DNA from: a virus
DNA: 64,000 bases
Virus record (IMG/VR): IMGVR_UViG_3300017917_002350
Coordinates: 6,723-70,722 of that record
Reading direction: 5' to 3' (one strand)
The notes below the pieces were generated by a model. That model was given only the letters and a program-made list of their open reading frames with translations. It was not told the DNA's origin and made no database searches. A program made the translations under genes and the position numbers. Positions 1 through 64,000 of the stretch are shown here, piece after piece (the stretch's first letter is position 1; each line of letters opens with the position of its first letter).

Positions 1-1032
1 AAAAGTATTACAAAAAGTATTGACGGTATCAGTGTTGGATTTAACGATCCAACAGACTGGATCAGCACAAACAACTACGCACTCAACTACCTTATTAGCG
101 GCGACTTTAACAAAGGTATTCCGATGGGCAAAGTTACTGTATTTGCTGGGGAATCTGGTGCGGGTAAATCCTTTATCTGCTCGGGAAATCTCGTCAAGAA
201 TGCGCAAGAGCAAGGCATTTATGTTATCCTTATTGATACTGAGAACGCACTTGACGAAGCGTGGTTACACGCTCTTGGCGTCAACACAAGCGATGAGAAA
301 CTTCTCAAACTCAATATGGCCATGATCGACGATGTGGCCAAAATGATCACAGAGTTTGTTAAAGAGTATAAAACGTTGCCTGAAGATCAGAGACCCAAGG
401 TTCTAATTGTGTTAGACAGTTTGGGTATGCTGCTTACTCCTACTGACGTCAATCAGTTTGAAGCTGGTGACTTAAAAGGTGACATGGGTCGTAAGCCCAA
501 GGCACTTACGGCATTAGTACGTAACTGTGTGAACATGTTTGGCAGTTTGAATATTGGCCTAGTGGCTACCAATCATACCTATGCCAGTCAAGACATGTTT
601 GACCCAGATGACAAGATTTCAGGTGGACAGGGTTTTATCTATGCAAGCAGTATAGTTGTTGCTATGCGCAAACTCAAGCTTAAAGAAGATGAAGATGGCA
701 ACAAGATTAGTGAAGTAAAAGGTATTAGAGCAGCTTGCAAGATTATGAAAACACGTTACGCAAAACCGTTTGAAAGTGTGCAGGTCAAGATTCCTTATGA
801 GTCTGGGATGAATCCATATAGCGGACTAGTAGACATGTTTGAAGGCAAAGGTTTATTGACCAAAGAAGGCAACAGTCTTAAATACACGCTAGCAGATGGT
901 ACAGTTATTAAACAGTTTCGTAAAGCATGGGAGCGCAATGAGGATAATAGTTTGGATCGAGTAATGGCAGATTTTACAGCTAATCCTCATAAAGATACCA
1001 TTTCTATTCAACCGGAAGAGGAACCAGTATAA
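1..1032 (+). CDS. uvsX: RecA-like recombinase UvsX (5'-truncated by window edge)
   Basis: Frame 1 is open from base 1 (..DWISTNNYALNYLISGDFNKGIPMGK..); Walker A GESGAGKS, IDTENALD, LDSLGML, SGGQG motifs. Confidence 0.92.
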   Translation, partial: KSITKSIDGISVGFNDPTDWISTNNYALNYLISGDFNKGIPMGKVTVFAGESGAGKSFICSGNLVKNAQEQGIYVILIDTENALDEAWLHALGVNTSDEKLLKLNMAMIDDVAKMITEFVKEYKTLPEDQRPKVLIVLDSLGMLLTPTDVNQFEAGDLKGDMGRKPKALTALVRNCVNMFGSLNIGLVATNHTYASQDMFDPDDKISGGQGFIYASSIVVAMRKLKLKEDEDGNKISEVKGIRAACKIMKTRYAKPFESVQVKIPYESGMNPYSGLVDMFEGKGLLTKEGNSLKYTLADGTVIKQFRKAWERNEDNSLDRVMADFTANPHKDTISIQPEEEPV

Positions 1033-1271
1033 TGAGTATTGATGTTGAAGTATTAATTGAATCATACACTATTTTAAAACAATATATTCCTACCAAAGAC
1101 CGTCAGGAGGCAGCAGATAATTTAATGAGTGTTATGGTGGATCTTTTAAGCGATGATCAACTTAAGGAATTAGGCACAGTTGATTTACCACTAAGCAGAG
1201 CATTAAAAGAATATACTTCAGATGACCAAGAAAATTCTGACGACGATGACTACAATTATGACGAACGATAG
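1032..1271 (+). CDS. small acidic hypothetical protein
   Basis: 79 aa ORF translationally coupled to uvsX (TAATG); acidic C-terminus. Confidence 0.7.
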   Translation: MSIDVEVLIESYTILKQYIPTKDRQEAADNLMSVMVDLLSDDQLKELGTVDLPLSRALKEYTSDDQENSDDDDYNYDER

Positions 1272-2439
1272 AGATTACTATTGTTCAGTTAAATTCAAGT
1301 ATCTTAAGGTTGATTTAGAATCAAAAATTTCTTACAATTGCCATGCTGCTGAGCCACATGCTATTGACTTTCAATGGCTACAAAAAAATAAAGGACAATT
1401 ATTTAATAGTGTTATAAATGTGTTTGAGCGCAATGAAATGTTGCAAAACATTCGAAATAAAAGTTGTAATCAGAATTGTTGGAAAGCAGAAGATCTTGGG
1501 CAGCTAAGTCCTCGGCAGATTCAACAAGGACAAGAAAAAACTCATTATGACGTAATTACTAACCCAGAAATTATAGATCTTACTATAGGCACTGATTGCA
1601 ATTTGACATGTTCGTACTGTTCAAAAGAAAACAGTAGTGCTTGGCGAAATGATTTATCAAAAAATGGGTTCTATCATATTAAAGAAGAAGAAAAAAGATA
1701 TTCAAATAACAAGTTGGATTTAGTATTATCAAATATCTCTCAAGTGAATAGATATAATTCAAAACCTTCTTTAATGATTAGGGATGAGATATCTGCACTC
1801 TCAAATAATTTGAAAGAATTAGTTATTACTGGCGGAGAACCTTTATTACACAAATTTTTAATTGAAATTATTGATAGCTATAAACATGTACCTAAAATTA
1901 AATTGTTTACTGGTTTAGGAATTAACTTTGACAAATTTTCCAAGCTGATGTCAAAAATAAAAGTATACGATAATTTGTATATAGCAATAAGTGTGGAATC
2001 TACAAAAGAGAATTATGAATTTAATCGTTATGGTATGAGATGGAATGATTTGATTAAAAAAATAGATTTTTTAAAGGAAAATAATTTTAATATTGTTTTT
2101 CATTCTACCTTGTCAAATTTGACTTTACTTGATTTTGATAGTTTTTATAATTTGTTTTCTAAGAATCATCAAATTGAATATGACTTAGTGTATAATCCGT
2201 ATTTTATGGCACCAAACGTACTTGATGATAGTAGCAAACACGAAATTATAAGTAAATTAAAAAAAATATCATTGGATAACAAAGATATGATAATATCTAG
2301 TATCGCACAAGAGTCAACAGACAATCAAAAAAATAATCTTAAATATTTTTTAGAAGAATTTGTCAAAAGACGTAATGATTTGTCTTTATCAATTTTTCCT
2401 AAATCATTTTTACAATGGTTAAACATAAATGTGGTATAA
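1258..2439 (+). CDS. radical SAM protein (twitch/SPASM-like N-terminal Cys region)
   Basis: CNLTCSYC (CxxxCxxC), ITGGEPLL, ISVES; start may be 1222 or 1258. Confidence 0.8.
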   Translation: MTNDRDYYCSVKFKYLKVDLESKISYNCHAAEPHAIDFQWLQKNKGQLFNSVINVFERNEMLQNIRNKSCNQNCWKAEDLGQLSPRQIQQGQEKTHYDVITNPEIIDLTIGTDCNLTCSYCSKENSSAWRNDLSKNGFYHIKEEEKRYSNNKLDLVLSNISQVNRYNSKPSLMIRDEISALSNNLKELVITGGEPLLHKFLIEIIDSYKHVPKIKLFTGLGINFDKFSKLMSKIKVYDNLYIAISVESTKENYEFNRYGMRWNDLIKKIDFLKENNFNIVFHSTLSNLTLLDFDSFYNLFSKNHQIEYDLVYNPYFMAPNVLDDSSKHEIISKLKKISLDNKDMIISSIAQESTDNQKNNLKYFLEEFVKRRNDLSLSIFPKSFLQWLNINVV

Positions 2440-2881
2440 TAGAATTGTTGCGGATCTTGGAGAAATTCCTAACTTCATTGATTATTACGAAGGTGAACTT
2501 GCACAGGCAAAAACAGAAACATTTATACGTGGTAATGTTGAAAAGTCCGCTGCGAATTTACCGGGTATTACAGAGCACCGATTTAACCAGCTTCAGGAGA
2601 TCGAGGCTGTACTTAACTATCTTAATATACAACTTCGCAAGATTAGACGAAAGCATTTTCAAAAATACTTGGAATCTTATGCCCGAGCTCTTACAAGTCG
2701 CGACGCTGAGAAATACACAGATGGCGAGGATGAAGTCATTGACTTTGAAACTATCATTAATGAAGTTGCTCTTCTTAGAAACAAATGGCTTGGAGTTATG
2801 AAAGGTCTTGAAAGCAAAAACTTTATGCTAGGTCATGTTGTTCGACTGAGAACAGCAGGCATGGAAGATATTGTTGTCTAA
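2429..2881 (+). CDS. uvsY: recombination mediator UvsY-like
   Basis: 150 aa helical protein, KYLESYARALTSRDAEKY..KGLESK..LR.AGMED pattern; close to uvsX. Confidence 0.8.
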   Translation: MWYNRIVADLGEIPNFIDYYEGELAQAKTETFIRGNVEKSAANLPGITEHRFNQLQEIEAVLNYLNIQLRKIRRKHFQKYLESYARALTSRDAEKYTDGEDEVIDFETIINEVALLRNKWLGVMKGLESKNFMLGHVVRLRTAGMEDIVV

Positions 2882-3132
2882 TGGATTATCAAACCCACGC
2901 CAAAGAACTATTGCAAGAGTGGACATTGTGTTTGAATGCAAAACCCAAAAATGATGTTATTTCTATTCAAATTGAAAAAGATGTTTTAGGCATGTGGGCA
3001 GTAAATCTTATTCATATTCTGAATTGGGGATCAGATTCTGAACTAGCAGAGGCATGCCATCAATTTGAATCAAGACTAACATCTTTAAAACGTAAAATAA
3101 TAATGGAGGTATTACGTAATGGGTTTGTTTAG
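2881..3132 (+). CDS. hypothetical protein
   Basis: 83 aa ORF, coupled to neighbours. Confidence 0.6.
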   Translation: MDYQTHAKELLQEWTLCLNAKPKNDVISIQIEKDVLGMWAVNLIHILNWGSDSELAEACHQFESRLTSLKRKIIMEVLRNGFV

Positions 3133-3880
3133 AAACTCTCAAAGCAGTTACCAACACACACAATTTATTAGAGATCTACTGTATCAATATGACAGTTTTT
3201 TAGATAGCCTAGAAGTTGTTGCTGATTTTGGTTGTGGCGAAGGATTAGATATAGAATGGTGGGCCACACTTGAAACTAGAGATGACCCACCTGAACCTAG
3301 AAACTATCTTTGCTACGCTGTAGATAAAAATGTCAAACAAATTAAATCAGAAGTTGAAAGTTTGTCAAATGTTCGAGTAATTCAAGCAGACCTAGAAGAC
3401 CCAGACAGATTTATATCTCGCCAGATTGACCTAATCTGGTGTCATGATGTTTTTCAATATATGACCAATCCTGTTTATACATTACGTCAATGGAACGAAA
3501 TGATGAGTGTGAATGGTATGTTGGTAATGAGCATTCCGCAAGCGGTGCATTATGAACACAATAGATTAAACACTCTAAGTCATAATGGATGGTTCTTCAA
3601 TCACAATGTGGTAAACATGATGTATATGTTGGCTGTGAATGGATTCGATTGTCGCGATGCATATTTTTACAAAGATATAAACGATATGTGGTTACATATT
3701 GCAGTTTACAAAAGTGAAATACAACCAATGGATCCCAAAACAACTACATGGCATGATCTAATAGATGTCAAGCTAGTAAACGAAAGTGTTAAAACCTGCA
3801 TTGATCGTTATGGTTATGTACGTCAAGACGAATTACTTACAACCTGGCTGAATAAAGACTATTATAGAATCAAAGAATGA
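3119..3880 (+). CDS. class I SAM-dependent methyltransferase
   Basis: VADFGCGEG motif I, DLIWCHDVFQY, GMLVMSIP. Confidence 0.8.
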   Translation: MGLFRNSQSSYQHTQFIRDLLYQYDSFLDSLEVVADFGCGEGLDIEWWATLETRDDPPEPRNYLCYAVDKNVKQIKSEVESLSNVRVIQADLEDPDRFISRQIDLIWCHDVFQYMTNPVYTLRQWNEMMSVNGMLVMSIPQAVHYEHNRLNTLSHNGWFFNHNVVNMMYMLAVNGFDCRDAYFYKDINDMWLHIAVYKSEIQPMDPKTTTWHDLIDVKLVNESVKTCIDRYGYVRQDELLTTWLNKDYYRIKE

Positions 3881-3927
3881 AAATAGTTATTGTTACCGGC
3901 GGATTTGATCCAAGATTGGATAAATAA
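3877..3927 (+). pseudogene. orphan 5' fragment of cytidylyltransferase gene (MKIVIVTGGFDP-RLDK*)
   Basis: ATG overlaps the upstream stop (ATGA); encodes the TGGFDP start of the HxGH nucleotidyltransferase motif, then stops before the HNH gene. Confidence 0.75.
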
Positions 3928-3950
3928 GCATATAAAGGAATTTATATGTT
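3921..3950 (+). promoter_or_regulatory. late-type TAAATA promoter plus RBS/start-sequestering hairpin of the HNH gene
   Basis: TAAATA 3921-3926; stem CATATAAA-GGAA-TTTATATG (3929-3948) covers AAGGA and the ATG. Confidence 0.65.
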
Positions 3951-4608
3951 CGCTAATAACAAATATACTATTCTGTATTATAAAATTATTAATAATAGAA
4001 AATCAAACCCGTTTAACGGATATGTGGAAAAACACCACATAATACCAAGAAGTCTAAACGGATCAAATAAAAAAGAAAATCTAGTTGCACTTTCTGCTCG
4101 AGAACATTTTATATGTCATAGACTATTAGTTAAAATGACAACAGGACAAGATAAAGTTAAAATGTCTTATGCTATTAGAACGATGATGAATAGAGAAAAT
4201 GAATACCAACAAAGATATAAAATAACTTCTAAGGTATATGAGTCTATAATAGCAAATACCAAATCTATTATTGGGACTGCTCTCACAGGCAAAAATAATC
4301 CGTATTACGGTAAAAATCACACAGAGAATACTAAAAATAAAATGAAGGCTAGTCGAAAATTACAGGCGCCGCCTATGCTAGGAAAAACTCACAGTATGTG
4401 TACTAGAAATAAACTAAGAGAAGCTAATAAACTACAATTTAGTGATCCAAAACAAATTGAAATGAGACGAACAGGTTGCAATAAAATTCAAGGTATGAAG
4501 ATCTATCATAACTTAGATGGTAAAACAAAATACTTCGTTGAAGGAACACAACCCAGCGGGTGGGTAAAAGGCCGAGTACTGAAATCAAAAGGAGGTAGTA
4601 GTGAATAA
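3946..4608 (+). mobile_element. free-standing HNH homing endonuclease with NUMOD3-like repeats
   Basis: YVEKHHIIPRS..NLVALSAREHFICHRLL; NPYYGKNHTENTK and MLGKTHS NUMOD3-like motifs; interrupts a nucleotidyltransferase gene. Confidence 0.88.
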
Positions 4609-5378
4609 AATTGTTTTAGCTACTGGCGGCTTTTGATCCCCTACATTCAGGACATATCTCTTATTTAAATCACGCCGATCATTTAGGAGATTGGCTTATT
4701 GTTGGGCTTAATTCTGATGCATGGCTCTCACGTAAGAAAGGTAGACCATTTATGTCATGGCATGAGCGAATGACAGTGCTAGACAATCTGCACATGGTTG
4801 ACCGTGTAATTGAATTTGATGATAGCAACGATACTGCCATTGACGCTATTAAAAAAGTTAAAGAATTATTTCCAGGAAATCAAATTATTTTTGCCAATGG
4901 CGGAGATCGCACTGCACAAAACATACCCGAAATGATATTTGATGATGTGGAATTTGCGTTCGGAGTAGGCGGTGAGGACAAAAAAAATAGTAGCAGCGAT
5001 ATTCTTAAGCGTTGGACATCAATTGAAGTTCAAAGATCGTGGGGATCATACACAGTGCTCAACGAAATACCTGGTGCAAAAGTAAAAACTCTAGTAGTAC
5101 AACCGGGGCAAACTTTAAGCATGCAAAGACATCAACATAGAAGTGAATATTGGATGGTCACTGAAGGAACGTGTATGATCAACATGGCACTGCCCGAAGA
5201 CATGTCTAACCCACCAAAAATTTTAGGAAAATACGACGAATGGCGTGTGCCTCGAAACACATGGCATCAACTTACTAATCCGTTTACAAAACCCTGTACC
5301 ATAATAGAAATACAATACGGTGAAAAGTGCGAAGAAGAAGATATAGAGAGACTAGATTCCGCCAGTCAAGCAACGTAG
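4601..5378 (+). CDS. cytidylyltransferase-like (HxGH) + cupin (mannose-6-phosphate isomerase-like) fusion; needs +1 frameshift at 4631-4636
   Basis: GGAGG SD, GTG start, (M)NKIVLATGGF then TGA; the +1 frame reads DPLHSGHISYL..VGLNSD..RKKGRPFMSW, ANGGDR, then RSWGSY..SMQRHQHRSEYW..HQL..IEIQYG cupin. Confidence 0.8.
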
Positions 5379-5435
5379 ATACAAATCTGCTTGTCTTTGT
5401 CTGTATTCAATTATTGCCAGTATAATTTTACGCAT
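5352..5435 (-). CDS. putative 27 aa micropeptide (MRKIILAIIEYRQRQADLYLRCLTGGI)
   Basis: ATG overlaps the end of the 5428-5592 ORF; short, no other support. Confidence 0.3.
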   Translation of the reverse strand: MRKIILAIIEYRQRQADLYLRCLTGGI

Positions 5436-5592
5436 TTGGTTTCCAGTTGCTTTGATTTTGATATGTATATTGTTGCAGCCAGTGTTCTACGTCAGCAGCA
5501 TTTTTTGGATTTTTTGATTCGATGTATCGTTCAACATCGCTTTTATATGCAAAACAGTCTCGTAAACGTTTCGCTAGACTTTGACAGCCCAT
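5428..5592 (-). CDS. small protein, DUF3563-like
   Basis: AAGGAGA SD upstream on the minus strand; VERYIESKNPKNAADVEHW resembles the DUF3563 pattern (recalled, not searched). Confidence 0.55.
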   Translation of the reverse strand: MGCQSLAKRLRDCFAYKSDVERYIESKNPKNAADVEHWLQQYTYQNQSNWKPNA

Positions 5593-5674
5593 GTTTTCTC
5601 CTTGTGGGTTATATGGGTATTTATTGCGTTGCAACATCTATAAACAGAATAGTTAAAACCATAAATAGTTGATT

Positions 5675-6856
5675 ATGCGCGAACTTATCAACATTCTTAC
5701 AGAAACAGCCACAAAACAAGATATACAAGATATACTTGCTCAGAACGGTTACACAGATCTAAAAATCTCCGGCAATAAGATTGCGGTGCTTGTACAAGTT
5801 CCTGATGGACAAATTAAAGATGCTTTTAGATTCAAAGTATTACAAGATTTAGAAGGCATAATGAATGCGGCCGATCCTGAACTCGATGCAAGATACAGTC
5901 CCTATCGAACCATCAGCAGCATCGGGCATATTGACTTTTGGGAAAGTCCGGTAAAATTGCTGGTCAAAGATAAGGGAGTGCAAGGTGATAAAAGTGCTGG
6001 TGTCGCAAACGAAATAGAACTTGCAGGTATTTTACAGAGCGTGATTGACAAATACGGATCAGCACACGTTACTTTTGTTGACCCTCGTGGTAAATCTCTT
6101 ACAATAAACAATTGCACCAAAGTAGATATTTCAGGTAGAGATGCCAAGGGAAGAAAAAAAGCCGATGTTGTTTTAGTAAGTCCAGATAGAAATCTTCCAA
6201 TATCCATTAAAAAACTAAATGCTGAAGCATGGGAAAGTGCAGATAATTTGTTTGGACAAAAGGCAAGAAATATAATTGATAAATTAGTAGATGATAAAGT
6301 TGTCAAACTTGATAAATTAGAAACATCATCGGATGCTCAACCAATATTTTCTTTAAGTAAGGAAATAGTAGTTGAACCCACCGAACAAGAAGCCATGTCC
6401 GCAATTTTTGGAAGCGACCTGAATCCACAAGGCGGCATTATAATCCAAACATTCAAGCCAGAACATTTTGTACAAGAAGAAAACAAAGTTCGAGTTGAAT
6501 GTCATGCTGTAATTACCAATAAAGAAGAAATTCCAGAAAGTCATTTAATGGTTTGGTTACTGCGTAACGACAGCAATAGAAACAGTAAAGCTCTTGGCAT
6601 TCGGGGCATCAGGATTATGGCAGTAACATTGACTAGAGGTATTGGCCGAACAGGTAAAAAAGATGTAATACTGGTTGATCAATATGGCAATGTGATTGAA
6701 AGAAACTTTGATCCAAGCGATGAACAAGACCAAGAAGTAACAACCAAGCAATTAAAACAGTTTGATCCAGAAAAAACTCGAGTCAAAATAAAGCCAAAAG
6801 GCAGACGTGCTGAACCTCGAGATAATGATTCTTCTCCAAGACAAAAAAGAGATTGA
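5675..6856 (+). CDS. late protein with PD-(D/E)xK nuclease-like motif
   Basis: TAAATA 5662-5667 upstream; MRELINILTE leader; E..KADVVL..PISIKK. Confidence 0.55.
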   Translation: MRELINILTETATKQDIQDILAQNGYTDLKISGNKIAVLVQVPDGQIKDAFRFKVLQDLEGIMNAADPELDARYSPYRTISSIGHIDFWESPVKLLVKDKGVQGDKSAGVANEIELAGILQSVIDKYGSAHVTFVDPRGKSLTINNCTKVDISGRDAKGRKKADVVLVSPDRNLPISIKKLNAEAWESADNLFGQKARNIIDKLVDDKVVKLDKLETSSDAQPIFSLSKEIVVEPTEQEAMSAIFGSDLNPQGGIIIQTFKPEHFVQEENKVRVECHAVITNKEEIPESHLMVWLLRNDSNRNSKALGIRGIRIMAVTLTRGIGRTGKKDVILVDQYGNVIERNFDPSDEQDQEVTTKQLKQFDPEKTRVKIKPKGRRAEPRDNDSSPRQKRD

Positions 6857-6881
6857 TTTTCTAATTTGTATCACGTATAAT
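6853..6881 (+). promoter_or_regulatory. sigma70-type promoter
   Basis: TTGATT-17 nt-TATAAT; ATG at 6888. Confidence 0.6.
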
Positions 6882-6887
6882 AAATCA

Positions 6888-7157
6888 ATGAACGATAAAC
6901 AAAAAGAAATTCTTGTTATTACACAAGAAGAATGTGCTGAGGTTATCCAAGAAATTTCTAAAATTTTTAGATTTGGTATAGATGAATTCCATAAAGATGG
7001 AATTAAACACCACGAGAAATTAGAAATAGAAATTGGAGATCTTTTGTGTATGATTGATCTTTTAATAGACAATGATGTTATTGTAAGAGATAATATTTCT
7101 ACCCACATCAAAAACAAACAAGATAAACTTAAAAAATGGAGTAAAATTTATGACTGA
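6888..7157 (+). CDS. MazG-like NTP pyrophosphohydrolase
   Basis: QEECAEVIQEISK..LEIEIGDLL (ExxE..ExxD). Confidence 0.75.
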   Translation: MNDKQKEILVITQEECAEVIQEISKIFRFGIDEFHKDGIKHHEKLEIEIGDLLCMIDLLIDNDVIVRDNISTHIKNKQDKLKKWSKIYD

Positions 7158-7509
7158 TTTGTATAGAGATTTGTTGTTTGTTTTGACTGATAAATTTAAT
7201 AACTTAATTTTAACTCTTAGAGAACATATAAGACTGTCGAGTAAAAACACATCTCCTTTTTCCTATCAAGTTGATCTTGGTGTAAATGGGTTTTGGAATT
7301 TGCTTTTAGAAATAACCTTTACTGTTTTCAGTATTTTGTGTTTATTTTTTGGTGTAATTTTGACGTTGATTTTGGTTATCACATCGTATCCTTTTGCAGG
7401 ATTGTTTAATTACTTTAGATGGGTTTTGTGGCATATTTGGAATCCGGCAGATGACAACAAAAATAAAAATGAAATTAAAATTATTAAAAATTCTGAGAAA
7501 CAAAATTAG
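7150..7509 (+). CDS. hypothetical membrane protein
   Basis: 119 aa with a long hydrophobic segment. Confidence 0.55.
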   Translation: MTDLYRDLLFVLTDKFNNLILTLREHIRLSSKNTSPFSYQVDLGVNGFWNLLLEITFTVFSILCLFFGVILTLILVITSYPFAGLFNYFRWVLWHIWNPADDNKNKNEIKIIKNSEKQN

Positions 7510-7514
7510 TTTAA

Positions 7515-8297
7515 ATGATTTTAGATTTACTTGATTGGCAGCTAATAGATAAAACATTCTGGCTACCACTTATGGCCTTATGGTACTATGTATCTAAATT
7601 TGGTTACACGTTTTACATACATCGATATGTGTGGCATAATCAATACGAAATACAACCTACTTTTTTAAAAGCAGTTAAAATTTGGATCTGGCTAAATTTT
7701 CCGCAAATTTGGATTAAAGATTACCATTACTTTACCAAGCTTTTACACGTCAAACATCATTTGACTGCAGACACAGATGATGATCCGCAGACACCATTAA
7801 AATTTACACTAAAAGATTATATTTTTCAAACCAATAACATATACGCACTATCTCAAGAAGATTACATTAGATACGGACTAAAATATAAAATAAAGCGTAG
7901 TAATACTGAACCAAGAGACAAGCTTAGTTTGTTTTTATTTAAATATAATAATCTTGGAGTGGCGATTACTACTTTGATATGGACTGTAATTACAGGTTGG
8001 CCTGGTATCTTGTTTGGAATTTTTTACAAGTTTATCAATCAACATTTTATAGCGGTAAGTATTGATATGTATGCGCACAAAGGTATAGGATACAAACATC
8101 CTCATGATAAGTCATATGCAGTGCAAAGAAATCCGTGGCCTTTTACTGAAGGATTACACAGTAATCATCATGCCAATTTTAATAAAATAGACACGAGATA
8201 TCGATGGTTTGAAATTGATTTTTATTATTTGCAGATAAAATTTTTAGCTTTACTAGGACTTGTAAAAATTAATGAAAAAGCAAAAACAGAAAACTAA
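7515..8297 (+). CDS. membrane fatty-acid desaturase-like protein (divergent)
   Basis: His boxes HRYVWH, HVKHH, HSNHH; DTDDDP; RWFEID C-terminus. Confidence 0.75.
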   Translation: MILDLLDWQLIDKTFWLPLMALWYYVSKFGYTFYIHRYVWHNQYEIQPTFLKAVKIWIWLNFPQIWIKDYHYFTKLLHVKHHLTADTDDDPQTPLKFTLKDYIFQTNNIYALSQEDYIRYGLKYKIKRSNTEPRDKLSLFLFKYNNLGVAITTLIWTVITGWPGILFGIFYKFINQHFIAVSIDMYAHKGIGYKHPHDKSYAVQRNPWPFTEGLHSNHHANFNKIDTRYRWFEIDFYYLQIKFLALLGLVKINEKAKTEN

Positions 8298-8781
8298 TGT
8301 AGCAAAAGGCGCAAATAGTTATGATGCTAACTTTGATAATTCACTAGTTGCTTTTTTTAATAAAAATGTTACACCATATGCTACAGAAGTGGGTGGCCCT
8401 GCCTTTGATTTAATTCCAATAGAAAAACAGAAAGACATAATGGTCAACGTTGCTCGTATGCATGCCGAGCAAGAATACAATCGAATTATGGATTTGGTTC
8501 GAGTATTACAAAAACAAGCAAACGAAATAAAACGTAGATTATATATCACAGATGCAGTTCATGCAGCTGAATACCAATTTCAAGTTTATCACGGACAAAC
8601 TTACTGGCTCTGTTTTGATACTAAAATAAACCGTACTAGATTGTGCCATCAAGGACCAAATGATTGGAGCACTGGTGCCCCAGACAGTTACCAATATATT
8701 ACACGAGTAAAATGGTTAGGTGATTATACTTGGCAGGAAGTTACCACACAAACGTCTGACGATAGTACTCAACAATTTTAG
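8272..8781 (+). CDS. DUF2452-like protein
   Basis: PYATEVGGPAF..QVYHGQTYWL..GPNDW..DYTW pattern. Confidence 0.6.
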   Translation: MKKQKQKTNVAKGANSYDANFDNSLVAFFNKNVTPYATEVGGPAFDLIPIEKQKDIMVNVARMHAEQEYNRIMDLVRVLQKQANEIKRRLYITDAVHAAEYQFQVYHGQTYWLCFDTKINRTRLCHQGPNDWSTGAPDSYQYITRVKWLGDYTWQEVTTQTSDDSTQQF

Positions 8782-9682
8782 TCAACTCTTGGTTGAAATT
8801 TGCTTGTGGTTGCCAACCTAATTTACGTAATTTTTCATCATTGATAGCATATCTTACATCTTGCCCGGGCCTGACTAGATCTGTGACATGTTCTGTGTAT
8901 TCAAATTTAATATCAAAATTATCAAATATTTTTGCGACTACGTTTAAATTAGAATCTTCGTAATTGCCAGAAATATTAAATATATCATTTTTGGCACCCG
9001 ATTGAATTATTGTATGTATTGCTTCGGCGGTGTCGCTTACATGCAGCCAAGTTCTGCGTGGTTTACCTTGGTCGTGTAAATCAATCTTCCTACCTAATTG
9101 AAGATATTTGATTGTTTTTGGAATCAGTTTTTCTACGTATTGACCGATGCCATAATTATTGGTTGGTCTTACAATAACATATGGAATATTAAATGTTCTA
9201 GCCCATGCCTGTACCAGCATGTCTGCGGCAGCCTTGGTGGCACTATAGGGATTGCTTGGTTTAAGGAGATCCGTTTCTACATGTGCGCCTGTGACAATAT
9301 CTCCGTACACTTCATCAGTGCTAAAATGAATCAAGATAGGCATGTTGAATCTACTTTTTTGTTGAATTAGATTTAACAAATGATGTACACCATTCACATT
9401 GCTTTTTAAGAATACATCTGATCCAACAATACTGTTATCTACATGTGTTTCCGCTGCGGTATTTACTACATAGTCACAATCAACAAGTCTTTCAAGGTCG
9501 TTTATATCAGATTTAATATACTTAAATTGTGAATTTCGTTGAAATTCGTTTAAAAAATGCATATTACTGGCATAAGTTTCTCTATCTATGCCTAGTACAT
9601 AGTGCCCTTCATTTAAAAGCTTGCGGGTAACCGCAGCACCAATTAAACCCAAACAACCAGTTACATATACAATTTTGTTCAT
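8741..9682 (-). CDS. NDP-glucose 4,6-dehydratase (RmlB-like)
   Basis: VTGCLGLIG, AAETHVD, STDEVYG, YSATK, RPGQDVRYA. Confidence 0.85.
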   Translation of the reverse strand: MNKIVYVTGCLGLIGAAVTRKLLNEGHYVLGIDRETYASNMHFLNEFQRNSQFKYIKSDINDLERLVDCDYVVNTAAETHVDNSIVGSDVFLKSNVNGVHHLLNLIQQKSRFNMPILIHFSTDEVYGDIVTGAHVETDLLKPSNPYSATKAAADMLVQAWARTFNIPYVIVRPTNNYGIGQYVEKLIPKTIKYLQLGRKIDLHDQGKPRRTWLHVSDTAEAIHTIIQSGAKNDIFNISGNYEDSNLNVVAKIFDNFDIKFEYTEHVTDLVRPGQDVRYAINDEKLRKLGWQPQANFNQELTKIVEYYRQTFVW

Positions 9683-10419
9683 ATTTTTCCTAAAACTGCT
9701 AAAATCTTTAAGTCGTAATCAATCGCGGTATCTATTATATTGACGTTGTGCTTATTTAATAGTGCATGAAGTGACCGTTCTCTAAAGAAATTGATATGTT
9801 CGCCTATTACCATGTTTTCTGCGGGAGGTTCGCGGTATGCAGGAACCTCTATATATAAGTATTTTTTGGTTTTTTCTTTCAGCGCAACCACTAATTTATT
9901 AATATCAGACACATGTTCTAATACTTGACAGTTCATAACTAAATCAAATCGCTCATTACAATCTAATGAGTATTTGAGCACTCCTGCCATAGGCTCTACA
10001 CCACTAACATCATATACAAATTTAACTGGTACATCGGGAATATAGGCGCCATTGTCACCGCCATAATCCAACACTGAGTATAAATCAGAAATATGTTTGT
10101 ATACCAATGAATCAATGAATTCTTTTCTGCGATTTATGTAATCCAGCGAATATAATTGCTCTTTGTAAGTGGGTTCACATTGTTGACGCATTTGATTATA
10201 TGTTTTATTGCGATATCCTTGATATAAATTTTGCATTTCATTATCGTCAAACCGTTGCAACGAAAAATAAAAATCACAAAAATCACAGCGGCATAACGTA
10301 GAATCAATATTACTTCCAGGATTGCTACCAGTGACACGCCAAATTACAAATTGAGATAATTGTGCAGGAAGCTGAACTGGAATACAATTACAACATGGGC
10401 AGTTTACTTGGTGGTACAT
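9679..10419 (-). CDS. class I SAM methyltransferase with N-terminal Cys motifs
   Basis: CPCC..CDFC; VLDYGGDNG; CQVLEHV; YIEVP; EHINFF. Confidence 0.75.
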   Translation of the reverse strand: MYHQVNCPCCNCIPVQLPAQLSQFVIWRVTGSNPGSNIDSTLCRCDFCDFYFSLQRFDDNEMQNLYQGYRNKTYNQMRQQCEPTYKEQLYSLDYINRRKEFIDSLVYKHISDLYSVLDYGGDNGAYIPDVPVKFVYDVSGVEPMAGVLKYSLDCNERFDLVMNCQVLEHVSDINKLVVALKEKTKKYLYIEVPAYREPPAENMVIGEHINFFRERSLHALLNKHNVNIIDTAIDYDLKILAVLGKI

Positions 10420-11168
10420 TACTGGGGCAAGACTCCGCAATCAACATTAATATTTTGTCCTGTTATAGCACTGGCTGCACTACTTGCCAAGTAAACACAT
10501 AGGTCGGCTACTTCTTTACCTGTTGGCAATCTACCTAGTGCTGATTGAGTTTTGGCAAAATCCTGCATCCATGTTATTGCATTATCGCCGCCGGGGGCAT
10601 ATTCACTTTCCAATGCAGTCATCAATCCAGGGGTTGGAATCAGCACAGGACATATACCGTTGACTCTAATACCTTTTGTACCAAGTTCTTTAGCCAAGGC
10701 CTGAGTCATACCATTCATTCCAAATTTGGTAGCTACATAAGCAGAGTTATTAGCTGTACCTCGTTTACCTGCTAAACTAGAAATATTGATGATACTGCCA
10801 CCGTGTTGTAAGGCTGTTGCAGCAGCCTTTGCGCCCCAAAAAGCACCTTTGAGATTAGTAGCCAAGATATCATCCAAGAAATCATCATCGATGGCGTCAA
10901 TTGGGCGCCACTCGGAATATCCGGCATTGTTGATATACGCATCAAGTCGACCAGTTCTGAGTATGGCATGATTCACAATCATTTGATGATCGGTGGCCCG
11001 ACGCACATCCATTGGAACATGATATATGTTCAACATAGACATTTCCATGTCTGATCTAGATCCCACGAACACCGTGTAGTTTTCTTGAGCAAAACGTAAT
11101 GCTATCTCAAACCCAATACCTCTATTGCCTCCGGTTACAATAACCGTTTTCTTTATATTGTTTGGCAT
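10419..11168 (-). CDS. short-chain dehydrogenase/reductase
   Basis: TGGNRGIG, NNAG, YVATK. Confidence 0.9.
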   Translation of the reverse strand: MPNNIKKTVIVTGGNRGIGFEIALRFAQENYTVFVGSRSDMEMSMLNIYHVPMDVRRATDHQMIVNHAILRTGRLDAYINNAGYSEWRPIDAIDDDFLDDILATNLKGAFWGAKAAATALQHGGSIINISSLAGKRGTANNSAYVATKFGMNGMTQALAKELGTKGIRVNGICPVLIPTPGLMTALESEYAPGGDNAITWMQDFAKTQSALGRLPTGKEVADLCVYLASSAASAITGQNINVDCGVLPQ

Positions 11169-11923
11169 GCAAATCCTCCATCCACAGTCAGTTCAGTGCC
11201 AGTAACAAAACTACTGGCATCACTAGCAAGGTAAACAGCAGCACCAATTAGTTCTTGCGGGTCTCCATAACGACGCATTGGTGTATGGCCAAGGATAGCA
11301 GCTTCTCGCTCGGCAGTTATAAAATTTTTACGATTCCATTCAGTTGGAAAAAAGCCCGGACGAATGGCATTTACCCTTACTCCTTGTGTGCCCCATTCTC
11401 TAGCTAGATTTTGGGTCAAGTTTACAATGCCGGCTTTGGCTACACTGTATGTAAATGCCTTACTTAGCGGCGGACCTGCACTAGCTGAACTGATATTGAT
11501 TATATTGCCAGACCCTTTGTTGATCATGTGCCGCCCAAATACTTGACAACCAAACATGGTTCCTTTGAGTTGGCTGTTCATAATGCTATCCCATTCATGT
11601 TCAGTAATATCAAAAAAAGGAGTAGGGCCATTAATTCCAGCACCGTTGATTAAAACATCTGCTGATCCAAACTTATCAACAACTTGTGATAAAACAGATT
11701 CATGCGATGATTTAATTGCAACATCTATAGCTAAAGCGAGTGTGCAATGGTATCCTTGGTCATTTATAATTTTTTCTATACTTTGCGCTTTATCTAATCT
11801 TAAATCACAAATGGTTACAGATTTTGCACCAGACTGGGCCAAGCCGATTGCCAGGGTACCGCACAAATAGCCACCGGCTCCGGTAATAACAATATTTTTA
11901 TTGGATATATCAAATAGGTTCAT
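11153..11923 (-). CDS. short-chain dehydrogenase/reductase (gluconate/sugar-acid dehydrogenase-like)
   Basis: TGAGGYL, NGAG, YSVAK, RVNAIRPGFF, VDGG. Confidence 0.88.
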   Translation of the reverse strand: MNLFDISNKNIVITGAGGYLCGTLAIGLAQSGAKSVTICDLRLDKAQSIEKIINDQGYHCTLALAIDVAIKSSHESVLSQVVDKFGSADVLINGAGINGPTPFFDITEHEWDSIMNSQLKGTMFGCQVFGRHMINKGSGNIINISSASAGPPLSKAFTYSVAKAGIVNLTQNLAREWGTQGVRVNAIRPGFFPTEWNRKNFITAEREAAILGHTPMRRYGDPQELIGAAVYLASDASSFVTGTELTVDGGFACQTI

Positions 11924-12716
11924 TATAAGTTTTTAAATTGTATTCTAGTCCTAGTAATTGTACAGGTAATTCGCTTAGTTTACGACCATTGCCAGTATAA
12001 CGATTACCGCCTTCAGATTCAATTCTGTAATGTGGTTCCAAGTTATTAAGTTCTACAAATTGTTTAATTACCTGGCTAATTTTGTATTTTTTCAAATATA
12101 CTGCATTTATATCTTTTGTTGAAGTTGTGTTTTCTACAAAATAATGTACAGTGGAACACAAATCCTTGATACCAAAATAATCAAATTCTCTATCGTTGAT
12201 TATGACCAATGGATTTTTCTTGTTAGATAATAAAAATCTTGGGAAAATTCTTGTGGCTATTTCACCGGCACCAAAACAATTAAAAATTCTAATGGTGTGA
12301 AAATTATCAGTATCCCACACAATTCTACTTTTCATATTTTGTCCGAATCCATAACTGTCAGCGGGTAATACATCAAATATCTGCTCTTCGCTAAACTGAT
12401 TGATATCTTGAGTTCTATCAAACTCTGCACCAGAACTGAGATTAATAAACTTTTTAAACATGTGTCTATTATTGTAGAAATTCATAAACAATCCTAAATT
12501 GTTTCTGGTGTCATCTAATAGAACATCATTTTTCATTGTGGTTGCGGCGTTTATAACAACATCAAATTTGCAATGTTGTAACCATGCTTTAACTAAAACA
12601 GGATTCAACAAATCAATTTGTTGTCTGGTAATGCGATCTACTGTGTGTGTTTTTTGTAAATAGTTGGACAAACTAGACCCAATAAAACCATTCGCACCAA
12701 GAACGGCAATTTTCAT
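11910..12716 (-). CDS. NAD-dependent epimerase/dehydratase/reductase
   Basis: LGANGFIG, SSGAEF, SYG..Q..K, RIFNCFG. Confidence 0.8.
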   Translation of the reverse strand: MKIAVLGANGFIGSSLSNYLQKTHTVDRITRQQIDLLNPVLVKAWLQHCKFDVVINAATTMKNDVLLDDTRNNLGLFMNFYNNRHMFKKFINLSSGAEFDRTQDINQFSEEQIFDVLPADSYGFGQNMKSRIVWDTDNFHTIRIFNCFGAGEIATRIFPRFLLSNKKNPLVIINDREFDYFGIKDLCSTVHYFVENTTSTKDINAVYLKKYKISQVIKQFVELNNLEPHYRIESEGGNRYTGNGRKLSELPVQLLGLEYNLKTYNEPI

Positions 12717-12717
12717 A

Positions 12718-13800
12718 TCAGTTAGGAATAGCGTAGAATACAGCTTCGAAGCTGTTGTTGTCGTGTTGTCTTATGTAAAAACTGTAATCGTCGACCAATT
12801 GGTTGACCAACAATGGTAATTCCCACATGTCACCAGGTTTATGATACATGGCCATACTGATTACAGGTCGACAGCGTTTTAATAAATTGGCCGAACCACG
12901 TAATGCATCTGCTTCGCTGCCTTCTATGTCTAATTTAACAAAATCAATCTGTTGTTTAGGAAACAAAGAGTCCAAGGATGATGCTTCTATTTTGATATCG
13001 CCGTGATCAGTAGCTGCACTGCTGGGTCCTACGCCGCTGGCAAATGTAATAGTTTTTGTTTGATCAGACAATGCTAACGGATAGCAAATGGCATTGTCTC
13101 CTGCTGCCAGAGTCAATCTGCCAAAGTTTTTTGGATCAGGTTCAAACAAGTGAGCTGTATTAATTTTTACTGCCGCCATAGCTTCTTGATAACTGTCACC
13201 TGTGTATGCACCGCCATCAACAATGTTGATTGCTCGTTTACCAAAAGATTTTAAACTCAGCTGGTTAAAGTAATGCTGGTCTTTACTACGGTAATCGGCA
13301 TATTCAGGAAGATTGCCTGTACGAAACAACAACACATTGAGTAAACAATCAACGCTTTCTTGATCGGCTAGTATTTGAACAGCTGACTGTATTTTACTCA
13401 AATTGTCGGTAATGTAATTTAATGGAGTGAGCCAGTACCGCCAGCCTAATTGTTTTTCAAATTGAGCATACAGTTCCCATGGCATAAAGATTTTATCAAA
13501 CCCAGCGTTGTGTGCCTCATTTATTATTTTTGTGTACGAAGTCATGTGACTGAACACACCCATCGCCAGCTGGGCATTTTCCCAAGTAACATCCTGCCAG
13601 CCCACTACAGGCAAATCCAGCAACGTGGTTCCTTTGGGATCGGACACAACAAAACCATAGATTTGAAAACCTTCATCGAGTAACACTTGTCCTAGCGCAC
13701 GAGCAAATCCTCCTGCACCAAAAATCCAAACAGGCACACTTTGATCTAAATTGTCAAAGTGACCATACGAAACTGTTTTTGCAAAACTATCAAAATCCAT
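12718..13800 (-). CDS. FkbM-family methyltransferase
   Basis: VDGGAYTGD, FEPD, KLDIEGSE, YH..D.WELP. Confidence 0.85.
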   Translation of the reverse strand: MDFDSFAKTVSYGHFDNLDQSVPVWIFGAGGFARALGQVLLDEGFQIYGFVVSDPKGTTLLDLPVVGWQDVTWENAQLAMGVFSHMTSYTKIINEAHNAGFDKIFMPWELYAQFEKQLGWRYWLTPLNYITDNLSKIQSAVQILADQESVDCLLNVLLFRTGNLPEYADYRSKDQHYFNQLSLKSFGKRAINIVDGGAYTGDSYQEAMAAVKINTAHLFEPDPKNFGRLTLAAGDNAICYPLALSDQTKTITFASGVGPSSAATDHGDIKIEASSLDSLFPKQQIDFVKLDIEGSEADALRGSANLLKRCRPVISMAMYHKPGDMWELPLLVNQLVDDYSFYIRQHDNNSFEAVFYAIPN

Positions 13801-13801
13801 G

Positions 13802-15640
13802 TCAATCCTTTATAATGTTTTGTTCCATTTCTGCATCTGGTAAGAATGGACTCATGTATTCTAGACTAGGCGCCAACAAACTACCATCTTCTAACTTGCG
13901 AGCCGCAAGTTTTGGTGCAAACATTTGCTCAGGATCTACCATGACTTCGATTATAGCAGGTTCAAGATTGTTCAGCAACATCTGCACCATGTCACTGTTC
14001 CATGCATCCATGGTAGAAACTCTACATGACATTATACCTAATGCGACTCCTAATGAAACAAAATTAGGTAAGGATACTCCGTCTTTAGGACTGGTACCAA
14101 ACACATTGTCTGAGAAATATGCTCGCTGTGTTTGTTTGATTGAATGATATCCTTCGTTATTTACAATGATAATTTTCACCGGCAAGTGATATCCCACAAC
14201 AGTTTGCAATTCTTGCAAGTTCATCATGATGCTACCATCGCCGGCAATACAATAAACTGGTTTTCTGGCAGCAATACAGGCACCAATAGCAGCAGGCAAA
14301 TCATAGCCCATGCTGGCATTGCCACTGTTGCTGTAGAATCTTTGTCCTGCTTTGAGTTTACCGGACTGACCACTAATAACACTGGCACTGCCATTACCAC
14401 ACACAACAACAGCATCTGAATTCAATTTGTTAAAAAAATCTTCAAAGAACAAATAGGGATTGAGAGTATCTTGTTTGTGCTGGTATTCGGGCAACACAGG
14501 ATCGTATTTGGCTACACGCTCTCTACACCAATGCAAATAATTCACATGCTCTGGGAGTATTTTCCAATGATCCAGTGATAAAAGTAAAGCTGGAATAAAA
14601 TCTTTGAGATCACAATAAACCTTGTAATCAATATTGAGAGTAGGTTTGTCAAGTTCAGCACGATCAATGTCAACCATGACTTTGTATGCATTCCGCGCAA
14701 AGTTTTTGTAATTGTAACTGATCATTCTAATATTCAATCTACTGCCTAGCACCAACACAAAATCTGCATTCTGTACTGCAAAGTTTCCAGCGCGATCACC
14801 AACCATCCCGGGATGACCGGCATATAACGGATGGTCATTGGTCAAGGTGTCATAGGCATTAAAACTAGTAACCACCGGAATTTGCAGTTTTTCTACCAAT
14901 GAAAGAAATTCTTTATGCATACCAGACAATCTAACTCCGGTTCCAGCGTATATTATAGGTCTTTTTGCTGTTGCTAGTTTGGCAAGAATTTTTCTAATAT
15001 CGCCATGGAGGTTGTTTTTTGGTTCTAAAAGTTCTACTCTGGTATTGTCAGTGATACCAGGATCTTGACCTAACAAACCAGTCGACCCATTCCATCCTTG
15101 AAGAAGCTTTGGATTTATATCTTTTGATTGAATGTCAATAGGAATATCAACCCATACCGGCCCCGGTCTTCCGTTGGTAGCTAAAAATATAGCTTTGTCC
15201 ATTACCTCTTTAATAGAAAAAGGGTCAGTAACAGTTACCGCATATTTTACAATAGGTCTAGCCATACTCACAATATCAACTTCTTGATCTCCAAGTTGTC
15301 GCATGGGTATGTTATAATTGCGCAAGTAAGTTTCATTTTTGACCTGTCCGCTAATTACCAACATACCACAACTGTCTACATAGGCACCAAACACACCATT
15401 GAGTGCATTGATACCACCAGGACCTGTGGTAACATTAAGCACACATAATTGATTATTGATACGATAATAACTTTCGGCCGCAATAGCTGCTGCCTGTTCG
15501 TGATGGAAACACACAGGTGTCATATCAGGATGACGACCAAAAGCATCGTTTAAATGCATGGCACCTCCGCCGGTGACCAAAAAGGTATGGCGGGCGCCTG
15601 CATCCACGCATCTTTGCGCTACATAATCGGCTAATCTCAT
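13802..15640 (-). CDS. ThDP-dependent enzyme, acetolactate synthase-like (YerE-like in this context)
   Basis: HHEQAA, TTGPGG, GRPGPVW, GDGSIMMNLQEL..NN ThDP motif. Confidence 0.88.
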   Translation of the reverse strand: MRLADYVAQRCVDAGARHTFLVTGGGAMHLNDAFGRHPDMTPVCFHHEQAAAIAAESYYRINNQLCVLNVTTGPGGINALNGVFGAYVDSCGMLVISGQVKNETYLRNYNIPMRQLGDQEVDIVSMARPIVKYAVTVTDPFSIKEVMDKAIFLATNGRPGPVWVDIPIDIQSKDINPKLLQGWNGSTGLLGQDPGITDNTRVELLEPKNNLHGDIRKILAKLATAKRPIIYAGTGVRLSGMHKEFLSLVEKLQIPVVTSFNAYDTLTNDHPLYAGHPGMVGDRAGNFAVQNADFVLVLGSRLNIRMISYNYKNFARNAYKVMVDIDRAELDKPTLNIDYKVYCDLKDFIPALLLSLDHWKILPEHVNYLHWCRERVAKYDPVLPEYQHKQDTLNPYLFFEDFFNKLNSDAVVVCGNGSASVISGQSGKLKAGQRFYSNSGNASMGYDLPAAIGACIAARKPVYCIAGDGSIMMNLQELQTVVGYHLPVKIIIVNNEGYHSIKQTQRAYFSDNVFGTSPKDGVSLPNFVSLGVALGIMSCRVSTMDAWNSDMVQMLLNNLEPAIIEVMVDPEQMFAPKLAARKLEDGSLLAPSLEYMSPFLPDAEMEQNIIKD

Positions 15641-16743
15641 AATCCTCGATTTTTTATTAAATTTTTTAGTGAAGCGTTGGTTGCATATGGACCATCAATA
15701 TGATCAATAGTCAGTGGTTCATCAGCACGAATAGCCTGCGTAAGGGTTTCGCCGTTCATTATTTCTCTACAGCTGAGTTGTCCTTTACGCAAAGGAATAG
15801 CAAGATAAAAGTCCTTTTCAAAACTGTCTTTGTGGATACGGTATCCGGGTTCTAGGTCTCGTTTGGCATAAGCACCACGCACCAATTGATCAAGATACTC
15901 TGTTTCTTTTTTACTAATAACGCGACGAGTGTTGCTACGACCGCCGCACATTTCAATGGCCTTATGATAGGCTTTGAACCATGTATCACACTGTTCGGGC
16001 AACGAGCAATACGAACTGACCGGAACTCCATTGTAATCAATGTCGATGTGTCGTTCCCAAGTTCTGGCACCTTTGGCATATGAAATCAACATACTGGAAC
16101 TCCAATTGTGATATTCATGTGTGCTAAGGCCAATCACATTGTCGCGATAGCGATTGCGTAAGTAATCAATTTGGTCCAATTCTAATTCATTATCCTCACT
16201 GGGATACAAACTCACACAATGATTGATAGCCAATGGAATATCTCTATTGGCAAAATAAGCCACAATGTCATCTAGGTCCTTTTCGCTGGCACCACCCGAA
16301 CTGATAATAGTGGGGCGACGAGTACTGGCGATTTTGCTGATCAAAGGCCAATCGTTTACATCGCTACTGGCAATTTTGATAATTGGCATGTCAAATTCAA
16401 CGCATAGATCCACACTCTTTTCGTCAAATGGTGTACTCATAGGAATACAGCTCATGTCACGAATTTTGTTAACCATGACAGCAAAGTCATCTCTGCTGAG
16501 TTTGGTCTGTTCGGTTTTCTTGATATATCTATTGTCTTGATCACCTTTAAACTCCGGATGAATAAACTCATCTACATCTCTAAACTGTAGTTTAATGGCA
16601 GCTTTTACATTGTTGATCCGTGCAACGCTACCATGTTCGTAGATGATTTTGAGACCGCGTTCCACGCTGCCCCAGTGATTGTTTGCTAATTCTAACACAA
16701 AGAGATTTTCAAATATCTCGTTGCCTTTTTTACGATATGACAT
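15637..16743 (-). CDS. NeuB-family PEP-dependent ulosonic acid synthase with SAF domain
   Basis: ELANNHWG, KLQ, STPFD, KIASSD, HCVSLYP, STHE, ERH. Confidence 0.85.
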   Translation of the reverse strand: MSYRKKGNEIFENLFVLELANNHWGSVERGLKIIYEHGSVARINNVKAAIKLQFRDVDEFIHPEFKGDQDNRYIKKTEQTKLSRDDFAVMVNKIRDMSCIPMSTPFDEKSVDLCVEFDMPIIKIASSDVNDWPLISKIASTRRPTIISSGGASEKDLDDIVAYFANRDIPLAINHCVSLYPSEDNELELDQIDYLRNRYRDNVIGLSTHEYHNWSSSMLISYAKGARTWERHIDIDYNGVPVSSYCSLPEQCDTWFKAYHKAIEMCGGRSNTRRVISKKETEYLDQLVRGAYAKRDLEPGYRIHKDSFEKDFYLAIPLRKGQLSCREIMNGETLTQAIRADEPLTIDHIDGPYATNASLKNLIKNRGL

Positions 16744-16752
16744 ACTGTTTCC

Positions 16753-18072
16753 TTAAATGAATAAACTCATAAAGCCATCAACTCGTTCACCAATATAGGC
16801 GATTTGTTCTGGCGTAATAACTGGACTGGTGCCATGGAAGTAGGTGTGCGTCATGGCATGTGTTGCGTTAGGGAAATCGTCCCTGGCCTGTTTTGGATCC
16901 ATTAAATGACTGTAGGCAGGTTGCAGCATGATGTTGCCTGCAAAGTACGGACGAGTCTGAATCAGATTTTCTTCCAGATAATCCACAATGTCTGCGCGAG
17001 CAAACGGAGCATCTTGACGCACAGTCAACGGAAAAGCAAACCACGACGGATCCGATTTGTTTTGAGCTCGTGGCAAGTGAAAAAACTCTTCATACTTGGC
17101 ATAGATGTCAAACAGCAATTGATAATTGCGTCTGCGCAAGGCATGAATCTCCGGCAGCTTCTGCAACTGCTGCATGCCCATAGCACATTGTAATTCAATT
17201 GGTTTTAGATTGTAGCCAATTTCGTCATACACATACTTGTGATCAAATATTTCGCCGGGTAATTCTGGAATCCATTCTTGAAATCTGGTACCGCATGTGC
17301 CACATTTTAACTTGTTTGCATCTGGACCCACACAGTAGCAACCTCTGCCCCATTCTCTGAAACTGCGAAGAATAATTTCTTGATTGCGATCATCAGTGGC
17401 CACAAAGCCACCTTCGCCCATGGTCATGTGATGTGCAGGATAAAAACTGCAACTGGCCATTAGACCAAATGATCCCAGAGGCCGATCGTTGTATGTGCTG
17501 CCAAGGGCATCACAGCAATCCTCTAACAAAATCAATTTGTATCGTTCAACCAAGGACATGACTTGATCCATGTTAGGAGGGTTGCCTAACACATGTGCAA
17601 ATGTTATGACCTTGATATGAGGATCATTTTGCAATTTTTGTTCTGCTTGTTCCAAATTGATGTTCAGTGTATCTAATTCTATATCTACAAAAACCGGTTC
17701 AAATCCCACTTGCAATGTGGGATTGAGTGTAGTAGGGAATCCAGCAATGGGCATCAATACTTTTGTACCCTTGCTAAAATTGTAGCCGCGTTTACTTGTT
17801 AAACTGGCCATCATCAACAAGTTACTGCTACTGCCTGAGTTGGTAACAATACCGCCCTTTTTACCAAACTGTTTTGGGAACTCGCGTTCAAATCTTAAAC
17901 TTTCGTCGCCCATGGCCAGCCAGCCTTTAAGCAGGCTTTCTACTCCGGCTACATATTCGTCGGAATTATAATAGGCACCGGCATAGTTTACAAAGTCTTT
18001 GCCCGCTGTCCATGTTTTATTTGCTTGTTTTTGTTCTACATATTGTCGAACTTGATCTAGTATTTCTTTCAT
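16753..18072 (-). CDS. rfbH: CDP-4-keto-6-deoxyglucose 3-dehydrase E1 (RfbH/DdhC type)
   Basis: NSGSSSNL, EDCCDALG, SFYPAHHMTMGEGG (His at the PLP-Lys position), WGRGCYC..C..C, FDHKY..GYNLK. Confidence 0.88.
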   Translation of the reverse strand: MKEILDQVRQYVEQKQANKTWTAGKDFVNYAGAYYNSDEYVAGVESLLKGWLAMGDESLRFEREFPKQFGKKGGIVTNSGSSSNLLMMASLTSKRGYNFSKGTKVLMPIAGFPTTLNPTLQVGFEPVFVDIELDTLNINLEQAEQKLQNDPHIKVITFAHVLGNPPNMDQVMSLVERYKLILLEDCCDALGSTYNDRPLGSFGLMASCSFYPAHHMTMGEGGFVATDDRNQEIILRSFREWGRGCYCVGPDANKLKCGTCGTRFQEWIPELPGEIFDHKYVYDEIGYNLKPIELQCAMGMQQLQKLPEIHALRRRNYQLLFDIYAKYEEFFHLPRAQNKSDPSWFAFPLTVRQDAPFARADIVDYLEENLIQTRPYFAGNIMLQPAYSHLMDPKQARDDFPNATHAMTHTYFHGTSPVITPEQIAYIGERVDGFMSLFI

Positions 18073-18725
18073 TGAATTATTTGAGATAACATTTGTTGAG
18101 CTAAAGGAATTCTACGTTCATTTGGGATACCGGGCCACTGGATTAAAAAGTCTCCGGGTTGCCATTGTCCGTCATTACCAAAAATATCCCGTTTATAAAC
18201 ATGAGGAACTGATCCTGGATATTGATCGTAATCGTATGAATTGATTAAACGTTGAGGGACTATTTTTAATCCCGACCCCAATCGTTCAATGTTGTCAATC
18301 ATACACTGCTGATCATTCCAAGGATGTTTCATACAGTATTGATCTTGGAGCGTATCTAAATATTTTAACCAATCAATGCAATTTTTTGTATTGTGTGCTA
18401 GATAGCTGTCATTGTTGATATTGAAGCAATCGGTTGCAATTATAAAATCAGAATCGTTGTCAACAATGTCTTCCAATCTAATCGTAAAATTGGTAATCAT
18501 GGTATCACAGCCAACTGCATGTACCCAATCGTACCCAGACTCCAATAATTCAACTACTTTTCTGGTTCTGGCCCAGGCTATATCACCTAGATTGACAAAG
18601 CCATCTGTAACTTCATAGGTATCATATCCCCATTTTTTAGCATACAATTTTTTGTTCCGTTCCCAAGTTAGATCGGCTAACGGTTGATATGCCTCGTTGT
18701 AGGCAGTTACAAGTGCAAATTTCAA
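18069..18725 (-). CDS. GT34 (galactosyltransferase GMA12/MNN10)-like glycosyltransferase
   Basis: NKKLYAKKWGY, DWVHAVGCDTMITN, WNDQ, INSY, WQPGDFLIQWPG. Confidence 0.7.
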   Translation of the reverse strand: MKFALVTAYNEAYQPLADLTWERNKKLYAKKWGYDTYEVTDGFVNLGDIAWARTRKVVELLESGYDWVHAVGCDTMITNFTIRLEDIVDNDSDFIIATDCFNINNDSYLAHNTKNCIDWLKYLDTLQDQYCMKHPWNDQQCMIDNIERLGSGLKIVPQRLINSYDYDQYPGSVPHVYKRDIFGNDGQWQPGDFLIQWPGIPNERRIPLAQQMLSQIIQ

Positions 18726-18749
18726 TTGAATTCCTTGATAGTTGATGTT

Positions 18750-18779
18750 AGTATACTATTTAAGAAATCTTAAAGTCAA
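18750..18779 (-). promoter_or_regulatory. promoter for the minus-strand sugar operon
   Basis: minus strand TTGACT-18 nt-TATACT with an overlapping TAAATA. Confidence 0.5.
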
Positions 18780-18802
18780 ACATTTTTAAAATAAGTATCA
18801 AT

Positions 18803-19660
18803 ATGATGAAAGTTTACGATTGTTTTCCATTTTACAATGAATTAGATTTATTAGAAGTACGACTTGAAGAACTTTATGATCACGTGGATCATTTTGTCCT
18901 GGTAGAAGCATCAACCACATTTACAGACATTCCAAAACCATATTATTTTGAAGAAAATAAATCAAGATACTCTAAATGGCTAGATAAAATTATACATGTC
19001 AAAGTGGACGACATGCCACATAGCAGAGAAGCTTGGGACAATGATATTTGGCAAAGAAACAGTATCAATCGCGGCATTGTAGATGCCGATGACAACGATA
19101 TAATTATCGTGTCGGATCTAGACGAAATACCTAGATCTGAGACAATTGATGCACTACGAGCAGACACTAATAATCAAATATGGGGATTTAGAATGCCCTT
19201 ATTTTATTTTAAATTTAATCACATGCTTACTACAACGGATAGTCGTTATATGATATGGGGAATGGCTTGTAGAAAAAAATTGATGGTTCCTGCCGATGAG
19301 TTTAGATTTCAACGGTTTCAACTAGCTCATTTGCCATACGGGTTTAATCAAAATGGTTTACGGATTATGGAACATGCTGGTTGGCAATTCAGTTACCTTG
19401 GTGACACTGAATTTGCTCGAAATAAAATTCGGAGTTTTGCACATCAAGAAACAAACACACCAAAAACACTAGAAATGATTGATGTAGAACAAAGTGTGAT
19501 CAATGGTTACGGACTAGGACCTAATGCAGTTGAAAAATTTGTAAGTATTGCAGTAGATGAATACCTGCCAAAAACCGTAATAAACAACCTAAATAAATAC
19601 TCAAAATATATAGCACCTAATGCAACACATAATGTAAGAGATTTACTTCCTTTTGGTTAA
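18803..19660 (+). CDS. GT17-family glycosyltransferase
   Basis: YDCFPFYNELDLLEVRL, FVLVEA, SDLDEIP, GWQFSY..KIRSFAHQE. Confidence 0.85.
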   Translation: MMKVYDCFPFYNELDLLEVRLEELYDHVDHFVLVEASTTFTDIPKPYYFEENKSRYSKWLDKIIHVKVDDMPHSREAWDNDIWQRNSINRGIVDADDNDIIIVSDLDEIPRSETIDALRADTNNQIWGFRMPLFYFKFNHMLTTTDSRYMIWGMACRKKLMVPADEFRFQRFQLAHLPYGFNQNGLRIMEHAGWQFSYLGDTEFARNKIRSFAHQETNTPKTLEMIDVEQSVINGYGLGPNAVEKFVSIAVDEYLPKTVINNLNKYSKYIAPNATHNVRDLLPFG

Positions 19661-19665
19661 TTTAT

Positions 19666-20547
19666 ATGAATTTTTATCAGTTAGAAATAACAACCATGAT
19701 TGGTTGTCCTTTGATGTGTACGTATTGTCCACAAGACAATTTGAGAGACGCATACGGCGATGATTTAAAATACATGAGGTTAGAGGACTTCAAAATAATG
19801 ATAGATAAAGTCCCTACTCATGTAAGAATTGATTTCAGCGGACAGGCAGAACCATGGGTCAATCCTGCATGCACAGACATGGTAGAGTATACTTTATCTA
19901 AAGGGCACAGAATAGCAATTTTTACCACTTTATATGATTGGGATGAAGAAACAGTTCATAGAATGGGACAACTTGTTCTCTCATATGCCAATCAAATTGA
20001 CATTTTCAAAGTGCATTTTCCTGATGCTGCCGGTAATATGAAAGGTTGGAAACCTAGCAAAGAATGGGAATATGCATATATTGGTATGAGAACAATTGTA
20101 CAATCTGCAGGTGTTCATTATGAAGCAATGACCATGAGTGACGAAGGTATTCATCCTGCTGTCAGACACTTACCGGGAGCAGCACCTAGTCATCGATGGG
20201 ACATTGCAGCACACGATCGTGCTGGCTTGTTAAAAAAAGAACAAATTCAAGGGCAGGTAATTAAATTAACTCCAAGACACGAAGGGCCGGTTGTTTGCGG
20301 TAAAACCACACTTTATAATCAAGGAGTCCTTTTACCAAATGGAGAAGTTTTGTTGTGTTGTATGGATTACGAGAAAAAACATGTCATGGGCAATCTACTA
20401 ACTGATTCTTACGACGATATCTTAAATGGCCCTGCAATGCAAAAACTGCTAGAATTAAATAGAATGCCACATTTTACTAATAAAACACTTTGTAAAAGTT
20501 GTGTTGATGCAATCCCAGATAAAAGGTATTTACAACAAGCTGCATGA
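19666..20547 (+). CDS. radical SAM protein with SPASM domain
   Basis: CPLMCTYC; C-terminal C..NGEVLLCCMD..GNL..CKSC. Confidence 0.85.
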   Translation: MNFYQLEITTMIGCPLMCTYCPQDNLRDAYGDDLKYMRLEDFKIMIDKVPTHVRIDFSGQAEPWVNPACTDMVEYTLSKGHRIAIFTTLYDWDEETVHRMGQLVLSYANQIDIFKVHFPDAAGNMKGWKPSKEWEYAYIGMRTIVQSAGVHYEAMTMSDEGIHPAVRHLPGAAPSHRWDIAAHDRAGLLKKEQIQGQVIKLTPRHEGPVVCGKTTLYNQGVLLPNGEVLLCCMDYEKKHVMGNLLTDSYDDILNGPAMQKLLELNRMPHFTNKTLCKSCVDAIPDKRYLQQAA

Positions 20548-20548
20548 T

Positions 20549-20577
20549 TTGACTTCATGTAAAAAAATTAGTATAAT
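20549..20577 (+). promoter_or_regulatory. sigma70-type promoter
   Basis: TTGACT-17 nt-TATAAT. Confidence 0.65.
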
Positions 20578-20604
20578 TATGATTCAACTAATCTGGAGTT
20601 CAAT

Positions 20605-20754
20605 ATGTTTGAATCAATCGAAATTCGACGAGTAGCAAATGGTTTTGTAGTTACTGTTCATCTCGAAGATGAAACTGTGGAATATGTGTTTGACACTGCC
20701 CGTAAAGCCATGAGTCATATCAAACAATTCGTTGCTCCAAAAGCAGGCGAATAA
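20605..20754 (+). CDS. 49 aa hypothetical protein (MFESIEIRRVANGFVVTV..), not in the ORF track
   Basis: own promoter, GGAG SD, clean ORF. Confidence 0.65.
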   Translation: MFESIEIRRVANGFVVTVHLEDETVEYVFDTARKAMSHIKQFVAPKAGE

Positions 20755-20784
20755 ATACAAAAATTCAACAATTCATGAGGATAC

Positions 20785-21819
20785 ATGTCAAAAACAGTTC
20801 TAATTACCGGCGGTGCCGGATTCATTGCGCATCATGTTATAGATAAAATTTTACGCGACACCAGTTGGAAGATTGTGTGTTTGGATAGATTAGACATCTC
20901 CGGTAATCTTAATAGGCTGCACGATATGCTACAGGATCACGACCCAAAAATGGTTGCTGGTCGTCTGCGTATTGTGTTTCACGATCTTAAAGCAGAAATC
21001 AATAGCCAAATTGTTCACGATATTGGAAACATCGATATTGTGCTGCATCTTGCGGCCGGCAGTCATGTAGATCGCAGTATTCAATACCCAATGGAGTTTG
21101 TGCAGGACAACGTAGTAGGTACAGTAAATTTATTAGACTATGCAAGGAAGAACTTACCTAATCTGGAAAAGTTTGTATACTTTTCCACCGACGAGATATT
21201 TGGGATTGCACCTGTTGGTGTATCATATAAGGAGTATGATAGATATAACAGCACAAATCCATACTCCGCGTCTAAGGCGGCTGCCGAAGAGTTTTGTGTG
21301 GCATATGAAAACACTTACAAGTTGCCTATTGTTGTTACGCACACTATGAATGTATTTGGTGAGCGGCAACATCCGGAGAAGTTTATTCCAGCAACTATTC
21401 AGAAAGTAAGAGATGGTGAAACGGTCATCATACACAGTGATCCGACGAGAACCGTGGCTGGTTCTCGAATGTACATCCATGCCCGTGATGTTGCTGAGGG
21501 TCTTATGTTCATACTCGGCCTCAAGGATTATCGTCACACAGGAGACTATGGCCACGCCCACTGCCCGAAGTTTAATCTTGTTGGTACTGAAGAAATTGAC
21601 AATCTTACCCTTGCACAGATGATCGCAACAGCAGTAGGTAAAGAATTAAAATACGAAATGACAGACTTTCATACCAGCCGTCCAGGGCACGACATGCGTT
21701 ATGCACTAGATGGTGGATTACTAAAGAGCTTGGGTTGGGAGCCAAAAATTAAATTGAGTGAGCGTATCAACGAAATGGTACAATGGACACTAGCAAATGA
21801 AAGATGGTTGCGTAAATGA
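20785..21819 (+). CDS. NDP-glucose 4,6-dehydratase (RmlB-like), second copy
   Basis: TGGAGFI, AAGSHVDRSI, STDEIFG, YSASK, RPGHDMRYA. Confidence 0.88.
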   Translation: MSKTVLITGGAGFIAHHVIDKILRDTSWKIVCLDRLDISGNLNRLHDMLQDHDPKMVAGRLRIVFHDLKAEINSQIVHDIGNIDIVLHLAAGSHVDRSIQYPMEFVQDNVVGTVNLLDYARKNLPNLEKFVYFSTDEIFGIAPVGVSYKEYDRYNSTNPYSASKAAAEEFCVAYENTYKLPIVVTHTMNVFGERQHPEKFIPATIQKVRDGETVIIHSDPTRTVAGSRMYIHARDVAEGLMFILGLKDYRHTGDYGHAHCPKFNLVGTEEIDNLTLAQMIATAVGKELKYEMTDFHTSRPGHDMRYALDGGLLKSLGWEPKIKLSERINEMVQWTLANERWLRK

Positions 21820-22526
21820 TAAAACATTGTTTTATAGTAACATCGGCCGTAAATAGTAAATTTGGAATTTACTCTCCCGAAGAACGATTAGCACAAACAG
21901 TTATTACTTTACAGAATATTAGATTTCGAGTTCCTGGAGCAAAAATTATTGTGATGGAATGCGCCGGTACTGCATTGAATCAAGTGCAAAGCGACACATT
22001 AGAGAACAATTGTGATCTGCTGCTAGATTTCAGCAAAGATCCAGATGTTTTGGCAATATATCAAAGTGATAACTGGGATGTAGTCAAAAATTCAACTGAA
22101 ATTATGTGTTTTGGTCGAGCTCTACGTATGTGTCAGGATGACGGCGATTTTGAGGGTGTTGATCGTATTCATAAGATGTCAGGACGTTATATTCTAAATG
22201 ACGATTTTGATCTTGAAGTTTACGAGCAGTATACTGATAAAATTATCATTGGACCAAAACATCGTAGTCAATTTCCTTTTGAAGTAACAGGAATTGATTT
22301 ACAGTACATGGCTCGACTTTGGTCATGGCCTAGCAATCAAACAGAACGAGTAGTTCAAGTATACCATGATAGTCTCACATATATTGGGCAAAGAGTCAGC
22401 CAAGGTGGGTATGCAGATATTGAACATGTATTATACAAATTTCTTCCACAACACCTAGTGCAAGAATTGCCAGTGCTGGGTGTAGAGGGATTTATTGCGC
22501 CCAATGGAGTGCCTATAAAAAACTAA
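21816..22526 (+). CDS. hypothetical protein, glycosyltransferase-like
   Basis: ER..QT..TL, KMSGRY, IEH motifs; sugar cluster context. Confidence 0.5.
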   Translation: MIKHCFIVTSAVNSKFGIYSPEERLAQTVITLQNIRFRVPGAKIIVMECAGTALNQVQSDTLENNCDLLLDFSKDPDVLAIYQSDNWDVVKNSTEIMCFGRALRMCQDDGDFEGVDRIHKMSGRYILNDDFDLEVYEQYTDKIIIGPKHRSQFPFEVTGIDLQYMARLWSWPSNQTERVVQVYHDSLTYIGQRVSQGGYADIEHVLYKFLPQHLVQELPVLGVEGFIAPNGVPIKN

Positions 22527-22527
22527 T

Positions 22528-23739
22528 ATGAAAAACTGTACAGAATTAAAAGCATGTTTGGCTTGCGGCGGAACACACTTGTTACCTGCAATTGATTTGG
22601 GCGATCAACCACTAGCTAACAATTTCTTAAAAGACACCAGCGAAAATCAAAGGTATCCACTGGCAGTAAATCAGTGTGCCAATTGTTTTCATTTGCAACT
22701 AACTCATGTGGTTGACCCAGCAGTGATTTATAGAGATTATGCATACGTTAGTGGAACCAGCCAGACCTATCTAGATTACATGTTTTGGTTTGCTAAATGG
22801 GTAAGAGAGTATAGTAAAATACAGTTTGGAAGCATATTAGATATTGGGTGCAACGATGGAAGTCAATTGGATTATTTTGAAAAATTAGGATTTCTTACTT
22901 ATGGAGTAGATCCAGCAGAAAACTTACATTCAATCAGCACTAATAAAGGTCACCGAGTAGTATGTGGATTTTGGGACGAACAATCTATAGGGAATCTGGA
23001 CAACAGGCAATTTGATATAGTAGTGGCGCAAAATAGCTTTGCTCACAACCCAGATCCACATAAGTATCTTACATTATTAAAGCCTCTTATGAAGCCCAGT
23101 GGACTGTTTTTTGTTCAAACCAGCCAAGCAGACATGGTACGTAACGGCGAATTTGACACAATCTATCACGAACATGTGAATTTCTACAATATCAACTCCA
23201 TGAACGAGTTGTGTCGGCGAGCTGGGTGGGAATTGATAGATGTAATTAAAACACCTATTCACGGAACTAGTTATGTGTTTGTGCTAACTCCTGGTCGTAG
23301 TCGTCGCGAACACATTGCAAATTTAATAAGCATGGAAGCAGACTTGTTGAACAACGACGTATATCGTGCGTGGGCTGCTCGAGCTAGAAAAATTTCTAGT
23401 GAATTTAGTTCTAGAATTACACTGTTTAAAGAACGCGGATATCATATTGTAGGCTATGGCGCGGCAGCCAAAGGAATGACATTGTTGAATTTTGCTAATG
23501 TTCAACTGGATTACATTATCGACGACAATCCAATCAAACAAGGGACGTATAGTCCGGGACAAAATATTCCTGTTGTGTCTATTGCACAGTTATCAAATTA
23601 TACCGTTGATGATAAAATTTTATTTGTCCCACTGGCATGGAATTTTTTTAAAGAAATAAAAAACAAAATATTAAATCATAGAAACAATACCAATGATCGT
23701 TTTTTAAAATATTTTCCGGAGGTTGAAGTTGGAGTTTAA
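22528..23739 (+). CDS. NDP-sugar C-methyltransferase
   Basis: CLACG..LGDQPLAN..C..C..LQL, DIGCNDG, FDTIYHEH, YGAAAKG, DDNPIKQG, LAWNF. Confidence 0.88.
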   Translation: MKNCTELKACLACGGTHLLPAIDLGDQPLANNFLKDTSENQRYPLAVNQCANCFHLQLTHVVDPAVIYRDYAYVSGTSQTYLDYMFWFAKWVREYSKIQFGSILDIGCNDGSQLDYFEKLGFLTYGVDPAENLHSISTNKGHRVVCGFWDEQSIGNLDNRQFDIVVAQNSFAHNPDPHKYLTLLKPLMKPSGLFFVQTSQADMVRNGEFDTIYHEHVNFYNINSMNELCRRAGWELIDVIKTPIHGTSYVFVLTPGRSRREHIANLISMEADLLNNDVYRAWAARARKISSEFSSRITLFKERGYHIVGYGAAAKGMTLLNFANVQLDYIIDDNPIKQGTYSPGQNIPVVSIAQLSNYTVDDKILFVPLAWNFFKEIKNKILNHRNNTNDRFLKYFPEVEVGV

Positions 23740-24082
23740 GTTTCCTGTAATGGAATTAGTTGATAGGTACGCAATTGCACAGGTAAAATATAACCGTACA
23801 GGCGGACAAAATCAGGCAGAACTAGATTTCTACGAACAACAAATGCAAGGTATAGATAAAAATATTATTTGGGAAGAATTACAAGCGTTTAAAATTTTAC
23901 ATGATAAAATTTGGAGTCTAGAAGATGACTTTAAAAAATGTAGAATTGATGGTACAGACTTGGTAGAAGTAGGACGTAGAGCATTAGAAATCAGAGATTA
24001 TAATAATTTCCGAGTACAGTTAAAAAATACTGTTGCCGAAAAATTAAATGATACTGTAAGAGAAATTAAAACAAATGTATGA
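23723..24082 (+). CDS. hypothetical coiled-coil protein (DUF6165-like)
   Basis: ELVDRYAIAQVK..IW..ED..N..R..LK..E.K. Confidence 0.55.
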   Translation: MKLEFKFPVMELVDRYAIAQVKYNRTGGQNQAELDFYEQQMQGIDKNIIWEELQAFKILHDKIWSLEDDFKKCRIDGTDLVEVGRRALEIRDYNNFRVQLKNTVAEKLNDTVREIKTNV

Positions 24083-25121
24083 TGTTGGTGATTACGATGT
24101 TAAATTACAAATTCCTACTGATAACTACGTGGCTTATAGTCTGTATCCACATGATTTAGAACCTATTCAAAGTTTTCTCGAACAAATTAGTGTTGTCAAC
24201 AAACAAACTTTAATAGTGCTTTTTGGTGGCTTTCAATGCCTGCAGGAAAGAGATTTCTGGATCCAGCCAATAAATGAATTCGCTAAAAAAACTTCGAATC
24301 CTTTAGCTGTTTTTACAGGTAAACTAACCTCCGACAGTGATTATGATTTGCCTAAAATAAATTTTTTATATCATAGAATCTCAATGTTTGATTTGGTAAG
24401 TAATTTTTATTGGAATCAAAGGCACGAAAATAAAAATAGAGATTGGACCAATGATTGTTACCGTTGTCGAAATACAAAATTTTATTGGGCGAGCACCAAG
24501 GATTGGTATTCAAGAAGGTATATATTGGCAGGACTAATAAACAATAATTTATTGAACGACGGCTCAGTAAATTATAAATGTTTATACACAGATATTCCGG
24601 GTCCATGGATACAGCATCGTATTGAGTCAATCTGGGCAGCGCATATAGATCAAGAATGTCATTCTATTTCTAATCAAATTCCTTTACCTGCTCTTGATAA
24701 CACTGTAGAATTTACGCAAACAAATGTAAATTTTTATCTTGATAGTTATGTTGGTATAATTACAGATACTTATTTTAATACAGGGGTATTTTTTAGCGAA
24801 AAAGTGTTTAATGCAATGAATTATCAACAGTTATTTTTTTACATAGGGCATCAAGGAAGTTTAAAATATTTAAAGTCTCAAGGTTATGAAATTTTTGATA
24901 ATGTCATTGACACAAGCTATGATGACATTCAAGAACCAGGCGCAAGACTAGTTGCGGCTAGGAAAAGCCTAATAAATTTTTTAACTCAGCCAATAGAAAA
25001 AATTAGAGATGCTTATAATAACAATATAGATGCTATTAAACACAACAAACAACTAGTACAAAAACAGAGACCTGATATACAATTGACAAATGTATTACAA
25101 AAATATTTAAATGAACATTGA
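24075..25121 (+). CDS. hypothetical protein, GT10/exostosin-like C-terminus
   Basis: IITDT..FFSEKVF..LKSQGYEIF..IDTSYD. Confidence 0.5.
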   Translation: MYDVGDYDVKLQIPTDNYVAYSLYPHDLEPIQSFLEQISVVNKQTLIVLFGGFQCLQERDFWIQPINEFAKKTSNPLAVFTGKLTSDSDYDLPKINFLYHRISMFDLVSNFYWNQRHENKNRDWTNDCYRCRNTKFYWASTKDWYSRRYILAGLINNNLLNDGSVNYKCLYTDIPGPWIQHRIESIWAAHIDQECHSISNQIPLPALDNTVEFTQTNVNFYLDSYVGIITDTYFNTGVFFSEKVFNAMNYQQLFFYIGHQGSLKYLKSQGYEIFDNVIDTSYDDIQEPGARLVAARKSLINFLTQPIEKIRDAYNNNIDAIKHNKQLVQKQRPDIQLTNVLQKYLNEH

Positions 25122-25983
25122 ACATCCTATACAAATATTAGTGAGACGTCGTGCTGCCCTTGGCGATGTTATAATGAGCACCGGTGTAGTACGCGAACTT
25201 AAAAAGAAATACAATTGCATGATTGACATAGCAACAGAATTTCCTAACGTTTATGATAATAATCCGCATGTGAGATCAATATGGCACACATCAACAATGC
25301 CTGATCCTTCAACTTATGATTTATACATAAATCTAGATGATGCCTATGAATCTAATCCGCTGAATCATTATCTAGATAGCTATTTTTATCGGGCATTTGG
25401 AACGGCAACTGTTGATAACAAAGAACCGGAACTGTTTACAAATAATGATGATACAGCTATTTTAAATCTATTTTTACAAGACAATAAAATAGACGATTAT
25501 ATTGTGGTGCATATTAGACAATGGCACTGGCCTTTAAAAAATATTAGTTGGAATACGTGGTATACAATATTTGAAAAATTATTCACTGCTAGAACAGATT
25601 TCAAAATTGTGTGCGTGGGTACTGCACAAGATGGATTTGTAGAACATCCATTATTCGTTGATGCTAGGGATATCTTCAGTATACAACAACAAAAAATATT
25701 AATGGATCATGCCAAGTGTTTTGTTGGGATTGACTCAGGACCATATCATATTGCTTCGGTGAGTAAAACTCACATGATAAGTTTGCACACTCATTTGCTT
25801 CCTGATCGTATTGCACCTAGAAACAAATTGGTTACAACTATATTGTCAAAGGTTGATTGCGTAGGATGCAACGACAATCAACAGCGACCTGTTAGACAGG
25901 TCGTTTGTAAACATGGCGATTATCGCTGCAAAGACAGTTTTGATGCAGAACGCATTGCCAACAACATTTTAGAAATACTATGA
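25111..25983 (+). CDS. GT9-family (heptosyltransferase-like) glycosyltransferase
   Basis: RRAALGDVIM, FVGIDSGPYHIA, C..C C-terminus. Confidence 0.82.
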   Translation: MNIEHPIQILVRRRAALGDVIMSTGVVRELKKKYNCMIDIATEFPNVYDNNPHVRSIWHTSTMPDPSTYDLYINLDDAYESNPLNHYLDSYFYRAFGTATVDNKEPELFTNNDDTAILNLFLQDNKIDDYIVVHIRQWHWPLKNISWNTWYTIFEKLFTARTDFKIVCVGTAQDGFVEHPLFVDARDIFSIQQQKILMDHAKCFVGIDSGPYHIASVSKTHMISLHTHLLPDRIAPRNKLVTTILSKVDCVGCNDNQQRPVRQVVCKHGDYRCKDSFDAERIANNILEIL

Positions 25984-26729
25984 TATATAGACACTCAGGA
26001 ACATTTGGCGATTTAATTTACAGCCTAAGTGTAGTTAAAAAAATGGGCGGCGGTACATTTGCTGTGCATCTTGAAAATATAGAAAAGTGCGTGGCTCAGT
26101 ATGGATATAGACCCGATGAAGTAGATCCTGCACATAAGGGCAGATTAAAAATTAGAGATTTTGATTTGTTGAGACCTTTGTTAGCCAGACAAAGCTATAT
26201 TGACCAAGTGACAGTTTGGTTGGGTGATCACGATGTGGATCTAGATCGATTCCGTGGTGTGTTGTTCAGAGGATTTGAAGGCAATTATGTAGAAGCATAC
26301 TATCGAACATTTAATTTGCCATTTACTACAGATGTTTACAATGAAACTTGGTTGGAAGCAGATGCAAAACGAGTAGCACCTGTTGTGATCAACAGAACAT
26401 TTAGATACCGTTGCCCTGCAGGCACCGGCACATGGCAAAGTCTGCTAGAGCAGGCCAATATCACACAGAACGGTGTGTTTGTTGGTAATAAAGACGAGCA
26501 CGAAGATTTTGAGAAAAGCACAGGATTCAGTGTACAATATTATGCTGTGCAAAACTTTAAAGAATTAGCTGATGTGATTGCAGGTGCAGATTTGTTTATG
26601 GGCAATCAAAGTGCTGCATTTAGTATTGCAATGGGACTTGGTAAAAGTTCTGTACTAGAAACAATTAAAATTAAACCGTTAGCAAACAATGAGTGCTATT
26701 TCCCAAGACCCAACTGCCAATACTTCTAA
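25980..26729 (+). CDS. GT9-like/GT-B hypothetical protein
   Basis: HSGTFGDLIYSL..ELADVIAGADLFMGNQS. Confidence 0.55.
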   Translation: MIYRHSGTFGDLIYSLSVVKKMGGGTFAVHLENIEKCVAQYGYRPDEVDPAHKGRLKIRDFDLLRPLLARQSYIDQVTVWLGDHDVDLDRFRGVLFRGFEGNYVEAYYRTFNLPFTTDVYNETWLEADAKRVAPVVINRTFRYRCPAGTGTWQSLLEQANITQNGVFVGNKDEHEDFEKSTGFSVQYYAVQNFKELADVIAGADLFMGNQSAAFSIAMGLGKSSVLETIKIKPLANNECYFPRPNCQYF

Positions 26730-27462
26730 AGTGCGAATACTTTTGATTGGCGATAATGGAGTTGATCAATATCAATACGGCACTGTGACCAGAATCAGTC
26801 CCGAAGCGCCTGTGCCTGTGGTCAATTACACGCATACGATTGTTAAACCTGGAATGGCCGCAAATGTCAAAGACAATTTAGAAACACTAGGGTGCGAAGT
26901 TGAATTCGTACACGGGATCAAAACAAGTATCAAGACTAGAATAATAGATTCAAGAACCAAACAACATCTAGTAAGGATAGATCAAGATGCACCTAGTCGT
27001 GCCGTAAAAATTGACTATAACAACATAGAGCAGTATAATTGTATTATTGTAAGTGACTACAACAAAGGATCAGTGGAGTATGAAACGATTGAAAATCTTC
27101 GCAAGAATTACTCGGGTCCAATATTTGTTGATACGAAGAAAAGCGACTTGGCCCGCTTCGAAGGCTGTTTCGTTAAAATCAATCAGGTGGAATTTGAAGC
27201 GGCTAAAACATATCCTACTGATCTTATTGTTACCCTTGGGCGAGACGGTGTACGATATAAAGAACACAAGTTTTCTACTCCACAAGTAGAGGCGTTTGAT
27301 GTATGCGGGGCAGGTGATACTTTCTTGTCTGCTCTCGCATACAACTACGTTTTATCACAAGATATTACAACTGCGATTCAATTTGCAACTCGAGCAGCCA
27401 GTGTCACAGTACAACACATTGGTGTGTATAGCCCAACATTAGAAGAAATAGAACAGTCATGA
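26689..27462 (+). CDS. heptose-7-phosphate kinase (HldE/RfaE domain I, PfkB family)
   Basis: RISPEAPVPV, GMAANV, SDYNKG, DVCGAGDTF. Confidence 0.88.
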   Translation: MSAISQDPTANTSKVRILLIGDNGVDQYQYGTVTRISPEAPVPVVNYTHTIVKPGMAANVKDNLETLGCEVEFVHGIKTSIKTRIIDSRTKQHLVRIDQDAPSRAVKIDYNNIEQYNCIIVSDYNKGSVEYETIENLRKNYSGPIFVDTKKSDLARFEGCFVKINQVEFEAAKTYPTDLIVTLGRDGVRYKEHKFSTPQVEAFDVCGAGDTFLSALAYNYVLSQDITTAIQFATRAASVTVQHIGVYSPTLEEIEQS

Positions 27463-27827
27463 CTAGATTAACAGGACAAGTTGAAAAAGGGTGGGGATCA
27501 GAATTGATCTGGGCCACCAACGATCAATATTGTGGCAAGATGATGAATTTCAATCAAGGCGCACGATTTAGTATGCATTTTCATCGCGAGAAAGATGAAA
27601 CTTGGTATGTGCTTGGTGGCAAATTTATTGTTAAATGGATTGATACTAAAAGTGCAACACAGTACGAACAAGAATTAAAACAAGGGGATACTTGGCACAA
27701 TCCACCTTGTATGCCGCATCAGCTAATTTGCATAGAACAAGGTACTGTAATAGAAGTTTCCACACCAGATTCAGTAGAGGACAATTATCGTGTACAGCCC
27801 GGGGATAGCCAGAAGAGTATTAGTTAA
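27459..27827 (+). CDS. cupin protein (sugar isomerase-like)
   Basis: VEKGWGSE..SMHFHREKDETW..PH..EVST..DNYR. Confidence 0.8.
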   Translation: MTRLTGQVEKGWGSELIWATNDQYCGKMMNFNQGARFSMHFHREKDETWYVLGGKFIVKWIDTKSATQYEQELKQGDTWHNPPCMPHQLICIEQGTVIEVSTPDSVEDNYRVQPGDSQKSIS

Positions 27828-28209
27828 CGGTACTTTTGATATATTGCATCGTGGGCATATTGAGATGCTAAACTTTGCACGAAGTCAAGGTACTTATTTG
27901 TTAGTGGCAATTGACAGTGATCGTCAAGTCAAGGAACTAAAAGGCCAATCAAGACCAATCAACAATCAAGAAGATCGTAAGTTTGCATTAGATAATTTAC
28001 AAGCTGTTGATGCTGTTTGGATTTTTGACACACAAGCAGAATTAGAACACATTTGTAAAGTGTATCGACCAGATTTAATGGTAAAAGGCAGTGATTATCT
28101 TGGTAAAAAAATTACCGGGTCGCAGTATTGTGGCAATATTAAATACTATCCGTTAGTACAAAACTATTCGACAAGTAAAATAATTGAAAATATTAATAAC
28201 CGGAAGTAG
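27790..28209 (+). CDS. heptose-1-phosphate adenylyltransferase (HldE/RfaE domain II)
   Basis: VNGTFDILHRGH, DSD..LKG..RPIN, VKGSDY, YSTSKII. Confidence 0.88.
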   Translation: MYSPGIARRVLVNGTFDILHRGHIEMLNFARSQGTYLLVAIDSDRQVKELKGQSRPINNQEDRKFALDNLQAVDAVWIFDTQAELEHICKVYRPDLMVKGSDYLGKKITGSQYCGNIKYYPLVQNYSTSKIIENINNRK

Positions 28210-28969
28210 AGGCTTTATTGGAAGCCATGCTGTAAGTTTTTGGCACAAGATTGGTGGCCATGAAATTTATACCTATGAGTGGGACGAGCGCACATTACCG
28301 CGCATCGACGGCCTAGATTGGGTGTTTCATTTTGGTGCCATTAGTAGTACTACAGAACGAGATGTTGCACGAGTAATACGACAAAATTACGACTTTAGCA
28401 TTTGGTTGTATGAGGAATGTAGAAAACATGATGTCAATCTTCAATGGTCGAGTTCTGCGAGCGTGTATGGCCTTGGTAGCGTTTTCACAGAGTCCGCCCC
28501 CGTGGATCCCAGGAGTCCCTATGCGTGGTCAAAATATCTATTCGAACATTACATTGACTGTAATCCGACGCATGTTCGGTGCCAGGGATTTAGGTACTTT
28601 AATGTCTATGGTGCAAACGAAATGCACAAAGGAAACCAAGCCAGCCCACACTATCAGTTTGCTGTTCAAGCTCAGTCCACTGGTGTTATAAAAGTGTTTG
28701 AAGGCAGTGAGCATTTCCGTAGAGATTTTGTTCCTGTTGAACATGTTTTATCAGTGCAGCATCAATTCATCAAACAAGCGGTAGACAAAAATGGTATTTG
28801 GAATATAGGCACAGGCACCACTAGATCTTTTATGGATATCGCTAGAGAAAAAGCCAATCAATACGGTGCACTGATTGAACAAATACCATTTCCAGAACAT
28901 TTGAGTTACAGCTATCAACGCTACACTTGTGCAGACTTAACAAAATTGCAACAAACAATCCGTGTTTGA
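28184..28969 (+). CDS. hldD: ADP-glyceromanno-heptose 6-epimerase-like (HldD/GmhD)
   Basis: TGSRGFIG, HFGAISSTTE, SSASVYG, YAWSK, RYFNVYG..E.HKG, YQRYTCAD. Confidence 0.82.
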   Translation: MKILITGSRGFIGSHAVSFWHKIGGHEIYTYEWDERTLPRIDGLDWVFHFGAISSTTERDVARVIRQNYDFSIWLYEECRKHDVNLQWSSSASVYGLGSVFTESAPVDPRSPYAWSKYLFEHYIDCNPTHVRCQGFRYFNVYGANEMHKGNQASPHYQFAVQAQSTGVIKVFEGSEHFRRDFVPVEHVLSVQHQFIKQAVDKNGIWNIGTGTTRSFMDIAREKANQYGALIEQIPFPEHLSYSYQRYTCADLTKLQQTIRV

Positions 28970-28994
28970 CAAAAAACAACGGATCGTGTATAGT
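28966..28994 (+). promoter_or_regulatory. sigma70-type early promoter
   Basis: TTGACA-17 nt-TATAGT. Confidence 0.65.
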
Positions 28995-29002
28995 AGTTGA
29001 CT

Positions 29003-29479
29003 ATGAAATATTTTGCATACGGAATGAACACTAATTTAGCGGAAATGGCTCTCCGCTGTCCTACTGCTGTGAGTTTAGGTACTGCTTGGATTGATGATTA
29101 CGAATTTGTGTTCCGTACTCACGCCGATATTCAAAAATCCCCAGGTAGCATTTGCTATGGAGTTCTATGGGATATTTCTAAACAAGATCTAAAGTCTTTA
29201 GATGCTCTAGAAGGCTATCCTTATTACTATACTAGATTTCGTGTGCGTGTAAACTTAGGCGATCATTTTGTGTATGCACTCACATACCAAATGAACGATC
29301 AAACCTACATTCAGGAGCCCGGCAGCGGCTATTTAGAAATGGTGCGTACTGGGTACAAGCAAAACGGTGTACCTACTAATCAAATTGACCATGCAATAAA
29401 TATGGTATGCTCATCATTGATCGCGACGAATGCGGAGTCTCTGTTTACACAGTTACAAACGATCAAGGACTTTGTCTAA
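29003..29479 (+). CDS. gamma-glutamylcyclotransferase-family protein
   Basis: YFAYGMN..M..RCP, GVLW..LDALEGYP..Y. Confidence 0.82.
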   Translation: MKYFAYGMNTNLAEMALRCPTAVSLGTAWIDDYEFVFRTHADIQKSPGSICYGVLWDISKQDLKSLDALEGYPYYYTRFRVRVNLGDHFVYALTYQMNDQTYIQEPGSGYLEMVRTGYKQNGVPTNQIDHAINMVCSSLIATNAESLFTQLQTIKDFV

Positions 29480-29628
29480 TAAGAACCACAGACGGAGCCA
29501 TTGCTGACTTTGTTGATAAAAACAGTCCGGGCATTGATCCAAAATTGCGTTTGACTGTGGGCGGAGATCCTGGCACTAGAGTAAAGAACGCTCCAATCTG
29601 GGTGCATGTAAGAAGATTCTCTAAATAA
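29407..29628 (+). CDS. hypothetical protein
   Basis: 73 aa ORF overlapping the GGCT end. Confidence 0.45.
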   Translation: MLIIDRDECGVSVYTVTNDQGLCLIRTTDGAIADFVDKNSPGIDPKLRLTVGGDPGTRVKNAPIWVHVRRFSK

Positions 29629-29645
29629 CCTAACTAATAAAAAGT

Positions 29646-29674
29646 TTGACATCCGCAGTTTTATAATATATATT
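29646..29674 (+). promoter_or_regulatory. sigma70-type promoter of the aminotransferase gene
   Basis: TTGACA-17 nt-TATATT; AAGGAGG SD at ~29705. Confidence 0.6.
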
Positions 29675-29715
29675 GACTAGAGCTGGACAGAGTCCAGTCC
29701 ATTCAAGGAGGCAAT

Positions 29716-30891
29716 ATGGCTGGACGGAATTTTTTATTTGTGCCTGGACCCACTAATGTTCCAGATCGAGTTCAACGGGCTATGATTGTGTCAATGGAAG
29801 ATCATAGAAGCCCTAACTTTCCAGAAATTACTACTCAAATAACTGCTGGACTAAAACGAGTATTCAAGACTGAATCAGGAACGCCTTTTGTGTTTCCCAG
29901 TTCAGGAACAGGCTGCTGGGAAGCAGCCGTTACTAACACACTGAGCCCAGGGGACCGAGTGCTGGCCGCACGATTTGGCCAGTTTAGTCACCTCTGGATT
30001 GAAATGTGTACTAAATTAGGCTTAGATGTTGAAGTTGTAGATTGTGAATGGGGCACTGGTGTTCCTATCAATAAATTTTTTGAAATACTTGATAACGATG
30101 TAGATCATAAAATCAAGGCGGTTCTAGCCTGTCACAATGAAACTGCCACAGGTGTAACATCCGATATCGCCGCACTAAGAAAGGCCATGGATGCTGCCGC
30201 TCACCCTGCGTTATTGTTTGTTGATTGTGTATCAAGTCTGGCGTCGATCGATCTAAGATTTGATGAATGGAAGATTGACATGGCAGTGTCGGGATCACAA
30301 AAAGGTCTCATGTTGCCCGCTGGTTTGGGTATCTTGTGTGCCAGTCCTCGGGCATTGGAACTACGCCATGCTGCCCGACTCAAACGAGCATATTTTGATT
30401 TAAACGACATGCTCAATAGTAATGCCACAGGATACTATCCTTATACCCCGGCACTCAGTTTATTATATGGCTTGATTGAATCACTCAAGATGATTGACGA
30501 AGAAGGCTTAGACAACATTATCCGTCGACATCATTATCTGGCCAGCGGTGTTAGAGCCGCGGTGCAACAGGGTTGGGGACTAGAATTGTGCGCTCAAGAT
30601 CCCAAATGGTATTCGAATACTGTAAGTGCTATCATGGTACCTGAAGGAGTGAATGGTGCAGATGTTATCCGCAGAGCATACACTAGATATAATTTGTCGC
30701 TAGGTGCCGGACTATCAAAGGTTGCTGGTAAATTGTTCCGTATTGGTCATTTGGGTGACATGAACGAAGTACACCTAATGGCGGCCATTGCCGGAGCCGA
30801 AATGGCCATGCTAGACTGCGGCATCAATGTCGAACCGGGAAGTGGTGTGGCAGCAGCCAGTGAATATTGGCGCAATGCCTCGTTGCTCTAA
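29716..30891 (+). CDS. serine/alanine-glyoxylate aminotransferase (class V PLP)
   Basis: FVPGPTNVP, SSGTG.WE, HNETATGV, VDCVSSL, GSQKGLMLP (PLP Lys), FRIGHLG. Confidence 0.9.
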   Translation: MAGRNFLFVPGPTNVPDRVQRAMIVSMEDHRSPNFPEITTQITAGLKRVFKTESGTPFVFPSSGTGCWEAAVTNTLSPGDRVLAARFGQFSHLWIEMCTKLGLDVEVVDCEWGTGVPINKFFEILDNDVDHKIKAVLACHNETATGVTSDIAALRKAMDAAAHPALLFVDCVSSLASIDLRFDEWKIDMAVSGSQKGLMLPAGLGILCASPRALELRHAARLKRAYFDLNDMLNSNATGYYPYTPALSLLYGLIESLKMIDEEGLDNIIRRHHYLASGVRAAVQQGWGLELCAQDPKWYSNTVSAIMVPEGVNGADVIRRAYTRYNLSLGAGLSKVAGKLFRIGHLGDMNEVHLMAAIAGAEMAMLDCGINVEPGSGVAAASEYWRNASLL

Positions 30892-30916
30892 TCAACTGAT
30901 CATTATATAATTAATC

Positions 30917-31180
30917 ATGAAAAAACAAACCGTAACTATGACTCCTGAAGGCGGCCGTTGGTGGCGTATGCGTATCACCCATTGGACCGTGCTTGCTTTG
31001 TTGTTTCCACCTATTTTTATTATGCTCTGTATATTTTTACTAAATCCGCTTTGGTTTAGGGACGATTTGCTTATTTGGTTTGAAAACCGTATCAACACGT
31101 TTAGCGTATGGCGTAATAGATTGCTATACCGGATTTATTTAGGCGCAGATCCAGAAATTTGGCATGCGTTAAAAGATTAA
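30917..31180 (+). CDS. small membrane protein
   Basis: one hydrophobic helix; TATAAT 6 nt upstream. Confidence 0.55.
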   Translation: MKKQTVTMTPEGGRWWRMRITHWTVLALLFPPIFIMLCIFLLNPLWFRDDLLIWFENRINTFSVWRNRLLYRIYLGADPEIWHALKD

Positions 31181-31184
31181 CAAC

Positions 31185-31241
31185 TGTTACAAAGATAACA
31201 ACTGTTGCAAAAGTAACAACTTTTGTTGCAAAAAAGTAACA
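31185..31241. repeat. three tandem imperfect palindromes TGTT(A/G)C-N4/6-(G/A)TAACA
   Basis: 31185-31200, 31203-31218, 31224-31241; directly upstream of a -35 box. Confidence 0.75.
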
Positions 31242-31242
31242 G

Positions 31243-31283
31243 TTGACCCAAATGGCCCATTTTGCTATAATATTGGTATAGTA
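31243..31283 (+). promoter_or_regulatory. strong early promoter, copy 1
   Basis: TTGACC-17 nt-TATAAT with extended TGC; near-identical to 31648-31688. Confidence 0.85.
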
Positions 31284-31303
31284 ACTAATAAGGAGCGTAC
31301 CAA

Positions 31304-31651
31304 ATGAAAGCACTAAAATTCTTTGATTTAGAAGAAGTGTGCCAAGAAGTTTCGGGCCCAGCAGTAAAAAAACTTAACAAATCGTTAGTACTAGATGGCG
31401 CCTACGGTTGCCAGCATGCCATAGAAGGCATCCTAGAGAATGCCAAATTGGATAGCAATGACGAAGATTTGTGGCAGGCTTGTGAAGCGGGTATTGTTGC
31501 TACCTTACAATCCGTAAATGCTGTGATGAAGAATCTTGGCATTGACTTTGAGATTGTAGAAGTGGATCTTGTAGAGTATACAGCCTGGATGATGGTTGTT
31601 AAAGGCCAAACACCTAAGTTGCTAATCAAACAACTGAAACAGGCCGCTTGA
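31304..31651 (+). CDS. early hypothetical protein
   Basis: AAGGAGC SD, own promoter. Confidence 0.7.
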   Translation: MKALKFFDLEEVCQEVSGPAVKKLNKSLVLDGAYGCQHAIEGILENAKLDSNDEDLWQACEAGIVATLQSVNAVMKNLGIDFEIVEVDLVEYTAWMMVVKGQTPKLLIKQLKQAA

Positions 31652-31688
31652 CCAAAAAGACCCATTTTGCTATAATATTAGTATAGTA
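31648..31688 (+). promoter_or_regulatory. strong early promoter, copy 2
   Basis: TTGACC-17 nt-TATAAT; CCCATTTTGCTATAATATT shared with copy 1. Confidence 0.85.
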
Positions 31689-31712
31689 AACAAACAACCA
31701 AAGGAGCAACAA

Positions 31713-31982
31713 ATGGCAGCACACAAAGACATGCAGGGCCGGACACTACGGGTAGGCGATACCGTAGCCTATGTGAGTTATCACAATGGCAACAGCCTAG
31801 TGATAGGTCGGGTTCAGGATCTCAAAAAGGTCCGTGCTGAAGTAGTAACCCCGAGTAATGGGTGGCTAGGCGGCGATACTGTAGAGACTATTCGCTCGGA
31901 TCAGCTGATCAAGTTGGCCGCAGCAAAGGCACCAAAGCCCAAGAGTGCCAAAATCTTTGCCTTTCCTAAACATACTGCTTGA
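31713..31982 (+). CDS. early hypothetical protein (KOW/SH3-like)
   Basis: AAAGGAGC SD; D.QGRTLRVGDTVAY. Confidence 0.65.
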   Translation: MAAHKDMQGRTLRVGDTVAYVSYHNGNSLVIGRVQDLKKVRAEVVTPSNGWLGGDTVETIRSDQLIKLAAAKAPKPKSAKIFAFPKHTA

Positions 31983-32007
31983 CAGTAATACTTGAATTTG
32001 CTATAAT
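31979..32007 (+). promoter_or_regulatory. early promoter, copy 3
   Basis: TTGACA-17 nt-TATAAT with TTTGC. Confidence 0.8.
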
Positions 32008-32051
32008 AAGTGAATAATAACAATACAACTTTAAACCGTAAAGGAGCTGTT

Positions 32052-33089
32052 ATGAGTTTCGTAAGAATCAAATCCGGTGCATATCGCACCACTGATGTAT
32101 CCGGTCGTGTATTCCAACTTGTAGAACAGTACAAGGCCGGTGCCAAAGGCGGTTATGTAACAGTCAAGAACGGTGGCCAATTCCCTGGCTTCCCGGAAGA
32201 CATCCGTGTCAAAGTCAATGCTATGAGTGATTACGAATTTGTAGGTGCCGACGAGTTTGATGGCCAGATGGTTGATATGGATACCGATGTTGCGGCTGTA
32301 GTGAATGACAGCAAAACAGATGAAGAACGTATGGCTGAGATTGCTGAGCGTTTTGAGATCCTGCATGAAATGACCAAGGCTGCTACCAACGGTGACATCC
32401 GTGCCATGATTGTGTCGGGTCCTCCGGGTGTGGGCAAGAGCTTTGGTGTAGAACTTGAGATTGAAAAAGCTACTCTGTTGGACCAGATTGCAGGTCGTCG
32501 ACTGCGAGCCGAAGTGGTTAAAGGTTCGGCTACTGCAATTGGCCTGTACCAGGCCTTGTACAAGTATTCGGATCCCAACTGCGTAATTGTGTTTGATGAC
32601 TGCGACAGTATCCTATTAGATGATGTGTGTCTAAACTTGCTCAAGGGTGCGCTGGACTCAGGCAAGAAGCGCAAGATTTCGTGGCTAAGTGACAGCCGTA
32701 TCCTTCGCAGTGAAGGCATACCCGACAGCTTTGAGTTCAAAGGAAGTGTAATCTTTATTACTAACTTAAAGTTTGACAAGATGAAGAGCCAGAAATTGCG
32801 TGACCACTTGGATGCACTGCAATCACGCTGCCACTACTTGGACTTGACCCTGGATACCATGCGTGACAAAGTGCTGCGTATTAAACAGATTGCACGTAGC
32901 GGCGAACTGTTTGCGGACCTTGAGTTGAGCGAAGTGGCACAGGACGAGATTATCTCGTTTATGGATGAGAACAAGAACCGACTGCGCGAGATGAGCTTGC
33001 GTATGGCAATCAAGATTGGACAGCTATACAAGAGCTTCCCTACCAAGTGGATAGCATTGGCTCAAAGCACTTGTATGAAAAGTGCATAA
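32052..33089 (+). CDS. early AAA+/P-loop ATPase
   Basis: AAAGGAGCT SD before ATG 32052; Walker A GPPGVGKS, Walker B IVFDDCD, FITN, ALQSR. Confidence 0.85.
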   Translation: MSFVRIKSGAYRTTDVSGRVFQLVEQYKAGAKGGYVTVKNGGQFPGFPEDIRVKVNAMSDYEFVGADEFDGQMVDMDTDVAAVVNDSKTDEERMAEIAERFEILHEMTKAATNGDIRAMIVSGPPGVGKSFGVELEIEKATLLDQIAGRRLRAEVVKGSATAIGLYQALYKYSDPNCVIVFDDCDSILLDDVCLNLLKGALDSGKKRKISWLSDSRILRSEGIPDSFEFKGSVIFITNLKFDKMKSQKLRDHLDALQSRCHYLDLTLDTMRDKVLRIKQIARSGELFADLELSEVAQDEIISFMDENKNRLREMSLRMAIKIGQLYKSFPTKWIALAQSTCMKSA

Positions 33090-33095
33090 GTTTTA

Positions 33096-33135
33096 GAACC
33101 ATGCGTTTTTGTTAGCTCCTTTTACGTTTTGGTTC
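33096..33135 (+). ncRNA. candidate 3'-UTR-derived regulatory hairpin with an anti-Shine-Dalgarno loop
   Basis: stem GAACCA/TGGTTC; loop contains AGCTCCTTTT, complementary to the AAAGGAGCT RBS of upstream early genes. Confidence 0.4.
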
Positions 33136-33162
33136 AAAGCCCACTTAGGTGGGCTTTTTTTT
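33136..33162 (+). terminator. Rho-independent terminator
   Basis: AAAGCCCAC-TTAG-GTGGGCTTT followed by a T-run. Confidence 0.9.
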
Positions 33163-33194
33163 GACTATTTTTTATTTTGTGCTACAATACACGT

Positions 33195-34355
33195 ATGAAA
33201 AAATACACTTACGTCGAGGATTATTTAGAAGTTATAAACGGCGATCGTGATCCAATAACAGGGAGGATACACGGATTGTTTGATAGTACGCCGCCAATTA
33301 TTAGCTTGGCACGATATGATGTTCAAGTGTTGGACAGTATGAGTGCTGCCACACAAAGCGGAAAAGCATTGACTGATAAACAAGCCGAATTAGCTGTAAA
33401 AATAATTTTAAAATATCGTAAGCAATTGGAGAAATTAGAAATTGATATTGGCCCAATTGATAGTCCTCAGTTTAGACTTGGCATAAGGCAAGTTGATCGC
33501 CGCAGGATGCTTTATATTGATAATGATAACATTGTTATAAAGTTTCCTTACGAAACAAAACTAATTGATGATTTAAGAGATCTATCTAAAATGAGTCAAG
33601 GCACTTGGAAGTTTGATTCTAAAGAAAAAGTATGGCGGTTGGGTTTGACAGAAACTAATGTTATAGCAGCCAACGGGTTTGCTAAAAATCATAACTTTGA
33701 AATACAAGATGAATTCAATGACCTTGTGCAGACTGTGATCCACTGCGAAAAAAATCCTTACGAAATCAAATTAATTAAAAACAATGACAAACTACAAATA
33801 CAAAATGCTGCCAACAGTTTAGTTCAAGCAATTGAAAATCATTGCGGGTTTGATACTAGCAATATTGAATTGTTAGTTGATAATGCTCCAATCTATGGTT
33901 ATTCCGTAGAAGACTCAATACTAGCACAGATTTTAACTGTTTACTCGCCAAGAATTTGCAATTTAATGACAGCGCAAGAGTCCAAATTTAAACCTGACAG
34001 CGACCAAACTGTTTATCAAGACCTTATACGCTATGCAAAAATCACTGGACGTTTTCCTATCTATGTATACGAGCCCGACATGAGCGATCGTTTGTATAAA
34101 AATTTTGTAAGTAAATATTTTGATACTGCTGATGTGCACCGGGTGCAACAATTGAAAAAAGAACCTGTCACTGTTGATAAAAAAGTCATTTACTTTAACA
34201 AGTATTCAGCACAATGGGATCAAGCAATACTGTTACTAATAAGTGGCCAAGGTATGATGCATGGAGGAGAAAAAAGTTTGATGTTACAACAAGCCGAAAA
34301 GATTGTATATTTTGCAACAGAAGTTTATAATAACAAAAACATTAGAAGAAACTGA
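33195..34355 (+). CDS. hypothetical protein upstream of uvsW
   Basis: long ORF; TTGACT-16 nt-TACAAT promoter, ATG 7 nt after the -10. Confidence 0.7.
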   Translation: MKKYTYVEDYLEVINGDRDPITGRIHGLFDSTPPIISLARYDVQVLDSMSAATQSGKALTDKQAELAVKIILKYRKQLEKLEIDIGPIDSPQFRLGIRQVDRRRMLYIDNDNIVIKFPYETKLIDDLRDLSKMSQGTWKFDSKEKVWRLGLTETNVIAANGFAKNHNFEIQDEFNDLVQTVIHCEKNPYEIKLIKNNDKLQIQNAANSLVQAIENHCGFDTSNIELLVDNAPIYGYSVEDSILAQILTVYSPRICNLMTAQESKFKPDSDQTVYQDLIRYAKITGRFPIYVYEPDMSDRLYKNFVSKYFDTADVHRVQQLKKEPVTVDKKVIYFNKYSAQWDQAILLLISGQGMMHGGEKSLMLQQAEKIVYFATEVYNNKNIRRN

Positions 34356-35809
34356 TGCAAGCCAAACTAATAATACGCGACGAAGTAAATGTAAAAATTG
34401 AAGGACTTGAACTTGGCACACGCACCGCCTTGGTCAAAAAGTACAAGTACGAAATACCTGGTGCCCGCTATCAGCCCAGTGTTCGACTTGGTCGGTGGGA
34501 CGGAAAAGTGGCTTTTTTTAATCTTGGAGGCACAACTTATATCAACTTGCTACCTGAAATACTTCCGTATTTAGACGAGCAAGGGTACGACATTGAAATA
34601 CAAGATACTAGAGAATATCGTACTACATTTGATTTTGCCCCAGTCGACGAAAACACCTATCAACACAAAACATGGCCTCGTGGTCATCCCAGGGCCGGCG
34701 AACCAATAGTACTTAGAGACTACCAACCAGAGATTATCAATAGATTTTTATCTAATCCACAATGTGTTCAAGAAGTAGCCACAGGTGCAGGTAAAACAAT
34801 TATTACTGCTGCGCTAGCAGATGCGGTAAGCAAATACGGACGCACTATTGTAATTGTGCCTAACAAAAGTCTAGTTACACAAACAGAAGATGATTTTGTA
34901 AATTTAGAATTAGATACAGGTGTGTACTTTGGTGATCGTAAAGAATACAATCGTACACACACCATATGCACGTGGCAGAGCCTAAACAACTTGTTAAAGA
35001 ACACCAAGAACGCCGAAGCCGAAATCACCATTGGTGAGTTCTTGGAAGGAGTTGTAGCTGTAATTGTTGATGAAACACATCAAGCCAAAGCAGATGCACT
35101 AAAAACTCTACTAAGCGGACCTTTTGCACAAGTGCCGATCCGCTGGGGACTAACTGGTACCATACCCAAGGAAGACTACGCTAGACAAAGTATCAACTGT
35201 ATGATTGGACCAGTTGTAGGTCAACTGAGCGCCAGTGAATTACAAGAAGCCGGGCACCTAGCACAGTGCCATGTGAATGTGGTGCAGTTGGCTGACCATA
35301 AAGAATATACAAATTATCAAAGCGAATTAAAATATCTAATAGAAACAAGTGAAAGACTGGACTACATTGCTAGATTGATAAGTACTATTGTTGATTCGGG
35401 CAATACACTTATACTGGTAGATAGAATTAGTGCAGGACGAGCATTAGCTGCACGATTACCAGGTAGCGTGTTTGTTTCCGGGGCAACCAAAGCCGGAGAA
35501 CGTAAAGAGCACTATGACGAAGTGGCAGAAGCGTCAGACAAAATTATCATTGCTACTTACGGCGTGGCTGCTGTTGGCATCAATATTCCCCGCATTTTTA
35601 ATCTTGTTCTCCTTGAGCCTGGCAAATCTTTTGTACGTGTTATTCAAAGTATCGGGCGCGGCATTCGTCGTGCAGAAGATAAAGACTTTGTACAAATCTG
35701 GGACATTACCAGCACCTGTAAGTTTGCAAAAAGACATCTAACAAAAAGAAAAGCTTTCTACAAAGAAGCCAATTATCCGTTTACGGTTGAAAAGGCCGAA
35801 TGGCAATGA
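34355..35809 (+). CDS. uvsW: SF2 DNA helicase UvsW-like
   Basis: RLGRWDGK, LRDYQ, ATGAGKT, VDETH, GLTGT, QSIGRGIR. Confidence 0.9.
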   Translation: MQAKLIIRDEVNVKIEGLELGTRTALVKKYKYEIPGARYQPSVRLGRWDGKVAFFNLGGTTYINLLPEILPYLDEQGYDIEIQDTREYRTTFDFAPVDENTYQHKTWPRGHPRAGEPIVLRDYQPEIINRFLSNPQCVQEVATGAGKTIITAALADAVSKYGRTIVIVPNKSLVTQTEDDFVNLELDTGVYFGDRKEYNRTHTICTWQSLNNLLKNTKNAEAEITIGEFLEGVVAVIVDETHQAKADALKTLLSGPFAQVPIRWGLTGTIPKEDYARQSINCMIGPVVGQLSASELQEAGHLAQCHVNVVQLADHKEYTNYQSELKYLIETSERLDYIARLISTIVDSGNTLILVDRISAGRALAARLPGSVFVSGATKAGERKEHYDEVAEASDKIIIATYGVAAVGINIPRIFNLVLLEPGKSFVRVIQSIGRGIRRAEDKDFVQIWDITSTCKFAKRHLTKRKAFYKEANYPFTVEKAEWQ

Positions 35810-36000
35810 GTTTCCAAATTGAAGATAGAGGTAATGGAGTTAAATGGGTACAAATTGATAGTCCTAGAATAAAAGACATGGCCAAATGGTGTCGTGAAAC
35901 CGGATGCGGTAAACAAGTAAACTTTAAACAAATTAGCTTTCGCTGCGAATCAGAACTAACAATGTTTTTAATAAAATGGCAGGCCAATAATGTCAAGTAA
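35800..36000 (+). CDS. small hypothetical protein
   Basis: 66 aa; WC.E..F..E.ELTMF.IKW. Confidence 0.55.
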   Translation: MAMSFQIEDRGNGVKWVQIDSPRIKDMAKWCRETGCGKQVNFKQISFRCESELTMFLIKWQANNVK

Positions 36001-36574
36001 AACATTTGTGTGTGGAGATAGTTTTATGTCTCCGGATCCTCGAGCACCAGGTCGCCATTTCAGTGAGATAATAGGAGCAACAAGTCTGGCAAAACCTGGT
36101 TGCAGTAATACAGATATATGTTTCCAAATTGAACGAGCAATTGCTCTTGAAGCAGATAGAGTAATAATTGCAACAACAGATTGTGCAAGGATAGAATTAA
36201 GACTAACAAGCACAAGTCTTGCGTCAATAGACCTAGATAGTTTTAGAAATGGACAGTATGCAAGTGACACTATACCCACATTCATTGGCGAAGAGCCAGA
36301 CTTAAAACACAAGTATTCTTTGTCAACAACTAGACGTCTAGCAGTTAAACAGTATTTTACAGAAATATTTGACCCTGCATTGAAAAGTATTACAGATCGT
36401 TGGAACTTAGAATATTTTTTACTACAGTTAGAAAAAAAACAAATCAACTATACTGTACTAGACAGAAATTTTGTAATTTACAAATACGCAGAACAATATC
36501 CCAATGAACCATATGTGTTTCACACGGATTTTTTAACACAAGAACAAGCAGCAATTTTACTTTTACAACAATGA
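35990..36574 (+). CDS. SGNH-hydrolase-like protein
   Basis: VCGDSF, AKPGCSN, C-terminal FH. Confidence 0.5.
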   Translation: MSSKTFVCGDSFMSPDPRAPGRHFSEIIGATSLAKPGCSNTDICFQIERAIALEADRVIIATTDCARIELRLTSTSLASIDLDSFRNGQYASDTIPTFIGEEPDLKHKYSLSTTRRLAVKQYFTEIFDPALKSITDRWNLEYFLLQLEKKQINYTVLDRNFVIYKYAEQYPNEPYVFHTDFLTQEQAAILLLQQ

Positions 36575-37074
36575 GAATACTTACATTAGAAAACACAGCA
36601 TATGAACTAAACGAAGTGCCTGACGAAATCGAGGATTTGAGATTCGCTGTATTAGATAATAGCGATCCTAGAACCCCTGATTATTTTTATATACCTCTCA
36701 TATTTTTAGAAAGTTTTAATAGTCCTGCACTAGTATTAAAAATAGGAGACAACATAGTTAAAATGCCAGTAGATTGGCATGTGCTCATTGGAGAACCAGA
36801 TCTAGGCGACTTAGAGGTAGTGCCATTGACCAGTATCAACGATCGCGGATTTAGTGTATTTTGCTTTAATCCTGTAAGCAGCTTCAAACCAGAGTTTGCC
36901 AAAATTGAAATAGTTGATATCTATCAAGATGTAAAATGGTATTTCCCCAAACTCAAACCTGGACAATTGCTAGCAGTCCCGTTGGAGACTGGTGTTGAAA
37001 AACCCTTGTGTGCCTACTTTGTTAAAGACATTTCAAGACAAAGCGAGGTAGTTGACTATTCAAAATGTTGGTGA
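36571..37074 (+). CDS. hypothetical protein (possible degenerate Hint-like fold)
   Basis: 167 aa beta-rich ORF, translationally coupled. Confidence 0.6.
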   Translation: MRILTLENTAYELNEVPDEIEDLRFAVLDNSDPRTPDYFYIPLIFLESFNSPALVLKIGDNIVKMPVDWHVLIGEPDLGDLEVVPLTSINDRGFSVFCFNPVSSFKPEFAKIEIVDIYQDVKWYFPKLKPGQLLAVPLETGVEKPLCAYFVKDISRQSEVVDYSKCW

Positions 37075-37078
37075 TGCA

Positions 37079-37369
37079 ATGAGTCAGCTTGAACCCGGTG
37101 CAAGTTACGTTTATGAACGAGTGGATGGTGTAACTTATGCTCGTAAGTTAGGAGATCCACCAGACAAAAGATTTGAGATAGGCAGAGATTACGATCCTAG
37201 AACTAGTGACGGTAGACCGTTGCACGACCATTTAATGGATTCAAAACTTTGGGGAGAAATTCATCGTGCAGCTAAAACAAATCCTGCTTTACAAGATGCA
37301 CTAGATCGTGTTAAACTAATTCATGCACTAAGTAAACAAGATGACAACGTGCCACATCATCCAGTATGA
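37079..37369 (+). CDS. hypothetical protein
   Basis: YVYERVDGVTYAR..LWGEI..NPALQDAL. Confidence 0.65.
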   Translation: MSQLEPGASYVYERVDGVTYARKLGDPPDKRFEIGRDYDPRTSDGRPLHDHLMDSKLWGEIHRAAKTNPALQDALDRVKLIHALSKQDDNVPHHPV

Positions 37370-37830
37370 CAGATAAACTAAACATAACAAATGAAATGCG
37401 AGTGTTTGATTCAAAGGATCGAACGTTTTATCGTGAACTCACTGAAGAAGAACGCCGAAAGTTCAGCACGTTCCTAATGATAAGATGGGGATCAAGTGTA
37501 CAAGGCTCAACAGAACTACAACAGTACTATCTACTTGCTTGCAACGAAAATCTAAACAAACACTTTTTTGAACTGAGTCGACACCCTGAATTGCAGTGGT
37601 TGTTGGCTACCACAGTTAGTCCGGGCATGGGCACTTTTAGGCACAACTGGATAAAACAAAAAAAACGTGAAGGCAGTAATAATAAAGCAGTAAAATTTTT
37701 AAGACAAATTTATCCAACACTTAGTGAAGACGAATTAGAATTATTGGCATCAATCAATGATACAGCAGATCTTAAACAGTTGGCAAGAGAACATGGTTGG
37801 GATGACAAGCGAATCAAGTCAGAACTATAA
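37366..37830 (+). CDS. clamp-loader small subunit (T4 gp62)-like protein
   Basis: F..FLMIRW.S..NE..N..HPELQW..HNWIKQKK. Confidence 0.5.
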   Translation: MTDKLNITNEMRVFDSKDRTFYRELTEEERRKFSTFLMIRWGSSVQGSTELQQYYLLACNENLNKHFFELSRHPELQWLLATTVSPGMGTFRHNWIKQKKREGSNNKAVKFLRQIYPTLSEDELELLASINDTADLKQLAREHGWDDKRIKSEL

Positions 37831-38500
37831 ATGTAAATATTGTGAAAAACTGTTTCGCAAAGAATCAACTCTTGCAGCACATCTGTGCGAGCAAAAGCGC
37901 AGATGGCAACAAGAAACTGAAACAGGAGTACAATTTGGACTTAGAGCATATCTACAATTTTATGAATCTACACAAGGTAGTGCTCAACTTAAAAGTTATG
38001 AAAATTTTGTAACCAGCCCGTATTACAACGCTTTTGTCAAGTTTGGTAGACACATGGTTGATATTCGCTGCATCAATAACACCAGTTTTACTGCTTGGTT
38101 ATTAAAAAACAATAAAAAACTAGATTATTGGTGTAAAGACAGTTTTTATGAGGAATGGTTGTATGAATATATTAAAAAGGAAGCAGTGCAAGACGCACTT
38201 GAACGAGCACTCAAGGAAATGGAGAAATACGCCGGGGGAGATAGTGGTCTTGCTAGCTTCAGCCATTATTTTAAGTACGGCAATCGTAATAGGATTTGTC
38301 ATCACATTACCAGTGGTCGTATTAGCCCTTGGGTTATCTATAATTGTGCTAGTGGCATTGAATTTCTTGAGTCTATTACTGAAGAACATTTGGCCATTAT
38401 TCTTCCTTGGATTGATCCTGATTATTGGAATCGTCGGTTTCGGGACTATGTAGCTGATGCAGAATGGTGCAAACTGGTGTTAAAGGAAGCAGGGCTTTGA
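37793..38500 (+). CDS. hypothetical protein with N-terminal C2H-C zinc finger
   Basis: CKYCEKLF..L.AHLCE. Confidence 0.65.
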   Translation: MVGMTSESSQNYKCKYCEKLFRKESTLAAHLCEQKRRWQQETETGVQFGLRAYLQFYESTQGSAQLKSYENFVTSPYYNAFVKFGRHMVDIRCINNTSFTAWLLKNNKKLDYWCKDSFYEEWLYEYIKKEAVQDALERALKEMEKYAGGDSGLASFSHYFKYGNRNRICHHITSGRISPWVIYNCASGIEFLESITEEHLAIILPWIDPDYWNRRFRDYVADAEWCKLVLKEAGL

Positions 38501-39084
38501 AATTTAAATCAGACATTGACATTGACGTAGCTGATAGAGATCAGGCATTGGCCTGTGTAAAACACACAGCAGCATCTATCATGCGTGATGGAAAAGTTAC
38601 AAAACACAACACGGGTGTATATTTCACGTGTATCCCTGTAGACCCTGTTACAGGTCGTTCCAGTCTGAACTACGAAGAAGCTGAAGATCGTGGTTATATC
38701 AAAGTAGACGTTCTCAATGTGGGACTGTATCAACAGGTGCAAAGTGATCAACATCTGCAACAACTAATGGTGCAAGAACCCGAGTGGGACAAATTATATG
38801 ATCCAGAATTTTGTTCACAGTTGATACATATAGGCGCACATTATGATACACTTATTCGCATGCCCGAAGCAGTGAATAGTATACCAAGATTAGCAATGTT
38901 TTTGGCGGTTATCCGACCTGCCAAACGACACTTGATTGGTCAGACATGGCAAAAAGTAGCAGAGTCTGTTTGGCAAAAACCAACAGATGATAGCTACTAT
39001 TTTAAAAAAGCACATGCAGTGGGATACGCACATCTAGTAGCAGTAAACATGAATTTGCTTAGCCAAGCTTCCGAACAAGAGTAA
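38497..39084 (+). CDS. minimal DnaE (Pol III alpha)-like catalytic-core protein
   Basis: SDIDID, KHNTGVY, GYIKVDVLNV, AVIRP, YYFKKAHAVGYA. Confidence 0.75.
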   Translation: MKFKSDIDIDVADRDQALACVKHTAASIMRDGKVTKHNTGVYFTCIPVDPVTGRSSLNYEEAEDRGYIKVDVLNVGLYQQVQSDQHLQQLMVQEPEWDKLYDPEFCSQLIHIGAHYDTLIRMPEAVNSIPRLAMFLAVIRPAKRHLIGQTWQKVAESVWQKPTDDSYYFKKAHAVGYAHLVAVNMNLLSQASEQE

Positions 39085-39436
39085 TTGATCTTCTTTTGCT
39101 ACGTTTTGCAGCAATTTCTTTCAAGCTCACCTGTGGTCCAAACTTGATTTCCACATCCTTGCTGTTCATTGTTTTAACCACAGTCCTAAACGGTGTCCAT
39201 TCTGACTTCAAGAACACATTGATAGGAATCAACCTATTACTTTCCCACCACCACGTCTCTGCCAGCTCCAAAAACTGTTGTTTTTGTTCCAGTGTACGTA
39301 AAGCACCGTAGTCGTAAATGGTTGTAATCACTTCATCTAGGTTTTGTATCACACCAATGTATTCGTTGCCGCCATATACAAGGTAAGTTAGAAACGGGTA
39401 TTTTTTAAGTAACTGCTGGTAATTGGGTTCATCCAT
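39059..39436 (-). CDS. hypothetical protein
   Basis: YPFL..EYIGVIQN..WWWESNRLIPINVFL; lone minus-strand gene. Confidence 0.7.
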   Translation of the reverse strand: MDEPNYQQLLKKYPFLTYLVYGGNEYIGVIQNLDEVITTIYDYGALRTLEQKQQFLELAETWWWESNRLIPINVFLKSEWTPFRTVVKTMNSKDVEIKFGPQVSLKEIAAKRSKRRSITLVRKLG

Positions 39437-39456
39437 TTTTAAATAAATACAAGATA

Positions 39457-39951
39457 ATGCAAATTCTAGCTTATTTATATCCGAATACAGTCACGGTCCA
39501 ATTATGGGATCTCAGTATTTTCACACCAAGGAACAGAGTCGTGTACAGTCGCCCTATCAAAATTTACCAAGGTATTGACAACACCCTACAAGTTGTCACA
39601 TTAAACCAAGATCAAAAACCAATAGATCTAACTGGTTACAGTTTAGAAGCTGAAATTCAAGATCCATTAAATGAAATTACAGCATACAGTTATGCAGTAA
39701 CGTTCACAGATCAGGCCAAAGGACGCGGCACTTTTACTGTACAACAAGCAGATGTAAACAGTTTAGATCAAAGATTCTACAAACTGACACTGAAAGCAGT
39801 GGAAACAGCTACAGGCAATGAGCGTGTGATTTATGTGGATGCCAACTGGACTGCACCATTGGATCTAGAAGTGTTACCGGCTTATTACGCCGACACCAGC
39901 CCGGCGCCTAACTTGAATGAGGTCGTTATCGACAGTGGACTATTACCATGA
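39457..39951 (+). CDS. BppU-like/Ig-like virion structural protein
   Basis: TAAATA promoter; IYQGIDN..NQDQKPIDLTG; precedes the tail fibre gene. Confidence 0.55.
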   Translation: MQILAYLYPNTVTVQLWDLSIFTPRNRVVYSRPIKIYQGIDNTLQVVTLNQDQKPIDLTGYSLEAEIQDPLNEITAYSYAVTFTDQAKGRGTFTVQQADVNSLDQRFYKLTLKAVETATGNERVIYVDANWTAPLDLEVLPAYYADTSPAPNLNEVVIDSGLLP

Positions 39952-42900
39952 CAGCAAATGTAAATGTAACAAAACTATTATTCAAACGCGGTAACACTGT
40001 TCAAAATGCCAATTATACCGGTATCAATGGCGAAATCACTGTGGACACACAGGCCAAAACCTTACGCATACACGATGGTGTAACAGCAGGCGGTAATGTG
40101 ATCACAGCCGGTGGCGTAGTAGGTTCTTATAGTAACACCAATGCAGCAGCATACATTCCCACAGATCCTACTATAACAAGTTTACAAAGTAATGCAGCAA
40201 CACAAGCTGTGGCAATCAACACAGTGAATGCCAACATTGGGGCATTTCAAACCTACGCAAATATAACATTGAGTACAGTAGCAAATGCTGCTAGCCAAGA
40301 AACACAAATCAATCTTATAAATGCAAATGTTACGGCGGCCAATGCGATTATTAGCAATTTACAAAGCAATGCTGGTGCACAGGCAACCAGCATAAATTCT
40401 ATCAATGCCAATTTGGGATCATTCCAGACCTATGCCAACGCAACTTTTGGTACAAGCAATTATGGTAACACTAATGTAGCTGCCTACCTTGGAGCGTTTG
40501 ATGGTAACATTTTACCTAGCGCCAATGTGACATACAGCCTAGGCAGTGAAACCAGACAGTGGAAAGACCTGTGGGTCAGCAATAACACTATTTACATTGG
40601 TAATACACCTATTAGAGTAGATGGTACCACGCTTTTAATAAACGGCGCTCCTGTGTCGGGTGGCACATACAGCAATACCAATGTGGCAGCATATCTACTT
40701 GGTAATATAACTACAGGAAACATCAAGTCAGGAAATCTTGCTGCCACTGGTAACATTGTGACCAATGTTAGGCATTGGGATTCAGCTGGTGCTAATCTTT
40801 ATGTATGGTTTAATGCCGCAAGCACTCCAGAATTGGTAACCCTGGGTAATTTTGGCAATATCGCAGGGTGGACTGTGAGTGTGAGTGACGGAAACAGCGC
40901 CACAGTAACAGCTACCAATCCTGCAGGATATTTCAGTATCAGTACCGATGTAGGACTAACAGGTTCTGGCAACTTGACATTTACCAGTCCTGGCTATCAA
41001 GGTGAAACACCTGCCCCGATGACCATAAGTTCCGGGTCGAACACCTGGACATTTGGCACAGATGGTAATCTAACATTACCAGGCGGCGGCGCCATTGACG
41101 GCTCTGATTACGATGTTGATATCACGGCAGGCAACGATGGGGTCGGTACATTTGGTCATATCAGTTTCACAGCAAATGGTCCCAATGGACTCAATTCATT
41201 CACTTATAACTCTCTTGGAGAAATAACTGTTGTCACTGCGGGTGCCAACGATGGTCTCATCAAATGGGTAGGTAATTCGTCAGGAGATGGCAATGGTTAT
41301 ACAACCATGGTCATGGTACCTGACACCACAAGAGAAGGCACCGATCAGTATATTATTATTGACCCCACAGGTGGAGAGCCCGGACACATACATATCCGTG
41401 CTGGCGGCACACAGGATTCAAGTGCAGCCGACCTATATTTAGGTGGTGAATTGACCGCAGTGCGAGTCAGTGACACTTCGGGTATAGTAACTGTTAGGAC
41501 AACCAACATAGGTGATCCCAACATAACCATGGACTGGGCGTTCCAACCAGACGGTAATTTATACTTTCCTGGAATAGGAAACAATAGAATAGGTGAAAGC
41601 GAACCCGGGTTAGTTGTAACCAGTGACAATTCTGTAGTTTTACAATCTAATAATGGTGGTGTAAGCAACGAATGGACATTTGGCACTGATGGCAATCTCA
41701 CTGTGCCAGGCAACATAAACTACGCCAATGGCGTTAGCATACTAAGTGGCATAGGTGGTGCAGTAAATGGTAACATTGTAGTGGGTGACAGTCAAATACA
41801 GTTTGTGGCCAACAGCTCAGGTGATGGCTACGGACTCAGCACAATCCGTTTGGTTCCTTATACCCCGGGTTATGACAGTGCAATTATTATCATTGATCCC
41901 ACATATCCCAATCACATACACATGAGAGCCGGATTTGAACAGGACAATGCAGCGGCCAACTTGTTCCTGGGCGGCGAAGCCAGTCACTTCAATGTGGAAG
42001 AAGGTGCCAACCCAAATGTAAGTATAAGGTCCAACTACTACACATGGACATTTGCTACAGATGGTAACCTTACCATACCGGGCAATATAATCACCACTGG
42101 AAATTCTACCACAATCGGTACGGCCAATGCCAGTGTTGTTCTAAACAACAATTTGCAATCAGCCAGTTTGACAGTGCAGAAACACTACCAAGAATTTTAT
42201 TCAAACGGTGATTACAACACCAGCGGTGATGGGGCTGACATGTTCTTTGCTAATGTGGGCGGCCAAGGTCAGTTGAACATACAAATCATATCTAATCAAG
42301 GAGTTTACCTAAGAGGTCTTCTCAATAGAATCTATACAAGATTTACTGATGGTGATGCATCATTCTATTACAACTACAGCAATGTCCGCTTTGTCGTGAA
42401 TCCCAGTGTAGAAGCCATACAAGGCAATCTAGTAAGCATCACCAGAGATGCTGTTGATCCAGAAGAGTTTACTATAACACTAGATCAGTTACCTGTGCCT
42501 GATCCATTTACTGTATCCAACATAGACATCATATATGATTTTGTAAACACCATTGGCATGGATGCTTATGAGAATGCCTGGGGCATAGGATTAGATGATC
42601 AGAATCTCGTTTTTAGAACCGGTAGAGATATAACCCTATCGGCCACCGACGACATAGAAATCACTAGTGGTAGTAGTTTGCAATTGCGTTTGCACAAACG
42701 CGACGATCAATCTCCGGATAGTGGTGTACAGATATTCACCGTTGATGAGGGTACTGAAAAACCTTGGACCTTTAGCTTTGGTGGCGATTTATTCTTTCCG
42801 TCGGCTGGGGCAGAATTCAAAATTGGTACTATTGACAACAACCTGAGAATCAATACAGAAACCAATCTAAGAATCTACACAGACAGCCTGGGCGTAGGCC

Positions 42901-45494
42901 ACATGTTTGAGTTCCAAAATAACGGAAATCTAACCATACCGGGCAACATCAACTATGCCAATGGTGTTAGCATACTAAGCGGTTTGGGTGGTGGCGGTGT
43001 AACCAGCAACATCTTGGTAGACACCAGTGCCATACAGTTTGTGGCCAGCAGTTCAGGTGATGGCAATGGCTATTCTACCATAAGAATAATTCCAGATACC
43101 AATCTAGAAGGTACGGATCAATATCTCATCATCGACCCTACAGTAATAAACCACATACACATCCGTGCTGGTGGCACACAAGACAACAGCAGTGCCGACC
43201 TGTTCCTGGGCGGAGAGAATAGTCATGTTTTAATTACTGCAGGATCTAACCCGCCGGTGTATATCCGAGCCAACACAGCCAGCTGGATGTTTGGTGTAGA
43301 CAGCAGTTTAAGCATGCCAACTGGTGGCAATCTGTATTTTGACTCCAGTGCTACCAGTGTGATTGATGGCATGACCAGTATTAGATTTGCTGACACAACA
43401 ACTCAAACCACAGCATGGACTGGTACAGTAAATTTTGGTAATACCATTGCTATTGGTTACAACACCGGAACAGTTTCACAAGGCGGCGGAGCTGTAGCTG
43501 TTGGATCTACCGCAGGTAATGTCAGCCAAGGAGTAGGAGCAGTTGCAGTGGGCGAAGCTGCAGGTACATCAAGTCAAGGCACAGAAGGCATTGCTATTGG
43601 TAAAACAGCTGGCGAACAAAGCCAAGGTGCTTATTCAATAGCCATTGGGTCGGCCGCCGCATACTATCAACAAAGAACCGGTGCAATTGCAATTGGTACC
43701 AGTGCTGGCGCATTACAACAGGGCAATCATGCTATAGCAATTGGCACTGGTGCTGGCAGCGCCCTTCAAGGCAACAACAGCATCATCCTGAACGCCACTG
43801 GTTCTGCACTTGAACAAACCACTGCTAACACATTCACAGTCAAACCCATACGTAATGCATCTGGTAGTAATGTTCTGTATTATGACAGTACCACCGGCGA
43901 GATAACCTACGATACAGCAGGTGCTGGTAGCTATGGCAATACCGAAGTTGCGGCATACTTACCCACCTACACAGGCAATGTTGGAGCCGCAAGAGTGCAA
44001 GTCACAAATGCAGTAGACTTTATGTATGGTGGCTTCCCTTACATGGGATGGCAGTTGTCTGGTAGCGACACTCTCAAACTGCGTACCAACATTGCATCCG
44101 GTGACTATACCAATGATGCTGTTATAGTTGACAGACAGAGTCTTGCAGTCAACGTTGTTGCCACACTGTCGGCTGGTAACATTATTACAACCAGCGGCGT
44201 ATTCTGGTCAAACGGCACAGCTTACAGCACCGGCAGTGGCACATATGGTAATACGGAAGTGGCTGCCTACTTGCCAACCTACACAGGTAATATTGGTGCC
44301 GGTAATGTAAATGTCGCTAGCACAGTTTATGCAGCCAACATTGTTACATCAGGTACCAGTGGTAACATCTCGGGCGTGAATGTAATCAGTGCCAACACTT
44401 TTGTATTTGCAGCCAATGGTGTGAACATTCTTTCCGCAGCGGGTGGTGGCACATACGGTAACACAGAAGTTGCTGCCTACCTACTAACTTGGCCCAACAT
44501 TGATTCGAACATACTAGACGCTACTTCGGCCAATATTACTACTCTAAGAGCAGCCAACTTTAACAGTGCCAATGCAGTTATCAGCGGCGGGTACATCAGT
44601 GCATTGACCAACGCCAGCATAACTACCGCTACTATAACAACATTAAACAGCACTGGCGGCAATGTCACAACATTACGAGTAAACAATTTTGGCACTGCCA
44701 ACGCAGTAATTACTGGTGGATATATAAATTCACTGGCCAACTTGTCTGCTACTACTGCGGTGTTTACAAATTTTTCAACCGGCAATGCAGTTATAAATGG
44801 CGGGTACATCAGTTCATTGACCAACGCAAGTATAACAACATCTGTGGTCACAAACTTCAGTACTGCTAATGCAGTTATCACAGGAGGTTATGCATCAGGC
44901 TTAGCCAATGTAACAGCAACTGGCAATGTCACAGCCGGCAACTTGATTGGTTACGGTAGCAACACCAACATTGTTGCTGGTGCATACACAAGCACATTTG
45001 ACAATGTGGGTAATGTGATATTGCCCAATGCCTATGTGTCAGGTAATACCACTGTGATGGGCATTGCGCCTGGCTATGCACCAAACAGACCTGCTTTCCG
45101 TGTTTACGGCAGCGGGGTCAATACCACACAAACAACAGGTAATGTAAACTTGAGAAACGAAGTATTGACAGTGGACTACAATCAAGGGAATTATTATAAT
45201 AATACTACCGGTGTATTTACAGCACCAGTGGCCGGGTTGTACAATACTACACTTGTAGCTCGCGTTGCCAATAACAATGGTCTTAATCAAGTTGCCGTAT
45301 TGAGAAACGGTAACAATATTGGGGCAAATGTGGTTTGCTTCTGGGAAACAGACACCAACGCAGGTGTAGCCACACACTTTGGAACCAGTGGCACCATACT
45401 ATTAAATGCCGGAGAGTTCTTGAGTGCCAACATACTAGCAGGTAATATAAGTTTCGACGGTAACGATTCATGGACTGTGACATACCTAGGATAA
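39948..45494 (+). CDS. long tail fibre/receptor-binding protein (Mtd-like N-terminus, YadA-like repeats, C1q-like C-terminus)
   Basis: KRGNT..YTG..GEITVDT..LRIHDGVTAGG; AIAIG repeats; PAFRV..NQG..YNNTTGVFTAPVAGLY. Confidence 0.85.
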   Translation: MTANVNVTKLLFKRGNTVQNANYTGINGEITVDTQAKTLRIHDGVTAGGNVITAGGVVGSYSNTNAAAYIPTDPTITSLQSNAATQAVAINTVNANIGAFQTYANITLSTVANAASQETQINLINANVTAANAIISNLQSNAGAQATSINSINANLGSFQTYANATFGTSNYGNTNVAAYLGAFDGNILPSANVTYSLGSETRQWKDLWVSNNTIYIGNTPIRVDGTTLLINGAPVSGGTYSNTNVAAYLLGNITTGNIKSGNLAATGNIVTNVRHWDSAGANLYVWFNAASTPELVTLGNFGNIAGWTVSVSDGNSATVTATNPAGYFSISTDVGLTGSGNLTFTSPGYQGETPAPMTISSGSNTWTFGTDGNLTLPGGGAIDGSDYDVDITAGNDGVGTFGHISFTANGPNGLNSFTYNSLGEITVVTAGANDGLIKWVGNSSGDGNGYTTMVMVPDTTREGTDQYIIIDPTGGEPGHIHIRAGGTQDSSAADLYLGGELTAVRVSDTSGIVTVRTTNIGDPNITMDWAFQPDGNLYFPGIGNNRIGESEPGLVVTSDNSVVLQSNNGGVSNEWTFGTDGNLTVPGNINYANGVSILSGIGGAVNGNIVVGDSQIQFVANSSGDGYGLSTIRLVPYTPGYDSAIIIIDPTYPNHIHMRAGFEQDNAAANLFLGGEASHFNVEEGANPNVSIRSNYYTWTFATDGNLTIPGNIITTGNSTTIGTANASVVLNNNLQSASLTVQKHYQEFYSNGDYNTSGDGADMFFANVGGQGQLNIQIISNQGVYLRGLLNRIYTRFTDGDASFYYNYSNVRFVVNPSVEAIQGNLVSITRDAVDPEEFTITLDQLPVPDPFTVSNIDIIYDFVNTIGMDAYENAWGIGLDDQNLVFRTGRDITLSATDDIEITSGSSLQLRLHKRDDQSPDSGVQIFTVDEGTEKPWTFSFGGDLFFPSAGAEFKIGTIDNNLRINTETNLRIYTDSLGVGHMFEFQNNGNLTIPGNINYANGVSILSGLGGGGVTSNILVDTSAIQFVASSSGDGNGYSTIRIIPDTNLEGTDQYLIIDPTVINHIHIRAGGTQDNSSADLFLGGENSHVLITAGSNPPVYIRANTASWMFGVDSSLSMPTGGNLYFDSSATSVIDGMTSIRFADTTTQTTAWTGTVNFGNTIAIGYNTGTVSQGGGAVAVGSTAGNVSQGVGAVAVGEAAGTSSQGTEGIAIGKTAGEQSQGAYSIAIGSAAAYYQQRTGAIAIGTSAGALQQGNHAIAIGTGAGSALQGNNSIILNATGSALEQTTANTFTVKPIRNASGSNVLYYDSTTGEITYDTAGAGSYGNTEVAAYLPTYTGNVGAARVQVTNAVDFMYGGFPYMGWQLSGSDTLKLRTNIASGDYTNDAVIVDRQSLAVNVVATLSAGNIITTSGVFWSNGTAYSTGSGTYGNTEVAAYLPTYTGNIGAGNVNVASTVYAANIVTSGTSGNISGVNVISANTFVFAANGVNILSAAGGGTYGNTEVAAYLLTWPNIDSNILDATSANITTLRAANFNSANAVISGGYISALTNASITTATITTLNSTGGNVTTLRVNNFGTANAVITGGYINSLANLSATTAVFTNFSTGNAVINGGYISSLTNASITTSVVTNFSTANAVITGGYASGLANVTATGNVTAGNLIGYGSNTNIVAGAYTSTFDNVGNVILPNAYVSGNTTVMGIAPGYAPNRPAFRVYGSGVNTTQTTGNVNLRNEVLTVDYNQGNYYNNTTGVFTAPVAGLYNTTLVARVANNNGLNQVAVLRNGNNIGANVVCFWETDTNAGVATHFGTSGTILLNAGEFLSANILAGNISFDGNDSWTVTYLG

Positions 45495-45498
45495 GCAA

Positions 45499-46488
45499 AT
45501 GATCATATCTGGTGCTACAATATCTGGTATAGACATCTACGATGAAAAGCCATTGTATGAATTTGTCACTTGGACATTTACCAATGGCAACAGCTTGGGT
45601 CGTACTGGTCCTACTGTTAGCAATTTAAGAATTCTGTACAACACAACAGGAAATACCTGGATCAATAACAATGACTATTTCAATGCAGTAAATGGTGTAC
45701 AATATTGGACCGTGCCTAGAACAGGAACATATACTATCACTGCTCGTGGTGCTCAAGGTGCACCTGCCACTGCCACTGGCGGTGGTCGCGGCGCAGTTAT
45801 GCGAGGCGATTTTTCGCTAAGGCAAGGACAAAAATTACAAATACTTGTGGGACAAGAAGGTCGTCCGCCTACTACTGCGGCCAGTTATGGTAACTCCAGT
45901 GCAGGTGGTGGTGGCTCATTTGTGGTGTTAAACAGCGGTGCGGTCTCTACAGTGGCCAACGTTGATTTGTTGTTGGCAGCAGGTGGTGGCGGTGGTACTG
46001 GTAATGTAATGCTTTCTAACAGTTCAGCTAATGCCAGTATTGGTCTAACAGGTAGAGGGGCCTGGCTCAGTGTAGCAGGTGGCACAGTGGGCATGGGTGG
46101 ATCGTCGGGTAGTTCCACTGACAGTGGTGCTGGAGCTGGCTTCTGGGGTAACGGCGCAGGATCTACTGCGGGCGGTATAGCATACAGGTTTGGTGGTAAT
46201 GGCGGTGTAGTCAATGCTAGTTATTCGCCCGTTGGTGGTGGCTTTGGCGGTGGCGGTAGTGTGAACCAAGGATTATATGCTAGATACTCTGGTGGCGGCG
46301 GTTATTCCGGTGGCGCAGCTTCTAATAGCGTTTCTGGAATAGCACCAAATGCCCCGGCCAATAACTGGCCTTATTTCGGCGGCGGCGGCGGCAGTTACAA
46401 TATCGGCTCCAATCAGGTCAACCTGGGCAATGCATCAGGTAACTTTGGTAATGGTTCAGTTACAATAACTTTTTTAACGGCAGCATGA
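45499..46488 (+). CDS. glycine-rich domain protein (tail associated)
   Basis: WTVPRTGTYTITARGAQG, ILVGQEG, many GGGG runs. Confidence 0.7.
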   Translation: MIISGATISGIDIYDEKPLYEFVTWTFTNGNSLGRTGPTVSNLRILYNTTGNTWINNNDYFNAVNGVQYWTVPRTGTYTITARGAQGAPATATGGGRGAVMRGDFSLRQGQKLQILVGQEGRPPTTAASYGNSSAGGGGSFVVLNSGAVSTVANVDLLLAAGGGGGTGNVMLSNSSANASIGLTGRGAWLSVAGGTVGMGGSSGSSTDSGAGAGFWGNGAGSTAGGIAYRFGGNGGVVNASYSPVGGGFGGGGSVNQGLYARYSGGGGYSGGAASNSVSGIAPNAPANNWPYFGGGGGSYNIGSNQVNLGNASGNFGNGSVTITFLTAA

Positions 46489-46489
46489 C

Positions 46490-47215
46490 ATGGCTATAAC
46501 TATAGGCGGCGGGATACAAATTGGCGGCGGTATTGGTATAGATCTTACGCAGTCTATACCATTCGAAAATCCAACACAAAGCACAGGATCCGCAGTTTCT
46601 GTGGTAGCACAGAGTCCGTTTGCGGGCGGAGGCAACAGTTATCAATTCAGTAGTTCTACGAATAGTTGGATCAGCTTTCCTGCCAGCAATGACTGGGCAG
46701 TTGGCACAGGCGATTTTACTATAGAGTGGTTTGGTTATCAAACCAGTACCAGTCAATTCCAAAGAGTATTCAGTGTGGGTGATTTCCCCAATATTAAAAT
46801 TGGAGTCAGTATAGAATCTTCGACATTCTACTATTGGGCAAACAACAGTTTCCGATATAGTTCTAGCAGTAGCACAGTGGTCAACACTTGGTACCATTGG
46901 GCAGTGGTTAGACAGGGTGGTACTACCTATGTTTATAGAGATGGCACATTACGTGGAAGCAGTTTTGCAGATACAAATAACATAACAGAAAATGCAATTG
47001 ATTTGTATATTGGTAATACAAATACTCCTGCTACCAATGCAGCCTGGGTAGGATATATTACCAATTTCCGTTGGGTAAAAGGATTGGCAGTGTACACAGG
47101 CAACTTTACCAAACCCACATCTGCTTTGACAGCGACCGCTGCTGCTAATCCATATGGTGGTTCGAATACTGCTGCAATTGGATCGGGGTTTACAAAGTTA
47201 TTGTTAGTGCCCTGA
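46490..47215 (+). CDS. LamG/ConA-like lectin domain protein
   Basis: GTGDFTIEWF, NTWYHWAVVR, GYITNFRWVKG.AVYTGNF. Confidence 0.8.
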   Translation: MAITIGGGIQIGGGIGIDLTQSIPFENPTQSTGSAVSVVAQSPFAGGGNSYQFSSSTNSWISFPASNDWAVGTGDFTIEWFGYQTSTSQFQRVFSVGDFPNIKIGVSIESSTFYYWANNSFRYSSSSSTVVNTWYHWAVVRQGGTTYVYRDGTLRGSSFADTNNITENAIDLYIGNTNTPATNAAWVGYITNFRWVKGLAVYTGNFTKPTSALTATAAANPYGGSNTAAIGSGFTKLLLVP

Positions 47216-47240
47216 TAACTAATAATAACAAGGAAACATT

Positions 47241-47945
47241 TTGTTTTATATTATTGTCACTCTCGTACTTACACACATTACTATTGCCTGTGTGACTCTT
47301 TATCTACATCGCAGTCAAGCTCATAGAGCAGTCAAGTTCCATCCTGTAATTGAACATTTTATGAGATTTTGGCTATGGTTCACTACAGGCATGGTTACTC
47401 GACAATGGGTAGCAGTGCATAGAAAACATCACAGATTTTGCGAAGAATCTGAGGATCCACACAGCCCGGTACATTATGGTATCGGTCGTGTGTTGTTTCG
47501 GGGAGCTTTGTTATATCATGCGGCAAGTAAAGATCAAGCGATGGTTGATACTTACGGCCGTGGTACTCCTGATGATTGGATTGAGCGCCATGTATACACG
47601 CCTCACAGTAGACTTGGCATTGGCCTTTGCCTTGTGCTCAATGTCATCGTCTTTGGCTGGGTGGGCGCCATAATATGGTTGGTGCAAATGCTGTGGATAC
47701 CGTTCTGGGCAGCAGGAGTTATAAATGGCATAGGCCACTGGTGGGGCTACCGCAATGGTAGTACTCGAGATCAAAGCCGTAATATTGTGCCTTTTGGCAT
47801 CATTATAGGCGGTGAAGAGTTACATAACAATCATCACTTAGATCCAGCTAGTCCTCGACTAAGTTCACGGTGGTGGGAATTTGATATTGGTTGGTTTTAT
47901 ATTCGAGTATTACAATCATTAAAGTTGGCTAAACTCAAAGTTTAG
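47241..47945 (+). CDS. acyl-lipid/acyl-CoA delta-9 desaturase (DesA-like)
   Basis: HRSQAH, HRKHH, DPHSP, GEELHNNHH, WWEFDIGW. Confidence 0.9.
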   Translation: MFYIIVTLVLTHITIACVTLYLHRSQAHRAVKFHPVIEHFMRFWLWFTTGMVTRQWVAVHRKHHRFCEESEDPHSPVHYGIGRVLFRGALLYHAASKDQAMVDTYGRGTPDDWIERHVYTPHSRLGIGLCLVLNVIVFGWVGAIIWLVQMLWIPFWAAGVINGIGHWWGYRNGSTRDQSRNIVPFGIIIGGEELHNNHHLDPASPRLSSRWWEFDIGWFYIRVLQSLKLAKLKV

Positions 47946-47959
47946 TATATAATAACAGG

Positions 47960-48991
47960 ATGTTAGATTCTATTCAGCAACAGGTTTTGCAACTACTGCC
48001 TGCCCGTCGTAAAACGGGGCAGAATGGCTGGACATCATTTAATGCTCCCTGTTGCGTTCATAACGGTGAGACCGCAGATACTAGAGGCAGAGGTGGTGTA
48101 AAAACAAATGCAGGACAGATCTCGTTCCATTGCTTCAATTGTGGTTACAAAGCCAGCTTTATTCCTGGTAGACATCTAAGTTTTAAGTTTAGAAAACTGT
48201 TGGCATGGTTGGGTGCCGATGACTTAACTGTTCGTAGATTGGTAATTGACGCAGTTAGATTACGAGAATTGGTTGCACCCGAGGAATTAGCAAAAGTACC
48301 CGAAGAAGAAATTCAGTACGAAGCGAGATCGTTGCCCGAAGGTGCGGTGAGTTTTGATGAGTGGACAACCTATCTGGCCATGCAAGGAGATGATTATGTA
48401 GTACCAGATCGTGTGACAAGAGGGGTACACTATGTTAATAATAGACAAATAGATATAAACAAATACAAGTTCTTTTTGACAGACAATGAAGCATACAACT
48501 TACACCGAAGAATTATCGTACCATATTATTACAAAAATGAAATAGTAGGATACACAGCAAGAACATGGGAACCTGATGTCAAACCCAAGTATTGGTCAAG
48601 CCACCCAGCTGATTTTGTGTTCAATTTAGATAATCAAAAATCAGACAGTAAATTTGTCGTTGTATGTGAAGGACCATTTGATGCAATGAGCATTGATGGA
48701 GTTAGTGTCAGTGGTGCCGAAATATCAGATACTCAAGTAGATCAAATTGATAGATTACAACGAGAAGTTATCGTAGTTCCAGATACAGATCGTGCAGGCC
48801 GTAAATTAGTAGATCGTGCCATAGAAGCAGGTTGGACTGTAAGCTTTCCTGTATGGCAAGAGACTTGTAAAGACATCAATGATGCTGTTGTGAAATACGG
48901 TAAATTGTTTGTGCTCAAAAGCATATTGGCAGCAAAAGAAACTACGAGATTAAAAATTGAATTAAAGAAGAAAAAACTATATACAACATGA
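47960..48991 (+). CDS. DNA primase (Zn finger + TOPRIM)
   Basis: PCC..HCFNCG; PKY; VCEGPFDA; PDTDRAG; KDIND. Confidence 0.88.
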   Translation: MLDSIQQQVLQLLPARRKTGQNGWTSFNAPCCVHNGETADTRGRGGVKTNAGQISFHCFNCGYKASFIPGRHLSFKFRKLLAWLGADDLTVRRLVIDAVRLRELVAPEELAKVPEEEIQYEARSLPEGAVSFDEWTTYLAMQGDDYVVPDRVTRGVHYVNNRQIDINKYKFFLTDNEAYNLHRRIIVPYYYKNEIVGYTARTWEPDVKPKYWSSHPADFVFNLDNQKSDSKFVVVCEGPFDAMSIDGVSVSGAEISDTQVDQIDRLQREVIVVPDTDRAGRKLVDRAIEAGWTVSFPVWQETCKDINDAVVKYGKLFVLKSILAAKETTRLKIELKKKKLYTT

Positions 48992-50415
48992 AAGATTATA
49001 ATCTAGAAGTACAAAAATTGTTTTTAGAAATGATGTTGCAGGACGCAGAAACTTATGTGCGAGTGCAAAACATTTATAATGCAGAAAACTTTGATCGCAG
49101 TTTGCGAGAAGCAGCCCGCTTTATTAAAAAACACAGCGACGATTACAAAACATTACCTACCAGAGAACAGATACACGCCGCCACTGGTATCGAGTTACGA
49201 GAAGTGCCTGAATTAAAAGAAGGACATTACGATTGGTTCTTGCAAGAGTTTGAAAGTTTTAGTCGCAAGCAAGAACTAGAGCGAGCAATTCTTAAAGCAG
49301 CTGACATGATCGAACAAGGTGATTTTGATCCTGTAGAAAAACTAATTAAAGATGCTGTACAAATTAGTCTCACTAAAGACATGGGCACAGACTATTTTGC
49401 CGATCCGGCTGCTCGTATCAACAAGTACTTTAACAGTGGTGGGCAAGTAAGTACAGGCTGGCCCAGCCTTGACAAATTATTGTATGGTGGATTCAGCCGA
49501 GGTGAACTAAACATCTTTGCAGGCGGATCAGGATCTGGTAAAAGTTTGGTCATGATGAATATTGCTCTAAACTGGCTACAAACTGGATTGAACGGCGTTT
49601 ACATCACATTAGAACTTAGTGAAGAATTGACCAGTTTACGTACTGATGCCATGTTGTCTAACATGAGTACAAAAGATATTCGCAAAGACATTGATACAAC
49701 CACACTCAAGGTAAAGATGGTAGGCAAGAAAGCCGGAACCTATCAAGTAAAAGGCTTGCCTGCACAAAGCAATATCAATGACATACGTGCTTATCTTAAA
49801 GAATATCAAATACAAACTGGACGGCAAGTAGACTTTATCATGATTGATTACTTGGATCTATTGATGCCTGTTAGTGCCAAAGTTAGCCCCAATGACTTGT
49901 TTGTTAAAGACAAATACGTTAGCGAGGAACTGCGTAACCTGGCCAAGGAACTAGGGATGTTGATGGTAACAGCTTCGCAGTTGAATCGTAGTGCAGTAGA
50001 AGAAGTAGAATTTGACCACAGTCATATCAGTGGTGGTATTAGTAAGATTAATACAGCCGACAATGTGTTTGGTATTTTTACTTCCCGAGCCATGCGCGAG
50101 CGTGGACGCTATCAAATACAGTGTATGAAATCGCGTAGTAGTACAGGCGTAGGTATGAAAGTGGACCTAGAGTACAATATCGAAACCATGCGTATCACTG
50201 ATCCAGGACCCGATGCACAAAGTGAAAATGGGGGAATGGGCTTTAAGACCAGCAGCCAGATCATGGATCAAATCAAGACATCTGCTACAACTAGTTCGCC
50301 CATGATTGCTGCCAAACCTAAACCTGGATTTGATATAGAAAAATCTGTTCAAGCAAACGTAGACAGCACAAGGCTAAAGCAGATGCTTGCTAGTTTAAAA
50401 ACCAAAACAGATTAG
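48988..50415 (+). CDS. replicative DnaB/gp41-like helicase
   Basis: GGSGSGKS, ITLELSE, IDYLDL, TASQLNR, KSRSS. Confidence 0.92.
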   Translation: MKDYNLEVQKLFLEMMLQDAETYVRVQNIYNAENFDRSLREAARFIKKHSDDYKTLPTREQIHAATGIELREVPELKEGHYDWFLQEFESFSRKQELERAILKAADMIEQGDFDPVEKLIKDAVQISLTKDMGTDYFADPAARINKYFNSGGQVSTGWPSLDKLLYGGFSRGELNIFAGGSGSGKSLVMMNIALNWLQTGLNGVYITLELSEELTSLRTDAMLSNMSTKDIRKDIDTTTLKVKMVGKKAGTYQVKGLPAQSNINDIRAYLKEYQIQTGRQVDFIMIDYLDLLMPVSAKVSPNDLFVKDKYVSEELRNLAKELGMLMVTASQLNRSAVEEVEFDHSHISGGISKINTADNVFGIFTSRAMRERGRYQIQCMKSRSSTGVGMKVDLEYNIETMRITDPGPDAQSENGGMGFKTSSQIMDQIKTSATTSSPMIAAKPKPGFDIEKSVQANVDSTRLKQMLASLKTKTD

Positions 50416-50419
50416 TTTC

Positions 50420-51484
50420 ATGTCTAATAATTTTTGTAGATTTTTATCAAATGGACGCTCTATTCAAATTGAGAATAAGGAATTAGTGGTCAAACCTTGT
50501 TGTTGGTATAAATCAACAGGAATAAAAATTGATGATAATTTTGGAAAAAATTTTTCAACTGTTTCATCAATTTTAACTTGGACCAATGGTTGCAAAGTTT
50601 GTTATGATCAAGAACAAATTGGTCAAAAAAGTTTTCGACAGTCAAGTTTTGATATTATTTCAGATGCCAATGATAATTCTGTCATAGCATTAGATATCAA
50701 TATTGATAAAACTTGCAATGCAGCATGCGTCATGTGCGGACCAAATGAAAGCACTTATTGGTCAAAGCAGTTACTCAAACACAAAAAAATCAAAACAGAT
50801 CTAGGGGTAAATGTAAACAGTTATATCAGTTTCATTCTAAAGAATTTTGATTTATCAAACTTGCGTAGAATAAAGTTTTTTGGCGGAGAACCATTACTAA
50901 CAGACACTCATGTTCAGTTTTTAAAAGCAATTCCTTATCCAAACAATGTTGATATATGGTATACTTCAAATGCAAGTGTCATGCCCAATAATGAGACACT
51001 TGATATATGGAGCAAATTCCATTTGGTTTATTTTGAGTCCAGTATTGATGGTATTGGTGCACAATTTGATTACATAAGATGGCCATTAAAATGGAAAAAA
51101 GTAGAAACAAATTTATTACAATTAAAAGAAATATGTCCAGTAAATGTGTTATTTAGAATCAATCACACATTAAATCCATTTAATATATTTTATTATGACA
51201 GGTTAGAAAATTGGATCACAAACAATTTAATTACCAATAGACTGGGGGATGAAACCGAAGTGAATGTTCATCCATGTTGGGGCGCATGGGGACTAGAAAA
51301 AACTCCTGTGACATTAAGAAATGAAATCAAGAAAAAATATAAAAAACATTTAATAATTGATATGATTTCTTCTTTACCAGAAGACAATAGCAATTCAATT
51401 TTAGACTTTGTAACTACTTGGGATCCAATTAGACAAACTGATTGGAAAGCAATATTTCCTGAGATTGTAGACCATTTTCGCTAA
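50420..51484 (+). CDS. radical SAM protein (twitch-type N-terminus)
   Basis: KPCC..CKVC..E; CNAACVMC; FFGGEPLL; SIDG..YIRWP. Confidence 0.82.
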   Translation: MSNNFCRFLSNGRSIQIENKELVVKPCCWYKSTGIKIDDNFGKNFSTVSSILTWTNGCKVCYDQEQIGQKSFRQSSFDIISDANDNSVIALDINIDKTCNAACVMCGPNESTYWSKQLLKHKKIKTDLGVNVNSYISFILKNFDLSNLRRIKFFGGEPLLTDTHVQFLKAIPYPNNVDIWYTSNASVMPNNETLDIWSKFHLVYFESSIDGIGAQFDYIRWPLKWKKVETNLLQLKEICPVNVLFRINHTLNPFNIFYYDRLENWITNNLITNRLGDETEVNVHPCWGAWGLEKTPVTLRNEIKKKYKKHLIIDMISSLPEDNSNSILDFVTTWDPIRQTDWKAIFPEIVDHFR

Positions 51485-52505
51485 TAATTTTGTGCATATC
51501 GGGCATAAAATCCTTAATTGAAATTTTTTTAAGCTGGTCTTGGAACCTAATTTCTTGTGCAAATAACAGAAAATTTTTATCATCAATTGATGAATGAGGC
51601 CGTAGTAATGATCTAGCTGCGCTAGAAAAATTGTCTTTCACATGGTTAGGTAAAGAATTTATATTAAAATATGAAGGATAAGATACTAAGTTATGATTAA
51701 AGGAAAGGCCTTCTTTATTAAACCATTCAATTGTTTCCTCATAATATAGTAAGTTCAAATTACTTATGGTGTAGCTCACACTTATGTCAATTCTGTTTTT
51801 CCTAAAAATATCAATATTTTTTAGTAAAGTTTCCCATTTTAGTGGAAATCTAATATATTCAAATTTTTCTTTGATTCCATCTATACTAATACAAATGTTT
51901 AAATTTTTGAAACTTTTCAGTGTATCAATTTGATTATCAGTTAGATGCACAGATCCATTGGTATTCAAAGACACAAAGCAGTCTGAATTTCCTTTAGATA
52001 GCAAATTTTGTAAAATGCCAAAGTTTCTTTTTTCGTATAAAGGTTCTCCACCCACAAATGTCAACATTTTTATGTTGGAATAATCTAATCGGTCAAATGG
52101 TGTGTTGGTGATTTTTAATTTTTTATTTTGTGCATTTGTTAGCGATGCCCATGCTGAACTATGATTTGAGTTGCAGGTTGCACAAGTAGCGTTACATAAA
52201 TTTGAAGTATATAATTTTACAATTTGCGTTGAATAATTACCTTTTTTGCAGTCTTGTTGAATTACTTTGATATCTTTATTGGCGTAAAAATCAAAAGCTT
52301 CGTTTTTAAGTTGTCGATCACTTTTTTTACCTCGCTCTTCTATATTCCAACAAACACTACATTCAACAGGTCTAATCCCATTGAGCATTTGCTGTTTAAT
52401 ATTTTCAACATTAAAAGGGTTTTTTATCAAACAACAAGGGCTTGTTTTATTAGAATTTTGTGAAACTTCCAACCCATAAAAAGGTAATACGCAAAAACTG
52501 TCCAT
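51429..52505 (-). CDS. radical SAM protein (twitch-type N-terminus)
   Basis: FCVLPF..PCC..CSVCW..E; CNATCATC; GGEPL; SIDG..YIRFP. Confidence 0.82.
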   Translation of the reverse strand: MDSFCVLPFYGLEVSQNSNKTSPCCLIKNPFNVENIKQQMLNGIRPVECSVCWNIEERGKKSDRQLKNEAFDFYANKDIKVIQQDCKKGNYSTQIVKLYTSNLCNATCATCNSNHSSAWASLTNAQNKKLKITNTPFDRLDYSNIKMLTFVGGEPLYEKRNFGILQNLLSKGNSDCFVSLNTNGSVHLTDNQIDTLKSFKNLNICISIDGIKEKFEYIRFPLKWETLLKNIDIFRKNRIDISVSYTISNLNLLYYEETIEWFNKEGLSFNHNLVSYPSYFNINSLPNHVKDNFSSAARSLLRPHSSIDDKNFLLFAQEIRFQDQLKKISIKDFMPDMHKIISENGLQSQEILLSNQFV

Positions 52506-52578
52506 ATTTTATTTAACTTGAATTTTTTGACATTTACATTTATAATATTGTAATAAATATCTAATAATGGAGTAGATT

Positions 52579-52827
52579 TTGCAAAAACGTACTCGTAGTA
52601 TTCTTGATGAACTAGCCCATATGCCTGTCAATAAAGACAGGGAAAATCTTGTTGAAAGCCGTGCTGGACATGTGATACAAGGCGCCATCAATTTGATCAA
52701 TTACATCAAAGAAAACTATGATACTGAGCAAGCAGCCGAATTGGAACGCAGATTGCTAAACAGCATACGGGCACAAGATCCTGCTAAATTTGCTCGCGGA
52801 GTTAGGAGATTTAGGCGTGAAGATTAA
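52579..52827 (+). CDS. late hypothetical protein
   Basis: TAAATA at ~52554, GGAG SD, TTG start. Confidence 0.65.
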   Translation: MQKRTRSILDELAHMPVNKDRENLVESRAGHVIQGAINLINYIKENYDTEQAAELERRLLNSIRAQDPAKFARGVRRFRRED

Positions 52828-53284
52828 AGATATTATCAATGAAGTAGGGTTTTGGTCTGGATTTAAACAGGGTATATTACCTAGTACTATATCTAAAACC
52901 ATGCAAACCTTGAGGCAAACAAAAAGACCTTTAAAAGCGAAAGAACGAACAGAATTAGAACCTGAATATCTTGAGCTTGCCAAGGCCGCTCATAAAACAT
53001 ACGGTGATAATCCACAAGAACCAGAGATACCAGGTCCTTTAGGTTGGCTTACTGATGAACAGCGAAAAGCAGCAGCAAAAAAATCATCACCAACACCTGC
53101 TCCCACTAGCCCACCAATTACACACCCTGATGTTAGCGTTACCAGTTCATATCCATTAAGATTACGATACAAAAGTGGGGATTATGTGCTGGACCCTACA
53201 ACTAATCAATGGAGAACTGTTACAGGAAAACGAGTAGCACCAGAATTGGCGTCGTTCTTACAGTTTCAGGCCAATAAACTATGA
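52817..53284 (+). CDS. late hypothetical protein with KIKDIINE leader
   Basis: GTG start overlapping the upstream gene; Pro-rich linker. Confidence 0.55.
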   Translation: MKIKDIINEVGFWSGFKQGILPSTISKTMQTLRQTKRPLKAKERTELEPEYLELAKAAHKTYGDNPQEPEIPGPLGWLTDEQRKAAAKKSSPTPAPTSPPITHPDVSVTSSYPLRLRYKSGDYVLDPTTNQWRTVTGKRVAPELASFLQFQANKL

Positions 53285-54120
53285 TGCAATTAAATGAAGG
53301 TGGTAATGTTTTTAAGGCAGCCGATAAAACTCCACTAACACAACGCATACCAACTAATCAAATACCTGACACTGTGGCATGGTTAGAACAAATTACTGCG
53401 TTGGATTTTACTCTAGACAAAGACGATGCTGGAGTACCTATAAAATGGTTGGGCACAACAGGACGTAAAAAAGGCACAGATTCTGAGCCTGGTTCTTCCG
53501 GCGATCTTGACTTGTCTGTAGAAGAAACTGTAGTAAGTAAAGACACACTAATTGCACGACTGGCGGCCTGGTGCAGACAGCAAGGAATTCCTGATGAACA
53601 AATAATAAACACTGCCAAGGATAAAACTCGCTGGATAGAAAAAACTGGAGACAGTGTGCATTTTCGAACTCCTATAGCAGGTGACAGCAAAAATGGATTT
53701 GCACAAACAGACTTTATGTTTACCGCAGATCCAAAATTTCAACAATTTTCAATGCGCGGCGGTAGAGAAGGAAGTCCATTGGTAGGAATGAGCCGACATG
53801 TTATATTGGCAAGTATTGTAAGTGCCTTAAATTCTAATTTAAAATGGAGTTACAAAAACGGTTTAGTTGATAGAATCAGCAATACCACAATTGAAAATGG
53901 TAAGAATCCTACAACCCTTAGTCAAGTAACTGGAATACCAGTTGCCAAATTAAATAACGCAGATGATATCATTGAGTTCATTAGTAAGCGGCCCGATTAC
54001 AATCAAATAATAGCAGCCGCAAGAGAAACACTTGCTAAAAGCGATATACAATTACCTGAAGCAGCACCTACACCGGGAACCGCGGCCTGGTTTAGAACAT
54101 ACACAGACAAGTTGGCCTAA
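53281..54120 (+). CDS. Pol-beta-superfamily nucleotidyltransferase-like protein
   Basis: LGTTG..SSGDLDLSV (hG[ST]..DhD) and QTDFM third Asp; LNEGG leader. Confidence 0.6.
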   Translation: MMQLNEGGNVFKAADKTPLTQRIPTNQIPDTVAWLEQITALDFTLDKDDAGVPIKWLGTTGRKKGTDSEPGSSGDLDLSVEETVVSKDTLIARLAAWCRQQGIPDEQIINTAKDKTRWIEKTGDSVHFRTPIAGDSKNGFAQTDFMFTADPKFQQFSMRGGREGSPLVGMSRHVILASIVSALNSNLKWSYKNGLVDRISNTTIENGKNPTTLSQVTGIPVAKLNNADDIIEFISKRPDYNQIIAAARETLAKSDIQLPEAAPTPGTAAWFRTYTDKLA

Positions 54121-55214
54121 TGTTATTAGAATTTATTACCACTCTAACCGAAGGTATTCGCACTCCACATCCAGAGGATTTTATTCTCAACGGTAGTCAG
54201 GCCGCCAATGATGCTATAGATGGTATGTTGTCTGCTATATCAAACCCTGCATTGGTCAGCATTAAATGGGACGGCAGTCCTGCTATTATTTTTGGCCGCA
54301 GACCTGCAGATGGTTTGTTTACCATGAACTACAAAGAATATATAGGAATGCCGGGCGGGCAGGTTACTAGTTCCCAAGACCTGCTAAACTTTTTTGCACA
54401 AAATCAAAAAAACATGGATGTGGGTCAAAAACTTGCTGCTATGTTTGATAGTGTGGCATCAATAGTGCCTAGTGGCTTTAAAGGATTTGTGCAAGGTGAT
54501 GTAATGTGGACTGCTCCTGTACCAGAAGAGCAGAGCTATTTTGTTTTTCAAGCCAATCCCTATGGAGTAACTTATCGTGTTCGAGCTAATAGTGCTGTTG
54601 GCAAAGAAATTAAAGGGAGACCATTTGGCCTGGCAGTGCATACATATGGAACTGACGTTGCTAAGACAACCAAAGGCACTGAATTACAAGATAAAACATC
54701 ATTGCAAGGTTTAGGTGGACTTGGTGGCACAAATCAAAACATTACAGTTTTCACAGGCGACATGGGAACTAAATTCCGACTCAAAGAGCCAGTACAACAA
54801 ACAAAAGCAGCTAGAGCTGCTGTGCAAAATTTTGCATCATTTAACGGTGATGCGTTCTTGGGTAGTCTTACACAGTCTACAGTGTCTAAACTACAAACTT
54901 ATTATAATAGGAAATACACGGGACAGGCAGTTGATGCTAATTGGTTACAAAATAATTTGACAGGGCCGCAATTTAAATTGGTTGCGGCTGAGGAAAATAG
55001 ACCAATTATGGAGGCTATGGACCGCGCATATGTTGCAATTTACAATCTAAAATTGGCTATTTTACAACAACTAGAACCCCAAGTTGGTGGAGTGGAGCAA
55101 TATGTGGGAGATGTACCCAAAGGCGAAGGGTTTGTAATAAACACACCTAGTGGATTTATCAAATTGGTAAATCGTGGCGTATTTTCCACAGCTAATGTGC
55201 AAGGAAGACTGTAG
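54120..55214 (+). CDS. ATP-dependent ligase-like (covalent nucleotidyltransferase) protein
   Basis: SIKWDGSP (motif I KxDG), VQGD (III), GEGFVI (IV), IKLVNR (V). Confidence 0.6.
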   Translation: MLLEFITTLTEGIRTPHPEDFILNGSQAANDAIDGMLSAISNPALVSIKWDGSPAIIFGRRPADGLFTMNYKEYIGMPGGQVTSSQDLLNFFAQNQKNMDVGQKLAAMFDSVASIVPSGFKGFVQGDVMWTAPVPEEQSYFVFQANPYGVTYRVRANSAVGKEIKGRPFGLAVHTYGTDVAKTTKGTELQDKTSLQGLGGLGGTNQNITVFTGDMGTKFRLKEPVQQTKAARAAVQNFASFNGDAFLGSLTQSTVSKLQTYYNRKYTGQAVDANWLQNNLTGPQFKLVAAEENRPIMEAMDRAYVAIYNLKLAILQQLEPQVGGVEQYVGDVPKGEGFVINTPSGFIKLVNRGVFSTANVQGRL

Positions 55215-55276
55215 TTTTTAGTAATTTGGTATAAATATGTTTATGCGGTAAACGCAAACGTTTAAGGAGAAATAAA

Positions 55277-55726
55277 ATGGCAATCGGAGTTACAAGAGTA
55301 AGCGGCGATACACAAGTCGTAAACAACGTTGGTGATAGCTACACCAAAAATGCAAATGCACAAATTATCAACACTGGTATCAACAGTCCAATCCAGGCCT
55401 ACAAAATCACCACACTAGGTGCTACAGCTAATCTAGCAAATGAATTAAAAGGCCCAAGTGGTGCTGGTCTTGATCCAGCAGTTACAACATTGTTAAAAAC
55501 AATCAGTGCAAATGCTACAATTTTAGCATATCAAGTTGATGCACAAGGTTCAACAGCTCAATTGAGCGTTATTACTGAGCGTAGCGGTTGGACAGCGGCT
55601 GATATGCAAACTGTTATTCGTACATTGAGCCACGACGGCACTCCAGGTGCAAACATTGGCGCATATGGTAACGTATTCCCTGCACTAGCAGCAGTTACAA
55701 CTACAAGCGGCATCAAAATCGCCTAA
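55277..55726 (+). CDS. late virion structural protein (paralog 1)
   Basis: TATAAATA promoter, TAAGGAG SD, own terminator; Ala/Thr-rich. Confidence 0.7.
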   Translation: MAIGVTRVSGDTQVVNNVGDSYTKNANAQIINTGINSPIQAYKITTLGATANLANELKGPSGAGLDPAVTTLLKTISANATILAYQVDAQGSTAQLSVITERSGWTAADMQTVIRTLSHDGTPGANIGAYGNVFPALAAVTTTSGIKIA

Positions 55727-55740
55727 TAGGTTTGGTAACA

Positions 55741-55768
55741 AAAAAAAGCAGCTTCGGCTGCTTTTTTT
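55741..55768 (+). terminator. Rho-independent terminator (bidirectional)
   Basis: AAAAGCAGC-TTCG-GCTGCTTTTT. Confidence 0.9.
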
Positions 55769-55818
55769 ACGACCGCCATAAATATTATTAGCGAAAGCAA
55801 AATTTTAGGAGAAACAAA

Positions 55819-56184
55819 ATGGCAATAGGAATTGATCGTAGCGCAGGCTACAACTATGCAGGTTTAACTGGCGTGCTAAACGGTATCCAATATACCGAAG
55901 TAGGTCAAAGTGTAGTATTTTATATCGTTGCAGCTGGTGTAAATCTTTCAGCCGAAGATGACGCAGCCAACGAAGCATTTGAAGCAATTATTCAAGTATT
56001 CCCACCAGTACTGGCATACTATGCACATCCAACATCAGGTGCTATCAGTCTATGTTGCGATGGGGTGAATGCTCCAGATGCAAGTGTTTTACAAACAGCT
56101 ATTCAGGCTATTGGAACTCGTAAAGGTTCGGTGAACTTAGGAAGTGCAACTGTTACCAATGGTACTAGTTTTGTAGTAGCTTAA
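55819..56184 (+). CDS. late virion structural protein (paralog 2)
   Basis: CATAAATA promoter, TAGGAG SD, MAIG start as in paralog 1. Confidence 0.7.
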   Translation: MAIGIDRSAGYNYAGLTGVLNGIQYTEVGQSVVFYIVAAGVNLSAEDDAANEAFEAIIQVFPPVLAYYAHPTSGAISLCCDGVNAPDASVLQTAIQAIGTRKGSVNLGSATVTNGTSFVVA

Positions 56185-56205
56185 ATTTAGTAAAATACAA
56201 ACATG

Positions 56206-56232
56206 AAGGCAGAACCAAGTTCTGCCTTTTTT
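56206..56232 (+). terminator. Rho-independent terminator
   Basis: AAGGCAGAAC-CAA-GTTCTGCCTT followed by a T-run. Confidence 0.85.
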
Positions 56233-56250
56233 ATGGTTATAAATACCTAT

Positions 56251-56685
56251 ATGTACTTTTATACCGGTGTCACTCTAGTTGATATTACAGCCACAGGAAT
56301 TATTAGGCATACTGCTGCTGACGAAATACAAAGAAATCAACAGCGCAATTGGGAAACAGTTCTGCAATGTATCGGAATAAAGGCACAACCACAACTGATA
56401 GAAGGACCATACTGCAAAACTGTGATGATAGACGAAACAACTATTTTTCCTGAAATTTATCATGGCGAACAACGATGTTGGATTTTTAGTTTTGGAGTCG
56501 AATATGAGGATGTTTTCCTAGTAGGTGATGATCATGTTGCAGGCCTAGATGAAGCATTTGCCAAAGTTCCTATCATATGTGGTTTAGAAGAAACTGCTAG
56601 ATTTATGTTACCAATTTTTTATCCTTTTGGAGCAATAAAAAATATATGCTTTATGAAAGGTCGAATCAACTTAAATACTGTCTAA
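56251..56685 (+). CDS. late hypothetical protein
   Basis: TAAATA 56240-56245; TLVDITATG..RNQQRNWET..PII.GL.ET. Confidence 0.7.
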   Translation: MYFYTGVTLVDITATGIIRHTAADEIQRNQQRNWETVLQCIGIKAQPQLIEGPYCKTVMIDETTIFPEIYHGEQRCWIFSFGVEYEDVFLVGDDHVAGLDEAFAKVPIICGLEETARFMLPIFYPFGAIKNICFMKGRINLNTV

Positions 56686-56768
56686 ACACAGGCATATCCA
56701 AGGCAATTTATTATGGCTCACAATCTAGGCAACATCACAGAACCCTCTATTTTTTATGAAAGAACGAT

Positions 56769-57035
56769 ATGGCAGCAAGCGAAAGAGCCAGCCTTGAAGC
56801 GCACGTGGATTTATGCGCCGAAAGATACAAGGCATTGGAAGACAAATTAGATAAATTAGAACAGCGTATGACCAATATGGAAGAACATATTATAATCATT
56901 CGCACGAAACTATCGGAATCAGCTGCTGAAGCTACTCAAAAAAGTAGCGGGCAATTGATTACCATTGGCACTGCATTTGGCGTAGCAATGTTAACAGGTT
57001 TAATAATGGTTCTTGTGCAACTCATTCTAAAATAA
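56769..57035 (+). CDS. coiled-coil protein with C-terminal TM helix (holin/XhlA-like architecture)
   Basis: LEAHVDLCAERY coiled coil plus a hydrophobic C-terminal helix. Confidence 0.55.
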   Translation: MAASERASLEAHVDLCAERYKALEDKLDKLEQRMTNMEEHIIIIRTKLSESAAEATQKSSGQLITIGTAFGVAMLTGLIMVLVQLILK

Positions 57036-57037
57036 AA

Positions 57038-57244
57038 ATGAAAATAGTAGAACTTGTAAATAAAATAAGAATACCAATTACTAACGAAGAAGCCGATATA
57101 CTTGGTCGTTTTGATAATAATCAAAAAATCTTTAAAGAAAATTTGTCTCCAAGACAAATAGTTGTAGCAAATCATTTAGTAAATAAAGATGTATTATTTA
57201 GAAAAAACGAAGATGGCAAAATCTATTACAAACAAAAAAAATGA
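57038..57244 (+). CDS. small hypothetical protein
   Basis: 68 aa; MKIVEL leader. Confidence 0.6.
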   Translation: MKIVELVNKIRIPITNEEADILGRFDNNQKIFKENLSPRQIVVANHLVNKDVLFRKNEDGKIYYKQKK

Positions 57245-57728
57245 ACTTTTTAAGGCACAACAAATATTTGCTAATATAGGCACAAAGTACATTAAAGAAT
57301 GGACAGATAAACAGCTCAAAAATTATATAAACGACCCCGTGGTTATCCAAGTAGGAAATCACGGGTTTTTAGTGGGTCCTTATAAAGTACAAGGCACAGA
57401 TAGTAATTGTTGGAATGTAGAACAACAAGATGGTAAATTGTTGCACAGCTTTGTATCCAAAAGTAATGCAATACTGTTCTGTCTTAGATCTATGACAAAT
57501 TATGCCGCAGCATCAGAATTATTAGAACTAGATAGACAATTAGGCAAACTTGAGCAAGATATTGCCTATTATGAACACACAATCAAACACACAAAAAATG
57601 ATTTCAAAGTACAAATAGCATTAAATAGATGCGCAGATGCAAAAATGCAACGCCGATCAGTATACAAGATTTTGAAAAAAACTTTAATTTCGGCTAAATA
57701 CTTAAAATTTGGGAATATACCACTATGA
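57213..57728 (+). CDS. hypothetical protein
   Basis: ORF overlapping neighbours; start uncertain. Confidence 0.6.
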   Translation: MAKSITNKKNELFKAQQIFANIGTKYIKEWTDKQLKNYINDPVVIQVGNHGFLVGPYKVQGTDSNCWNVEQQDGKLLHSFVSKSNAILFCLRSMTNYAAASELLELDRQLGKLEQDIAYYEHTIKHTKNDFKVQIALNRCADAKMQRRSVYKILKKTLISAKYLKFGNIPL

Positions 57729-58408
57729 GATTAACTGAAATGGGCGTCAAGCCATCCGCTAAAAAAATTAATAAAGTCATGGAAAGCCGCTTTGGGTTTA
57801 AGATTGATTATGATAATTTAAGCTTTCCAAAAGCTTATGTGTTAGCTAAAGAACTTACAGAAAGTTTAAATAACATCAAAAACAGTCACGGGGTTCATGT
57901 AGCAGAAAAAAATCCAAAATACATGGAGCTGCTTATGATCCGAGAAGGCCTACACCGCTGGATGATTGAGAATAAACAACAACTTATCCTGGAAAGCGAA
58001 ATGGGCAAGAGCCAAGCTATTCTAGCTGCCAAAGACATGGTTGACAGCATCCAGGACATGTTAGAAGAAGTTAGCAAAATGCAAAACGAGCAAATGCCTG
58101 CACTGTTAGACACTATCCGTGACCAAATTGGTATGGAACAAGCTGATGCCTTTAAGGCAGCAGTTGAACCTTTGCTGGCCAATATGTCTCAACAGTTGAG
58201 CTCAGCAAGAGGTACAGCAGATACCGCAGCTAGAGCGTTAGCCGGCGAACAAGTGGCACAACCAATGGGTATGGGTATGGGCCTGGGGGCAACACCTGGT
58301 GCAATGCCTCCTCCGGACATGTCAAGTGACGTGGATATAGAAACCGATAGCTTTGCAGCGACAGATGCAGCGACAGGTCCTAATGAGGTAGGCAGAGAGA
58401 AACGCTAA
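57725..58408 (+). CDS. late hypothetical protein (possible head-associated/scaffold-like)
   Basis: TAAATA at ~57696; MRLTE and ILESE motifs; acidic Pro/Met tail ending GREKR. Confidence 0.65.
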   Translation: MRLTEMGVKPSAKKINKVMESRFGFKIDYDNLSFPKAYVLAKELTESLNNIKNSHGVHVAEKNPKYMELLMIREGLHRWMIENKQQLILESEMGKSQAILAAKDMVDSIQDMLEEVSKMQNEQMPALLDTIRDQIGMEQADAFKAAVEPLLANMSQQLSSARGTADTAARALAGEQVAQPMGMGMGLGATPGAMPPPDMSSDVDIETDSFAATDAATGPNEVGREKR

Positions 58409-58830
58409 TGCGCATACGTGAAGTTATTGTTGAAAATATAGATCAGTACCTTGACGAAGTTCTTGAAGATGAAGCAGACGGGCGCGGTGATGCCAATCTT
58501 TTGACCACGTTGGAGTTTTTGCGTAACAGAGCTCATGACACACATATTCAGCCAAGAATCCGAGTTGATAGTCTTATCAACTTGGTGCAAGGCACAGGTG
58601 AGCAACATTTCAATTTAGAAAATTTGTTAGACGCCTACAAATCTAATCCTAATGTAAAAAATTTAATCAAAGATATCAAGGATGATACGTCGGGAGTAAA
58701 ATATGTGTATATTGAACCCTTTGCAGATGACGAAGAATCCTTTGATTTAGGTGCAGAAGAAGTTCCAAAAACCGCTCCGGAACGAACTGTGGATTCTATG
58801 GCCAAATCGGCTCTTGCAAAACGCAGTTAA
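58408..58830 (+). CDS. late hypothetical acidic protein
   Basis: MRIREVIVE leader; translationally coupled. Confidence 0.65.
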   Translation: MRIREVIVENIDQYLDEVLEDEADGRGDANLLTTLEFLRNRAHDTHIQPRIRVDSLINLVQGTGEQHFNLENLLDAYKSNPNVKNLIKDIKDDTSGVKYVYIEPFADDEESFDLGAEEVPKTAPERTVDSMAKSALAKRS

Positions 58831-58859
58831 ACAGTTTATAATAATCCAAAGGAGATGAT

Positions 58860-59246
58860 ATGGCTTATTCAGGTCAAGTCTTGGATCATTATGAAAATCC
58901 AAGAAATGTTGGTAAACTAGATAAAACTGATCCTAGAGTCGGTACAGGATTAGTAGGAGCACCGGCCTGTGGGGATGTTTTACAATTACAAATTCAAGTT
59001 GATGATGGAGTAATTACCGATGCTAAATTTAAGACCTATGGTTGTGGTTCGGCAATCGCTTCGTCGTCGCTGGTCACCACTTGGCTCAAGGGTAAAAGTC
59101 TTGATGAAGCGAATGCAATCAAGAACTCCGAAATTGCGGAAGAACTCGCGTTACCTCCTGTTAAAATTCACTGCTCAATCTTGGCAGAAGATGCAATCAA
59201 AGCAGCATTAGCAGATTACAAATCAAAACATGATACAGCTAACTGA
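58860..59246 (+). CDS. iscU: Fe-S cluster scaffold IscU
   Basis: YS..VLDHYENPRNVG, GAPACGD, FKTYGCGSAIAS, LPPVKIHCS. Confidence 0.95.
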   Translation: MAYSGQVLDHYENPRNVGKLDKTDPRVGTGLVGAPACGDVLQLQIQVDDGVITDAKFKTYGCGSAIASSSLVTTWLKGKSLDEANAIKNSEIAEELALPPVKIHCSILAEDAIKAALADYKSKHDTAN

Positions 59247-59556
59247 AATAGCAGCCCGTAAAGTGCAGCAGCAATTGGACAAACGTGGCCGCGGCCACGG
59301 CATCATGATAGGTGTTCGTACCACTGGTTGTTCGGGACTAGCTTACAAATTAGAATATGTTGATACACCGCCAGCCACTAGAGACTGGACGAAATACGAT
59401 AGCAATGGTGTGACAGTTTGGGTGAACGGAAAAGATCATCCTTACGTAAACGGTCTAACTATGGACTATAAAAGACAAGGACTCAATGAAGGATTTGAGT
59501 TCATCAACCCTAATGAAAAGGATCGCTGCGGCTGCGGCGAAAGTTTTCGAGTATAA
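59230..59556 (+). CDS. iscA: Fe-S cluster A-type carrier IscA
   Basis: GVRTTGCSGLAY, GLNEGFEFINPN..CGCGESF. Confidence 0.93.
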   Translation: MIQLTEIAARKVQQQLDKRGRGHGIMIGVRTTGCSGLAYKLEYVDTPPATRDWTKYDSNGVTVWVNGKDHPYVNGLTMDYKRQGLNEGFEFINPNEKDRCGCGESFRV

Positions 59557-60221
59557 TGATAACACTTTTATCCTTTGGTGATAGTTGGCCAGCCGGCATG
59601 GAATTAAATTGGGATAACGGAGAAAAATCTTTTCCATTTTTAATAGCAGAAAGATTAGACATGCAATGTTCTATGCACAGCCATTGTGCAACAGGAATAC
59701 CGCATATGGTACTTCAACTTGAAAATGCCATTAAATTTGAAGTAGAACCCAAAAGGCATTTGGAAAAGTCAAAAGATTTCATAGCTTTATTTTCACTAAG
59801 TTCCCCGTCAAGATCTATTACATTTCGCGACGGTGAATGGCAAGAAATTCACTCCCGGAGCGATGATATATATTCCACTTCGTACTTTAAATATATTCAT
59901 AGCAATGAGTTAGAAGACTTTGTTACTAATTGTTATATTTTAGCGTTACAAAAAATGTGCCAAGCATATAATATAAAAGATTACTATGTTTCGTGCTGGT
60001 CAAAGCTTAATTTGTATTTGCCGGGGATAGATAAATCAAAATTCTTCGACGAAGGGAGCATAAGTTTAGCTGAAATGCTGGGCTGCGGTGATTATAGTTC
60101 TTTTATTCAAGACATCAATTTAGATCCCAAACATCCTACTATTTTTCCAAATATGTGTCACCCTAACATATTAGGCCACCAAATAATAGCAGACAAATTA
60201 TCTAACTGGATTAAAACTTAA
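59556..60221 (+). CDS. SGNH-hydrolase-like protein
   Basis: FGDSWPAG..HPNILGHQIIAD. Confidence 0.6.
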   Translation: MITLLSFGDSWPAGMELNWDNGEKSFPFLIAERLDMQCSMHSHCATGIPHMVLQLENAIKFEVEPKRHLEKSKDFIALFSLSSPSRSITFRDGEWQEIHSRSDDIYSTSYFKYIHSNELEDFVTNCYILALQKMCQAYNIKDYYVSCWSKLNLYLPGIDKSKFFDEGSISLAEMLGCGDYSSFIQDINLDPKHPTIFPNMCHPNILGHQIIADKLSNWIKT

Positions 60222-60919
60222 TGATAATATCAAAATTTGATTATACCCCTCTAGCTAGAGAAAGCGTAGAGGGCAAACGCCATTACGCCCTACCAGATGG
60301 TACCAAAGTTCCTAGTGTAACCACTATACTTGATCGTACCAAACCTGCAGAAGCAAAGCAAAAACTACAGGAATGGAAAAATCGTGTAGGAGTTGAACGA
60401 GCACAACAGATTACAACTGAAGCTGCTAATCGCGGAACCAGGATGCATACCTATCTTGAGCGTTATGTTAAAAATGATGACATAGGCGAATTTCCGTCAA
60501 ATCCGTTTGCTCAGCCAAGTTGGTTTATGGCAGCAGAAGTTATTATGAAAGGATTATGTAATGTTGATGAATATTGGGGCTGCGAGGTGCCTTTATATTA
60601 TTCTGGGCTATATGCTGGTACTACTGACTGTGTCGGAGTCTGGAAAGGACAGCCTGCAATCATGGATTTTAAGCAAACGAACAAGCCTAAGAAACGCGAA
60701 TGGATCGACGATTATTTTCTACAGCTCGCGGCATATGCGGCAGCTCACAATGACACCCACGGAACAGATATTACTACAGGTGTCATTCTTATGTGCGCTC
60801 AACCAGCTGACGAAAATGCCACCCCTCAATACCAAGAATTCGTACTAGAACCTAAAGATTTTGCTTACTGGAGCGATCAGTGGATGCGTAGAGTAGCACA
60901 GTACTATCAAACAAGCTAA
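60221..60919 (+). CDS. PD-(D/E)xK exonuclease (Cas4/RecB-like)
   Basis: PSVTTIL, RGTRMH, E..YAGTTD..IMDFKQ, YFLQLAAYA. Confidence 0.85.
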   Translation: MIISKFDYTPLARESVEGKRHYALPDGTKVPSVTTILDRTKPAEAKQKLQEWKNRVGVERAQQITTEAANRGTRMHTYLERYVKNDDIGEFPSNPFAQPSWFMAAEVIMKGLCNVDEYWGCEVPLYYSGLYAGTTDCVGVWKGQPAIMDFKQTNKPKKREWIDDYFLQLAAYAAAHNDTHGTDITTGVILMCAQPADENATPQYQEFVLEPKDFAYWSDQWMRRVAQYYQTS

Positions 60920-60943
60920 ATACACAATAATTGAGGATTTAGC

Positions 60944-62320
60944 ATGGCCGTCACGCAAATAAGCAGAATTCAACATCGTAGAGGACTGGAACAAGATCTT
61001 CCACAGCTTGCTTCGGCTGAGTTAGGCTGGAGCATTGATACTAGGCAGTTATATATTGGTAACGGAACTCTTGAAGAAGGCGCTCCTATTGTTGGGGTTA
61101 CTAGAATTTTAACTGAACACGATATCAGTGATATAACCTCAAACACAAGTTTTTATACAAACTATACATTTGTTGGAAATGCTGCAGGTTATACGGCACA
61201 AACTGGCCCAAGTGCATTAGCACCAGTTGTGAGAAGTTATCAACAAAAATTTGACGATGTTATAAATGTTAGAGATTTTGGAGCACTTGGTGACGGTGTC
61301 ACCGATGATACTGCTGCGTTAAATAGAGCGTTTCAACAAATCTATAAATCCACAGTAACCTCAACAGAACCAAGAGCCAGAAGAACAATTTATTTTCCAG
61401 GCGGAAATTATAAAACAACCGATTCTCTTTTAATTCCTCCTTTTGCCAAAATCGTCGGTGATGGCATATCCAGCACAATAGTTAATCAGCAAAATGGAAA
61501 TAAAACAGTAGCAAATGTTTGCGATAGTTTGTTTCAAACTGGAGTAAATTTAGGCAGTGGTTCGGCAATTTTGCCAAGAGATATTGAAATTATAGGATTG
61601 AATTTTTTAAACTCTAATACAAATATTACTGAGCCACTATTTGTGTTAGACAGTGCTAGTAATTTACAAATTAGTAGTTCAAAATTTGAAGCAAACAACA
61701 GCCCGGGGTTCTATCCAAATCTAGTATCAATATTGAGTACCACATCGGCAACCTCAAAAGTGATCTTTAATAACTGTCAATTTTTAAATGGTGGTAACGG
61801 AATTTCTATTCTGGGTTCATCTGTAAAATCAGTTAGAGTGTTGAATAGTAACTTTTTGAATCTATCAAATGTGGCAGCAGATCTTGGCGATAGTTTAGGA
61901 TTTTTAAGTGTTGGCAACTACTTTACCATGCCCGGAAGGCCAATTAAATCAAACGGTAACAATTTTAATTTTGCCATTGGTGAATATTACGATAGTGTAA
62001 ACGTACTTAATTCAGGACTTTTCTTGGGCAATTTTATTTACAATCCAACTCAAACTTTTACGCTGTCGTCTACGCCCACAGTATTTCAAACCTTATCAAA
62101 TTCATCTGGAATAATTGATTATGAAATAAAAAATGGATCAAATACTCGTATAGGTACAATGACGATTGGCACGCAAAATTCTACTTTGACTTACGACGAT
62201 AATTATATGGAAACACCAATTGGTGTGAACGCAAATTTATCAGCAAATAATGATTGCGTTTTAGCCTCGGTATCTAGCGGAACGGCCACTTATAAATTTA
62301 CTTACAAACGTTTTATTTAA
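60944..62320 (+). CDS. tail-associated protein with pectate-lyase-3-like beta-helix
   Basis: RIQHRRG..ELGWSIDTRQLYIGNG; NVRDFGALGDGVTDDTAAL; YFPGGNY. Confidence 0.75.
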   Translation: MAVTQISRIQHRRGLEQDLPQLASAELGWSIDTRQLYIGNGTLEEGAPIVGVTRILTEHDISDITSNTSFYTNYTFVGNAAGYTAQTGPSALAPVVRSYQQKFDDVINVRDFGALGDGVTDDTAALNRAFQQIYKSTVTSTEPRARRTIYFPGGNYKTTDSLLIPPFAKIVGDGISSTIVNQQNGNKTVANVCDSLFQTGVNLGSGSAILPRDIEIIGLNFLNSNTNITEPLFVLDSASNLQISSSKFEANNSPGFYPNLVSILSTTSATSKVIFNNCQFLNGGNGISILGSSVKSVRVLNSNFLNLSNVAADLGDSLGFLSVGNYFTMPGRPIKSNGNNFNFAIGEYYDSVNVLNSGLFLGNFIYNPTQTFTLSSTPTVFQTLSNSSGIIDYEIKNGSNTRIGTMTIGTQNSTLTYDDNYMETPIGVNANLSANNDCVLASVSSGTATYKFTYKRFI

Positions 62321-62324
62321 GTTT

Positions 62325-62774
62325 ATGTTCAACCTTCCTCCAAGCGAAAGACTTGCTCGCTGGAAGCAGTTTCGTCTTAGCTTGAACTTTGTTGATTTGC
62401 CAAATGCAATAGACCTAACGCAGAAATTTTGGCAAAAATGTCCTTTTACACCGTTTTACTTAGATCAAACCAAGCCTGACTCTTGGCCAGATCCATGGCA
62501 ATTGATATTAGAAAATTATTATTGTGATGTTGCAAAATGTTTAGGTATGCTGTATACTTTACACTTGTCTGATCATTCATTTCGTTTGCAACCAGAACTT
62601 AGAATTTATACCAACTACGAAAATAAGCATCAACATTGCATAGCTTATTTGTGTGATGGGAAATATGTTGCTAATTTAATCGAAGGAGAGGTTGTAAATA
62701 AACAACAAATTAATCAAAAATTACGCTTGATCCACTGTTATTCTGCAGAGGATTTAAGATTAGAACAATACTAG
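62325..62774 (+). CDS. hypothetical protein, transglutaminase-like cysteine peptidase pattern
   Basis: WPDPWQLI..YC..K..GM.YTL..H. Confidence 0.45.
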   Translation: MFNLPPSERLARWKQFRLSLNFVDLPNAIDLTQKFWQKCPFTPFYLDQTKPDSWPDPWQLILENYYCDVAKCLGMLYTLHLSDHSFRLQPELRIYTNYENKHQHCIAYLCDGKYVANLIEGEVVNKQQINQKLRLIHCYSAEDLRLEQY

Positions 62775-62782
62775 AGGTTTTG

Positions 62783-64000
62783 ATGACACAAATTCAAGTT
62801 ACAAAAAGAAACGGTAGCAAAGAACTATTAGATTTAGAAAAATTACATCGAGTGGTATTTTGGGCCACCGAAGGAATAACAGGCGTAAGTGCAAGTGAAG
62901 TAGAAATAAAAAGTCATATACAGTTTTACAATGGAATAAAAACTGCCGACATTCAGGAGACTCTGATTAAATCGGCAGCGGATTTAATTTCAGAAGAGAC
63001 CCCAAACTATCAATTCGTTGCAGGCAGACTGATTAATTATCATTTGCGCAAACAAGTTTATGGAGATTATACGCCTTGGCCACTATTAGACCTTGTGCGT
63101 AAAAATGTAGAATCTGGTTTTTATGATCGTGGACTGCTAAACGCATACACCGACGATGAGTGGGCAAGATTAAACGCTTTTATTCATCATGAGAGAGACG
63201 AACACTTTACATATGTTGCCATGGAACAATGGCGAGGTAAGTATCTAGTACAAAATCGTGTCACCAATGAAATATATGAAACTCCTCAAGTTGCATACAT
63301 GCTCATAGCAGCAACATTATTTCAAAGTTATCCTACAGAAACTAGATTACAATGGGTCAAAGATTATTACGATGCTATCAGTTTACATGATATCAGTTTG
63401 CCTACTCCTGTCATGGCCGGTGTTCGCACACCGCAAAAACAATTCTCTAGCTGTGTGCTTATTGAAACAGACGATAGTCTTGACAGTATCAATGCTACTA
63501 GTAGCAGTATTGTTAAGTATGTCAGCCAAAAAGCCGGAATTGGAATCGGCGCAGGTAGAATACGAGCACTTGGGAGCCCAATACGAAACGGAGATGCTTA
63601 CCACACCGGGGTTATACCTTTTTACAAGTTGTTCCAAAGTGCGACGCGGAGTTGTTCGCAAGGGGGTGTCCGTAATGGCGCCGCTACATTGTACTACCCA
63701 ATCTGGCACCTCGAGATTGAGGACCTAATTGTTCTCAAGAACAACAAAGGAACCGAAGATAACCGTGTACGTCATATGGATTATGGCGTGCAATTCAACA
63801 AGTTGATGTATGAAAGACTAATTACAGGTGGCGACATTACCTGTTTCAGTCCTAATGATGTACCTGAGCTGTACTCTGCTTTTTTCAATGACCAAGAACG
63901 ATTCAAAGAACTTTATGAGCGAGCAGAGCGTAATACGAAGTTGAGAAAGAAGACCTACAAAGCAGCAGAACTGTTTAGTAGGTTTATGCAGGAACGCAAA
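62783..64000 (+). CDS. nrdA: ribonucleotide reductase class Ia alpha subunit (3'-truncated)
   Basis: MTQIQVTKRNG ATP cone; KYLVQNR..YETPQ; SLPTPVMAGVRTP..QFSSCVLI; CSQGGVRNGAAT; runs off the window. Confidence 0.93.
   Translation, partial: MTQIQVTKRNGSKELLDLEKLHRVVFWATEGITGVSASEVEIKSHIQFYNGIKTADIQETLIKSAADLISEETPNYQFVAGRLINYHLRKQVYGDYTPWPLLDLVRKNVESGFYDRGLLNAYTDDEWARLNAFIHHERDEHFTYVAMEQWRGKYLVQNRVTNEIYETPQVAYMLIAATLFQSYPTETRLQWVKDYYDAISLHDISLPTPVMAGVRTPQKQFSSCVLIETDDSLDSINATSSSIVKYVSQKAGIGIGAGRIRALGSPIRNGDAYHTGVIPFYKLFQSATRSCSQGGVRNGAATLYYPIWHLEIEDLIVLKNNKGTEDNRVRHMDYGVQFNKLMYERLITGGDITCFSPNDVPELYSAFFNDQERFKELYERAERNTKLRKKTYKAAELFSRFMQERK

Follow-up and report, generated by a model that had tools for sequence, protein, structure and literature searches.

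The window analysed here is a 64,000-nt stretch of the IMG/VR virus record IMGVR_UViG_3300017917_002350, from a contig that CheckV places at ~15% of its genome. It contains a phage sugar-nucleotide enzyme gene, encoding a cytidylyltransferase-cupin protein, that is split near its 5′ end, after codon 12 (GAYCC), by a 728-nt insert (Table 1). The methyltransferase gene upstream ends in a TGA that overlaps the ATG of the original enzyme start (ATGA), an overlap also present in most of 80 cassette-free relatives. This original start, copy 1, runs into the insert and acquires there four residues encoded by the cassette (RLDK) before it terminates; its product is probably a discarded 16-residue peptide. 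The insert itself is ordered as a stop block, an HNH gene, and a replacement start bearing an extra T. The ATAAATAA block carries stops in two frames, and the truncated host ORF terminates just 5′ of the HNH Shine-Dalgarno (SD) sequence. The replacement start, copy 2, overlaps the HNH stop codon (TAA, 4606-4608) and opens a frame of 11 codons (ORF0) that meets its stop at a run of four T (4631-4634), while the +1 frame, opening at GAT 4635, encodes the rest of the CTP_transf_like domain and a mannose-6-phosphate-isomerase-type cupin (Pfam). The TTTGATCC at the left edge recurs at 4632-4639, and this 8-nt repeat leaves the insert junction ambiguous, since the joint runs from 3903 to 4632 and the eight letters fit on either side. 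The preliminary description had reported an enzyme gene that starts twice around the HNH gene, TTTGATCC at both insert ends, and a new SD and GTG leading through NKIVLATGGF into TTT-TGA with DPLHSGH in the +1 frame; all of these observations were confirmed.

Table 1. Coordinates of the features at the interrupted enzyme gene (positions in the window)
Feature	Position	Strand	Basis
SAM-dependent methyltransferase gene, upstream	3119..3880	+	ORF list; Pfam Methyltransf_11/31/12
Copy 1, original enzyme start, interrupted after GATCC	3877..3927	+	ATG 3877, MKIVIVTGGFDP + RLDK, TAA 3925-3927
Left TTTGATCC, host side of the 8-nt repeat	3904..3911	+	Sequence
Mobile cassette, 728 nt (equivalently 3904-4631)	3912..4639	+	Exact 728-nt gap in a run X3 DNA contig; limits of the 100% identity shared by diverged hosts mark the edges
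ATAAATAA stop block, left end of cassette	3920..3927	+	Conserved across cassette types
HNH endonuclease gene, 220 aa	3946..4608	+	Pfam, PHROG
AGGAGG Shine-Dalgarno for replacement start, within the end of the HNH ORF	4590..4595	+	Sequence
Copy 2 (ORF0), replacement N-terminus	4601..4636	+	GTG 4601, (M)NKIVLATGGF, TGA 4634-4636
Proposed +1 shift site TTT_TGA_T	4631..4637	+	TTTTGA in 26/26 variants
+1 frame ORF, DPLHSGH... to stop, 247 codons	4635..5378	+	Pfam

The HNH ORF matches the Pfam families NUMOD3 (3e-14) and HNH (22.5 bits, above the 21.4 cut-off), and its protein matches PHROG 655, 'homing endonuclease', at 1.6e-37. Its best match among GenBank phage proteins is an annotated MobE of Sinorhizobium phage phiN3 (40.6% identity); identity to T-even phage homing endonucleases is 32.7%. 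H30, H31, N41, N45, H54, and H58 are invariant in an alignment of eight HNH homologues. The ORF fills the insert, has its own SD and start, and is housed in neither an intron nor an intein by Rfam and sequence. By these matches the gene is a free-standing Mob-like homing endonuclease with predicted NUMOD3 DNA-binding motifs. A blastn comparison of positions 3100-5400 with GenBank phages gave no match, and no cultured phage has the cassette.

We searched IMG/VR for the frameshifted motif pattern and obtained 29 exact matches, 26 of which are true frameshifts. Each of these 26 distinct variants has TTTTGA behind a ...TGGF peptide with its own start and SD; the HNH proteins of the variants are 53-70% identical to the one at this locus. 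The remaining three matches (L101, L106, and L116) carry the motif in frame, e.g., GGG GGT TTT GAT, and were dropped, as was L038 for the same reason. The same pattern in 185,579 prokaryote genomes yielded seven matches, one of them the same cassette and the other six, also dropped, in-frame genes with GGG GGT/GCT TTT GAY. Carriers are freshwater and marine phages with at least 26 distinct sequence variants. In a comparison of relatives, which had been suggested as a check, the 26 variants are frameshifted, and the 80 nearest relatives of the enzyme gene contain neither the HNH gene nor the frameshift (0/80). The sole consistent difference between the cassette copy and the uninvaded site is the extra T. 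One further locus of the same architecture, L137, whose HNH protein is 60% identical, has copy 2 in frame, with TGG replacing TTT.

The difference amounts to one base within a T run, and a homopolymer error of sequencing or assembly, with TTT as the true sequence, could account for it. However, contigs from three other, independent studies (X2, X3, and X5) span 4631-4636 with no indel, and the 25 other variants, several of them assembled in more than one metagenome, share the extra T and always have it beside cassette sequence. We therefore regard error as a practically negligible explanation; the question of four or three T raised in the preliminary description is answered by these contigs in favor of four. 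The shared extra T could have been inherited from one founder.

Judged from sequence, the insert is mobile, because identical cassettes sit between diverged flanks. A cassette of ~700 nt is 100% identical in five host backgrounds (L082, L086, L087, L129, and L130), L091 and L098 likewise share a 100%-identical cassette, and the flanks of these identical cassettes are only 40-80% identical. The edges of the identity tracts are sharp, lying on the left after the host GAYCC and on the right ~17 nt past TTTTGA. In the five hosts one tract covers the stop block, the HNH gene, the replacement start, and the shift site, which thus constitute one moving unit. Empty sites are represented by all 80 nearest enzyme genes (80/80) and by an empty-site allele, a contig in run X3 that combines the 728-nt skip with a diverged right flank. 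The earlier suggestion that the cassette brings a replacement start for the gene that it disrupts is borne out by the same architecture in 26 variants and by identical cassettes in diverged genomes. The host genes that carry identical cassettes differ at dS 0.7-2.2; those insertions are therefore recent, and where the HNH gene is intact, a whole ORF downstream consequently says little. The dN/dS among carriers is 0.06-0.28, a value that we rejected as a sign of post-insertion function, since the host genes diverged before insertion.

The two starts show different histories. Copy 2 is preceded by a strong SD at 5-9 nt in all aligned variants, and a manual codon tally of its 12 distinct aligned sequences reveals an invariant Thr-Gly-Gly written with ACT/ACA/ACC/ACG, GGC/GGA, and GGC/GGA/GGG, whereas in the D frame these bases encode variable peptides interrupted by stops. 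The replacement start looks translated, its Thr-Gly-Gly codons changing at synonymous sites only. The copy-2 peptide of L105, MQVALITGGF, shows conservative divergence and an intact frame, and L104, a stand-alone cytidylyltransferase that lacks the cupin, also has the frameshifted start. The old start, as it appears in the alignments, is decayed or lost in many carriers: copy 1 has no ATG in four carriers with an intact HNH gene, and ten more variants have no separate copy 1, three of these having it fused to an HNH remnant. The HNH gene has been deleted or crippled in ten variants, in about seven separate events, with the frameshifted start kept; it is absent in L103, L104, L105, L113, and L118, L097 and L099 retain only 82 or 37 residues from its C-terminal end, and L094, L138, and L139 lack its residues 1-39. 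Of the 24 variants that allow a judgment, 23 have an unbroken +1 ORF; the exception is L118, which has a second frameshift.

If TTTT is read as F, the enzyme is a protein of 258 aa that would contain the GGF-DPLH junction peptide ...ATGGFDPLHSGH. Its CTP_transf_like match starts at profile position 2 and scores 47.9 bits, vs. position 7 and 39.5 bits without read-through, and its best GenBank phage match, at 49%, is to cyanophages. Solved homologues have ~10 residues ahead of the aligned D/HxGH, and in the AlphaFold model residues 3-9 form strand beta-1, with a pLDDT of 94 over residues 1-10. Based on the solved homologues, the modeled beta-1 strand, and the Pfam match to profile position 2, the N-terminus supplied by copy 2 is predicted to be needed by the enzyme.

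At the proposed shift site, the P-site codon UUU can re-pair with UUU in the +1 frame and the zero-frame stop UGA comes next, in all 26 variants. UUU UGA appears among the +1 slippery sequences listed in PMC3500957. According to PMC5009743, UUU_Ynn is shift-prone, and a minority of species use UUU_U for the shift in prfB, where CUU_U was reported to work far more efficiently than UUU_U. A prfB-type internal SD three bases 5′ of the shift codon is absent here, GGNGGN alone abutting TTT; the initiation SD lies ~36-40 nt upstream of the shift codon. Alignment folding detected no conserved structure in the RNA near the shift site (consensus -0.95 kcal/mol, no covariation). A local hairpin in which the SD region pairs with CUUUUGAU (z -2.4) is not conserved among variants. 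The stop context is UGA-U in 21 of the 26 variants and UGA-C in five (L088, L097, L103, L104, and L105). Four of these five lack the HNH gene or have only its remnant, which is a hint only. Two other explanations for the TGA were considered at the level of the code and the transcript. Reassignment of TGA (codes 4 or 25) was rejected, as frame 0 meets a TAA soon after the TGA and the conserved protein lies in the +1 frame. Transcriptional slippage was considered unlikely, the four-T run being too short; known slippage runs are longer than four T.

We think it likely, on this evidence, that the locus has received a mobile cassette and that +1 ribosomal frameshifting at UUU_UGA allows expression of the host gene; the arrangement of the frames suggests that the enzyme is probably made solely if the ribosome slips +1. 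In the scheme that we propose, a cassette of the T4 Mob kind (HNH plus NUMOD3) has entered after GAYCC and remains unspliced; its stop block ends the old 5′ fragment, the cassette expresses its nuclease, and its 3′ end provides a new SD, a start that overlaps the stop codon of the nuclease gene, and a divergent version of the first 10-12 target codons. Since these include TTT GAY, the extra T in the Phe codon creates the UUU_UGA shifty stop by converting TTT GAY to TTT_TGA_Y. When UUU with its Phe-tRNA occupies the P site and UGA the A site, we infer a +1 slip onto the overlapping UUU, and decoding would go on with GAY CCN.... That expression may depend on recoding had been suggested earlier; comparison with relatives supports this, TTTTGA being conserved in 26 variants, with the slip itself predicted. 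By analogy with MobA, the extra T may also shield the carrier genome from its own nuclease; such a role is plausible in that this T is what consistently sets the cassette copy apart from naive sites and that L137, whose copy 2 is in frame, has the corresponding codon altered to TGG. That one T does both, displacing the half-sites of the presumed nuclease target (self-immunity) and creating a UUU_UGA that is slipped without a further stimulator, we put forward tentatively, as somewhat short of an even chance.

A cassette that simply knocks out a dispensable gene would be selfish without any recoding, and its SD, start, N-terminus, and TTTTGA would then be inherited baggage. Such a knock-out is compatible with the recency of many insertions (100%-identical cassettes at host dS 0.7-2.2), which makes ORF integrity uninformative in those carriers, with the second frameshift in L118, with the weakness of UUU_U relative to CUU_U in the prfB context, and with the lack of a stimulator among the features sought at the shift site. 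We nevertheless judge it unlikely, since across HNH lines that are only 53-70% identical the SD, start, and T-G-G-F of copy 2 persist with only synonymous codon changes, whereas the dispensable copy 1 decays. Moreover, after some seven events of HNH loss or damage in ten variants, the enzyme ORF is broken in only one of 24, and the peptide of L105 has diverged conservatively within its frame. A different possibility is that the truncated product is the one that matters: ATG 4752 opens a 208-aa ORF in the correct frame, and the cupin domain lies wholly downstream of it, so that a restart there would make a protein beginning (M)NKIVLATGGFDPLH and lacking HxGH, essentially the cupin, and frameshifting would be unnecessary. 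There is no SD ahead of 4752, however, L104 retains the frameshifted start although it has no cupin, and a restart leaves unexplained why the cassette has kept an SD with its start and a conserved ten-codon stretch that leads exactly into the shift site; we consider it very unlikely.

Recoding of another type, in which the UUUU quadruplet is read by a phage or host tRNA with an enlarged anticodon loop, or the ribosome shifts by -2, would have an identical protein outcome, and with ~15% of the genome on the contig, phage tRNAs could be elsewhere. The 64-kb window holds no tRNA gene, the seven related loci that we scanned hold a single one, a tRNA-Leu(TAA) in L104, and the cassette moves among very different phages, which makes reliance on a special tRNA unlikely; the chance of this alternative is accordingly slight. 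Splicing would also restore the gene, as an intron (group I or other) lying between the TTTGATCC repeats would join copy 1 to the +1 ORF, and joining at the repeat would indeed give GGFDPLHSGH in frame; phage HNH genes are often housed in group I introns. No Rfam intron family is found in 3500-5200 at E<=10, however, where the only matches are three chance-level snoRNA or cis-regulatory ones, and the insert has 34 nt before the HNH ORF and ~30 nt after it, the latter coding copy 2. In no register within TTTGATCC does a U precede the 5′ splice site while a G closes the intron, and copy 1 has lost its ATG in four intact-HNH carriers and has no separate existence in ten variants. The single 728-nt skip observed was in DNA rather than RNA reads and its right flank is diverged, which marks it as an empty-site allele; among the sequencing runs listed for the stretch, none was an RNA run. 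An intron is thus hardly credible, and the description of the locus as an intron-less alternative to splicing holds, given that there is no Rfam intron, that the insert is nearly all ORF, and that copy 1 is lost in carriers.

The closest known parallel to the frameshifting cassette is the T4 mobA/gene 60 cassette, which pairs the HNH gene mobA with a 50-nt translational bypass (PMC5009743, citing Bonocora et al. 2011 PNAS); it replaces the comparison with mobE in nrdA that had been made earlier. The MobA element has an insert-encoded homologous replacement region, and its recoding insert prevents self-nicking (bioRxiv 10.1101/2022.08.31.505936; PMC5009743). In both systems an HNH gene of the Mob family interrupts a conserved enzyme gene, the insert brings a diverged replacement of the target sequence (HomR in T4, copy 2 here), the nuclease ORF and the start of the downstream ORF overlap, and a recoding signal lies just past the replacement segment. 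Both also move as a single unit into diverged phages and have nuclease-less derivatives that retain the recoding element. They differ in that the cassette described here uses one T and a UUU_UGA +1 shifty stop with no coding gap, whereas gene 60 has a 50-nt hop, take-off and landing GGA codons, a nascent-peptide signal, and a hairpin; the signal of this cassette is therefore distinct from, and much simpler than, the gene 60 bypass. The target is a cytidylyltransferase-cupin rather than a topoisomerase and does not become two working polypeptides with CTE/NTE tails. Insertion lies so near the 5′ end that the cassette supplies an entire start of its own, and the old fragment (12 + 4 aa) is probably dispensed with. 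Protection from self-nicking has been established for MobA and would apply here by extension. To our knowledge, the bypass of T4 gene 60 was long seen as an isolated example, and its link with mobA is the sole documented recoding signal in a homing cassette.

Other systems share single elements of the arrangement. As in prfB (CUU_UGA_C), a short ORF0 ends in UGA, the functional protein is in the +1 frame, and the P-site tRNA re-pairs with UUU; unlike prfB, there is no internal SD, no autoregulatory logic, and mostly UGA-U, and the P-site codon is UUU rather than CUU. In E. coli, the prfB ORF0 has 25 codons. In Aeromonas phage Aeh1, mobE in nrdA gives a ribonucleotide reductase encoded by genes in pieces (bioRxiv 10.1101/2022.08.31.505936). 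It resembles our locus in having a free-standing Mob-like HNH gene inside an enzyme gene with no intron or intein, but its two halves are two reassembling polypeptides, with no duplicated start and no recoding. In the herpesvirus thymidine kinase G-run, 'savior' or compensatory indels are read by low-level frameshifting (PMC5009743); there too a one-base indel is beneficial (at the DNA or drug level) and low-level frameshifting yields enough product, but it is a drug-escape mutation of an animal virus with no mobile element and no conserved architecture. Our search of the literature found no HNH-plus-frameshift cassette.

If the frameshifting reading is true, this would be the second natural cassette that combines a homing endonuclease with a recoding signal, after T4 mobA/gene 60, and the first with +1 frameshifting; its shift site, acting 11 codons after initiation, would be a minimal, portable one. 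Recoding signals may then have a repeated origin as devices that make selfish nucleases harmless to their carriers. Confirmation of the frameshift and the protection would mean that programmed frameshifts can originate through the action of selfish nucleases, and would define an intron-free, intein-free route for insertion into a conserved gene motif. It would also give phage genome annotation a pattern, a duplicated gene start with an HNH gene and TTTTGA, for what is currently called a broken gene.

Re-reading the ORFs, Shine-Dalgarno (SD) sequence, starts, TGA and repeat between 3877 and 4760 bore out each sequence statement of a preliminary description of this locus, in which a cytidylyltransferase-cupin gene starts twice around an HNH endonuclease gene: copy 1 is the original start, cut off, and copy 2 is a cassette-borne replacement (ORF0), with the rest of the enzyme in the +1 ORF. 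The source is a 70.7-kb IMG/VR viral contig (completeness 15%, CheckV), and the phage is probably large and T4-like, because a UvsY-like protein is encoded just upstream in the same contig. A second cytidylyltransferase-like gene (27790-28209; RfaE-domain-II-like, NGTFDILHRGH) is uninterrupted, and its motif DNA (GGTACTTTTGATAT) is unlike the cassette's target; its neighbours, a cupin gene on one side and a nucleotide-sugar epimerase gene on the other, suggest that 27459-28969 is a heptose-nucleotide cluster.

Features of the interrupted cytidylyltransferase-cupin locus in the window
Feature	Position	Description
Copy 1	ATG 3877	Overlaps the methyltransferase gene's stop; reads MKIVIVTGGFDP
End of copy 1	TAA 3925-3927	RLDK beyond GATCC (3911), then stop
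HNH ORF	3946-4608	220 aa; matches to NUMOD3 and HNH
SD of copy 2	4590-4595	AGGAGG, within the last codons of the HNH ORF
Copy 2	GTG 4601	(M)NKIVLATGGF, then TGA 4634-4636
+1 ORF	from GAT 4635	DPLHSGH..., 247 codons; cytidylyltransferase-like domain and mannose-6-phosphate-isomerase-type cupin
8-nt repeat	3904-3911 and 4632-4639	TTTGATCC
Equivalent of the tract of cassette identity	3912-4639

The fourth T before the GA, which might have been a homopolymer error, is genuine: contigs of three other studies (records 9, 16 and 25 of sequencing runs X2, X3 and X5) cover 4631-4636 without an inserted or missing letter. An exact IMG/VR search for the frameshifted motif found 29 loci, 26 true frameshifts and three ordinary in-frame genes (L101, L106 and L116, reading GGG GGT TTT GAT), which were dropped. 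A metagenome search with the HNH alignment retained 80 loci, and TTTTGA lies just downstream in 11 of the 12 loci (L129-L140) that match most of the HNH protein at no less than 58% identity. After duplicate removal, 26 distinct sequence variants remained, the window's included. When the pattern was searched as a control in 185,579 prokaryote species, one genome each, six of the seven matches were in-frame genes (G-A/V-F-D-P) and the seventh was the cassette itself. This only true cassette in a prokaryote genome (L214, JBDNIA010000151.1:24405-26835, from a genome labelled Crocinitomicaceae) lies on a 44.6-kb contig that either comes from a phage and was binned together with its host or was binned wrongly, and it gives at best a weak hint of the host. 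The HNH gene and the frameshift are both absent from the enzyme gene's 80 closest relatives, 79 of which read straight through M..TGGFDPxHxGH; in the remaining one, cassette-free L009, a 13-nt deletion in the first codons (2960-3010; ATGAAAAT/GGTGGATTTGATCC) leaves the ATG outside the reading frame, so that either the allele is broken or the assembly is wrong.

The same arrangement is found in all HNH homologues of 53-70% identity with flanks retained: host copy 1, ending GG.TTYGAYCC; a conserved stop block (..ATAAATAA..); the SD and ATG of the HNH gene, then its ORF; a strong SD, with a start codon that overlaps the HNH stop; and an N-terminus of 10-12 codons ending GGN TTT TGA. Pairwise comparison reveals a common cassette in L082, L086, L087, L129 and L130, 99-100% identical across about 700 nt, in flanks that are 40-77% identical upstream and fall from 82% to 50% in the downstream genes; L091 and L098 likewise carry an identical cassette in flanks only about 40-60% identical. 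Identical cassettes in diverged flanks show, at the sequence level, the signature of homing. The identity tract starts directly after the host GAYCC and stops about 17 nt beyond TTTTGA. A low-depth DNA contig (X3 record 14; 191 nt, depth 4.9) covers 3794-3903 and 4632-4712, joining 3903 to 4632 and skipping 728 nt; with no mismatch to the window on the left and 11 in 81 bases on the right, it is an empty-site allele from the same habitat, and the asymmetry looks like one-sided co-conversion. These comparisons show the cassette to be a mobile unit that replaces the start of its target gene, an anatomy that is close to certain. Judged by its matches, the nuclease is a member of the Mob group of T4-like phages (PHROG 655 'homing endonuclease', 1.6e-37; best GenBank phage match 40.6%, annotated MobE, in Sinorhizobium phage phiN3; T-even 'homing endonuclease' genes, 32.7%).

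Two further arrangements were seen among related loci. Upstream of copy 1, L098 (2387-2500, on a contig shared with L127) has a third partial gene-start copy, ATG AAA ATT GTA CTT TGC ACT GGC GGA, after which 26 other bases lead to a stop overlapping another, identical ATG start; this copy may have been left by a previous invasion or by tandem duplication. More distant Mob-like HNH genes (35-54% identity; L152, L157, L165, L164, L147 and L186) directly precede one conserved phage gene starting (M)PRLSLY(K/R)PEKG.DY.FIDRQ, whose start codon varies (ATG, GTG, TTG); no canonical start is visible for this gene in L152 and L157, which have ATT after AGGAG. A nuclease cassette may rewrite the 5' end of this gene too.

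An intron could also place a nuclease gene within an interrupted enzyme gene, and we reject this reading: no Rfam intron family is found in 3500-5200, even at E<=10; just 34 nt of insert precede the HNH ORF, and the ~30 nt after the HNH stop code copy 2, because that stop overlaps the copy-2 start; and in no register of the repeat does a U ahead of the 5' splice site go together with a G as the last intron base. Copy 1, to judge from the variants, is dispensable. Its ATG is missing in four variants with intact HNH (L092, L093, L131 and L132), although L131 and L132 may retain a shortened, GTG-started copy 1, and a separate copy 1 is gone in ten variants with a deleted or crippled HNH.

The replacement start, by contrast with copy 1, looks translated and needed. 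Hand tallies of 12 aligned, distinct copy-2 sequences show that the last four codons encode T-G-G-F in all 12, spelled with all four Thr codons and with two and three Gly codons at the first and second Gly, respectively, and that the residues ahead of them vary conservatively (NKIVLA, NRVILV, KIVLV, QVALI, RTKIVIA, KIVLC); the same bases in the downstream frame yield variable peptides containing stop codons. Solved homologues (e.g., TagD, 1coz; ethanolamine-phosphate cytidylyltransferase, 3elb) have 10-16 residues ahead of the position aligned with D1 of the +1 ORF. Read through with TTTT as F, the window gene gives a 258-aa product that matches Pfam CTP_transf_like from profile position 2 (47.9 bits), vs position 7 (39.5 bits) without the N-terminus. 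In an AlphaFold model of this product (33 sequences; mean pLDDT 88.3, 94 for residues 1-10), residues 3-9 form the first beta strand, running into the HxGH helix. A restart at 4752, the first downstream in-frame ATG, would give a protein without HxGH.

We propose that the truncated host ORF would terminate at the stop block, that HNH would be translated from its own SD, and that ribosomes would restart at the copy-2 start overlapping the HNH ORF. At codon 11, Phe-tRNA on UUU would slip +1 to the overlapping UUU while UGA awaits RF2, and reading would go on with GAY CCN. The shift site follows from the target itself, since one T before GAY necessarily makes TGA. In the review PMC5009743, a minority of species are described as using UUU_U for the prfB shift, with an efficiency far below that of CUU_U, and UUU UGA is among the +1 slippery sequences listed in PMC3500957. 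No SD lies three bases upstream of the shift site, alignment folding gave no conserved RNA structure around it, and the 64-kb window contains no tRNA genes. Because no stimulator was found and the stop context is UGA-U in 21 of the 26 variants and UGA-C in five, efficiency may be low. Taken by itself, the window allows a hairpin between the purine-rich SD region (AUCAAAAG) and the shift site (CUUUUGAU) (4584-4637; -30.7 kcal/mol for a 120-nt stretch, z -2.4); this pairing is not conserved in a 19-sequence alignment. The proposal that the cassette brings a replacement start, with expression possibly dependent on recoding, is supported by comparison with relatives, and +1 ribosomal frameshifting is the likely route of enzyme expression.

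State of the nuclease and enzyme reading frames in the 26 variants
State	n	Variants	Remarks
HNH full-length	15	WIN (the window), L082, L086, L087, L088, L091, L092, L093, L098, L121, L128, L129, L130, L131, L132
HNH minus residues 1-39	3	L094, L138, L139	Motif HH lost; deletion fuses first ten codons of copy 1 to the HNH remnant
HNH remnant	2	L097, L099	82 or 37 C-terminal residues remain
HNH absent	5	L103, L104, L105, L113, L118	Just the cassette's SD, start and copy 2
HNH cut by contig start	1	L140
+1 ORF open	22		236-250 codons
+1 ORF runs off contig		L087, L132
+1 ORF without cupin domain		L104	Complete stand-alone cytidylyltransferase, 135 codons
+1 ORF broken by second frameshift		L118 only

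The frameshifted start outlives the nuclease, which was lost independently about seven times, vs one break of the enzyme gene. Among the carriers only L118, the one with the broken gene, has a second lesion: it is identical to L113 but for one indel (L118:1810-1830), which interrupts the +1 ORF some 100-112 codons in. In L104, a tRNA-Leu(TAA) gene (1591-1666) lies directly upstream of the nuclease-less frameshifted start. Carriers with intact HNH have identical cassettes, yet their host genes differ at dS 0.7-2.2 (dN/dS 0.06-0.28); these insertions are thus recent, and the low dN/dS therefore mostly reflects pre-insertion history.

Compared with naive targets, i.e., enzyme genes without the cassette (ACN GGN GGN TTT GAY CC), copy 2 differs consistently only in the extra T, which would displace two recognition-site halves by one base. 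That it protects the carrier from its own nuclease is plausible, and we advance this tentatively, by analogy: a preprint on the MobA element (bioRxiv 10.1101/2022.08.31.505936) reports that nicking is blocked by the recoding insert, not by replacement-segment polymorphisms. A marine locus (TARA; L137:1430-2260), whose HNH is 60% identical, shares the duplicated-start layout but not the frameshift; its copy 1 is MVETIVLVTGGFD followed by SV*, and its in-frame copy 2 (MTETIVLATGGWDPIHRGH) has TGG (GGW-DPIHRGH) at the codon where others have TTT(T), a second way to alter exactly this spot.

The nearest known parallel is the T4 mobA/gene 60 cassette: there too a recoding signal travels together with a Mob-type HNH and with a homologous replacement segment encoded by the insert, and nuclease-less derivatives also occur. 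In T4, however, the recoding signal is a 50-nt bypass rather than a one-base +1 shifty stop, the target is a different gene, and it is split into two working polypeptides, whereas here the whole gene start is replaced. The prfB system shares the short ORF0, the UGA and re-pairing on UUU; its internal SD and regulatory logic are missing here. The literature searched gave no account of an HNH cassette that carries a frameshift, and the present one should be of high interest to workers on recoding and on homing endonucleases.
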